A stretch of 60,873 nucleotides of DNA, filler included, from Circinaria calcarea (taxonomy: Eukaryota), in NCBI GenBank assembly GCA_051942165.1. It is 4 parts of 4 records of this genome, joined end to end, with 100 filler letters (N's around TTAATTAATTAA, not from the genome) between each part and the next. Parts side by side here need not be neighbours in the genome. Positions count along the whole stretch, not along the records: positions 15,292 to 30,434 come from JAVECS010000384.1; 3 more parts are not named here. One strand, written 5' to 3'. Below the pieces are notes generated by a model, which worked only from the letters and a program-made list of their open reading frames with translations, made no database searches and was not told the DNA's origin. Shown here piece by piece: positions 1 to 60,873 of this stretch (position 1 is the stretch's first letter; the number at the start of each line of letters is the position of its first letter). The translations under genes were made by a program, and so were the position numbers.

Positions 1-1102
1 CTCTTTCCCCCCGTCTCTCCCCCCCGTCTCTCTCCCAACGCCCAACGTCCACGCCCTTCCCATTCGCTCCCAGATCCCCCTAGACTCCGAGCGTATCTGC
101 AACAGAACCCCGAAATCGAGAGGGAGAGCTTTCCAGAGTTCCAATCAAAGTTTCGAGAAGCCGTGACGATGTATGTTACAGGAGAGATTGGGAGTGGAGG
201 GTGGGGAAGAGGATGAGGGTGGAGGGTTTGAGGTTGGTTGATGGTTGATGGTGCAGGTGTTAGGGAATTAGGTCCGAGGGGGAGAAGGGGGAGGTTTTTT
301 AGCAGTTTCGTTATGGTAAAACGGCCCGATGGGTATGGAGGGGGAGGAGGAGATAGCGTGCAGAGGAGACGGGAGAGGCTGCTGTTGGGGTTGGGGAAAA
401 AAAGATAATGGTGTGAAGAAATCTTGACTTTCTACAGAGGAGGGTGGGGTGGCGTTTGGCAGAATTATTTATCAATGAATAGGTAAGCGTGGAATGGACG
501 AACCAAAAACGTTTTCGTTTTCTGGTTGAAATTCTCTTATCAGGCGAGAAGGTCTCCCTTCTAGCAGTTTTATATGTTTACGGCGAACTAGATGATTGGG
601 GCTGAGATTAGGACTAGGAGATATTTGGTAAATTGTGGCAAATGCGGCTGGTGCGATTCCATGAAACCGAAATGGCTGGTCAAAGGGGCCAGTGAAGCTT
701 CTGATGCTCGCTTGTACTCTTCTCGTACTTTTTATGAGAGGTAGTAGTAATATGTTCGTGATCAGAACCGGCGGAATGGCAGGCAGAGTTGTTGACTAGA
801 GACGGCCGAGAGGGTAATGAGTCTGATAAAGTAAACAAATGATAGGTGTTTCCTCCGCGACTAAGCGAGAGAAACTTATTTATAAAAAAAACTAGGTTTA
901 TAGGTTGAAGATTGGGAGGAAAGGCGGAGCGGATCAAACACTATAGCTACATCATCCTCATTTAAACGAAGAGGCACTGGCTTTGATTGATAGGCGATAG
1001 GAAAAGATATATATAGTGAAGCTAAGGGAGATGAGATGCTTAGTTAGCTCTAATATATACTAAACTCGACGGCTAAGCTTATATTCAGCTTCCCAACAAT
1101 AC

Positions 1103-3316
1103 CTAAATCTTCTCATCGACCACCACCTCGATACTTTCCTCAGTTGGCGTTGTATCTCGAGACTGGGCTTCCCCAGCTAGTATTCCGCGTCTATTCAATA
1201 CGAACGGAGTACTTCCCCTTTGACCGGGCGTCGGGAAAACCATATGCAACACTGCATGTACGGTGAAGGCAACACCAAACCCGAAAAAGTAACTCAGCTG
1301 GAATAGACGGTCCCAACCGCTATTGCTAGACGTGCCACGGATTTGCCGGATAAAGCCCGGCATAAGCGGGCCAAATCCAATTCCCCTGTGCTCTGTCAGA
1401 ACAGGTATGTTATGACGATAAACCGAAGAAAAGCGGACAACGAACCAGGCTACGAAGGCACGCCAATTAAAACCGGCAATGTACCAGTATGCTGAACTGC
1501 TATCCCCGATATATAGATCACCCAAGTGGAGCTCCCGGTGACGGATGAGGAAGTAGTCGGCAATTAGGACACCCGTCATCGGAGAGAAAAAGACAGACCA
1601 GCCGGAGAGGACGCTAATGAATCATAAGCGTATGAACCAGTTCAAACCCCCAAACATCATGAGCTGGATCTTTTGTCTGTGCTTACGTGATGAAGGTTGT
1701 AGCCCGATTAACAAAGTTCCACGGGCAAACGGCGATTCCAATTATCATGATGATATACGCTCCGCGTCTAATGTTAATGTATTTTGGACACAGAGCAGCG
1801 AGATCCATACCCGCAGCCACCGAGTTGAGTACTATGCAGAGGGCAAGCTGGCTAGCTAGGAGACCGAGACCCGCGAAGAATGTACCGGCTCGTCCTGCTG
1901 GGGTCATTGTCTGCTGCGCATGTAGTAGCAGCTGAAAAGGATTCCAGTAGATTTCTCCATATATCTTAGTGGTTGCTGATGTGATGAGGATCCCGCAAAG
2001 AGCGGTGATACTAATTGTTAGAGGGGCGGTGACGGCCTGGCCGAAAAGAGCTGCGTTAGGATACTTTGCGTATCTCGTCCAGTCTATAAAGAATTAGTCA
2101 AACCGCTTCATAGCAACACACATACTCATACCGCTCTGGCCGAGACATCCAGTGCCATATCCACCGATAAATGACTGCAAGCCATACACGGAATTCCAAC
2201 TCAACATCCTTCCGCCCACTTTGGGCCCTGTGTTGACGAGATCACCCGCTCCTTTGGCAGAGACAAGTGCCCAAATGAGCTATACTGCATCAACAGTTGC
2301 AATCCTTCTAGATAATGAATGAACGTACCATTCCCAACATAACTGCTGTGACCATGAGAAAAGCAACCTTGGCAGAACCGGGTTAGTGGCGCACTTATAT
2401 CCAGAAAAGAATTCCTCAATACATACCCTAAAAAGCATCTGAAGTTTCTCCGGGCGAATCCAAAGCATTGCAGCTAAGTAAAGGTAAGCCCACTCTGCAG
2501 AAGATGTTGCTTTAGCAGTGCAGTACGGACCAAGAATCAGAACAAATATAAAGAAGCTTATCAAATCTGCCGTCTCCACATAAGCAGAAACTGGTATTGT
2601 GTTCTTCATGTATATGAACTTAGGTCCAATGATGCTGCCAAGAATAATCCGAACGGCCTGACCGCCCCAGTACATTTGTAGCCCTAAACATATCAGAGCG
2701 CAAGGCTTCGCAAGTTGGTGGGTAGCGGCAAATACCCATCCAAACAGAACCTGTCATCACTCGCTGCAAAACAGGCCAGAATGCACCTCGCATACCCCAT
2801 GTACTGTCATCATTTTAGTCCGTGATAGTCTTATTCTGCTATAATCTCTGATAGCGTTACCTTCTCGAGAGGACGGTGAAGCCCAAGTATTGATGAGATC
2901 CCATCCACCCTGCTCCGACAGCAAGTAGTGCAATCAATAGGGACGCGCATACTACGATCCCCATTGCATGACCTACGCTTAGACCCAGAGCAAGTAAGGT
3001 AGACCCGATTGTCCATGGGGTGGTATTGATACCTGAAGAGGTATGAGGACTGATCTAGCCACCGAGAGTCAAAACACATACCGGCAATAACCCAATACCC
3101 CGCAAAACCCTGCCATGTCCACGTTCGCCTATTATAGGGGATAGGAATCAGATCTCTATTGCACCACTGATTGAATTCCGTCAGCAAGTATTCAGATAGC
3201 TTTCGTTGTAGAAGCCTTCAGACATAAGTGTTCTCATAATCCGCATCTGCATCAATTGGACATTCCAGCTTCTTCGCCCACCGCCTCGCCACTGTTTTAG
3301 ATGATAGGGACGACAT
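1103..3316 (-). CDS. NCS1-family nucleobase/allantoin/uracil permease (Fur4/Dal4-like), multi-exon
   Basis: Exon translations WCNRDLIPIPYNRRTWTW, YWGGQAV, PKYINIRRGAYI...CPWNF, GVLIADYFLIRH, GFNWRAF; GT-AG introns with CTRAC branch sites; inferred ATG at 3316 (MSSLSSK...). Confidence 0.9.
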
Positions 3317-4725
3317 CTACGTCCAACGGTATGTTTCCGGTAGATGTCTTCCAATTAAGCAATTCAAAAGAACAATTCGTTCAAAGTTACACCGAGGAAG
3401 GAGACCTGGAAAGCAACAGCAGATGAAGTAGAACCAAAAGGTGATTTGTGGAAAAGCGAAGTGGACACGACTAATCGGCTCCTCCGAGTGATTAGTGATG
3501 CAGGTAATCGTACCCCCCAGTAAAGCTGTCGCTTATTAATTGGAGATAAAGTCAAGCCAATAGGTGGTGGGCTAAGTGCCAGACCATGCCGTACTGCATG
3601 CCGGCAGAGGTTTGGTGAGAATGAGAGCAATATGGCGATGGTAGGGGAAAAAGGGATATGCGCGGTTGATGAGATACTCAGGTGTTAGAACTATTGAATT
3701 TTTAGGGTGTGGATTTTGCGACTAAAAGGCTGTAGTAGCGGTTGTGGTTAGTCACGTGATACAATTCTATATAGTGGCCTTCACCCACTGCTTTAATCAA
3801 GTAAAGCAAAGCAAGTCAAGCAAGTTAGGTCATGTACGTTCCTCGCAATACATTGAATAGATCTCTATTATTAGTTACCGAATCAGAGCCGCGAGCGTGC
3901 TAAAATATATTCTTTATTTCATAACTAAGATTAAGCTCTTCCTTCAAAAGAAACCCCGCAACCCGCCTTTCGCCGTGGTAGCTCTATCACAGTAGAACAG
4001 TGAAGAGGGAGAGGACACTTCCTCAAATCTCCAAGGTAAACAAATAAACATAAGTGTGAGACTGTGGGAGTTCTCACCTCTGAAACCAACTAGGCTGATT
4101 CCATTTACCTCCTAGCTGTTCTAGCTGCTGACTGATATAAACACCATGATCGCCGGTTGAGGGGTTTGAAGTAGGACTTACCGCTTGAGTTGTAGTTTTG
4201 GCATATTGCTTTCTCATTTCATTGCAATGTCGTGTTCATGAACAGACACGTTTAGCCCTCATCTATTTACCGGAACCTTTGGTCTGGCTAGGTGTCTAAA
4301 AGTACAAAGTGGCGGATTCTTCGGTTGTGGCGCCCCTGTCATGCTATGCTATCCTACGCTATGCGTTAAGGTGGAATGGGGCGCCAGGCAACATTGGGAT
4401 GTGGGAAAGCTTGAGAAACCAATGCAGCAACCCTACAGCCGTGTGAGAGCTTAGCTCCAGCTCCACGGTGCATCATGATCGCAACTCACTCCGTATACTC
4501 CATAGCTCCACATAGCCAAATCCTGTTGAGCGTCAACATCTCCCTAGACGAAATGGGGAATCAATAACAGATGCCGAAGACGATCGTACTGCGGGTCGTT
4601 GGAATCGTGTCAGTCGTGATGTGGAAAAATCAGATGCACGGCGTATCGAGCAATCTATCGAGACCATGCTGAAACCGTGATGCCCGTCATGCTAGCTCTT
4701 GCTTCTCCGTCTTACTCGTACCATG

Positions 4726-7700
4726 CTAGAAATCGTACCGACTCCCTTGCCTGGTCAGTGGTTTCCCGCTTCTGTTACTCGCTCTCGTCTGCCTGCCTTC
4801 CTCCTCGACAACGACGGCCTTCTTGGCTACACCCTTCGCATTCATCGCCTTTCTCGGGGCGGGATTAGAATGGATATACCCCAACTCGTTCAAGGCAGTT
4901 GTGTTCCTCCATGCCAAGCATCTATGACCCGTCGGATCAACATACGTCTTTGTCCTCGTCGAAATCCTCGAAACCGGTTCGCTAGATTCGGACTTCTTAT
5001 CTTCCGAGCCAGCCAGGTACTCCTTTCGCTTCTCCATATGAGCGCAGATCTTCTCCCGCTGTACTTGTAGTTCTTTCCGCAGCTTGATCTCGCGAACACC
5101 ACGCACGTCAAGCCAGGCAATGAGCTTGTCAACCTCGTCCGGGTCGTCATAGTAGCCCCACTGCCAAGCAGTGAAGACATGTGATGGGCCCTCTTCGTAC
5201 ATTTTGCGTTGTGGGACCCCCATTTGAAACTCTTGTCGGTACCTCTCATTCTCAACCTCGGCCAGTTCGATAAACCCTCTACGCTCAAGGTCATCTGGTC
5301 CTTGCACCCAAATGCGTCCATTAGCATAACCAGCATCAGCGGTAGAGCTGGTAGGTAAGCCGGCGTATGGCATTGCGTTGCGCTCCATCCAGTAGTAACG
5401 GTTCCAGAACCGATCTTTACCCAATACACGTGTTCGTGGACAGTCATTCTCCCTGAGGTCATTATCGAGCGTCGCAACCTCATCCTCGCATTCCTTAATC
5501 TTGGCTTTCGTCTCCTCGATCTTCTTCAAGACCTTTTCCAGCTGCTTGGCTTGCTTGGTGGGCTTCTTGGCCTTTTCAGCTTCAGCTTTCTCTTTTCGTT
5601 CTCGTTCGGCCTCGAGTTTCTTCTTCCGTTCCAAGGCTCGATCATTGGCGCGACGGAGCGAACGTCCGCGAATTGGCTCTTCATCTTCGCTGTCCATGAC
5701 AACAGTCTCTTCCTCTTCCACTTCGTCTGTTTTGATCTCTGCCTCCAGTGCTTCAAGTTCTTCGAGCTCAGGTACAGGAGACGTGTCTTCGGGCTGTAAA
5801 ACTTTCCTCTCTTCATGAAGGACTCTGAGCTCTTCCATACTACATGAGTCGTAAGCTTTGTACATTGCAGGGCTTGTTCTTAACTTACGCTGCCTTACGT
5901 GCCCGTTGCTGCTCAATCTTTTCTTTGCGGAATTGCGTCATCTGCAATGTACAATCTTCCATGTAGCCCCGAATCGCTTGTGTTTCAAGAGATAGCATAC
6001 ATATTATCTGAAGAATTTGCACACGTAGATTGATGTCGAGACTTGCATACTGCGATATGGCTGTTTCTTCCGTAGGCTCCATGTTAAGCGGTGCGAGTTT
6101 TGCTAATATCCGATCACACTTTTGGTCATACTTTGGGTCATGCTTCAGTCGGCGTCGCTCATTTACGGCGAGAAGATTGAGCAGTCCAACTATAATCACG
6201 ACCCATCTACCATCCTTGAAGTCGCGTTTTCGCAAGCGAAACCTCCAGCCATAACTACGAGTGGACTGATCAATTTCAGCGGCTCGATGGAGCTTAGCGT
6301 CAACTGCAGCAGATGCTTTGATTTCCGCCGCTTCGTTCTTCGCCATGCTGCTTCGGGTTGTGCGTGTCATAATTTCGGGTTCTGGTATTGGCTCTGGTGT
6401 CGGGGTAGGTAAGGTGCTCCTGTCGTTTGTTGATTCTTCTCCTTCATTGTCCTCTTCGGGGGCAACAGGGAGCGTGACTTGAACCTGACCATTCAGGTCC
6501 TTCTCATCGTTGACGAGCTTTTTGAGCACTGCGCAGTGTATCTCCGCAAGAAGTTCACACTGAACCTCGTCTGATCTAAATTTCAGGGCTTCAATGTAGT
6601 CATCAAAGGTGAAAGAATCTAGAAGATAGACTTCGCAATAGACGTTGAGCGTGTTCCAAGTCTCAAGAAGCGGGCCAACTGATTCCATCAAGATACCGCT
6701 ACCGGCACCTTCAGACGGCTTTTGAGGAAGTGGAGGGTCTTGAGCCAGATACTTCATTTCAGGTCGGTGTAGGGTACCGGGTAGCGGTGGTACTTCCAGA
6801 TCTTCGATAGGATACTTGATAGGAGGCATAGGAGGTGGTTTTGGTTGTCCCCTACAGGCAATGGGAGGAAATTTCGGGGTCTGGTTGACAAACTGGATCG
6901 ACTGAGCTTCGTTCATCGGTAGCATCCCTCTAGCAAACCCGAATGCAGGATCATTTGCTAATGCCCGCTGGAATTGATTGAATTGAGTGTTCTTGCTCTT
7001 GTGACTCTTGGGCTTGAGCTCAGGAAGTGGGTTTTGTGGAGCAAAAAAGCTAGAGACGATGCCGTTAGTGCCATCATAGTAGTCACCTTTCTTCAAGGTA
7101 AGGTTTGTCTTTCTCTGAGCAACTTGCTGTTCGTAGCGCAGATGGTGAGGGATTTCTGTATTGATCCGGTATTCATTGGCGAGCTTTGTCTTCACCAGCC
7201 ATGGAGCTCCTGTCCAAGCTTCGCGGGCAACGGTGTTCTTGAGGAACGATCGAAGCATTTGCTTGGTAAAGGTCTTACGGTCACGAACGATATGTTCCTC
7301 GTCAACCAAAGCTTCCTCGTCGGGCCTGTTGGTAAGGCTGACAAAGTATCGCGCAAAAGCCTTGCGTTCCACTGCGCCATCGGCTTGAACGAGCTCAGGG
7401 AACTTTGTCTTTTCTCGAACGATACCATTCAGCCTGTCGCCGTTGTCCAGAATGACCGTGACGCTCTCTCCAGGATAAAAGTCTTGCTTGAACTCCTGGT
7501 CATCGTCAGTATAAAAGTCAACATCCGCGTAGGAAAGAAGGGCGTACTTCAAACACATGGTCAACTAAAGGGGTGCCTGTTAGCATAAAGGGCTGCCATT
7601 GAGTCATGGAGGGACTGACCGAGGTTGTCTATCCTTGATATGGTCGAGAACTGGACCTTTCTCAAAATCGGTTCTCTTAATGAATCAGGAAAGGCATCAT

Positions 7701-8219
7701 CCACTTCGTTAGACGCCTCCATCTAAGCGAGAGTGAATCGCATGTTAGAACACGTGACAGAGGGTGCAACCCCAAGAAAAGAGGCCGCTTGACCTACCTC
7801 ATTCCGGAGAGCATCGAAGAAATCCAGACCGGAATGTCCCGTGATTTCACAAATGAAACGCTTCTAGATGACATGTTAGCGATATTGCCAGTCCGTCTGT
7901 GACGCCACGGGAGTGGCGGACCTGCTTGTAGAAATCCATGCTAGCGAAATTCGATCAGTCCGAGCGCCCAACCCGTTTTCTTACACCAGACTTACCGAGC
8001 GAGGTAATCATCATAGTTGGTAAAGATCTCGCCCGTATCCTCGATAGGCCAAATCTTTCAACGGTCAGTCGCCTTACAAAGACAAAGTTTAGGGAGACTG
8101 TGCACCTCTTGGTCTTCGTACAGAGGAGGCCTAGTCATATACTGGACCGGTTTTCGTTTGAAAAGCACCTTGACCGGTAAGTAGAGGAAAACAGAGGATT
8201 TCTAAAAGACTTTTACCAT
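4726..8219 (-). CDS. ITC1: ISW2 chromatin-remodelling complex subunit Itc1-like (WAC, DDT, WHIM domains)
   Basis: Spliced N-terminus M|VLFKRKPVQY, KRFICEITGHSGLDFFDAL; DDT-like LLETWNTLNVYCEVYLLDSFTFDDY; LGKDRFWNRYYW and W..LDVRGVREIKL motifs; ORFs 5885-7564 and 4726-5916. Confidence 0.9.
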
Positions 8220-9221
8220 TTCGCTTTTGCCGGTGCCAGCAAATTTCTTTTCTGAGCTCTTGCGCTCCTTGTGGTCGTGGGCAAAATTGAGACCAGATTT
8301 GGTTACTTGTGTTTAAGCGACCTAGGGAGGATCCGCAAGCATGGATTAGGGCTTTGGGAGATGGAATGATGATATTGGTAGGAAAGGATCAGGACGGAGG
8401 TCATGAAGGGAGCGTCGTTGCCAATCTCTTGCCCCGGCTTCAAACCGGGAGACGCCAAGGCAATATCACCGAGAAAGCGGGCATATCAAAGCGGGAGACT
8501 TACCTAGACGGGCTATTTACGTGTTTTAGGGTTGATGCCCGTGTTTTGACGTGTTCTGGAGATGGCGGAGTGGGCGTGGCGTGGATGGGAAAAGAGGTGG
8601 AGGATGGTGGAGGATGAGGTGTCGTTGCGAAGGTATGGGTAAATCGTGGAGAAGAGACGTGGGGAGGGTGAAAGGTATTGAATTATGCTAATACCCCCAA
8701 ATCGGGACTAGAGGCGACGATCCGGCTTCGGCAAGGATAACTTTAATTCTTTTTGAAGTTCCCTTGACGTGCCGAATCCTCCCCCTCCTCCTCATGCATC
8801 TCTCCCGGTCCGTTGAGCAGCGCCGCCACGACGCATCCCGACTATGATTGTGCTCGTTGGAATCGCCGGATCCGGGACATTCAAGAAGACCTCTGATATA
8901 CATATCATAGGACTAATACTGGGAGCAATAATGGCGAAGAGCCACAATCCTCAGGCACATAGCGTCAAGTAGCAAACTCCCCGTGGAGCAATCCAATCTG
9001 CAGGCGAACTCGCTACCAGATCTTCACTGATTGATCAATTGCACAACGGCAGCCTTTCTGCCTTACTTGGGCTACCAGTTGCACAGGACACGAGGCACAA
9101 GTCCAACCACATGTTGCATGGACGATTCTATTCGTTTGATTCATCGCTTTCCACCTTTATACACTATATTAACTCAAGCCAAGTACTGGTTACACCGTTA
9201 GGGTTGTAGGCTATGGGTAGT

Positions 9222-10826
9222 CTATAAATATTTCTTAGGAGCATTGGCGCGCCGACGCTTGTAAGTAACATAGGCGCCCGCCAGTAGTAGCTGGAATATC
9301 ACCAGAAGAAAGACGAAGAAACCCACCCGGGGTGAACGGGTCGATATTACTATAATGGGATGAGTCAGTCATTGCCCGCTCAGCTTTTAATAATTACCAG
9401 GAAACTATAGGTCAGCTTACTATGACCCATTGTATCTGGGAGACGCTCTAGGAGATTAGCATGTCGCGCTTCCAAACTCTTATGGATTTCGCTAAATTGG
9501 CGCGAGTAGTCTTTTGAGCTGATTTCTTTTCGGATATTCACCAGAGCATCTTCGATTTTGCGGAGCCTGTCCTCGACTGCGTTGAGCTGTGAGGCGGTTT
9601 GTTGGACCTTCTGTTGAACCTCATTGTGTCGTTCTTGAGCGAGACCGGCCAACTTGGTCACCTCACGGAATAAGTTATCCATCGAGTGGCTCATAGTCTG
9701 AAGACGGTTATTCACATCTGCGAGTTGGGTATCTTGGGTTTTGATAGAAGATGCCGCGGCGTCCTTTACTTGCTCATGTGTAATTGGTTGATTTGCTTGT
9801 TGCTGGCTTCCCTGATCTTGATTCTGGACGGGTGGAGGCTTCGTCTGACGGCGCGGCTCTTCTCGAGCGTATGAATTGGACGTCTTCAAGACAAACTTGA
9901 AAATCTCGAATGAATCGGGTGTGTCTGATGAAGCGGCAGTTATTCCAAAATAGTTCTCGGAAGGTAGCTTGACCTGTCTCCTAGTTAAGGGTATATCTCT
10001 ATGCCTTTGATCGACTTACTTGGTCACTCCGAAAGCATCTCTTATCGTCTGCAATGACTTCAAATCCGTTTGAATCTTGTATGATCCGGATCCGAGAGGG
10101 GCGGCCGAGGTTTCGGTAGGAGTAGTCGCAGTGTCCAAAGGCCAATGAGTCAACATGATGATGATTCTTATAATCTGTACTTCCATCATTGAGGAATGCT
10201 CGAATGCCTCCGCCCTATAGCGCCCTTGTAAGCGAGGAAGATTGATTTCGAGTAGTGTGCCGCGAACGTACTCTGCCTCCATGCATATCTATGACCAGTA
10301 CCATTCCATCAAATTTTCCAACCGTATACACGCTCGATGCCCCAATTTCGGCTAAACCCTCCCTTGTATACCATACTTGCAAATTTCCACCTCCGTGTTC
10401 AGGCCCGCCAGCTCGGAACTCGAAATCCGCTGTCCATTCTGAATGGGGGACTCTGTCCCACTATCAGTTGAATGTATATTTGCGCGAACGGCGTAAGTAC
10501 CTTGCATCTGTCCACAGGGCACCTCTCTGATTACCTGGATATGGTGGAGTTAAGATGACTTTATCTGATAGCTAAGATTATTAGCATATCCGCCGGCTGA
10601 CATTATGCAGCTACAACATACCAGTTGAGGTATATGGCCCTCTCCTGAAACGTGCCACCCTGGAATTGCATATTTGTTTGGTGATATTCTGTTGTGAAAT
10701 CAGTACCTCTTTCTACCTTTGCTGCCAAAGAACTTGCCCTTTCTCGTGTCCAAAACTCATACTCTTCAAAACATATTGCGCGTTCGTAACTGAAGCCGCG
10801 AGGAGAGTAAAAAGAAAAGGCTTCAT
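9222..10826 (-). CDS. L-type lectin cargo receptor (Emp47/ERGIC-53/VIP36-like), multi-exon
   Basis: Signal peptide MKPFLFTLLAASVTNA; lectin-domain exons (TPPYPGNQRGA, FGITAASSDTPDSFEIFKF); coiled coil; C-terminal TM helix then YKRRRANAPKKYL* di-lysine tail. Confidence 0.88.
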
Positions 10827-11438
10827 CGTGTTCGCTGAAGAGATCATGGTCAGGCGAGAAGAGGGCGTCGGGATTAAGGTGGCAGCAAAAGGGCAGTTTT
10901 CGGGTTTTTCGCAACCAAGGCAGTACAATATCGAAGATGCACCGCCGATAATGTGTCTGGAAGTAGAATAACGAGTGTAAGGTGAGCTTCAACGTTGACC
11001 GGTTTAATCCTATAGTTCGTCCCGGTGCGGATCTTTTTGGGATGCTCGTCTGGAATCAAGAACGCTTCGAACAATGCTGGCAGTAGTAGCCCCGAGAACA
11101 ATGGCAATAATACAATAACGCAGTTGGTTGGCAATGGACAAGGCAGAAGGAGATATATCCACAGAATGTCGTATGTTCAATGTCGAAAAAGCCACGGCGT
11201 GGCGCACCCCGACATCTGAAAGATCCATATACACATCCGAAGAGTCTTTTATTATACGTATCATTCGACAATACTTGTCTGAAACGGGGTTGCAGGGGTA
11301 GTCGCGCCGGCAGGAATTAAGGTTGTTCGGGAAAATGCTTCTAGCGTGTCGTCACCCAACGTCAAGCGTGTTTCTGGCCCTTTTTTGCGTCGGGGGAATT
11401 CTTGGTAGATCTTCTGCCAAGCATGTCGCAAATGCTCA

Positions 11439-13217
11439 ATGGCGGACTTGTATCCCACGATAGCACAATGCGCCGTTGTCGCCGCAGCTCTGAAAGTACT
11501 GCTTTTCCCAGCATAGTATGTCAGCTACATTCCCCCTTTCTGGCGAGCAACGAAAGCTCACACCGCTTTCAGCAAATCCACCGACTTTGAAGTTCATCGA
11601 AACTGGCTTGCCATCACTCACTCTCTCCCAGTGAAGAAGTGGTACTATGAGGTAGGTATCTCTCTTCAGGAACCTCGTCCCGATGGCCCGATGCTAATAT
11701 CTCTTGACAGGACTCGTCTCAATGGACCCTCGACTATCCCCCATTCTTTGCCTACCTCGAATGGCTTCTTTCTCATTTAGCCAAGTACACGGACCAGGCC
11801 ATGCTAAATGTGAAAGGCCTCGATTACACTAGCTGGCAAACCGTGTACTTTCAAAGAGGCACTGTCATTGCCACAGAGTCACTGCTGGTGTACTCGTTGT
11901 ATAAGTACGACGTTACGGCTCTATTCAGGAGTCAATTCCCCTAACATATCAACAGATATGTACAGACATCACCCCCAAGATCAAAACGTCTCTCACATGC
12001 CGCTGCGATTTCGATCCTGCTCTCTCCAGGCCTGATGATCATTGACCACATCCATTTCCAGTACAACGGCTTTCTCTACGGAATCTTAATCTGGTCACTC
12101 GTGCTAGCACGTAAAAGGTCCACGCTTCTTTTGAGTGGGCTTCTCTTTGCATGCTTGCTCTGCCTAAAGCATATCTACTTGTACCTTGCACCAGCCTATT
12201 TCGTGTACTTGCTCCGAGCATATTGCCTGAGTCAGCAATCGATCTTCCGTATCCGGTTTGGTAATACTGCAAAATTAGCTATTGGACTTGCAGTCGTATT
12301 TGGAACTGCGTTCGGTCCATTTGTATACTGGAATCAGCTTGATCAACTGCTCGGCAGACTTTTTCCTTTTTCCCGAGGCCTATGTCATGCATACTGGGCA
12401 CCAAACATCTGGGCCATGTACTCTTTTATCGATCGAATACTCATATATGGTAATGGACGCCCAGAAAAAAGCAATCCAGGGCTGACCTTTCGGTAGCGGC
12501 CCCGAAGTTGGGATTGCATGTAGATGAAGCGGCTCTCAATAGCGTCACCAGAGGCCTCGTCGGCGATACGTCCTTTGCAGTACTACCGGAGATTTCGCCG
12601 AGAACTACATTTACGCTAACCCTCTTTTTCCAATCTGTCAGACATGTCCTTTCGAATTGTCCATCCTATATACTAACGTGTCTCAGATTGGTCTCATACG
12701 ATTATTCTTCCAGCCGACCTGGGATACTTTTATTGGTGCAGTCAGTCTCTGCGGCTACGCATCCTTCCTTTTCGGCTGGCACGTCCACGAAAAGGCTATC
12801 CTCCTCATCCTCATTCCCTTTAGTCTCATAGCCCTCAAAGATCGGCGCTACCTCGGCGTATTCCGTCCGCTCGCCGTAGCCGGTCATGTCTCGCTTTTCC
12901 CGCTACTCTTCACCGCGGCCGAATATCCTTTCAAGATTGTCTACACGATCTTCTGGCTCGTGTTGTTTCTACTAGTCTTTGACCGCTTAGCACCAGTGTC
13001 GCAGCGTCCAAGGGTATTTTTACTAGATAGATTCTCTTTATTGTATATCACTGTGGCGATCCCGTTGATTGTATATTGCTCCATGGTGCACGAGTTATTT
13101 TTCGGAAAGAAGTATGAGTTTCTACCTCTGATGTTTATAAGTTCCTATTCAGCGATTGGGGTCGTGGGCAGCTGGATTGGTTTTCTGGTTGTTTTCTTCA
13201 CAGATACCCCTTCTTAG
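11439..13217 (+). CDS. ALG8: Dolichyl-P-Glc alpha-1,3-glucosyltransferase Alg8
   Basis: [80 protein letters not shown]. Confidence 0.95.
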
Positions 13218-15191
13218 TTTGATTTATTTTAAAGAGGAAGCAGTTGACGGAACTTTCTTGCGCCAGTATCCACCGTCTTGTAATGGATCATCCTATACAG
13301 TTCGAGCGATATTTTGGTGGTTTAGATTAATACTGCTACCATGAGAATTAGTACCTACGGCAAATTCGCCATCGAAGACCAGATCAAGTCAAATCGACTC
13401 GATTCTCGTGAGTCAAGAGAAATGACACTGAAAATATAATTTTGCGAGGCATCCATACCAAAACACCGCACAGGCCTTTCTCCCCTCCGCTTCCCTCTCA
13501 GTAGCTCGGACGTCTAAGCTGTCTGAAGTTGAACCGAAAACTGGAATCAAGCCCTGATGCTTTTCAACTCTCTCTCCTATCCGCTATTACTGATGGATAT
13601 ATGCGATAACGAAAGCACTCCTGCCCCGTTCATGCTTGCATCTATACATGTAAGTATCCTATTGTCTCAACATTAAGAAGCATTCCAAAAATATACCAAG
13701 TCCTACAACCTTTTCTCCTTCGACTTTGTCCTAGCATGTTAGCTAAAGCAGCTACTATGGCAACTCTTTACTCTCCCCAAGATAGATAGAATGGATAGAC
13801 GAAAAATATAGTGAAAGAGTCTATATATATATGGAAGGCTTTGGAACAGATAAGAGAAAGGAGGGAGGGTAGAAGTATATGGTGATGATGATGATAATAT
13901 TTTTCCTGCGGGAATAGTGGAGGAGAGTACGTCTCGGATGAATAAATGGTATGTCGATTCGCTCACCCTCATAACAGCGCTTTCCTCTCCTCCCGACCAC
14001 CCGTTCCCCGCCTTCCCGGATCTAATCAACTAGACACCCAACCCCCAGCTCCGGATCATCTACGTATTCCTAAACGCTAGCAGAATTACCCTCTCCAATC
14101 TCATAGACTAACACGCCCTCATTGCGTTTCATATAGCATGGGAGTGAACATCCCATGCCATACAGCGCTATAGCTGGCAGACTATTCTCAACCTCACATT
14201 TGGGGAAGACACATTGATCGGTGGGAAACTTTAACGGATAGAAATGATTTGTACGAAGTGTCAAAAGGGGTTGGCGTCCCACCGCCCTTCCTTACTTTCT
14301 CTGTCGTCTCCAATCAGCTTGTCACCATTCCCACCCCAACATTCACAGAAGAAAACCCCTAACCTCTCCTACTCAGAACCGTAAAAAATTTAAATCAGAC
14401 GCCTCTCTTTCCGGCTAAAAAGCCCCCACCCTTGGCCGTGATCCCAATCCAGTTCAATTCTCTTATACAAGGCATCGATACGCACGTATGCATATTGAGA
14501 ATAAGGGAACGTTTGAAGAGGCACATGGAGCACAAGCCAAAGGAGAAAACGGATATGGTCGAGTTAAATCACGCCTTCTTGGAAAACCAAAAAATCCGAC
14601 TGTTCCCCATAACATAGTTATATAACCCGATTTGCCTTCCCTCCCCGGCTTCCCTTCCCAGCTAGCTAGCTCACAACCCAAAAAATGGGGGAATACATTG
14701 CACTTTTGAGCCGGTTTTTCCCTTTTTTCCCCTCAACCGCGGGTTTGGAGGAAAGAGAGGGAAAGTCTCGGGGGGGGTGTGGAGGTTGGAGGTTGGAAAA
14801 AGAAGAAAGGGTGAAGGGAAGCTGGGAAGCTGGGAAGCTAGGGGAAGACAGAGGAGAGCGGAGGTATAGAAAAAGAAAGCAGCCAGAAATCGGGGAACTC
14901 CCCGGTATCCCAATCAATCACCTCTGAGTCTCTGACCGCGTGATGGATCCCACACACAGGCAAAAAGCGCAGCAGGCAGGAGCACACCGCACCGCACAAA
15001 GGAGAGGGGGGGGGAAAGAAGGATCCTCCCATTTTGTTCTTCTTATTTCTAAAATGGAATAGGGAATATGGGAAATGGGATATCTGGCGAAGGAGAGATC
15101 AGAGGTGGGATCGGGAAGGAGGACGAACATGTTAGAAACGCCAGGGGTGGAGATGTGAGAAGAAGAAAAATTTCCGGGGGAAGTCCGAGGA

Positions 15192-15291
15192 NNNNNNNNN
15201 NNNNNNNNNNNNNNNNNNNNNNNNNNNNNNNNNNNTTAATTAATTAANNNNNNNNNNNNNNNNNNNNNNNNNNNNNNNNNNNNNNNNNNNN
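15192..15291. other. Artificial contig-joining linker (44N-TTAATTAATTAA-44N)
   Basis: Exactly 100 bp; 12-mer has stops in all six frames; identical at three places. Confidence 0.97.
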
Positions 15292-15786
15292 GTTATGAGG
15301 ATGTAATATTTACCTTTGAGCCGATCAGCAGAGCAAAAGCCGTACTGACTCTAACCTTCGTCCCGATATCATCCTCCAATCCTCGTTAGCAGCTTTTTCG
15401 TAGCTGCTTTGGTCCTAGCAAACCTTTGGCCATAGATATCTCACCATCTCCTTCATGATGGCCCAGTCTGCCTTCCTTTGCTCTTGATTTGATACTGTCT
15501 GCTCCGACAATAGGGGATCGGTTTTGAGCGCATCACCGGACTTCGCAGCTATTGGCTTTTGTAACGCCTCTGGTTTGATGCTCTCCGGGACCTCATTTTG
15601 CAGAGGAGACGCGCTACGGAGACCATCGGTAGGCCGCTGTGTTCGCCATAGAATACTGGCTTGAGTGAATGGTCGAGCAACTGGGCTAATCAGAATCCGT
15701 CGTAGGGGTTGATGCGCGGCAAGACAAGAGCGTTGGAAAGATCGAATTGAATAGAGCTTTGCCCTTGGAGGAATTCGAATGAGCAT
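15292..15786 (-). CDS. ATM1: Mitochondrial ABC transporter Atm1, 5' fragment truncated by contig end
   Basis: Arg/Ser-rich presequence; EQRKADWAIMKEMVRYLWPK|DDIGTKVRVSTAFALLIGSK, then an intron donor and the linker. Confidence 0.85.
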
Positions 15787-16150
15787 GATATTTTCTGTGC
15801 CTGAGTGCCTCTCAGTGAAGCACTCAGTTCACCCCAATCATTGCCCCTGGCATGGAAACGCGGAAGGGCGCTCGCGAAGATGAAGTATGCTTTGCTATGA
15901 TTGTAACTATGGTGACGTGAAGTAATCCATTAGATCTGGAGTTCTAATAGTGACTCTCCGCAACCTTCTAGCTAGATTATGCATAATTTGAAGGATGCTG
16001 GCGTTGTAGCCTTATTACTTCTATCGTTGCCGGGACCGCTGTCGGACTAACCCCACGCTTGTGCGCGGCAGCTTTCCGCCTAAGGGTTTCTAACAGCTTC
16101 AAAGCTTCCATCCGCTGGAGCTATACAAGCAACTCTCTATATTCAACATA

Positions 16151-17605
16151 ATGCGCCATACACTAGGAGCTGTAACGAAATGTACCCTGACACATTCCAG
16201 GAATTTACGGTCCACAGGAACACATCGTGGATGTATTCCGAAGAAGAGGTTACTGCAGGTTTCCGCAACTCCATCTGGGGCTTCTCCCAGCGCTCTGCCT
16301 TTGGAATCGTCAACGACTACCAATGCCGAGTCACCTGGTCAGCAGTTCATGGCAATTGGACGTATACAGCAGTTGACGCGTGATAGATGCTAAATTCGAA
16401 GTGCTTGGCGCACCCTATTCCCTCCTCTCGGTTTCACTGTCCGCTTCTCAAAACCTTTACACCCGGCGTGGAACGCTGGTAGGAATCAGCGGAAAAGCAG
16501 AGAATGTGTGCCAATCTACGCCTCGGTCAGGTCTTCCTCGCGTACGGCTAATTGGATAGGCCATCTCGACTCTTTCCATGCTCGAACCTTTCCGCCGTGC
16601 TTTACTAGGAATTCCATTCCTCTATCAAAAGGTACCCGACATGGCCAAATTTTCACAAATGGCTGATTAAGAGACGCAGGTGTCATCCACAAGTCCTATT
16701 ACGGCCCTCATTTCAACCAAGTCCCCAATTACGTCGTTCGCCGTGGTTCATCTCGATGGTACCCTAGACTGGATGATAGCTCAGAGGCGGGCTTTGCTTG
16801 CATGGACGGGATATACTCTCTCCATTAGCCCTACTATTAACAGACGCATGGTTGGCATCTAGTTCGGAATGGTAAGCATTCGAAGCTAACGGATGAAGAG
16901 CGTAGCGCACTGGGGAAATTCCCAAGTAACCGGGCGAGGTTTGCTAGCTTTGGCTGGAAACGGACAGATTTACCAAATAAGTCTCAAGACAGGGGAAGAA
17001 TATGTTGCTCACCCAAGGTAAGCCGGGCATGGGAGGTGAAGCGAATGTTTCTAAGATCTCTAGCAATGTGGTTGCCTACACAGTTACTCAACATCCTCCA
17101 TTACCATACCGGTTGAAATCTTCAGTACTCCAGTTTCAGACACCTAAGATCAACATGTCCGGCATATTACCAGAAACTAAGTTCTTTCGGGTCATGCGCG
17201 ACAGTTATACCTGGAGAGCTTTGACAAACTTCATTTTCACTCTGCGGACGTGGTCAAGGAGAACGATATGGGGTGACAGGGTGAGAACCTGGAAATCGAA
17301 GCTTCGGGCTTGACAATGGACTGATCTTATCTTTTTAGCTATTCTTGCAATTCCACGGCCCTACAACAATCTTATTACAGACTCGGGCTTCTCGCCTAAG
17401 CGATGTACTTAGCACTCGGGACGTCAACGAGATTGCAGACAGTCCACCAGGTGCAATACAAGCGGCAGTAACATTGGCAATGTCCGGACCTGAAAAGCGT
17501 GATACGGACTCATCGAGTGGCACCACTCCGGCTTCTGCTAGGCCTACACGGCTTAGCATGGCGAGTATCGGACAGGATGGAAAGGTAACGTTTGAAGAAA
17601 AGTGA
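16151..17605 (+). CDS. AIM24: Altered inheritance of mitochondria protein 24, multi-exon
   Basis: Spliced [69 protein letters not shown]; presequence-like N-terminus. Confidence 0.85.
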
Positions 17606-18394
17606 ATTTCGGCGTTGTTCCCTCCCTGTCAAATGGGCGAAGGAGGCATCTCATTCAATGGTTCGGACAGCGAATGCTACAGGTGTGCGCGCTTCCTTGG
17701 AAGAAAAACGATCATATCATTGTGGTGTAGTATAGTTCTAAGACACGCATGCTCAACTCCCACGCCCGGGGAATTAGTAGGCCAGGCACAGAAAGTTCAA
17801 AGTTGCAGCACTAGACCCAGGTACTTTACTGCGATGGACAAGTCAAGCTCAGAGGGTACGAATGTGCACAACCTCTTGTGCTTTTCACAATGTTGGGAAG
17901 GGGGCTTCTTAGGTACAGTTGGAGAAGACGCAACGGGATCAAAATCCCCTTGGACGAGGCGAACACACCAATGCTAAAGAACCTCATCTACCAATTTAAA
18001 ACATGTATTTACAAAACAGTCGCCATGTTCAAAGGGGTATTCTAGATCAGAGTAGAACAATATCTCTTTCCGTTTCGTTTCTGTGGGCATTGTCGAGAAA
18101 CTGGATAGTAGGCAGCATGCAGATCCATTCCATGCCATTGAATCAGATAGATCGACTTTCCCCATGTTTCAAGCAGAAGGGAGTGAAGTACGGTAGTGTC
18201 CTTAAATAGTCGAATAATAGAGAAATGCAAAAACGTCAAAGTCTAGCAGCCTTGAAAGAGATACCAGATTCTCAAGCTGGAATTCCCCTTCTCTGCGCTC
18301 AAGTCTTACCGAGATCCAAAACTAACCGGTCAGATGGGATAGAGAGTGATTCCTTGATATAGCAGTAAGGTAACCTGGGGCTGCAACGCTAAAC

Positions 18395-19533
18395 CTACAC
18401 CTTGGCTTCGACACCAGAATGTAAACTATAGGCGCTCAGGTCATCCGTCTCGGTTGTTCTATGGAGTTCATGTCTGCGATTCAACGCTATTCTGTCAGAA
18501 TTGTTATAGGGGGTCGAAGATTTGCGGTTCGGCCTTGAAAGAAGACTGCGGTAGCTTGGCAGCGCACAAACCATCACAGCAATGGTGGGTTCGCAAAGTG
18601 CCCAGGCTGCGTTGGCGTTGGGGAATCGGGATAAGTAGCTGGAAGCGGTATAGACGGTTCGCAGGATGTCGAACACAATGTCGATTGTTACAATTGCAAA
18701 AATAGCGGCGAGGCCAATTTTCTGTGATCTCGCCATCTGCAAGGACCTCAGCATGCTCAAAGGAAGGGCCATAACTGGTTGACATTAGTGGGCGTCTATG
18801 GGGGGAGGGAGCTTTTACAGCAGCACGACATACTTAGCAGGTCTCCAATCACGTTTAGGACGCACCAAAGTGAGACGATGGTAATCACACGCTTTTGCGT
18901 TATTGAGCTACACACCTCTATAATGGTTTATTAACACTTTGAAGCATTCCGGCTTGGGAACAATACTGTAAGCAGTAGAGATGAAGGTCTGGACATACTA
19001 GGATCGATGGCACTTTTCGGGTTATTACATTGCCATAACTTGGCTATAAGAATACCACAAAAAGAGAGGCAGGTATAGACCGTGACTGCCCACCACGCCT
19101 TTCGAAAGCCCGGCGATACTTTGAATAAAGACCAGTATAGAGCCAGGAACGAAGCCTTGACCAGATAAATAACAATCCAAAACAAAATTATATTGGCTAA
19201 TCTTATTTTGAGACTGAAAATGATCTCCTCTTCGGTCGGCGCGACATCGCTAAGGCCGAGACGATAGAGTTGAGCATTGTACTCGGTAGGGAGGTATACT
19301 TGGTAGGTTGCAATGAAGCCTATAAGAGCCACCAGCGCTGCGCCGTTCAAACCGTCGTCCCACTGAAGCTTCCGAACAATCCTCCATCTGGTGTAAAACC
19401 GACCGAAGGTAAGAAGGATAGCAAGCACACAGAGGGTCCATGCTAGCGCCTCGAGGATGTCAGCGTGAACGTCCGATTACAGTCAGGGAAACGGGAGACA
19501 TACATTCAAGCCAGCGATTGGGATAATGTCCAT
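18395..19533 (-). CDS. PTH11-like (fungal rhodopsin-domain) integral membrane protein without CFEM
   Basis: RFYTRWRIVRKLQWDDG, YLVKASFLALY, MALPL...QKIGLAAIF, WALCEPTIAVMVCALP; multiple TM segments; first exon uncertain. Confidence 0.85.
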
Positions 19534-20711
19534 GCTGGCGCTGTCAAGATTCCTGCCGGACCTTGGAAGTATTCAGAGGACTTGGAGGAGAAAAGAGTGG
19601 TTTTATATCCCATATCTCCCAGGCCCAGGCCTCCTGGACTAGGTACGGCTGGATGGACCATATCGAGGGGGGTTTGATATGTGTATGTTTGGCTGGGATT
19701 TTCTGCTACTCGGGGTAACCATGAACCCCAAGGGGTCCCTTTGCTTAGCGGCCTTTCATAGATATTTACTTAGCCAAGAAATAATAATACTAATGGCTGA
19801 TTTTAGCGGGTGCCCACCATTTCATGGTCACCCCGAGTGATTGGGCAGGTTATTAGGCTGTTCCGCACATCTACAGCTGGTTTCCCGATAAGGTCACTCC
19901 TGGATGCTGAACTGGAGGCGAATAGACAAGCGAGAGTAGGGTTACATTGTTATTTAGACTTCGTGTACCCTTGCGCTGCTCACGCATGGTGGCGCCATCG
20001 ACTCACGAGATGCGGGCCGGTACATAAATGCTCGTCATTCTCTGCAACATCCGGCAATACGGTTGGCCCAGCTAGATCTCTCCATCTCGCTGTCCCTTAG
20101 CTTTGCATTCAACGTCGCATCAGCCATTGGATCTCCAGATTACCTACATAACTCAATGCGGGCTAATGGAGCAAGCAGTAGTCAGTCTTCTTCCAATGAT
20201 GTGGAGTCGGGAGACGGGATGCTTAGACGATACCACTTGGCCGGGCCTAAAATATCCTCATCGAGCCTCGTCCGAGTAACAGCCTTCAGCCAGACCAATG
20301 TCATTCATTTCTACAGCAGTACTCTCTAATCTCACCCCCTTACCTATTTGGACTTGGGTACCTGTCGTACCACATGATTGCCTCGCTGACTTCCCGTTCT
20401 AACCTACTGTTTGAGGCGTAGGTAGTTGAGTGCTCGCAGGCCGTTATCATGCTACCGGCCGGGGGAAAGAGTTGGCCAGACCGTGCAACACGGAATACCC
20501 TTCTCACCTTCTACTGAGAGGAGGTAGGTCATTGTCGATCGATCAGGCAATTTTTATTCTCTTCACCCCGGTCTCGCCGCTACTTTGGATTGTTCTTTTC
20601 AAGCTCTCTCACTTTGCAATTGGGTCTTTAGCTTTCAAATCCACAATGAGCTCTTGAAGTAATGACGTATAAATCAAAGCATTGGGAAATCTGTTGCTCT
20701 TAGCAGTAATC

Positions 20712-23117
20712 ATGAAATCTGTAGCAATCGTTGGCGCAGGCCCTGCTGGCCTCGTGGCGGCAAAAACTCTCCTCCATTCTTATCCCGCAGGAACTTTCCG
20801 AGTATTCATTTACGAACAGTCTCCTCGCATTGGTGGCCTATGGGCTTGTGAATCGCCTGTTCAAACTGGCCTCATCAATCCTGAAATGCGGACAAATCTT
20901 ACCCAGTTCACTGTTTCCTTCTCTGATTTGTCTTGGGAATCTGTCGATGTCAGTAGTAGGCCTCATGTCGATGGCTCGAATGTAACTGCTACGGATGCTA
21001 CCATCGCACCCATATATCCAAAGGCATGGCATGTGGACCGTTACCTCCGGCAATACTTTCAGAAATTCATCCCAGCAGATATCATCTCTTTCAACACTCG
21101 GGTCAAAAATGCAGAGCGGGTTCATCAGGATGGACGCATATATTGGAAAGTTAAATCTTTCGATTATTATTCTAACCATCACGTTGAGGCTGAAAGAATA
21201 TTTGACTATATGATTGTCACTTCCGGCTTTCTCGAGCGGCCGCGGGAGATTGACTGTAAGATCCACGATATTGTTCCCAGCCAACGCCAAATACGGATCT
21301 TACATAGCTCTCAATTTCGAACACTTTCCGACCTATCAATCGACGGTGAACCACTGAAGGGGGGAAAGGTGCTCGTCGTGGGTGGCTCTCATTCAGGAGG
21401 TGATATAGCAGCATCCATTGCCTTCCAGATGTCCACTGGTCGATATTCGCCATTATCTCAAGGCGCCCAGCCTTTAGAAATCGTTCATGTTATGCCGCAG
21501 CCAATGTACGCTATTCCTCCTTTTATCCCAGCCAGCGAAGAGACTCGAGGTTTCATGCCTTTGGACTTCCTCCTCTACCGAGCAGTAACGCGCCCTCCAG
21601 GACCGATTTCATTTTCCTTTGGAAGAATGGCACCCGAGAGAGCTGAAGGAACGCGAAACCTAATTCTATCCCTGTTAAACGGGAGCAAGCCTGATTCAAC
21701 CTCCCTAGAGACTGAGAAACAAGAGGCTAGAGAGATGGTTCCACCATATGCAATTGTCAATGAAAGCTATGTGGAATTTGTTCGGTCGGGTGCTATTGTG
21801 CCCAAGATTGGGCGTCTGCTACATTTGGCCACGCAGCAAGCTAGCACTTCTCCGAGAGTGAGTCGTTCTAATCCGGTATGCAAATCCAATATATCTAGTC
21901 TTCTCCTATTGAGATCTTCTCCGCCTCGTCAAATACCTCTGTAACTAAGCAGTTCTAACAGTATATAGAATGACCTTGACTTCTTATGTGCTACCGTGGC
22001 CAATTGCTCGGATGCAATTCAAATTGAAGACGTTGCGGCTGTTGTTTATGCTACCGGCTACACGGCCTCGGCGGCTCTTAGTTTTCTTCCTGACGAAGTA
22101 AAAACGCATCTCGGATTCGATGCTGCTTATCCTCGTCTACCTTTACTACTTGAAAGCGACTTCTTAACGCGTACAGCAGCAATCCCAGACCTGGCCTTTA
22201 TCGGTTTCAGCAATGGGCCTTACTGGGGTGTCATGGAAATGCAAGCTCGTGTAACGGCCAGAAGATGGGCTTTCGACATGGAGTTAGGAGCAGAGGAAAG
22301 AAGAAAGCAGGATTCGGCAAATATCATTTCCTGCATGCACGACTTTAGACACGCTATGGCAAATGAGAAATCGGCCGTACCGCAGAATCTGTTTGGTGAT
22401 TACGTCGGCCTTATGGAGCAGGCGTCCAGGGAGTTGGATCTCGAAAGGAACGACCTGAGCTGGGGGGAAAGGGAGGGTCCGATATGCCCTTCACGCTACA
22501 CTGACGCGGGAACCGATCAAAAGGAAGCGCAGAAAACCATGGCAAGTCTTCAGCAAGTGATGGAGAAAGCTCTACACCAAGGATTGTTTGTTGCGAGAGC
22601 CGCCTTTCGAGCTTTGCAAGGCAACTGGAAAACCCAGTGTTTGGGCCGTCAGGATCCCCCAAGCCCTGCTCTCCTAAATCAGAATTTGACTGTCACGGCC
22701 AGCTTTCATCCCCGAACACCAACGGACCCAGACTTTGACTTGGAGTATCTCTACATCGAGAAATGCATGTCTGTTGCCGACGCTGGCGACACTGGAGCCG
22801 TCAGCCGCAGCCTCGTATATCGATACAGTGAAGCTCGGGATAAGATGGGGGTGTGGTCCGTCCAGGACGACGACGACGACGGCAACGGCACCATGACGGC
22901 CGGTCGCCTCGATTACCTCGTCGATTTCGACTTGGCTGACGGGAAGCCTCCGACGGAGAAGAAGACATGGTCCGCCATCGGAAGGAATACCCATGGCGTC
23001 GACACCGTCTCCTCCACCTACACGTTTCATTTCACCGGTGCGGCTTTGCACATGTTCTCGATCGAGACCCAAATCGGCAATACCGACGCCGGACCTGTGC
23101 TTGAGTTTGTACGCTGA
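20712..23117 (+). CDS. Flavin-containing monooxygenase-like protein with extra C-terminal (DUF6314-like) domain
   Basis: VAIVGAGPAGL FAD motif, EQSPRIGGLW, ILHSSQF, VLVVGGSHSG, VVYATGY; intron ~21858-21968 (gtgagt...ctaac...tag) joins ORFs 20682-21944 and 21996-23117 in frame. Confidence 0.85.
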
Positions 23118-23384
23118 GGGAAGGAGATTATCCCGCCGGGGGGGGGGAAGTATCATCCGACTAGCTGGCAATGACTTGTTACGGATCGTGTAGCCAGGGA
23201 AGGAAAGTTCATGTTTTCGTTTTCTCTACCCTCCTTATGGGGAATGGGGCCTTTATAATACGGGTTATTATAGTATCACTACGTCAGCTGAACCGCATAA
23301 GCTCCCATCATTGCTTCCATTGGGTCAATTCATCATTGCGCAGAAGAATTCCCATTTAGCTAGCTACGTTACGCTACCCTACTT

Positions 23385-24852
23385 CTACACGTGCACCGCT
23401 TGCGATAAGACCGCCGTCCGGAATGTGATTCCTTTGGTCTGCTCGATGACCTGCTGATAGACGGACTGAGGGGGATGGTTCATCACGACGGTACCGTCCC
23501 GGTAGTCGATTTTGGCGTCGACGCGGGTGTCGCGGATGAGATTGACGATCCATTTCTCGCCTTCGTCTTGGTTGAGGCCGAGGCGGGTGGAGAGGTCTCT
23601 GGGAAGGCTGGGTTAGCTACTTTGCTCGGAGAGTTCAAGGGTCGGGAGAAAGATGGGGATGGCAATGAGAGTGAGAGAGAGAGAGAGAGAGAGAGAAATG
23701 GGCTTACTTGATGTCAATACGTTGGTGAATCTTGCAATAGCTTTCCGAAATCAAATGTCTTGCAGCCTCTACGAATGCCTCTGCTGCCGCCACTAGGAAG
23801 AAATCCCCTCTTAGCACCTCCTCCGCCTCGCTCAGCTTCTTCTGGGCCTCTTCGAAGTCGAAATCAATATATAATGCCTTGATGAAATCTGTAATTGGAT
23901 CATTGTACTCGTAGCCCTCTTGCCGTACTATCCGGACCAGATCCTTCAACTGTTTTTGGTATTGACCTGTATTCCGGCTGCGGCTGCGGTTCGTGATGAC
24001 TGCGGCGGCAAGGTAGCGTAAGATCCAGGGGCAGGCGGTTTGAATGGTGTTGATGAAGGCGGGGGAGAAGAAGAGTTCGCAGATGGTATCACGGGCCGGT
24101 TCGTAGTTGAAAAAGGGAAAGAGTGTCCAGTGGATGAGCCAGGTTCGGTGTTGGAGTTGCGCGAGCGGGTTATTGAAGAGCTTTGTATCTATCGATTCCT
24201 TCACCTTGTTGATTTCGTCCATGACCACCTCCCAGTTTGTGGTTAGGATGTCCGAGGCCAACTTGCCCCATGACGCCGAGGTAGCTTTGTCGTTGTCGGT
24301 GGAGAGGATTCGGAATTGGTCGAGCAGGTGCGCGGCATCGGCGTACTTGCCGCACTGGTACTGGAAACGGCCGTAATCGTAGAGCATGTCGACCATTTCA
24401 ATCGTGACGCCGTGTGACTGTTCGAGGAATTTCAGGTTGGCGACTTTGTCGCTGCGCAGGTTCGTGACGACGCTTTCGTCGTTCAGGAGCTCGTCGATCT
24501 GGCTCGTCTCTTCCGAGAAGAGCTGTAACCGCTGAAGGACCTCCTCTCTCTTCTTGACGAATTCCTCGGGTATCTCGTCGCTGTCGTTGATCTCTTGCCA
24601 GAGGTTTGCGACATAGTCGGTCATGTTGGTCTGCTTGAGAAGCTCATATTTCATCGTGGTAATGTTCGTGGCATCGTCGCCTTCCTGGCCGGAGAGAAAT
24701 TCGAGTAGAGGGTAGATCAGGTGTCGATCGAGGTTGGGGATGAGTTTGGGTAGGAGATCATATTGCTCTGTGATATCTGTAGGGGTTTGCTGTGCTTGTG
24801 CCATGTTACCGTTCAACATCGCCCCAGCTGAGGTGGGTGTATTGTCCGCCAT
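23385..24852 (-). CDS. INT6: Translation initiation factor eIF3 subunit e
   Basis: [45 protein letters not shown]; after one intron [21 protein letters not shown] (PCI domain). Confidence 0.96.
23667..23696. repeat. (GA)n microsatellite inside the eIF3e intron
   Basis: gagagtgagagagagagagagagagagaga. Confidence 0.85.
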
Positions 24853-25670
24853 GATTGCAGGCTGAGTTAAAGGTAGAGGTCGTTGAAGTCTGAATGGGCT
24901 CACATACTGGAGTTCGCGAAATGTGTGCCAAGAATATTGAAATGTTGAAACGGCTTACGGTATCTATTAGGTTTCGGCTAAAATACGGAATATATCAACA
25001 CCCTATCTATTCTGCTGCTCCGTACTTGAATGCCTCAATTTACTATTGATACACCTCTACCGTACTCTAAATAGATCCTCCGCTTATTCCAACCTCTCAT
25101 CCTACCCATTATACGAAATCTGTAACCCTCTGAACTGTCGTGCTAGCATCCCGAACAGTGCATTCCTTAATTACAACGTTCGGGATCTCGAGAAGGACCA
25201 GTACTTTGTAGGAGGCGGGGCCGGAAGCGGGGAGAGATGAGGACGTAGCCCAGTGAATTACCGTTCAAGAAAATCTAGGTCTTGGGTATTTGACTGGGAG
25301 ATTATGTTGGATGAGACGGGAAGAGTTCAATGGGGCTACTTACGAAACGGGATGCGAGCTGAAATACTGAGTGGAATTGCAGCGCTGGAAATGTCTGACG
25401 GAGGGATACTATTCCCTTGGAATAGAATGTGTTAAATCGGTACTATTTGAGAGCAAAGGGGCCATCTCGGATGTCTTGTGTGCTTGCAAAGCTACAAGTA
25501 ACTACCTTGGTCATAAAATGAGTGTATAAGAGACGATTTCGTCTCGGCGAAAAGCAACCATTCAATCCTTGCTGATCGTTCAATCATCGTCCCCCAACCC
25601 AGTTCGAGTAGTAGCCTCGTCCATCCCAACTAAACACCAAGCTGACAATTCTGGCCAAGTCCCAGCCGCT

Positions 25671-26723
25671 TTAGAGGCCAGCGTGCTGCTGATCTTTCAG
25701 AATAGCCTGCTTGAAGTCGTTTGAAGGCCGGCTAATGGGGACCTCCAACATATTCTTGTCCTGGGCTCTGCAGCAGGTCCAGCATTCCTGAACAAATATA
25801 TCAGTCTTTCGTCATATGAACGATAACGCCATATTGCTATTTAACTTACACCAAACTGCCTCGCGTACTATGAAGTCTGCATTAGTAAAGAATCTCGATT
25901 TGAGAGTTACAGTCTTACCCAGGGCTTCTTGCATGTCGGCTTCTCTTCATAGCATATCAACAGGCAAACTTCACCATCGTCATTATCCAATTTATGTGCG
26001 AGGCTTTCCTTCTCCTCGATGATATTGATTGCATGGGTTGGGCCACTTGACACAAAAAGCACTGAAGAAGAATCCCGATGTGTACAGCAGGTCCAGCATT
26101 CCTAAATAGATATATTAGCTTATTCTTATACGAGCAGTTACAAAGTACTAGCATCAACTTACACCGAATTTCTTTGGGTACTATAGAGTCTTCGTTAGTG
26201 AAATTTTCAACTTGAGAGATATATTCTTACCGATGGGCTCATGCAATCCGGCTCCTCATCCATGCATATCCTTAGGCAAGCTTCGCCATCATCCGCTTTA
26301 TGCACGAGGCCTTTGTTCTCCTCAGGAATACTGACTGCGTGGCTTGGGCTATTTGGTCCAGAAAGCGTTGGGACGGTAGTACGTTGTCTCGTGCAGCAGG
26401 TCCAACATTCCTAAATGGATATGTTAGCTTTTTCAGTATACGAACGGTCACACGATATTAGTGTTGACATACACCGAACTTCTTTGCATACTAGGAAGTT
26501 TATATTAGCAAGATCCTCGACTGGAAGAACATATTCTGACCGAGGGTCTCATGCATGCCGGTTTCTCTAGATAGCATATTGCCAGGCAGATTTCACGACT
26601 ATCATCTATTTTGTGTGCGAGACCACTATTCCCTTCGCTTGGTCTCATTGAAACAGTATACGAAAGGGGAGAAGCCGTGGCCAAGGTGGCAAGGGTGGCC
26701 GCTCCGATAATTGTAAGCTTCAT
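25671..26723 (-). CDS. Secreted 238-aa protein with three tandem 6-Cys modules; 7 exons: 26723-26541, 26490-26473, 26410-26231, 26180-26163, 26101-25919, 25867-25850, 25787-25671
   Basis: Six GT-AG introns of 50-62 nt with CTRAY branch sites give one uninterrupted ORF; signal peptide MKLTIIGAATLATLATA; modules CLAICYLEKPACMRPSYAKKFGECWTCC, CLRICMDEEPDCMSPSYPKKFGECWTCC, CLLICYEEKPTCKKPWYARQFGECWTCC. Confidence 0.88.
25745..26640. repeat. Three diverged direct repeats of ~310 bp (exon plus intron units)
   Basis: cagcaggtccaRcattcct recurs at ~25771, ~26085 and ~26394; splice donors spaced 310 and 312 bp; introns are also similar; outer limits approximate. Confidence 0.9.
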
Positions 26724-26839
26724 CTTGCACTTCGGATATAGTGGCACAGGCCTGTGCTGGGAAATATTGTTTTTGCTATGGGTGTAAGTTGAGATGTCCG
26801 AACGGTGGAGCCAGGTTTGAACAGACAGGATGGATCTGA

Positions 26840-26845
26840 TTTATA
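26840..26845 (-). promoter_or_regulatory. Putative TATA box of the Cys-rich repeat gene
   Basis: TATAAA on the minus strand ~120 nt upstream of ATG 26723. Confidence 0.45.
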
Positions 26846-29291
26846 CATCTAGACTCGAGGGAGCAACTTGGATTCGGAGTGAACCAAATCGATCGGGACA
26901 CTGCATGTGTGCAAACTATTGGTGTACAGAATGTTCTTCGCTCCATGCACCTTGTACGTAAACTGCCGCCCCTTTGTATCCAGTTAAAGCCTTGAAGCAA
27001 TCATTGTAGATCATTCATAGGCTATAAGACCTCCGCATTCATGCAGACGGTCCGGGGACGCAGTTCATCTGCATCTCGATAAAAAGACACGATATAGTAC
27101 CGAGAGGTAGACATGGCTGATCGCAGATGATTGGGGCTTTATAAAAGTAGAAAATCATTTCGGGAATGGGGGCCATGTAGAGCTACTGCAGCGGACGTAG
27201 CTAACCACTAAAGGCGGAAACAGCATGGAAAGGTTAGTACACGAAAGTAGCAAAAGGAGAAGGTCTGCAGGATGTAAGCCTAAAGGCAAAAGGTCATGCC
27301 AATAAATAAGGATCGAGATTGACCGGGTTTATTCATTCGTAATTGCCATTGAGGCGCTGACGAAATCCGGTCTCGACCCAGCTACCTAAGCCAAACATCG
27401 CGGCCCGTTTTGCAGATTGGATGGCATTACCTTACCTTAGCCCAGCTTGAAGCTTACGCCCAGCCGGCATTTTTCTCACGAGGTATACGGGCTAAAATTT
27501 CATGTCTGGGTCGGGGGAGATCCTGTAATAGAACTGCAAACACTCCCTCGTGCAATTGGCATTTCGTGAAGGAGACGAAAATTGGTGAAAGGTGAAACAT
27601 TGGCTCTACTCCATTCGGGCTCTATGGATGTTAATGAATAGTCGGCGTTCCATGGTACCAGTAGTTCTGAGAGCGTCCTCTCTGTTGACTTGGAGTGCGC
27701 GTACGGAGTAGGTACGAAGCACATGTGAATCTTTCGCCTTGATGCGGTAACTCGGAAGCACGACCTGTTCGCCAATCTCGATCAGCCGAAGCCCCCCCCA
27801 ACGGGTAGCGCGGAATTAGAATTACTACCGTACGGCTTACATGCACCTTTACCTTTGTAAGAGGAGCTTCAGCAACGAGTTGATTTGGTACCTATACTCC
27901 GTACGGCCCAGCCAAGCCATTGCAGGAGTTTCCCATGCATCTCCACACGAGCCTGCAATGGAGCTTATGCCGGGTCTCGAGAGGGCATAGCTTAACCATT
28001 GCTATCTTAGCTGGCTTGGGGTCTTGGAGCCCTGTATGTGACCATATACACGACTTGTCATCATCCCTCTTCAAGGTGCTAAGGGGATGGGGTTTGTGCG
28101 GTCTCGAATTAATGATCCAGGCCACGGATATGAATTGAAGCGCTGCCTCGAGTATTAGGCAGTCGCTTTTCGAAAACATCTCTATAGACGCCAAGGTAGT
28201 CCTTATGATCGTGGTCTTCGGATTGGTCCCCACAGAGATGATCGAAATGCTTCCCAGCGAATACCTCCTAATATGCCAATCAATAATTGACACGGAGTGT
28301 TAATTTTTATTGATTGGCGATCGATCGATCGCGTCAGTCTGACCGAATCGGTTGCAGCTCAATGATGCTCAGATGGTAAGCGGACGATGGTTCAAAACTG
28401 CCCCGATCTGTTGGGAAGTGCCAATTCAAGTCACTCATGTCAATTCCCTCGCCATATCTCCCCTCCCAGCCGTTATTCGTTCTTTTGTTTCCCTTTTAAG
28501 GTCTTAGTCTAATATATTCTCAAGGAGAACACTCGCATAGCCGTTATATTCTTTTCCACTGTAGATCTCGATCTATCTCTTCTCGTGTACGCTTTCATAT
28601 GCGTATAGACGACTAAGAGAAAGTTCCGATGTAAGGGTGGCTAGGGCGTCCATTGGAACCCGTTCTATGATAGGCTAGAAATACACAAAAAGGCAAGATG
28701 CTGTACGTCCTTTCGTAAGCTATTTCCTGAGCTGGCATGACAAGGCCGTGCGGGGGCACTTGGCATCCCAGACTGGCCCTCGTATTTATGCACACCCAAG
28801 GGATTTAATATAATCTAAATAGGTAAAACTTAGTAGAAGCACCAGCTAGAGGGGTAATATAGAGATATTGCCTTTTCCCAGGCTTGATCCTCAGTAATCA
28901 AGCTAGGCATCACACCCTTTGTGGACCAGGGTCGTCGGGAGAGTAGCAATCTTCTGTCCAGAGGAGCCCAGACATGGCGGGTGTATTGCTTACACACTAT
29001 TAACCTGAGCTGCGCTGAGGAGTCGATGCATTGATCCTGCTCCGCAACACCGGTGACCAGATGATGCATCACCGACGTCGTGTGTCTGCTTATGAGAGGC
29101 CTTGCGAGTGAGCTCGGCCCACACTTTCTTCCTTGCCGAGATTTCACGGCTAGCGGAATGGCGCTAAGGATAATAGCCGGGAGAAGGAACGTCAATACGA
29201 ACTTAGCCCACCGGCCTGGTCGATAACTAATCGGTACAGAAATCGAATTGCTTGAGACGACACGACAAAATCCCTCAGTTCTCAGTAGACA

Positions 29292-29851
29292 ATGGCACCC
29301 CCATTTCTACTATCTTTCCTGTACCCTCGTCCTCCTCCGCGACTGTCTCTGATCCGAAGCTGTCTCCGTACCATATCCACCACTCGCCCTCTACGGCAAG
29401 AAGGTATAGATAGCTAGCTGCCCCCATTCAGCGGACCTTACCTCGTAAAAGAAAAAGCAAATCCTGACATCGTATATTCAGCGTCAGCCATCACCGCGCC
29501 TCCCCAACCCCAGGGCCCCTCACAGGGAACCTCCTCCGTCCTCCTCACCTACCACGTCAACCGCACACCCTCCCAGCAACTCCCCGTCTACCACCTCGCC
29601 AAGCGCGGCGGGAACCTCAAGCAAACGCGGATCCGGAAGATCAGCGGGGATGTCGCAAGTCTGCGGCAAGATCTCCAGCAGGCGCTGGGCTTGAGGGAAG
29701 AGCATATCGTGATTAACCAGTTGACCAAACATATCATTATCAAGGTAAGAAGTAATGGAGCGGAGCTTTCTTTCCTTGGCTTATGATTGGGATGATCTAG
29801 GGTTGGAAGAAAACCGAGGTAGCCAAGTTTCTGCAGGAGAAACGGTTCTAG
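29292..29851 (+). CDS. IMG2: Mitochondrial ribosomal protein mL49/Img2 (3 exons; absent from ORF track)
   Basis: YHVNRTPSQQLPVYHLAKRGGNLKQTRIRKISGD...INQLTKHIIIK|GWKKTEVAKFLQEKRF*. Confidence 0.9.
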
Positions 29852-30434
29852 AGGGGCCATATAGGATCCACGAATTGTTGCGGGTGTACCTCCAGGAGGT
29901 TGAGATGGTACGGGGCTATCTGCAATCGACATCAAGAGGGCCGTCATACGGGGGTGCCGCTCAGCCTCGAATTTCTGAACCGCTTGGCGCAAATCTAATA
30001 GCTGGCCAAAGCTGACACTTGAGTATCGCGGGAAGCCGATATACCAAGACACAAACTTACTGGCCTTTATAAGTGAGCTTGTCGGCGCTGAATACTTGGC
30101 TTCCTTTATTAGAGGGGGTTGCTTTCTAGCATGATATCAGGAAAGCCCGGATGGTTGGGTGGAACCGCTCTAGTACTATATTGAGGCTTTGTCTCTAAAA
30201 GAAAATTTGGACAGAAGCCATTGGAATGGGTGAAGGCTTGATCAGACCGGCTTTTATTTCTGTGCAAAAAGATCTAGGTAGCGTCCCCGAAAGGCTAACA
30301 TGGTTACCGCTGTTGCTTCAGAAACAGGCCGTACTTTGCCAATCCTCACATCCAAAACGCGCCTCGCTATGCCCATGCGGATCTAAAAGTCACTCATTCG
30401 CAGCTGTTCGTTCAAGTCTCGAGGACAACTCCTC

Positions 30435-30534
30435 NNNNNNNNNNNNNNNNNNNNNNNNNNNNNNNNNNNNNNNNNNNNTTAATTAATTAANNNNNNNNNN
30501 NNNNNNNNNNNNNNNNNNNNNNNNNNNNNNNNNN
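30435..30534. other. Artificial contig-joining linker
   Basis: 44N-TTAATTAATTAA-44N. Confidence 0.97.
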
Positions 30535-31649
30535 GGTGGCAGTTCCACCAAGATCCTTGGTTTTGATGCCGGCTTCGCATACATTTTCAATGCAGCTCAA
30601 CAAACCTTCAGCAGCATCTTTGTGCCCTAACCACCGAATCATCTCTGCTGCCGTCCAAAACGTAGCCACCGGGTTCGCGATCCCCTTACCCGTAATATCA
30701 AATGCGCTACCATGAATGGGCTCAAACATACTCGGATTCTGCCGGGTGGGATCTAGATTACTCGTAGGTGCGATTCCTATGGAACCTGCGAGCGAAGCGG
30801 CTAGGTCACTCAAGATATCGGCGTGTAGATTAGTGGCCACAATAGTATCGAGAGTAGATGGGTGCAGGACCATACGTGTGGTCATGGCGTCCACTAGCAT
30901 TTTATCCCAAGTCACGTCTGGGAAATCCTTGGCCACTATGGCGGCCACTTCGTCCCACAGTACCAATCCGTTCCTCTGTGCATTGCTTTTGGTCACCACG
31001 GTGATTTTCTTCCTCGCCCTCCTCTGGGCGGTCTCGAAAGCGAACCTCATGAGTCTCTCCACCCCGTGTCGGGTGAAGACGGCTACCTCTGTGGCTACCT
31101 CCCACGGCTGGCCGATGTGAGAGCGCCCGCCTTGACCGGCGTATTCGCCCTCGGAGTTCTCGCGAATGATCACCCAGTCGAGGTCGCCGGGTTCGCAATC
31201 CCGTAACGGAGAGGTAGTGCCGCGCAGTATCTTGATCGGGCGGACATTTGCGTATTGTTGCAGGGGCTGGCAAATTGCCAGCCGGAGACCCCAGAGCGAG
31301 AGATGGTCCGGTACGTCTGGAATTGGAAAATCAGTCGGACTTCGGCATATTCGGGTCCCAGCTCCAGTAAGGAAGGACTAATACCGGGTGCACCCACGGA
31401 GCCAAAGAAGATGGCATCGAACTTCTTCAGTGACTCTAGACCGTCGTCGGGTATATATCTACCGTGCTTCTTGTAGTAGTCACTACCCCATTCGATGTGA
31501 TCGACGTGCAATTCAAAGACTCGCGTTGCGGCGCCGAGCTTGTGAAGCACTTGCATGCCAGCACTGATGACTTCCGGCCCAATGCCATCACCGGGTATGG
31601 AGGCTATCTTGTAGATTCGTCTGGCGTCGTGTATCGTGCTCGGAGACAT
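30535..31649 (-). CDS. Tartrate/D-malate dehydrogenase (decarboxylating; IDH/IPMDH family), 3' end truncated by contig end
   Basis: IASIPGDGIGPEV, IRENSEGEY, VTKSNAQRNG, TNLHADILSDL, SMFEPIHGSAFDITGKGIANP; one intron near 31320-31383. Confidence 0.9.
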
Positions 31650-32007
31650 GGTAGCTCCTCAGACGGCTTGATCATTGTTGAGCGCCGGTGGGCTATCGTA
31701 CTGTGGCATGCAGAGAGGGCAGCCATGACGTCGGTATCGAGAGAGGATCGCGCCATTTGGCCTGCGTGTATCTATTCGCCAGTTTCAAAACGTATGTTCC
31801 CAGGGGGCTGCCCGTCTCTCGTATCAGGGCTATCTAGATAATACAACGGATATTTGTGGAATTGGGATGCGGGACCGGCCACCTACTAGCCTAAACCCTA
31901 AGCGCTAGCTGAATTTGGAGAAGGACATAAACTTCCAGACAACAAACCCATACCTTTATTTACAGCTTCAACTGTAGTCCACCGACCGCCTCAGTTACCT
32001 GCTTCTC

Positions 32008-32726
32008 ATGCCTCCCTTTCTCCGCTCGTTCCGACCATCCCACCTATTCCAGCGCTCCGCCATCCGGCCCACCCTCCTCACCCTCGGGACCTTCGCAACA
32101 TGGCTCCCCCTCTACATCTTCTTCCACGACCACATTGCGCAATTGATGTGGGTGACGGGGCCCTCCATGTATCCCTTCCTCAACTCGGACTACAATTCGA
32201 CTACGAAGAAAGACGTCGTGTTTGTGGATATGCGGGATCCGTGGAAGGATCTAAAGAGGGGGATGATTGTTGCGTTTTGGTAGGGCAGGTTCCATGGCAA
32301 AGGGAATTCCCCGCCGGCTTACGCTGACGGGTTATCGCTGATTAGGTCACCCTTCAACCCAGATCGAGTGGTGGTGAAGCGCGTTGTTGCGGTAGAAGGC
32401 GATGAGGTTGTGACGAAACAGCCATATCCATTTCCACAGGAGATCGTACCAAAGGGCCATATCTGGGTCGAAGGAGAACACCCGGAGCAGAGATTGAGTA
32501 TGGACAGCAATACCTACGGCCCGGTACACCTTAGTCCTCTCCAAGCGCTTGATGCCAGCTGCTAAAGTATGGAGTTTAGATTTCAAACAGTCTAATCGTA
32601 GGTAAAGTCATAGGCATCGTCTGGCCTTTATCGAAGGCGGGCAGAATACGGTGGGAGGATTATAGAGGTAGCTCGAGGGTCCTTGAAAGGAGACACAACT
32701 TCGATCATCAGAAACTATATCCGTAA
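32008..32726 (+). CDS. IMP2: Mitochondrial inner membrane peptidase subunit (S26 family, Imp2-like), 3 exons
   Basis: GPSMYP catalytic Ser, VVKRVVAVEGD catalytic Lys, VPKGHIWVEG, DSNTYGP|ISNSLIVGKVIGIVWP; Imp1 not fully excluded. Confidence 0.8.
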
Positions 32727-33079
32727 GGTCTATTCCGACGATATATCCATGCTCAAGATGTGCACGGTACTCGTTTCGATCAAACAGCATTCAATCGGCC
32801 GTCTTTAACACTGCAGCTAGCGCTCTCAACACTTCAAGCAAAAGCCGCCTTGGCACGCCTTCTTTATATAGGAATGCTGTCTTCATTATCGCACACCTAT
32901 ACAGGGAGGTTTTGTTCCAAGTACAAATTGACATGACACTTGAGGGCATGCCAAACTATCGGAGAACTGACTGCAAAACGTATGTTCGTTCCTCGAGTAT
33001 GTACTACCCACTCTAAAAGATATACCCAACGCCTCGCTAAGAATAGGACCAATTGATCTAGGTCATATGTTCATAGAGC

Positions 33080-36000
33080 TCACTTGTCAGGGATGACTCT
33101 GATCTCTTCATCTTGGTGCAAACGTTCAATCTCCATTCCGATGCTCATAACCCAGCGGTCTCGCTCAGCTCGGCTTCTTGTCTTGAACACGGTCGAACGG
33201 CCAGTTACTCCAAGTCTCGAAACGTATGTGAGTCGCCTTCGAGTTTTGCCCTTTGCTTCCTCCGCATCGGTCATGAAAAACGACTTCCTTTGACTAGACC
33301 AGATTACGAAGCAAGTTGCTGTATCGTCGTCAGAAGATGTCCAATTATCTTCGAGGTAGACCCGTGGCAAGGCGTGACGCCCAGGGTGGTTACTATCGAA
33401 AGTTCGATTTTGGTATAGGAGGTCGCCTTCTGTGATCAAACCGCTATATATGTAGCAATTCTTGAGATCGAGTGCCTGCTGCAGCTCATTATGGACATGT
33501 GGTACTTCCTTCCCAGTGGATCTGCGAAGAGTTCCTTGGAAGATAAGAAGCTGGCCATGGCAAAGTATCACACTACACCGTTGAAAGGTGGACCTTGTAC
33601 GAGGTTTTCGATACAGAACACCGGCCATCTGAAAGAGGGTTAGTACGACAAAAAGACAGAGCGAGTAGCCTTCACGAACTGTGATAGCACGACAACAAGA
33701 AATACCGCACATGTTAAAAAGTTGTGGTGATGCCACCGATCTGGACACTTCCCACTTCTGAGCAAATTGGCCAAGCGCAGATTCCATTTCTTCATCAATG
33801 TTTAGCCGCTCCAGGTTCATCTGACGAACTATTTTATAGGTCTTTACGTCTTCTGCAATCCGGATCTTCCAATATTCAGTGAGTTGACGGAGTCGAACCA
33901 TCCATGCATTTTTGGTGACCTTGTCATAAGCCTGAAGTCTTACAACAAGTCCATTTCTCAGGAGCAGTTCGAAGGACTGCTCGATCTCATCCTGCCCTAG
34001 ACTCGTACTGTTGCCAGAAGTATCTCCTCCATCTTCGTCACCGTGAACGTACGGTTCTTGACTTGGTGCCTGATCCGTAGCCGGACTCTGCTTTCGAACA
34101 TGACGAACACGTGTGACATGACAGAGATTTATATAGCCTTCCGTTTGTAGCAATGCGTTCACCTTACGCTCCGCTTCGTCATGTGCGTTCTGATCATGAT
34201 ACCTTCTTTGGGCCGCGTTCGTCTTCATGAGCCACGCTAATTGTCCCTTTTCAACTGGATATGGATTCACAGCATATATAAAAGGGAGCTTATCCGCAAT
34301 TTCAATTGCGGTGCGAACATGATTTCCATGGTGATCTGGAGTAGTAGGTGGCGGAGGAGGTATTGCCCTCGCGGGTCTGCAGAAGCAAAGAAACTGATTG
34401 TGGGTGGAGAAGTACAGTCTCTTAGAGAATCTTTTTCCAAATCGCTGATCCCGACCCTTCTGAGATGTGAGTCGAATTAAGAACCCCTCGACCGGCGCGG
34501 GCTCTTCTCTGGAGCTGCCCCCGTCGGTGGAGATCGTCGTGGGGTAATGCTGCTTCGGACGAAGCTCAAGGTCATGCGTTTTCTGCATTGCTAGTGTACC
34601 GTACATCTTTTGTTCGTTGGCTCCATATACCCATTCCAGGCGATCGAATCTTTTCCAGGCCAACCCCATCTTCTCATGGCTGAGCCAGATTCTGACCACA
34701 TCACCCCATTCAGGGGATTTCTCCAGTATCTTCATGCATCGCGCGATGATACTGCTTGCAACAACTCTTTCCAAGGCCATAGTCTTCATTATAGCCGTCA
34801 TGTCCTCTCTGCTGTTTTGTGCTGCATTTCTCGTATTCTCCAATTCTTCAAATGGATTGTCGAGTTGCACAGTTATATCGAGGTCAGGCACGTTTACTTG
34901 AAGGACTTCGGAGCGTTTCCACCCAAGAGTGCTGCGTAAAAAGGTATACCATTCGACACCACTAGCAGGTGATTGAGGTCTTAAAAGATAAGTCCTCGTG
35001 CCTGTCTTCCAAGGGATCCAGATTACTATAGTCTTGTCTAAAGATGAATACAAGTTTAACTTAGTGGTTTTACGTTCGAGCGGGATCGAATAGGCATAGC
35101 TCTTTTGAGCATTAGGATGCTCCTTTTCAGGTATGACGCGTGTTTTGTACATTTGAAGCATGAACTTGTTGTTTTCGTTTGAGCCTTTGCGACAGACGAT
35201 GACAAATTCTCTCCACTTTTCAACGAGCCGTGACTCTGCCTTAAGACTGTCGTTCTCGTCGTAATCAGGGGGCAACTCATGCATGGTATAATCGACACGA
35301 ACAAGCATTTTTTCCATCTTGACAATCTCGCCAGGACTGAGCTTGTCACGACGAAGCTGCTTTAGCGATCCACGTCGAATGAAGTTTGCCTTTTTAGCTT
35401 TTACCTGCACTTCGTCCTGTGCAAGCCCGTCAGGAAGATTGAATCTGACGAGGCTCGCTGGAAGGGGAATCGCTTCTGCCGACTCAGCCAGATCAACCTG
35501 TGACGATAGATACTCCTCCGGTACAGCGTCACGAAGTTTGGATGTAGGAGTGGTCGCGTCTGTAGTCAAATTTGCGGCCGAATCTTCTGTCGATATAGAG
35601 CGTCTAATATCAGGCCTTCCATGCGGCAACAAAGAAGATTTCGAGGTGGTTGCGTCACCAGTCTTGGAAGGTTCACCGGCGGAACGACTTGGGTCTTGGA
35701 AGCTACTAGCTATGGAGAATCGTGCAGCCTGCTCTCCATTTGATCCAGTTGTCTCTTCTGTGATCGCAGAGGGCTGTAGGTATTTAGATCGATCCTGCTT
35801 TGTTTCAATTAGAGCAAAATTGACCGGTTCCTCTACACGATTCTCCCGGGCCGTAATGAAGGAAGGTATCACTTTCCGCATGTTTGAAGGTGTGAGAGTA
35901 GTCCCTGATGTATTTTTGGCTTGGGAGCTTTGTGTTGTGAGGGTGGGATGGTTGTTGTCTTGATAGTTGTTTGACGTATCTTGTGCGTCTTGATTTGAAG

Positions 36001-36493
36001 CCTGCTTAACCCCGGTACCAGTGTCGATTTCCACCCCATTGCCCCCATTATTTTCATCTTCATCTTCAGTTGCATTTTCATCTATATCCTCTGGTTGTGG
36101 GAAGCTGTGCCCATAAATTGCAGCAGCCGAAGGTCCGTCAAGACCAGTAATTTGTCGTTTGTGGGAGACTCTAGTGTCTGCTGAGAACGTTGCAGCCCTG
36201 GATGAGTAGCGAGATGTAGGCAATTGACGCTTATACCAGGACTTGTTGTTTTTAAGCCATCCCAAAGGTATCGGACCTATAAAGCAACGGCGGCTTGTGA
36301 TGTGGAGATGCTCTGGAGGGGCATGTTGCTAAAGACCAAAATTAGTAAACGGAACATTGCTGGACTTGACAGAACATACCAACCTGTGGGCAGTGTAAGA
36401 GCCTTGATCTAGCCCATCTTCGGTCTGTGGAGCAACATCATTGCTACTGGCAAGGGGTGGCTCATCTCTCGCCGGGGCTGATTCTGGGCTCAT
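33080..36493 (-). CDS. SPO71: Spo71/Mug56-like PH-domain sporulation protein
   Basis: SYTAHRL|..PEHLHITSRRCFIGPIP, KMEKMLVRV, LYSSLDKTI, AWKRFDRLEW, FKTRSRAERDRWV; 1061-aa ORF includes a read-through intron. Confidence 0.82.
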
Positions 36494-36746
36494 GAAGGGG
36501 GTAAGATAATTCAAGGATGTAGCACAGACAGCCAATATAGCTCAGATTGCACGAAGAAAAATGCGCAATGATAAAGATGGTGGTGGTAATCCTAAAATCA
36601 TGCGGTCGAAGCGATACCGCAGGTCTCCAAATGACGTTGGGGCCAGGGCTCGTTTGCTCTGTTTGCAAGGGGTTCTCAGAAGCACCCCTTTCAAGCAGAC
36701 CGCGTTTCCGGCACCCTACTCAGCACTAACCAGTTCTGCATTCAAA

Positions 36747-37521
36747 ATGGCAGCTGCAAATAGTGGGACGTTCTTTAACAATCTTAGAAGGTCATTCACG
36801 GATGTACCTTTCGACGTAAGCCATGACAATGCCATTGAAACCTCCCCGTTCCTAGAAGCCGCCGAGTCGTTATGTACCCTCTTTGGTATGCCAGCAAAAA
36901 CCCGACTTGCTCTGGGAAAATAGCTAACCTGGCACCGTATAGACATCCTCGGCTCTGTGGCCTTTACGCCAGTGAAAAGCGACATGCTGGGTAACGTCAA
37001 GGTCGGAATCCCCCAAACAACTATCCATCAAATCAACTGATGGTTAGTCTTGAAGAAAATTCGAGACCGACAATTAGCCACTCCAGCTCAATCAGAGAAT
37101 CTACAGTCTTTAGTTGTCAATGAACTAAAGATTAAGAAACACAACGCTACCGAGGGGCTTCTATGGCTGGTCCGGTGCGTCCATCTCGGTACCCATGGTT
37201 GCTTCCAGTGCTGATGAGAGATTTAGTGGACTTGACTTTACGGCACAAGCCCTCAGGCATAACATATCTAACCCCTCGGACGAGCTTTCCACATCATTCC
37301 GAAACGCATACGCTGGAACACTGAAACCACATCATAGCTTCCTAATCAAGCCAGTGTTCAGTGCCGCTATGTCAGCTACTCCCTACCGGAAAGACTTTTA
37401 CGCAAAACTTGATAATGATCCTATAAAGGGCCGCCAGGAGTTAGAGATATGGCTTAGCGCTCTAGAGGAGCGTGTTTCAATACTGAAGCAGTTCCTAGGA
37501 AGGAAAGAAGCGAAATGGTAG
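36747..37521 (+). CDS. Glycolipid transfer protein (GLTP; HET-C2-like), 4 exons
   Basis: FLEAAESLCTLF|DILGSVAFTPVKSDMLGNVK|K...ATEGLLWLVR|GLDFT...AYAGTLKPHHSFLIKPVFSAAMSATPYRKDFY. Confidence 0.93.
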
Positions 37522-40500
37522 GCTTTCTCTAACTGGTATAGAGCCCATTTTTGCATTTTCTCATGTCTTCCATGGCTACTGGCGCCCAAGGTAAAAGCTT
37601 TTGGGCCTAGATATGAAACAAGTCATATTAGAGATCTAGGAAAAGCACAATACTTGATACGCCGATCTTGTTCTTCTCTTCTTTCTTACAGAGCAAAAAG
37701 CTCCTGTCGGTGAATCTGGAGACCAGCCATCTAACGTGACGCGGTTGATCTTCAAGATATTACTTTCATCGGTAAAGTATTAGATAAAGCATCCACTTTT
37801 CATTACTTTACCTACGCGTTCCAGCCGTTCTTTACTTCTTATGGTGGTATGGGTTGACATCTCTTGAACATGGCGCTTCTGTCAGATCCGTTTGCAGTAC
37901 CAGTCACAAACCTTACCGTGAGCTACTGAGTAACTTTGCAATTGCCGCCGCAATTCAATCATCAATGACCCTTTCCCTAGATTACAAGCATCACCTTATT
38001 CAAGGTCTACAGAAAGCAGCTAGAATAGAAACCCCTACACGTTGCCTACCAAGTGGACTGCCGCCATCAACAGATGAGTCATTGAATCAGCGATACTACA
38101 TAGAAGGAATGGGCTATGAGTAAACGCGGCTGTACATTTCTAGGTGTGCCTTGGGAATTGATGAACTCAGATGTCATTAAATACATCTAGGGCCACTAGG
38201 GAGGAATGAATTGATGCTCGATCTTGAGCGCATTAACCGAAACGGATGAGCAAAATAACACAGTTTGGCTCCTGAAGTAAAACGGATTACTCAATTTCAA
38301 AGCATCCTCTCATTGCATGTTCAATGCAAGCGCTCTCTTCTCTTAAGGATGACATTTTGTTGTTATTGGTTTTTGGTATTGATACAATAACTTTTTCATT
38401 GATTCTCCTAAGTCTGATAACTCGTGACCCTCGCGAACTTTCTTTAATCAAACTCGCACAATGGCTACGCTGTCCAGGCTCCATTGTCTATTCATCGTAT
38501 GATTTCCTACAGCGTTGCTTCAGACAGTGGAGCTGCATCGCCGCCCAATATCTCACTACAGAGCAGGCTGACATGAACACTCCTCGCCATCTCAAGCATT
38601 GGCTTGAAGCCTGTAACTGGCGCTAGAACTGCGAAATCAACCAGGTTGGAGCATCCGATTTCCGCGATGTATGATAGTCAAGGACTCCAAGGGAACACTC
38701 TTTCCGACCCGATGCAATCGTTGCTGATGTTCACATCGAACCGAGTCTGGGCCATTCGACTTAAACCCATATCACTGAGTTGGTGAAAGCGCTCACATCT
38801 GCGCCGTCGTAGCTTATACAGTCGCTCCTGTGTTCACCGCGAGATCGACCGCCGCCTCTCCGAGGAGTTGTGCCTGCGCATAAGCGATTATGACCATGCT
38901 CGACATCCAATACTCCAAAGAGGCATGAAAAAGCGGTTGCATAGGTTCCAGGTACCGTGGGGATCCGTTCCCCAAGGTAATGAAGCCTCGACGGGCATGG
39001 TGTGCGACACCAGTACGCAGTTATACCCGAACTGCTACACAGCCTCGCTAAGGCCTCCAAAGCTTCTGACCAGTAACCCTCCGCAGCCTCACCGCTTTCT
39101 CCGGCACAATACTATATCAGCACGCCAGAACTCACCGTCATCGAATCTAAGACTTTACACGATCGATGCTGCGCTCCTCACAGTGCAGAAACGTAGACAT
39201 CGCTCCTGCCTTTCTGGAATAAAGTAATGAATGCCATTTTTAGCTATCGAAGTTGCAGATATTTCCTTCTTCGAGTCTGCTGGCCCAGAGGCATTCCACA
39301 AAACGGTCGCTTCCGGAGCGGGTCAAGCCGGTGTGCAAACGGCATTCTGTGCTGGGGCCAGACTTGACGCGAGCGGCGGGATTGATTCTCAGCCTTTTGG
39401 TAGGGAAGGGTTGTGAGTTTACCTACTCTTTGCGGGAAGACAATGGCTGGCGATCCGATCGGTAGATAACAACGCTTGATGATGAGACCGACCCCGGCAT
39501 TCAACACCCATCTACTCCACCTTTCAGTCCTGTCCCACTCTCTTTAAAAATATACTCATATTCCGGTGTCGGGTACGGACTTTTTGACGTCGCTTGCGTT
39601 TCCAGTTTTGCCAAGACCATGACAGAGTTTGCGTCCTCGAATCGGAAGGGTCTTGGTAGATTGACTTGTAGTGGCACGAGGAATCGTAGGGCCTACCTTC
39701 CCGAGGATAGAAATCATAAGTACTGTAATGTTCCTAAGCAGTGGGAGACCCTCACATCTACCAGCCCTTGAGTACAGAGTATTAACCGAGTCCCTAACTA
39801 TAAGCTATTTAATCGAAACTAGAGATATCGAGTTCCACTAGATTGGCAGTACGAACCGCCCCCCGCCCCCCTTTTAACGACTGACCACAGCCCCGGTTTC
39901 TACAGAAATCCTGCTTGTTCTCGCTACCTTTGGTGCTGATGGTTGGATATGGAATTGTCTTCGGCGAAAATTAATCTTAATCTCTGCTATCCTCTTATAA
40001 TAACGATTCCGCATAAAAATGCTCAACTTCAGGATTCCCCCGGCCGAATAACAACAAATATTCATCCTCTTATTATCGGTACCTCGAAGGTTTTTTTTTA
40101 AAAAGCGTGCGTTTTCAGACCAAAGTCAACTTACAACCGGCCCATAGAATAATAACCCCACTCTCGCTTTGTCCATCCCCGGATACAACCGCCCAGCCTC
40201 GATTGTTGTTCTCCACCCCAGCTTTTCCTTTGCACCGACCTTTTTGCTTCTTGTATCGCGTGCTGCTGGATAGTTGTATCTTGTGCTAGAACTCTAAATC
40301 AAGTATTCCTATCGAGTAGGAACTAGTTATTTATCGAGGGTCTCAACTTGGCTCTTTTTAAATCTTTCATTCTCCGAAACAATTCGTTTCCCCATCCGTT
40401 TCCTTCTTCTCAAGTTTCCATCCCATGTATTGTGTTTGCCAACCTGATGGCAGGCCGATCGTGGATGATCTCCAGCGCCCCGCGAGTTATCAGCCGGGAC

Positions 40501-42542
40501 ATTCCAGAGGTATTCAATTAAAACGTTGCCGTAGAAGCTATCTGGCTCGTACGGTTTATGAAGTTTTCCTTTATCCGGGCTCTCGTTCCTTAGAGCGTCC
40601 CGTTTGAAGAAACACTCGCCGTCAGGATACGCGAGAGCCATGTTAGTGATGAGTTTAGGATGCTGCGAGCCCCGACTGCGTTCTTGAGGGAGTGCTTGAG
40701 AGTCTCGGTAAGGGGCCAATATGGTATAAAGTGATTGGGGAAATCGGTTCAACTTATAATACCTGAGTTGGGCAACTTTCCTTTTTCCCCTCCACCTGTC
40801 ACCAGACTACTCCTTCGACCTGTCTCCCCCCGATCTTGCAGCCAAAATGCACCATGATCAACATTCTGCATTATGCCGGTCATGCTATACGTTTCACGAT
40901 CCTCTCGGTATTGGCCTACTTAAGAGGAATGAGCTCACTTTACTCCGCATCATCCACGACTCCAGAACCCGAACAGCTCCATTCGAGAACGCTGATCGTA
41001 GTTGTGCAGAATTCACTGTATAATGTAGTCAACATGCGTCTTTACTGAATGCTTGAATGGAGAAAATGAGCAAGTCGATCCAAATCTCACAATGAACCAG
41101 CTTATCACGCAGAATGTAGCTGCAAGCTGCCACTAGATGTATCCAAACTTTCTAGAGATACTTTCGTCTTTCAACCAATCATTCATTTTGTTGCAACGGC
41201 CACACGGCGAAAGCTGTAGAGTACGCTAATGCAAATGGGCGTGTGTATGCATCCCACTATAACGATGACCAACAATCTTCCTCGGCCAACTATACGAGAC
41301 ATGAATAGGAATGCGATGAAGACTAAGATAGATGACTGCATAGTAGGGAAACTGGGAATGAGATCCTGGCTGTTGCTTCACCTATACCATAAGAAGCGCT
41401 GGCCTTGGCTTATTCCCGAGTCGACAACTTAATCGGTTGTTATTTTCCCCTTCAATGGCAATTCTCAGAAGAGAAGGTTGCACTCATAGCTTAAAGTGTA
41501 GGTTTCCTACTGGCGTACCTTGGAGATAGGAAGTAAGTAGGATAGGTAGGTAGACATCATTTCCCCACTATGGTAGCAAGCTCATAAGCAGCTGTAGACT
41601 TGAATTGCTATTGGTAGACCTTCCCTTCTGCAATGAAAAGATTCGATTAAAGGGCAAAAGAATGTGCTCGGAGCATAGTTTCTCTGCTTGCTCCCTACCA
41701 CAGTAATTGTATTTTTCCCCATGGCCTCTTTTGGTTTGTTATACCGTGATTTCGAGCGCCGACTGAGCTTTTCATCTCGATAGATACATTTATACTAAGA
41801 AATCTTAATCTTTACATCAAGTATTGGCAATTCTTTTTAACCACGTATCCGGAAACTTAAAACCGGTGCCCTGATTAGCTTTATTGGGCAAGTTAATTGC
41901 TGAATTAGAACCGCGAGCATGTTAACCTCTATATATCGCTGACCCTGACCCGAGATATATTATTTATTGCCTGTTCTTGGCTCGGACTAAGTGACCTTAT
42001 TCGGGTCAGCGTCATGTCAGCGTTAAATACAGTGGTACACGCGCTTTATTCCATTTCGCTAAATCAGCCAATCTGAAGCCGTAAAGGGGACATTTATGCT
42101 AACCGTTTCTCCAATGTGCCAAGCCACGATTTCATTTATTACGCTCGCGTAATAAATTCAACACTAGGAAGGGCGGCTCGGCGGGGAACATTACCCCCGA
42201 ATTCCGGGCCAAAGGGGTTACCCTTGGGAGATTTCTTTGGTGGGGCTGCGATCTTGTCCCGCCATCAGGGTCCGAGAGGGTCCGACTGGGAATCAAGGCA
42301 GGCACGGCCAAGAGAAATAGAGAAGCCTATTCAAACGCCCGTGTCCAAGAACAAGAACAAGAACAAGCACGCGACACTCGAGATGCTTGCGTCAGCTTCA
42401 CTCTTCAAGAGAAGTTAGCTACCTCAGTTCGAGGAGAAGGGTGACGCAACGTGATTCATCTCCTCGACATTCGAGCTCGACACCTCTCCTCTCCCACTCT
42501 ATCACTCCCTACACCGACCTCCTCCAATTTCCATCCGAAACA

Positions 42543-45300
42543 ATGGCGCCCTCTTTCATAGACAAGATGAAGCATCCCTTCCCAGAACTCCGCGACCAAC
42601 TCAAGGGTATTTTGCGCCGGCCTAAAAGTTGCACCAATGACTGACCAAGTCAAATCACAGACACACACCTCTACGATGCCAAGGTCAAGGCGATTCATTT
42701 CAAGAATAAAGTGGGCAAATTCCGCAACATCATCAATCCGAACCATCGCCACGACGAGGAACATGAGAAGGAAACCGACGAAAAGCGCACTCGTATTGCC
42801 GAGAGCCACAGGTACGAGTCGTTCGCACCAGAGAGAGACGGCAATAAAATCAAATGGTACGTCGACGGTCGAGACTACTTCTGGGCAGTATCGGTGGCGC
42901 TGGAAAAGGCCAAGGAGACCATATATATCGAGGATTGGTGGTTGAGCCCCGAGTTGTTTTTGAGAAGGCCCCCATATTACAACCAGGAGTGGAGGCTGGA
43001 TCAAGTTCTTAAGCGGAGAGCTGAAGCGGGGGTAAAGATATATGTTATCGTCTACAAGGAGGTAGCACAAGCCCTCACGTGCAATAGTGCCCATACGAAA
43101 CATGCCCTGCAGAAACTTTGTCCTCCAGGGACGCCAGGCCATGGAAACATTAACATAATGCGGCATCCCGATCACAATGTCTTTGAAAATGCTGGAGACA
43201 TGACCTTTTACTGGGCTCATCACGAGAAATTCATTGTCATCGACTATGCCATGGCTTTTATCGGAGGTCTGGATCTTTGCTTTGGCCGCTGGGATAGTAG
43301 GCAACATCCACTTGCCGATGTTCATCCGTCAGGCGTGCAGAATGAAGTCTTCCCAGGCCAAGATTTCAACAACAATCGCATCATGGACTTTCAGACCGTC
43401 AATGACTGGGCATCGAACGAGCTTAGTAAGGCCGACTACGGTCGGATGCCGTGGCACGACGTAGCTATGGCACTGATTGGCGACTGTGTTTACGATATTG
43501 CAGAGCATTTCATTTTGCGCTGGAACTTCGTCAAGCGAGACAAATACAAACGGGATGAGAAGTACGACTGGTTGACGTTAGAGGGTCGAGAAGGAGAATT
43601 CGAGGACTTGGTCGCCGTTCAACGTCCAAAACACCCCGTGGGGCAATACATACACCATCCTCTTTCTCCTCTCGCGACAAAGCCTTGGGCTCATGAACAC
43701 CCCGGAACGATACACGCCCAGGTAGTTCGAAGTAGCGCTGACTGGAGCAGTGGTATATTGACCGAACACAGCATTCAGAACGCGTACAGTGAGATTATTA
43801 GGAACGCTCAACATTATGTCTACATTGAAAATCAGTTCTTCATCACAGCCACGGGAGATCACCAAGCCCCAGTTCACAATACTATCGGAAGGGCTATCGT
43901 TGATGCATGTGTGCGTGCTGGAAAGGAAGGCAGAAAATTTAGGGTCATCATTGTTATCCCAGCCATCCCTGGCTTCGCCGGTGATTTGAGAGAAGATGCT
44001 GCGATGGGTACGCGAGCAATCATGGACTATCAATACAAATCGATCCATCGGGGAGAGCACTCGATATGTGAACAAATCCGAGCACAGGGTGTTGACCCCA
44101 AAAACCACGTCTTCATATTCAATTTACGCTCGTTTGATCGGCTTAACAAGACACAGGCAATGGTCAAACAGGAGGAAGAGTCAGGTGTAAAGTATCAGGA
44201 CGTGCAAAGGGCTCAGGCCGAGGAAATAATGAGTGAGGGTGTTCATGGTACGACGGATGACATGAGCAGTAGCGACGAGGAGGCTGGAAATGAACAGAAA
44301 AAAACGATGGCGGACAAGAAGAGGAGGTTCGAGGCTCATCGCAGTAAGGCTGGGCTTGACGATGGCAGAGCCAAGACGGCGGACTCCATTGCCAGTACTG
44401 CAATGCTTAATGGGGGGCATGTTTCGGAACAGGAATGGGAAGGCGACCCAGAACAAGAAAAGGAGAATTTCGTCCAAGAGGAACTTTACATTCATGGCAA
44501 GCTCTTGATTGTAGATGATCGAGTTGTGATATGTGGGAGCTCTAACATTAATGACCGGGTAAGGCTCGTCCATCGTGCTAAATGTTAACAGCTGACATAC
44601 CTAGTCACAAATGGGCCTTCATGATAGCGAGCTGTCAATAGTCATGGAAGATTACGATTATATCGATAGTACTATGGATGGCCAACCGTTCAAGGCGGGT
44701 CGACATGCCGCAACACTACGGAGGATGCTTTGGCGCGAACATCTTGGTCTCCTCCCCGCTCAGGACCTTGATGCTACCAATGATCCTAATGCCCAGCCAC
44801 CTGACGTCTGTCCTAACGATGTTATGGAAGGTCCCGAGTATGAATTTGTGGCAGACCCGATGAGTGATAAAGTTTGGGATATGTGGACTGGGAATGCCAC
44901 CAGGAACACGGAAATATTTCGGCACTTGTTCCGCGCAGATCCAGACAATAATAGTAAGTTTTCCCAATGCTCACACAGATTCTCCATGTGTCGTTTGCAC
45001 ACACTCATTAATTTACACCTGTTCCCCCCCCCTCTTCTCCCTTTCTGTGGTCGCAACACCAATTAATTTTCTCCCCTTCTCCTAGTCAAAACCTTTGATG
45101 ACTACCAAAACTTCCTCCCCAAGAACAACATCAAACAAGGCCATTTGTACGATCCGTTCATGCCCGTCGCAGAGGTACGCCAGAAACTGGACCAGATCAA
45201 GGGGCATCTTGTGTGGATGCCGTTGGACTTTCTGAAAGACGCCGAGATGGCGGAGTGGGGTTTACAGATTAACGCTTACACGGAGAGTGTGTATACCTAG
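42543..45300 (+). CDS. Phospholipase D (two HKD motifs, short N-terminus without PX/PH)
   Basis: WAHHEKFIVID, YIHGKLLIVDD..GSSNINDRS, DWWLSPELFLRRP, RMPWHD, YIENQFF; 4 exons. Confidence 0.94.
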
Positions 45301-45663
45301 AGAGTATTCTTACGGATAAGGGTGGAGATGGGAGATGGGAGACGGGAGGTTCATTGATACCCCTAACGATGAGGACCGGAGAGCAAGGGCAGAAACAAGA
45401 TTTCCTTTGTGGATTTCTGCTTTCCGGAACGGAGTGTGTGCCTTTTTCCCATTTGGGGCTGTCCTAGGATAGATTTGCTCCTCGTCATTCGCATCGGATA
45501 CTCCCTACCTGAGGTATAAAAGAAAACATTCCTCCGAATCTGATCCGGGTAGCCAGCCCTTTCCACTTTCCACATGCTGGTGTACTTATTCTAGTAAATG
45601 CTTCCCCTTTTTTACTTTTTTCCTTCTTTTTTTCTCTCTCTCCCCCTCCCCCTTTCTTTCTCC

Positions 45664-45763
45664 NNNNNNNNNNNNNNNNNNNNNNNNNNNNNNNNNNNNN
45701 NNNNNNNTTAATTAATTAANNNNNNNNNNNNNNNNNNNNNNNNNNNNNNNNNNNNNNNNNNNN
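45664..45763. other. Artificial contig-joining linker
   Basis: 44N-TTAATTAATTAA-44N. Confidence 0.97.
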
Positions 45764-45880
45764 TGTCACTTAAGGTCTTCACGTACAGGATCAGGATATC
45801 AGGTGCTTTGACACCAATTGACTTTACCTACAACCTCCACATAACTAGACTTTCCAACGATAACAGGCACAGAAGTCATC

Positions 45881-46890
45881 ATGACCTCCACCACACTCCA
45901 AGAATCACCAACCATCTCTCATCTGGCTTCCCAGCCGGAGAGAATATCATTGATAGCAACCAGATCGAGCAAAAACATCGATGACAAGCCACATGATGTG
46001 TATGCTAATTTCAGGTACTACCTCGACCCTGGAGATGGTAGCCTCCCCGAACCCGTGGATGTGTCTAAGCCTAGCTCTTACATGGACAAGCCCGACGACG
46101 TTCGGACAATGTTGGTTCATGATATACGCGGCTCGGAAGACCAGTATTCGTTAGATAAGCACGGATTCCAAGTCCATCGTCATGTTAGCGCGGAGAAGGA
46201 ATTCCTAGACGAAGACCAGATAAAGGCGCAATACTATCCAGAGATCGAGCAACTCCTAAAAGACGTGTAAGTCAGCTTGCCTGTTGCCACATCTTGTCCG
46301 TGACTCAATGCTTTGGCAGCACCGGTGCTTCCAGAGTGTTTGTTTGGCATTACACCATACGGAGGGAGCCGAATAACTCCAACGGTATTCCCTACACAGG
46401 CACCGCTACCAAGAAGCAGCAGAGCCCTGTACGCCGCGTTCACATCGACCAGACGTCTTATTCTGCCCGGAACAACGTACACCGATATCTGCCGGACGAA
46501 GCCGAGAAACTTCTCGCTGGCCGGTACCAGCTTATCAATGTTTGGCGACCAATTAGAACAATTTATAAGGACCCGTTAGCCATTTTGGACGCTCGAAGCT
46601 ATTCGGAAGAGGATTTATTGCCAGTCAAGGTTATATATCCCGGCCACGATGGCGAAACGTTTGTAGTTCGACCCAGGGCGGAAGAAGCTAAAGAAAAGCA
46701 TCAGTGGCACTACCTGTACGGACAAACACCCGACGAAGTGATGATCTTCAAGTGCTATGATTCGAAGAAAGACGGAAGGGCGAGAAGGGTACCCCACTGT
46801 GCCTTCACAAATCCAGAAGAGGAGCACCGAGAGCCACGGGAAAGCATAGAAGTGCGATGTCTGGTTTTTACTCCCGATGAAAGTGGATAG
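45881..46890 (+). CDS. asaB / GA4-desaturase / CmcJ-like putative oxygenase, 2 exons
   Basis: VHDIRG..YSLDKHGF, YYPEIEQLLK|TGASRV, VHIDQT, INVWRPI, DPLA, FKCYDS, PHCAF, RESIEVR. Confidence 0.85.
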
Positions 46891-47631
46891 AGACAGCGAG
46901 CTGCCATTCCTGGTGTGCTACATGTTGCTTGGGTTTCATCACGGTTTAAGTGCCTTCAAAACAAACTACACATAGTAAACAGACGACTTTTTAGAATGGC
47001 GGGATGAATCTTGGCGCCTATTAGATGATTGTGTATCTCTGGTGGGCAAAACATAGAATCCAATCAGAAATTAAACAGTACCAGTATCGCACAAATGTAC
47101 GAGGATGACATACCACCGTTCTCTGCTGGATGAACAATGCTAAAACTCAACGGTGATGATTATGTCAGTCTATAGAGCGCGGTTTACAGGGGCAAAACCT
47201 GAAGAGAGAGGTAGACTCTGGAGTCGAAGAGGTATAGGTAGGAGCGAGCACCATTGGATTCACTTGGAATACCCTCAATAATCCCCAGCTTAGAATCATA
47301 TTCTGATTCAGTCGCTGCTGTTGTTTGACAGTTCCTTCGGTCCGAGGCTTTTAGATTGCCTCGATTGCCCACGGATGTTTCCGGAAGACTCCTCCCGGTC
47401 CAATCCCCTGCACATCGTCATCTTTGACTAAAAAGGTAAGTTCATTTTTTTTTCTTTTAGTTCGACCTGGTTTAGGTGTTTTGGAGCAGCTCCATCTAGT
47501 CAGTTTATACATATCGTCTTTCTTGTACAAAAGCTCCTGACGGGTCTCCCCTTAATTGACGTCGTTGTGCATCACTCCTTTGACTTCACTCTTTTGAATT
47601 CTGCTTTGAATAACACGCCTCTAAGTAACTA

Positions 47632-50600
47632 ATGGCAGAAGATAACTGTGACGGAACCAAATCACTAGGTGAGGTTGATGCTACTGAAGGCCACTGTTGA
47701 TGGCTCAGTCTTCCTTGACATCCAACTGACTCCCTCGAATTCTCAGAAACTCCCAATGGACTCGGCTTACACGATGCTATACATCATCAACCAAACGCGG
47801 CAACGTCAGACGAGTCGAAAAACGAGACAAAGGAAGAGCAGAACCATGAGTGTAAGCGGAGGAACAGAGGATGAGAAGTGGGATTCTGGTTGACTTCATC
47901 CACAGCCGTTTTCCCAATCACTATCAAACTACCCCATAAACCCTACGCGATCCAAGTGATGGTCTGGCCTCCTCATCTTTATATCCTGCTTTAACTTACG
48001 GCACTCCAGGTTTCTATCCAAGAACAGGTACAGGATCTTCGACAATCTATCGTGGAACTCCCAGACACGTTCCAGTATTCCTGTTTTCATCTTGAACACG
48101 ACGGCGGCCGTATCAACGACTTTGTCGAGTTATCCGAAATCACAGGTCTGGCAGCGGGCAGCGAAATCCGATTGATTGAAGACCCGTATACCGAGAAAGA
48201 GGCTCGGATGCATATGATAAGGATTCGGGATTTGATCGGTGCCGCTGGCGACAGAGCCGACACGCTACTTGGTATATCTGCTGGCTTGTCTCTTCACGAT
48301 GTTGTTGTACCCTTTAATATGGTAGATGGTGCAATTCGGAATGGGAAACCCTCGAAACCAACAGCCCCAGAGCCTCCGCATGCTATGGTGGATTATGACT
48401 TCGATGCTCCTGCCCTGCTCCGTACCATCCTGCCACCTCCTCAGGATCCTGCGCCGAAAACCGTGAAATCGATCTGTGTCTCGGCGTGGAACCCACCTCC
48501 TCATCATCTCCGGCACAAAGGGCACCTCCTGTATTTGCAGCTCACAACGAACGAAGGTGAACAACATCAGATTACGGCTCATGTGTCAGGCTTCTTCGTC
48601 AACAAGTCATCCAGCAGCAAGTTCGATCCATATCCAAAACCTCCTCCCAAAAACACCTCCGCTCACTCACTTCTTGCCTTGATCTCTAGATTATCGCCGT
48701 CATTTGAATCATCCTTTAAAGCTCTACAAGAACACAACAACAAGAAAGACCCTTTAGCCAATTTCCAAATTACGAATGCAATCCCTTCCAATCCATGGCT
48801 TGTACCTGCTCTGGAATCTTCACTAGCGGCTCATCAACCCGACATTACACGCACACAAGAAACATATCTCCTTTCCGGGATCGAAAATGCGGAGACATTA
48901 CGGGATTGGAACGAGGAGTTCCAGTCTACCCGAGAGCTTCCAAGAGACTCTGTCCAGGACCGGGTTTTTCGAGAACGGATTACGTCCAAGCTCTTTGCTG
49001 ATTACAATGAAGCAGCTGCAAGAGGGGCCATCATGGTTGCTCGCGGTGAGGTAGCACCGCTGAACCCTACGGAAAACCGAGATGCGCAGATCTTTGTCTA
49101 CAACAATGTTTTCTTTTCCTTCGGGGCTGATGGAGTTGGTACATTCACATCCGAAGGCGGAGATGAGGCTGCACGTGTAGCCGTAGGGAAAGATGTTACC
49201 GGAGTTAGAAGTGTCAACCAGCTTGACATCTTGGGCTTATACACCCCTGGGACCGTTGTTGTTGATTATCTGGGAAAGCGAATAGTAGCTCAAAGTATCG
49301 TCCCTGGCATCTTTAAACAACGCGAACCGGGTGAAAACCAAATTGACTATGGTGGCGTTGAAGGACGTGATGTTGTCGCCGAGAACGAAGCCTTTGTACC
49401 TGTTTTCGCAAAACTCTCGAAGACGCTCAAAATTAAAAAGCACCCGGTGTGGGACAAAGAGGGACAGAAACATACGCTTGAAGGTAGTGTGGAGACCAAG
49501 GGACTTTTGGGTACTGATGGCAGGAAATACATCCTTGACTTGTATAGGCTCACTCCATTAGACATTACCTGGCTAGAGGAGTGTTGGAGTGAAATCTCGA
49601 AAGAAGAGAAGTCAAATGAGCTCAATTATCCACACAGGATGGCAGTTCTAAGGCCAGAATTAATTGAAGCATACTGGCATTTGAGAATGCGCGAGTACGT
49701 AAAAGATGAGCTTTCGAGGCGGCCAAAAAAATCCGACGTCAAACAAGAAGAATTGACACAAGACGGTCAATCAAATTCGGCAACCACCGAAGTCACTACT
49801 CAGGATGAGGACCAGGATGAGAATAAGGTTGTGGCCGTCAACGGCGATGACTCCGATGCCTCGAAGCATCGTGAACGCATAGATATCTCGGGTTTTACGT
49901 TGGCGTTCAATCCGGACGTCTACTGCTCGCAATCTGCGCAAACCGAGGAAGAAAAAAAGGAACTAGCTAAGGATGAAGAAGAAGTTCGGGCTGTATGCAA
50001 GTATCTTCGTGAAGAGGTCATTCCAGCTCTCGTATGTATAACGTATTCGCCTTTTCCCATCGTCATTGACTTATCGTCATACTAGGTTCGTGATCTCAAG
50101 GAAGGAGAGGTTGGGTTTCCGATGGACGGTCAATCTTTAGGTCAACTCCTGCATAAGCGAGGGATCAATTTTCGGTACTTGGGGAAAATCGCAAATCTCA
50201 CAAAGAACCAGGGTCCTAGACTCGCGGCTTTGAATGGACTTGCCGTTCAAGAAATGATTGCTAGGTCCTTTAAGCATACTGTAAATCGATACCTGAAGAA
50301 CTTACCAGTGGTCTTTGCACGAGCGTGCATTGCCCATCTTCTCAACTGCTTGCTGGGAGCAGATCTCAACAAGTCGCCAAGAGCGCAGGTAGATGAGGAT
50401 TTACAGTCACTATATACCGATGCTGATTGGTCGTTTGTCGACCTTGATTCGGAAAACTTGAGAATAGCAATCCAAGCGCAAGTCTCTCTTAGATATCGCT
50501 ACGAGCTTGAAGACGGATGGGCTTCCAACATCAAACATCTCCAACTTCTCCGCGAGGTCTCGTTAAAACTAGGGCTACAACTCACTGCCAAAGACTACAA

Positions 50601-51819
50601 GTTCTCTCGAACCTCGCAACTCCAAAACGGGCATGCAAACAAATCATCCAATGGAACCTCAGCACCCTTTGCTGTTAGCAGTCACGCTGTCAACGGCACT
50701 AATGGTAAAAGGAAGAAAAAAAACGGTGATCATGAGCCTCGGTCAAATTCGCCTGACTGTGTGTCGTCCATCTCATCCGCCACATTCGACGTGGACGACG
50801 TAGCTAACATCGTGCCGATAATTAAAGACGCCTGTCCGAAGAGTGTTCTAGCTGAAGAAGCCTTGGAAGCAGGCAAGATTTCCATGGTACAAAATCAAAA
50901 GGACCTTGGGCAAGAGCTGCTCCTTGAATCCCTGTCGCTCCACGAGCAGATCTATGGAATACTGCACCCTGCAGTAGCCAGAGTATACCATCAACTCTCT
51001 ATGCTATACTATCAGATGGATGAAAAGAATGCTGCGGTCGAATTGGCACATAAAGCTGTTATTGTCTCTGAACGCACGTTAGGTGTTGATTCCGACGAGA
51101 CGATTCTTAATTACCTTAATCTCGGTCTTTTCGAGCACGCCAACGGCAACACCAAGATGGCGTTGATGTACGTACGGCACGCTTTGGAACTATGGAAGAT
51201 TATCTACGGATTGAACCATCCCGATTCCATTACTACAATCAACAACGCTGCGGTAATGCTTCAACACTTGAAGCACTATCACGAATCGAGGTTGTGGTTC
51301 GAAACCTCCTTGGCAATTTGCGAAAGCATGTCAGGTAAACAGTCCGTAAACACCGCTACGTTGTGCTTTCAATTAGCACAAGCACTAGCATTGGACCAAG
51401 AAGCGAAAGGTGCAGTTAGTCGTATGCGAGACGCTTATAGCATTTTTCACACCAAGCTTGGGCCTGAAGATCGTAACACGATAGAGTCCGAAAGCTGGCT
51501 GGAACAGCTTACACAAAACGCTGTGTCCATAGCCAAGCAAGCTAAAGACATACAGGCACGTCGACTACGCCGCATCCAGCTCACTCCGAGGGTCACATTA
51601 GGCACGCGACCACAACCTCAAGTCGGACAATCTTCCGTCGACTCGGCTGTTGGCAGAGACTCCCGAAGCACCCTTGATATGGACTCCCGAAGTGTCGATG
51701 AGTTAATGAGATTCATTGAAGGAGGAGGTGACACGACAAAGAGGACCCCGACCAAGAAAAGAACAACCCATAACAATCCCAAACGACGAGGTGGTGGAAG
51801 ACTTGGGACACCCTCATAA
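47632..51819 (+). CDS. CLU1: Clustered mitochondria protein Clu1/Tif31
   Basis: SAWNPPP..KGHLLYL, LRDWNEEFQ, DYLGKRIVAQSIVPGI, KGLLGTDGRKYILDL, PMDGQSL..LHKRGIN, C-terminal TPR repeats; small 5' exons inferred. Confidence 0.95.
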
Positions 51820-52413
51820 TCTCTCGAGTCTCTTGTACATACAACTCTACCTACTTTTTGGCGCGAACAGGCTTGATGGTGGCGGACCATATTGTCTCGA
51901 TTATGCTACTCAATCTTTTACATAGGGAAACAGGACCAGTGCCGGCGTATTTTTAGCTTCAGAGCTCCATCGAGAGCTTCTTATGTATTATAATATGTAT
52001 GATATCAGCAAGGGGTAGCAGAGTGTAAAGTATATAGAGGATTGGTGTACCCATACAAAGATCTGGTGACATTGGCTAAATCTGCTATTCCAGTGATATT
52101 GATTTCAGCAGCTGACTTTTATTCACAGTATCACATGTGAGGATGCTCACATGTCGCGACCAACGATCGCCCTCGGTCAACGGTCTTACATATTTCCGCT
52201 AGCGGACGATCAAAGCTGCAGGCTCCGTTTGTTGACATGAGCCCTTCGGACTTTTAAGAAGTGATTGCTAAACACACTTATCGCAGAGCATTGCTTCATA
52301 TATTTACTAAGTCTCTTTAGCTTTGAGTTGCTGACATCCTCTGCTTTGCTTCACAAGATCCCCGTTCCTATGAGTGGGACATTCGCTGCTCGAATCGACA
52401 TCGCGGACGGGAC

Positions 52414-55236
52414 ATGGAATCTTTCCTAGGAAATGGCCCACGAACTAATCAACAGACTGGCTTCACACCTGTTCGACGGCGACATGATACCGATCCATAC
52501 ATGTCACCCACCGTGTACAGCAAAGCTCCATGGACTACCAGTCGTTGTAATCGCCTGCTCCGTCCAATATCTTCAAGAGTCGTACTCCTGCGCAAGCACA
52601 AGCTACAACCTGCTGAGGACCGTAACAACTTTGCTCGGGCTGTGCCCTTTGCAAAGAATCAACCAAACACCAGAGATCATAATGAAACTCTTCGAGCCGC
52701 CGAATCTCGTCAACCATTGTGTGAGAGATTGGACAAAAAGGACCACGATCCAGACTGGGCACCAGAGGATGGACCACGAAAGAGATTGAAGCGTACATAT
52801 TCTTCCAAGTCCGGCTTGCAATTTATGGAGCAAGCGCGCACGCGACGCCTTCGCAGTATAGACATAGCTCGAGACGAAGATAACACGCAACTGCCCCTAC
52901 TTAGGAATCGGAACGAAACGCAGAGCGCAATGCTATTTCAATCCTTCATGAGCAAGCCTCAAGTATTAGGTACCTATGGCCGCATCTATCTGGGTAACAG
53001 ACCCATAAGGGGTAAGAGCAGAATTCAAGGAAAGGGGTCCCACGCCACTGTACGCGAGTCTGTTCGTAGGCTTGCCAAATCTGTGTCACCGTCTGAGTGG
53101 ATGCTCGTTGATGGTCTCTACAATGCTCTCGATGCCTTGCTAAAAGCGACTACCGGCAGCAAGATCCCAGCAAATAGTGGCGCACCGTCACTCTTCTCTT
53201 CTTGCCTCCGGAAGATTCCGCATTATATTATACAAGAGCAAAGGATGATCGGGGTAGACGATCCGGACCCGGACACTGATGTTACGTCAGAAATATTCGC
53301 AGATTTGGAATCATACGGATTATCGGAATGTGGAGGATGGAAACCACTGAGGGAGATTGTGAGAGCTCACGGTATCGCCATCCTAGGGGCTGCTATCGAA
53401 GATGGCTTCATTAACGCTTCAATTGCTCGAGGGCTCGTCCTCCTATGTACTCAAGCATCTGCATACAGTGAGGCAGAACATCTCATCCAAAGCTTGATTA
53501 CGGTCACACGGCCACTGCCGGAGCCAAGGTCCCTGTCTGAACGATTGTTTACAACTAATGTGTGCCTTGGTACCCTAAATGACTTTTACTATCGAACAGA
53601 ACGGCACAGCTTCTTCTACCGTCAACTTACTGTCTTGCTATCGAGCAGAATTATACCTGTTGAGTGGATATCAAGTTATGACATGGTCGATTGCTGGAAT
53701 CAGGTCATGGGGCATATAATAGCGGAAGACTCCCATATTGAGGAGGCCACTCTCTTACTTCAGTGTGCAGTCTCCATGGCATACACTAGCTTGGGTACTC
53801 CGATAAGCAATACGATCCACCTCCATCGATTGCAATCACGGGCAAGTCCAAGGCTAGATATTCAGGCATATGGACGAAAGGATTCGTTAGCTCCCAAAGA
53901 TGCGCATCCACATTGCATATTACAGCAAAGTGACCATCAGGAGAGCAGTATAGCTATAGCGATCACCAGCACTATCACTAATTTACTTACCGTCCTCCTC
54001 TCGATTGGAATTGTACACTCGGATGCAAGAGGCACCGACTCCCTGCCCACGCATTCGGCTATCCTACGAGGTCTTGCAATTGACGCTCAACAGCATTACG
54101 AACTGTCTCCTTGTCCCCAATCACAAATCCAAGAGTTAGGCATGCGTGAAGCTCGCCTTGCAATAGTACTGCTTGCCCATGGCATATCGGATCTAACATC
54201 AATTACTTCGGAACCTACCCATATTAAACTTGAGACAGGTTGGCTTGATACAATAAGTGAGTTCAATGAAAAGGCAAAGATGGCTGATCGACTGTCATCG
54301 TTTTGCTGTGCCGTTGCACACTGCTGTGATCGAGCGGGACCAAAGGACGGATTCGAGCACCTACAGAATATGCTTCAGTGCCTTTTGGATCTTCCATTCT
54401 CTCAGGTAGGAAGCGCCATGCGATCGTTGATTCGGCATATTGCTATGGATGCAGCATTTGAATTTGCAGAGGGAACAAATCAAAAGGACCAGTTGAATTG
54501 GGCACTAGAATTAGAGGAAAACCTCAACGCCGAATGTCGCAAAGCTGATGGCAAAATTTTGGGCAGGACACCGGCACGAGCTTCCATGAAGCCCTCGGCA
54601 GGTTTTCGCTGGGAGGAAGGGATTTGCGAATGGATTGCCAGGACTCCGGCTGTTGCGCTAGCACAGACTAAAGCAGATCAATCCAGCGGTGGCCTATGTC
54701 GAATTCTGGACCAAGACCAAGCTCATGGCCCAATGGACAAATCACCATCCCTTAACCGCAGACCTACCTGTCAACAAGTCTCGAGCATGGTGCTCGATGG
54801 AGAGAATGAGGGCATGATAGCGTCATTGCCAACTGGACGACCCTCCTTTCCGGACCTTTGCAGTACCCCATTGAAGAGGGTGCTGTCAGACAATATTCAT
54901 TCCTACGAATCCAAACCCCGACTTTCCCATGTGCGCCGGAAGAGCCCGATTGGTGAAGGCAACCAGGCACGGATAGTGCAAGGCGTTCATGTATTCGACG
55001 ACGATACGGACGAACTCTCTACGCACGAATCATCTCAGGAGCCACAGTATGGAGGACGGCGACCAGTCTTGCGGGAACTTTCCAACCTCGCATCCAAGAT
55101 ATGCCAGACGAGCACAGGGAAACGGAAGGCGGGTTCGTCTAGGCACAGATCAGTGCTTTCGAAACATCGTCGGACGCAGTCCGGCTTGTTGTGGGAGATG
55201 GGGGAGAATGTCAGCGAAGACGAGCTTGGGGTGTGA
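52414..55236 (+). CDS. Uncharacterised 940-aa protein, intronless
   Basis: Long stop-free ORF; motifs WTTSRCNRLLRPISSR, GWKPLREIVRAHG, FRWEEGICEW, terminal SEDELG. Confidence 0.8.
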   Translation: MESFLGNGPRTNQQTGFTPVRRRHDTDPYMSPTVYSKAPWTTSRCNRLLRPISSRVVLLRKHKLQPAEDRNNFARAVPFAKNQPNTRDHNETLRAAESRQPLCERLDKKDHDPDWAPEDGPRKRLKRTYSSKSGLQFMEQARTRRLRSIDIARDEDNTQLPLLRNRNETQSAMLFQSFMSKPQVLGTYGRIYLGNRPIRGKSRIQGKGSHATVRESVRRLAKSVSPSEWMLVDGLYNALDALLKATTGSKIPANSGAPSLFSSCLRKIPHYIIQEQRMIGVDDPDPDTDVTSEIFADLESYGLSECGGWKPLREIVRAHGIAILGAAIEDGFINASIARGLVLLCTQASAYSEAEHLIQSLITVTRPLPEPRSLSERLFTTNVCLGTLNDFYYRTERHSFFYRQLTVLLSSRIIPVEWISSYDMVDCWNQVMGHIIAEDSHIEEATLLLQCAVSMAYTSLGTPISNTIHLHRLQSRASPRLDIQAYGRKDSLAPKDAHPHCILQQSDHQESSIAIAITSTITNLLTVLLSIGIVHSDARGTDSLPTHSAILRGLAIDAQQHYELSPCPQSQIQELGMREARLAIVLLAHGISDLTSITSEPTHIKLETGWLDTISEFNEKAKMADRLSSFCCAVAHCCDRAGPKDGFEHLQNMLQCLLDLPFSQVGSAMRSLIRHIAMDAAFEFAEGTNQKDQLNWALELEENLNAECRKADGKILGRTPARASMKPSAGFRWEEGICEWIARTPAVALAQTKADQSSGGLCRILDQDQAHGPMDKSPSLNRRPTCQQVSSMVLDGENEGMIASLPTGRPSFPDLCSTPLKRVLSDNIHSYESKPRLSHVRRKSPIGEGNQARIVQGVHVFDDDTDELSTHESSQEPQYGGRRPVLRELSNLASKICQTSTGKRKAGSSRHRSVLSKHRRTQSGLLWEMGENVSEDELGV

Positions 55237-56533
55237 AACGCGCATGTGCTCGATCAAGTAAGATGTATGGTGCAATGTTGAATCTCCGGTAATGTTGCCC
55301 TAGGCTTTTGGATATAGAGGAGGTTGTCGGGACGAGAGTGGGGACGATCAATGTTGGATGCATCGAGGTGGTGTCAAGCAACAAGGGAAACCGACACATT
55401 TCCGGGTAGACGCCTAGTGCAAGTCGAAACGTGATCAGGCTCTTCTTATTTCTGGGTAGATAAGATAAGATATCGTCGCGGAGAAATAACCGCATTTCAA
55501 GTTGAGAGTTGTGCCTCTTGGCTGCCGGAGATCTTACTTGGTGAGAGTGATCTAGCGGCATGGTAGAAGCAAAATCCATCCCAGTTACGGAGCACGTTGT
55601 CATTCAATCGAAACCTGATGGCCGTCCCCCCGAAACCTTAAAGAAACTTGGCTTTTCTGCGATCACGGGAGGGGCATGCGCGTCAAAGGAGTGGAGAAGA
55701 GTCTCGACGAGTCGATAAGGAGTCATTCCCAAGAAGCGGGGGGCTTCATCTTAAATACGGAGCTAATGCGTCGTACCTGAGCGATCGCCGAAGCCAATCC
55801 ATGGCGGTTTCAAGCGTCATCTCCAACGAAGCGCCAATCCACTTTGAAGCGAGGCACTAGTCCGTCCCTTGATTCCCATTCCCATTCTCCGGCCCCTGAG
55901 TGCCGCCATTCTCCATCGTACGTGGTGTTTTTCACGACTCACGAGCATCAACAAAGGTCGTCTTGAGGCGAAGAGACGCTTGCTGCGCTCTCGAACCTTC
56001 ATCCACTCTTTAGACGTCGGTGATAGTTGATCTATCCGCCATTGCAGTCGTTAGCTTTGGACACGTACTATTATCACCTATCGCCATCCTGCATCCCTGG
56101 CGAACCTGACACACTGACATTGCTTCAACCAGAGGCCACCGATTAGACGCCTGCCCTTCATTGCGTACAGGCACCCTCCCCCACCTCGAGCAAGAGGATC
56201 GATACTTGATCTAGATACTCCTCTCAACCACGAAGATTCCCTTCTTCCTCCCAACGCTTTGGTCGTCACAAGCCCATCTTTTACGTTCGAGCACGTCGCA
56301 GGGTCGACGGCACACATTCTTTTTGGAGTCCATTCGTTTTCAATCCATTGCTTACTGGAAGGTTTGATATACGCTTCTCGTCGCTGCTGGCCCAACGGCT
56401 AACCCTTCAGAGAACTAGCTGGACGATTCTCCCTCACTCCCTAGAACGCGATTCCAATTAGTGGCCGCTGCAAGTTGCCGGATTCCTTTCAGGTATCAAA
56501 CCCTTTAACGGGTGGTGCACGTCCAAGTCCTTG

Positions 56534-58490
56534 ATGATGTCGACCTATGGTATCCGCTGGTTGCTACTTGCAACCTTGGTCGGACAAGTGATTGGGGGAG
56601 GGACGTCGACGAATTCAAGTCCAAGCAGCAAAAGCAGCTCCGCCGGTGGAAGCAGCGCCACCACGCTTTCCCCAGCTGCTGCGAAAGAGGAGGAGGAGGA
56701 CAATAAGCACTATGCTCACCTTGCACTTTTCACCCTAGCCGCGGCTGTCTTTCTCTTCGCGGTTTATAGGATCGTTCTTCATGCCGTTCGATACATTCGA
56801 ACTCTCACATGTCTCAACAACGAGAAACAGATGTATTTCAAGTCACCAAATCTTACCTTCGGGAGTTTGAAGGAACATCTTCTCTATGCACCGCTATTTC
56901 GGAGACGGCACAACGAGGAACTACACATCACATCAGGCTGGAGCCTTGGGATGTTACCCACTCGCTTCCAGAGCCTTTTCCTAACGGGCCTTGTCGGGAT
57001 GAACGTGGTTCTGTGTGTCATAGGCATTGACTGGAACAACCGTAGTACATCTGTAATGTTGACTCACCTTCGCAACAGAACCGGAACTCTCTCGGTGGTC
57101 AACATGATCCCTTTGGTGGTCCTCGCAGGCCGCAACAATCCATTGGTCGGTTTGCTCAATATTTCCTTTGACTCGTTCAACTTGGTTCATCGGTGGTTCG
57201 GACGAATAGTGGCAGTTGAGGCGGTCGTCCATATGCTTGCTTGGACTATCAAGAAAGTGAATTCCGGTATGTATTATTGAAAGGAGAATTGAAGGCATTA
57301 CTAATCGCTGTTTAGCTGGATGGGAAGGGGTTTCGAAATCTCTCCAGAGCTCCACTCTGATTATGACAGGTTTCATTGTAAGTCAACCTGACTTCGCGGT
57401 TTGCACAAGACTGATATTCCCTACTTAGGGTACCGTTACCATGGTCTTCATGATTCTTCAAGCATCCGCTGTGCTCAGACGAGCCTTTTACGAAACTTTT
57501 CTGCATCTACACATTGCCTTGGCCGTTCTCGCAATTGGTGGCGTATGGGTCCATTTGGACGGTCTAGGACCGCAAATCTACATCAAGATCGTTGTTGTGG
57601 CTTGGGCTGCGGAGCGTCTTCTGCGTTTAGCTACTCTCGTGTACCGCAATGTCGGTAAAGGGGGAACGAAAGCCACTGTCGAGGCGCTACCTGGTGACGC
57701 CGTCCGCATTACACTTCAAATGGCTCGCCCATGGGCTTTCCGTCCTGGCCAGCACATGTATCTCACGATGCCCTCTGTCGGCCTTTGGACTTCTCACCCG
57801 TTCTCCGTTGCTTGGAGTAACGAGGAGGAGCGCCTTGAATCCGAGAAAGGAGGTCTTGCCATGTCCCGTCAAGATATCCTGGCCATGCAAAAAACATCCA
57901 TGTCTCTTGTAATCCGCCGCCGAGATGGTTTCACCAACACCCTATTCAAAAAAGCGGAGAAGGCCCCCGAAGGTCGTTATGTCACTAGTGCATTTGCCGA
58001 GGGGCCTTATGGGGCCATGCACAGTTTGCACTCTTACGGCACGGTCATGATGTTTGCCGGTGGCGTGGGCATCACTCACCAAGTGCCCTATGTCCGCGAT
58101 CTCGTCAACGATTTCGCAAACGGCACCGTTGCTGCGCGTCGCGTCATCCTCGTTTGGGTTATACAGTTGCCGGAGCATCTCGAGTGGATCCGACCGTGGA
58201 TGACTTCGATCCTCGCGCTCGATAAACGGCGCGACATCCTTCGTATTCAATTGTTTGTGACGAGGCCGAGGAGCACAAAGGAGATTCATTCTCCCAGCGC
58301 GACGGTGCAGATGTTCCCTGGCAGGCCTAATGTCGATACTTTGGTGGGCATGGAGAGCGAGAACCAGGTGGGTGCGATGGCTGTGACTGTCTGCGGAACT
58401 GGCGGGTTGAGCGATGATGTCAGGAGGGCGGTGAGGAAGAGGCAGGGTATGCGGAATATTGATTTTGTGGAAGAGAGCTTTTCTTGGTAA
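56534..58490 (+). CDS. Ferric/cupric reductase transmembrane component (FRE family), 3 exons
   Basis: AGRNNPL, FNLVHRWFGR, YETFLHLH, FRPGQH, SHPFSV (FAD), EGPYG, FAGGVGIT (NADPH), VCG, terminal EESFSW. Confidence 0.93.
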
Positions 58491-59295
58491 AAGGAATTGC
58501 GCACGAAAAGAGAAATCGAAGCAATAAGGATAAGGATGGGAATTGGATTTGCTGTAGATAGTTGGAAATTTTTCGTTGTTTTGGGGGAAAGTGAGAATGG
58601 CATTGGATAGGAGTAATTCTTGTGCTCTCTTGGATTATAAGCGCCGGGGAATCTATCGAGGAGTGAGGAGCACATCTTTGGCAAGGCAGTTTGTTATCAT
58701 TCATGACATGAAAACCCATCCCCCAAGTTACTCCTGACCGTTTTGCTTTCCTATCTTCTTATGACAACAGTACTTTGTGTATAACTTGGAGATCGGTTAG
58801 CATAGGGCTGCCAGAGCCCGGCAAAACTAACTCGCATCTACGACTTCCCGTAGCGTGTGAGCGAGAGGCAACTACATCTCCCTCAGTCGGTACATCAGTC
58901 AGTCAGTACAGTAACTCTTTTGTACTCCAGCTAAAGGGAAGTCCACTAGGAGGGGAAATTCGATTTTTGTCCATGAAATCTTCCTGATCAAATATCGGGG
59001 AGCCTCACTTTATGGTGGAGGGGGGATTCGCTATGAGCAGCCTTCCTCCCCCCCCCCCGCCCCAGCTTTTCTTGCAGGGTCAGAGATCTGCCCTCTCAGC
59101 CTGCTTCAATGCCTCTCTAGAGGCGCCCTTTTTCAATCATAAGCCGTGCCAATGGATGCTCACAGGGGATTATACTGCGCCCCTGCAGGCTGATAGACAA
59201 GTTTCAGCCTGGTGTTTGTGTCGTGAGGGGAAGGTGCTTGCTTTGCTCTACTGGCTCCATCTGGTGCTACTTTAATAGTACACTGCCACCAAGAG

Positions 59296-59367
59296 CAGCG
59301 CCGTTAGGATTCGAACCTAATCCTGGTGATTACGCCTCGTCCATTGTGTTCTTGCGCACGCAGCGCT
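59296..59367 (-). pseudogene. tRNA-like element (pseudo-tRNA or tRNA-derived SINE head)
   Basis: 72 nt; acceptor stem AGCGCTG/CGGCGCT; perfect T-arm TTAGG-TTCGAAT-CCTAA (B box); D and anticodon arms non-canonical. Confidence 0.5.
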
Positions 59368-59531
59368 TGTACGAAGGACCCTGTAACAGCTGGGAGCATG
59401 GCGAGATAAGAAGATTTATAATCCCATGTCACGCTGCAGATATTGTAAGTGATAATCAAAGCTGAGAACTTCCTACGGTGTGAGCTTTAACGTGTTTGTC
59501 TTGTCGTTTTGGGGTGTGAACTTTCTTTGCC

Positions 59532-60873
59532 ATGCCTGCTTGTTCACCGTCGGATTGCTCGTGGTTCCTAGGCGACGAGACTGCTCTGCCTCCGGCTCTA
59601 GGACCCAATCTAGACATCTCCAGCATCGGTGTAAGCCTAGCACGGTTGACCACCAGTACCTTCCTAATTTGGCTAATCTCCAGAAGGTACTTGTGGGGTT
59701 TGTCGGCACTGCATATCTCACTCTTCTGTTACTAGTTATCAACTACCTACTCGTATATATCGCAAATGACCAAGATGGATCTCTCCATGTCAATCCTATC
59801 GATCAAGTTTTCGTCGGATGGGTGCGTCGCACAGTTCGAATCTCTTCACGATCTTTGGATTGGCAAAGGCGGTGGGAGGAGACATTCAAGAAAGTAAGCT
59901 GCATTCTTTTCTACCCTTCCCATTATACCAACATTGACCAGATCAAAAGTGCGTACTGTCACTCAGTGATCAGCAAATTGTGACTGGTATTGCCATCCTA
60001 GCAAGTGGTTACTCTCAGCTGGCTTGCGGGCTTTCATCCTATCATTGGCAGATAGTAATTCATCTTGCCTGGTTTGCGTCTCTCACACATCTAAGCACCT
60101 TGACCATGCTTCGACCCTACCTCCATAAGCACTATCTACTTCTACTCCTGCGACTGTTATTCATGGCCGCAGTACTCGTTCTTCTTGGCTATGGTCTGTT
60201 ACCAACAGGCAATAGCCGATGGCTAGAGAAATCCTACTACTGGACTGGTAACACGAATCCCTTTCAACCGGGGATTCCAGCACAATGCTTCTATAAAGAG
60301 CTGTTTGCGCATGACGGTTATGCTCCCAGATCGAATCAATTTCCTTCAATGCTAATATCGATCTTTGTCTTAACCTCAAGCTATCTCATTAGAGTTATCA
60401 AGCTCTCTCAAACAGGCTCGCAGCGAATAAGAAAGTACATACGTTTGAAGCCAGGAGTTTGGTGGAAGAAAAGACTCCACCAACGAGCAGTTCTATACTC
60501 ACAGACTGATACCACAGCTGAGCGGCTCAAGCTGTTGTTATGCCCGGTTGAGGTTACCGTATTTGTTATTTTGATGGCTGTATTTGATATTGCGGAATCG
60601 ATTTTATGGGAGGTGAGTCAAGAAGTCAATCTCAGGTTCAATAAGCAACAGGCATTGACACTACCAAGATTATGTGCCTTATTCACGCTCTCGAGTGGGG
60701 TACCTTTAACCTCATATTTACTCGAGCCTCTATATCCAGATTTGGCACAAGCGGAAGTCAAAACCTCGCTGTACGCGAAGCAGAAGGGTTTTGGGGGTTT
60801 GGACAATGGGTTGCAGCCTTGCTATTGCTTCTTCCAATTTTGACGCTGGGCGAGGCCTGTTATGGTAAGCGAA
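59532..60873 (+). CDS. Uncharacterised fungal multi-pass membrane protein, 3' truncated by window end
   Basis: Spliced NLDISSIG|VLVGF, LSDQQIVTGIAIL, SYHWQIVIHLAWFASLTHLSTLTMLR; several hydrophobic segments. Confidence 0.8.

Follow-up and report, generated by a model that had tools for sequence, protein, structure and literature searches.

A predicted seven-exon gene of Circinaria calcarea encoding three tandem modules of an unnamed cysteine-rich fungal family

The gene and its product

Circinaria calcarea, which we take to be a lichen-forming fungus, belongs to the Lecanoromycetes, Pertusariales. The window, the whole stretch of 60,873 nucleotides analyzed here, consists of separate contigs joined by runs of N at 15192-15291, 30435-30534 and 45664-45763, and so genes outside about 15292-30434 are not true neighbors of the gene of interest, which is on contig G000:C384. 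This is a predicted gene on the minus strand at 25671..26723, with its ATG at 26723 and a stop codon that ends at 25671. Its seven exons are of 183, 18, 180, 18, 183, 18 and 117 nt in 5′ to 3′ order, and removal of the six introns leaves a frame of 717 nt specifying 238 amino acids. All the introns are GT-AG, in phase 0, 50-62 nt long and AT-rich (GC 0.30-0.38), and in each of them a CTRAY branch site lies 17-18 nt from the acceptor.

Exon 1 (26541..26723; all features of the gene given here are on the minus strand) carries the start codon, the hydrophobic N-terminus, a pro-segment of 28 amino acids and the first three cysteines of module 1. The N-terminus is signal-peptide-like over about amino acids 1-17 (26673-26723), as judged by hydropathy only (peak of 2.0 over 9 residues), and it would presumably be cleaved off. 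Each module is interrupted around a microexon of 18 nt. For module 1 this is exon 2 (26473..26490), which encodes the first strand of a predicted hairpin, and exon 3 (26231..26410) then supplies the CWTCC end of that module, a linker of 38 amino acids and Cys1-3 of module 2. The microexon of module 2 is exon 4 (26163..26180) and it is followed by exon 5 (25919..26101), with the end of module 2, a linker of 39 amino acids and Cys1-3 of module 3. Exon 6 (25850..25867) is the third microexon, and exon 7 (25671..25787) encodes the end of module 3 and a tail of 32 amino acids before the stop codon. The TATA-like box at 26840..26845, which precedes the ATG by 122 nt, is a consensus match only; a paralogue of the gene on G000:C273 has a similar box 110 nt upstream.

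All 18 cysteines of the protein, 7.6% of its residues, are within three modules of 28 amino acids that share the framework C-x3-C-x6-C-x11-C-W-T-C-C, a spacing of 3-6-11-2-0. With DNA spans taken from the exon table, module 1 (amino acids 46-73; 26393..26588) spans introns 1 and 2, module 2 (112-139; 26084..26278) introns 3 and 4, and module 3 (179-206; 25770..25966) introns 5 and 6, and their respective charges are +2, -2 and +1. Compared pairwise, they are identical at 17-21 of the 28 positions. The two linkers are free of cysteine and 23-32% Ser/Thr/Pro. A sequence-only reading had spliced this frame by hand and described three tandem six-cysteine modules separated by cysteine-free spacers, and both the frame and the architecture are confirmed.

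Among the neighbors on the 15-kb contig are genes for eIF3e, a flavin monooxygenase, a fungal rhodopsin-domain protein and Img2, and nothing in the scanned ORFs of that contig points to a peptide biosynthetic cluster. Over 92% of its length the eIF3e exon is 100% identical to a protein from a C. calcarea MAG, and the named matches that come next, at no more than 87%, are from other lichen fungi. The flavin monooxygenase-like gene, at 20673-23117 on the plus strand, adjoins that for eIF3e and has a C-terminal region without a Pfam match. On a different contig, 52327-55236 (plus strand) is an open frame of 969 amino acids that has no Pfam match at E ≤ 0.01.

Evidence for splicing and for descent by cassette duplication

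The search for splice models was unguided, with donor, acceptor and microexon sizes all free, and it returned exactly one model for each of the three modules, in every case with an 18-nt microexon. Introns 1, 3 and 5 are paralogous to each other and so are introns 2, 4 and 6, with z values of 3.2-8.7 against shuffles, as compared to -0.6 to 1.4 for cross pairs. The splicing pattern of the modules is thus not due to chance, and the array arose by duplication, within the gene, of a cassette with two introns and one microexon.

A Logan protein of 218 amino acids, P0001, is identical to the window protein at 172 of 218 aligned residues (79%), and all six exon junctions are read through contiguously in it. 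The contig from which it derives is 975 nt, whereas 990 nt would be required were introns like those in the window present; a transcript of a relative, already spliced, is thus its most likely source. Identity between the two proteins is 70/84 in the modules and 87/117 in the linkers, a difference that is not significant (p 0.17). In the protein collection the protein of the window itself did not turn up, the single candidate there having weak evidence, and the gene is therefore probably unannotated.

Contig G000:C384 is almost wholly duplicated, by G000:C459:405-7541 together with G000:C125:14544-22555, at 92-95% identity, which suggests the presence of two genotypes or haplotypes within one assembly. 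The haplotype-like copy of the gene retains all 12 splice sites. Between the copies 28 codons differ, 20 of them with a change of residue, and these changes are sparse in the modules (2 in 84 codons versus 18 in the 154 others; p 0.014). One of the changes is a stop at codon 233 of the other copy, by which only the tail is shortened. Elsewhere in the assembly, at G000:C6:15799-42326, two motif matches are mirrored on the opposite strand (15799/42326 and 20758/37367), from which it follows that there is a large inverted duplication, centered near 29062, though this may be an assembly artifact.

The intron layout is not peculiar to this gene. A motif search of its own genome gave 49 matches (21 in the control), and among the 42 that were inspected (30 + 12 loci) the upstream cysteine pattern was present only in the two copies of the gene and in two paralogues, both single-module. 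That on G000:C273 (about 1923-2351, minus strand) encodes 95 amino acids with spacing 3-6-15-2-0, and that on G000:C1605 (about 3942-4329, plus strand) 83 amino acids with spacing 3-6-11-2-0. In each the first intron falls four codons past Cys3 and there is an 18-nt microexon, with two alternative models involving 9-nt exons also possible for the C1605 paralogue. A scan of metagenome contigs for a second acceptor plus the motif, in which the second intron is therefore present by construction, yielded 92 loci, of which 8 are true members. With a position three to five codons after Cys3 allowed, five of the 8 have the first intron, and it is four codons after Cys3 with a microexon of 18 nt, once 24 nt; alternative models are possible in three of these five. 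In the remaining three, of which two are near-identical, the second intron is the only one. Among these members L124 is notable for being itself a gene of three modules, in which an intron follows Cys3. The shared intron positions speak for a single origin, for these loci at any rate.

An unnamed family of fungal modules

A phmmer search of 1.84 billion representatives with P0001 as query gave 40 matches at E ≤ 0.001, and the module is present in 38 of them; the other two, the bacterial repeat proteins P0009 and P0012, lack the motif and were discarded as artifacts. A profile built from 14 single-module matches added 12 proteins and cluster look-ups a further six near-duplicates, to give 56 in all. 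By strict pattern these have 94 modules, one in each of 36 proteins, two in each of 12, and three to seven in the other 8. The spacing 3-6-11-2-0 is found in 72 of the 94, the variants having mostly a longer third or second gap. Across 61 distinct modules of 28 amino acids the Trp is conserved in 98%, the Thr in 93% and the Gly before Cys4 in 84%.

On the basis of the phmmer and profile searches of protein representatives, all the named members are fungal, with many others unnamed. They are from Aspergillus, Fusarium, Neocosmospora, Thelonectria, Phlyctema, Pseudogymnoascus, Trematosphaeria, Stagonospora, Westerdykella, Sporormia, Agaricus, Macrolepiota, Amanita, Mycena and Cunninghamella, and so presumably from three phyla, Ascomycota, Basidiomycota (Agaricales) and Mucoromycota (Cunninghamella). 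Their labels are 'hypothetical', 'uncharacterised' or 'small cysteine-rich protein', the exceptions being the UniRef names 'Kazal-like' and 'retrotransposon gag'. The latter is attached to a stretch of P0014 (Mycena pura, 565 amino acids), which has modules also and is probably a merged gene model. The longest array, in P0002 of Phlyctema vagabunda (694 amino acids, 57 cysteines), keeps seven or more modules intact, alongside several that are degenerate, with cysteines lost. P0025 of Sporormia fimetaria (151 amino acids) has one module and then short acidic repeats ending in KR, a tail reminiscent of the repeats of Kex2-processed proteins (KEPs).

In a set of 50 proteins (85 modules and 30 cysteine-free linkers), the 56 minus the six near-duplicates, 48 have a hydrophobic N-terminus and none has a hydrophobic C-terminal tail. 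Modules within a protein are more alike than modules of different proteins (0.41 for 22 pairs versus 0.28 for 1631 pairs), a comparison of sequences that fits with repeated, independent tandem expansion. Searches of Pfam, NCBIfam and PDB with family sequences gave no significant match, and no member has a catalytic Pfam domain (39 proteins at E ≤ 0.01). A match to the Kv4.2 tail (E 0.09-3.7) was treated as chance. All Atlas matches were below 0.9 and are leads only: a 'Pathogenicity protein family' (Ascomycota, 59 members) at 0.85 and 0.83, and MGF 110, with an antifungal-protein row at only 0.75. The literature covered, which took in few subscription papers and no supplements, gave no description of the motif forms, the Agaricus record name or the tandem modules. 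On sequence grounds, then, the module defines an unnamed fungal disulfide-rich family that has neither a Pfam entry nor a solved relative. The earlier expectation of an uncharacterized family, with short homologues already on record as hypothetical proteins and no match to hydrophobin, CFEM, LysM or AFP/PAF patterns, held on each of these points, the last by Pfam profile searches, and the strong match to a characterized domain family that would have counted against it did not emerge from the three collections searched.

Predicted structure

AlphaFold, given a single module and an alignment of 32 sequences, places 30 residues at pLDDT ≥ 90 and predicts an all-beta mini-domain with no helix. In the model a short N-terminal strand and a bridge after Cys2 are followed by a long loop and, at the C-terminal end, by a hairpin; the first strand of this hairpin is the part encoded by the microexon. 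The turn is just before Cys4, and Cys4-6, with the terminal CC, are all in the last strand. For the tri-module arrangement P0001 was folded in place of the window protein: its three modules are at pLDDT about 94, the linkers are partly below 50 and the pTM is 0.30, so that the modules are predicted to be independent beads on disordered linkers.

Foldseek comparison with PDB and BFVD gave no match at E ≤ 0.001, its alpha-defensin (cryptdin) rows having E 6-9 and TM of only 0.2-0.37. The best lead from VIA is the knottin Evasin-3 (6i31), with Z 2.6, rmsd 2.6 and 41 aligned residues at 7% identity, a score tied with that of an unrelated chain at Z 2.5 and far below a trustworthy level; with a single module VIA gave no match at Z ≥ 2. 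These negative results do not show that the fold of the module is new.

Probably linked modules rather than a peptide precursor

The product had been proposed to be a multi-peptide precursor, with a multivalent binder as the other option. What defines a KEP is a signal peptide together with repeats that have Kex2 sites between them (PMC6339444, in the portion available). There is no KR or RR in the pro-region of the window protein or in either linker, and its KK pairs are inside modules, never between them. In the family KR or RR is present in 2 of the 30 cysteine-free linkers versus 1.56 in shuffles, which is chance level, and within the 12 residues upstream of just 7 of the 85 modules. In P0001, unlike the window protein, a KR does immediately precede the third module. 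Pro, Ser and Thr make up at least half of the linker in 5 of the 30. By this tally of dibasic sites the modules likely remain linked, as in the secreted cysteine-rich repeat proteins known as SCREPs, and it is the multivalent option, for which the bead-like model of P0001 also speaks, that gains support at the expense of the precursor.

The net charge of the modules has a median of 0 and is +3 or more in only 14 of the 85, which argues against a membrane-active cationic peptide. The gamma-core, defined in the accessible text of PMC6062912 as GXC-X3-9-C or C-X3-9-GXC, is a low-information pattern that 61 of the 85 modules and all three in the window match in both forms. The initial suggestion that GECWTCC is a GxC-x3-C gamma-core stands as a formal sequence match but not structurally, since that segment is modeled as mostly one strand with the turn before Cys4. 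A gamma-core is expected to have two antiparallel strands and a short turn within the motif, and it is the C-X9-GXC form that the modeled hairpin fits, as far as the model goes.

What the protein may do

The interpretation we tentatively favor, at somewhat below an even chance, is that the gene specifies a secreted multivalent binder that is not cut by Kex2 and whose target is repeated on a surface and likely to be a glycan of the cell wall. The protein would be secreted by means of its signal-like N-terminus, and its modules, each presumably with three disulfides, would form three small beta-sheet domains, separated by flexible linkers, that bind the target with avidity. The fixed aromatic and Thr positions, with charge free to vary, suggest a ligand that is conserved and uncharged, for which a surface or cell-wall glycan is the first candidate; the glycan guess draws on the near-invariant Trp and Thr, on conserved aromatics combined with varying charge and on the Pro/Thr-rich linkers of some relatives. 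Against a glycan binder, carbohydrate-binding modules of the classical kind usually come attached to enzymes and no member here is fused to a recognized one, and with single modules in 36 of 56 members avidity is not required for the function of the family. Other points against this reading are that the window linkers are low in Ser/Thr/Pro, are predicted to be disordered and may be open to clipping by other proteases, that P0001 has a KR before a module, and that conservation relative to that protein is not significantly greater in modules than in linkers. A considerably less probable explanation, yet one to be taken seriously, is that the modules are peptides for competition or defense, antimicrobial or receptor-targeting like defensins and knottins, with the array as a dosage device from which they are freed by proteases other than Kex2, or active while linked. 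A small secreted three-disulfide beta scaffold with terminal CC, the frequency of the gamma-core-type sequence, the weak knottin lead and patchy occurrence across lifestyles are all in keeping with this, but the near-neutral charges are not, the modules are conserved rather than diversifying between the haplotype-like copies, and a gamma-core is no guarantee of antimicrobial activity according to the part of PMC11561630 available.

Canonical inhibition of proteases or hydrolases, with the segment between Cys1 and Cys2 as reactive loop and tandem copies acting on several enzymes, is unlikely: in 73 of the 85 modules position 3 is taken by R, L, A or K, which we infer to be P1-like, and one member has the automatic 'Kazal-like' name, but no Kazal, TIL or antistasin match was found in Pfam (32 members at E ≤ 1; 39 proteins at E ≤ 0.01), and the model lacks the central helix that Kazal inhibitors have. 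The spacing may resemble that of antistasin and TIL repeats and of crotamine, a likeness to which none of the searches lent support. Release of three peptides from a Kex2-processed polyprotein is a little less probable again, the dibasic counts being set against a signal-like N-terminus followed by repeats, a basic and then acidic residues before each window module, and KR or RR just before a module in P0001 and P0031. Lichens handle metals, and six invariant cysteines per 28 residues could chelate them without forming disulfides, as in a metallothionein-like repeat; this is improbable given that the signal-like N-terminus indicates an oxidizing compartment and that an even number of cysteines, their fixed spacing, the invariant Trp and a confidently predicted beta fold all suit disulfides. 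That the gene is a splicing artifact or dead, as the early stop in its other copy might intimate, is scarcely credible: that stop trims the tail alone, the introns are canonical and their positions common to distant fungi, the relative P0001 is contiguous and the modules are under constraint.

On a more speculative note, and with little probability attached, the module might be an undescribed and ancient fungal three-disulfide beta fold, either a knottin with its disulfides shifted across the hairpin or a counterpart of the trans-defensins, its microexon kept in Ascomycota and its sequence shared with Basidiomycota and Mucoromycota; the tandem form in lichen fungi would then be a multivalent ligand that recognizes the algal partner or the microbiome of the thallus.

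Whatever the ligand, the family is compact and alignable, with six invariant cysteines and a near-invariant W-T in three fungal phyla and no Pfam entry, while being one of many uncharacterized families of small secreted cysteine-rich proteins. Genes with 18-nt microexons are easily missed, and so it is probably under-counted. A module of 28 residues can be synthesized, which makes its fold, its disulfide pattern and its activity accessible to direct test, and it may offer a stable scaffold of a new kind. Where surface recognition by a lichen fungus is concerned, a secreted multivalent module makes a concrete candidate.

Relationship to known systems

Several fungal candidates were rejected. 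In a CSalphabeta defensin a helix bearing C-X3-C is paired with a last strand bearing C-X-C. A CSalphabeta defensin-like peptide, of which the lambda-Zytrisins are examples, would share six cysteines, C-x3-C, often neutral or acidic charge and occasional two-domain forms, but there is no CxC in the framework here and no helix in a model at pLDDT > 90, and the introns of these peptides, one following the signal peptide in phase 0 and one within the Cys4 codon in phase 2, are unlike those of the window gene (PMC5234102, from the sections available). Coccidioides DEFBL (bioRxiv 10.1101/2023.03.04.531116) and ChEC88/BAS3 (PMC12389015, partial text) have other cysteine frameworks, and a Lignosus paper (PMC4659598) is, in its accessible portion, about cerato-platanins and hydrophobins. 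The Kazal label is an automatic UniRef name.

In a knottin the Cys3-Cys6 bond passes through a ring closed by Cys1-Cys4 and Cys2-Cys5. Evasin-3 has in common with the module six cysteines over 28-29 residues, a small antiparallel beta-sheet and, from cysteine numbers 22, 26 and 33, first spacings of 3 and 6. It continues 3-1-10 with Cys4 and Cys5 around the second strand, whereas the module continues 11-2-0 with Cys4-6 in the last strand (6i31; PMC6643034, as far as its available text goes). The trans-defensins, alpha and beta, in which opposed disulfides issue from the terminal CC, are alike in having about 30 residues, three disulfides (inferred here), a terminal CC in a beta-strand, G-x-C before that CC and no long helix. 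The beta-defensin spacing is C-X6-C-X4-C-X9-C-X6-CC (bioRxiv 10.1101/2023.03.04.531116), different from 3-6-11-2-0, and the module is not cationic; within the accessible part of PMC11561630, trans-defensins are recorded for vertebrates and for some invertebrates. KEPs and dikaritin precursors (PMC6339444 and PMC7329392, each in part) have a signal peptide and internal repeats as here, but the window protein is without Kex2 sites between its repeats, and those repeats are cysteine-rich and predicted to be folded. DUF3328/UstYa gave no match among the scanned ORFs of the 15-kb contig, with small exons only partly covered.

In architecture the protein recalls the SCREPs, as compiled in ScrepYard. 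Judging from the available sections of PMC9885460, its domain differs in not being recognized by Pfam, and its linkers of 38-39 amino acids contrast with the 20 or fewer in 85.57% of two-domain SCREPs. It is likewise of secreted type, by hydropathy, with tandem homologous disulfide-rich domains and cysteine-free linkers, and its cysteine content of 7.6% is between the 5% and 10% filters used there. Multivalent action has been proposed for the SCREP class in the same text.
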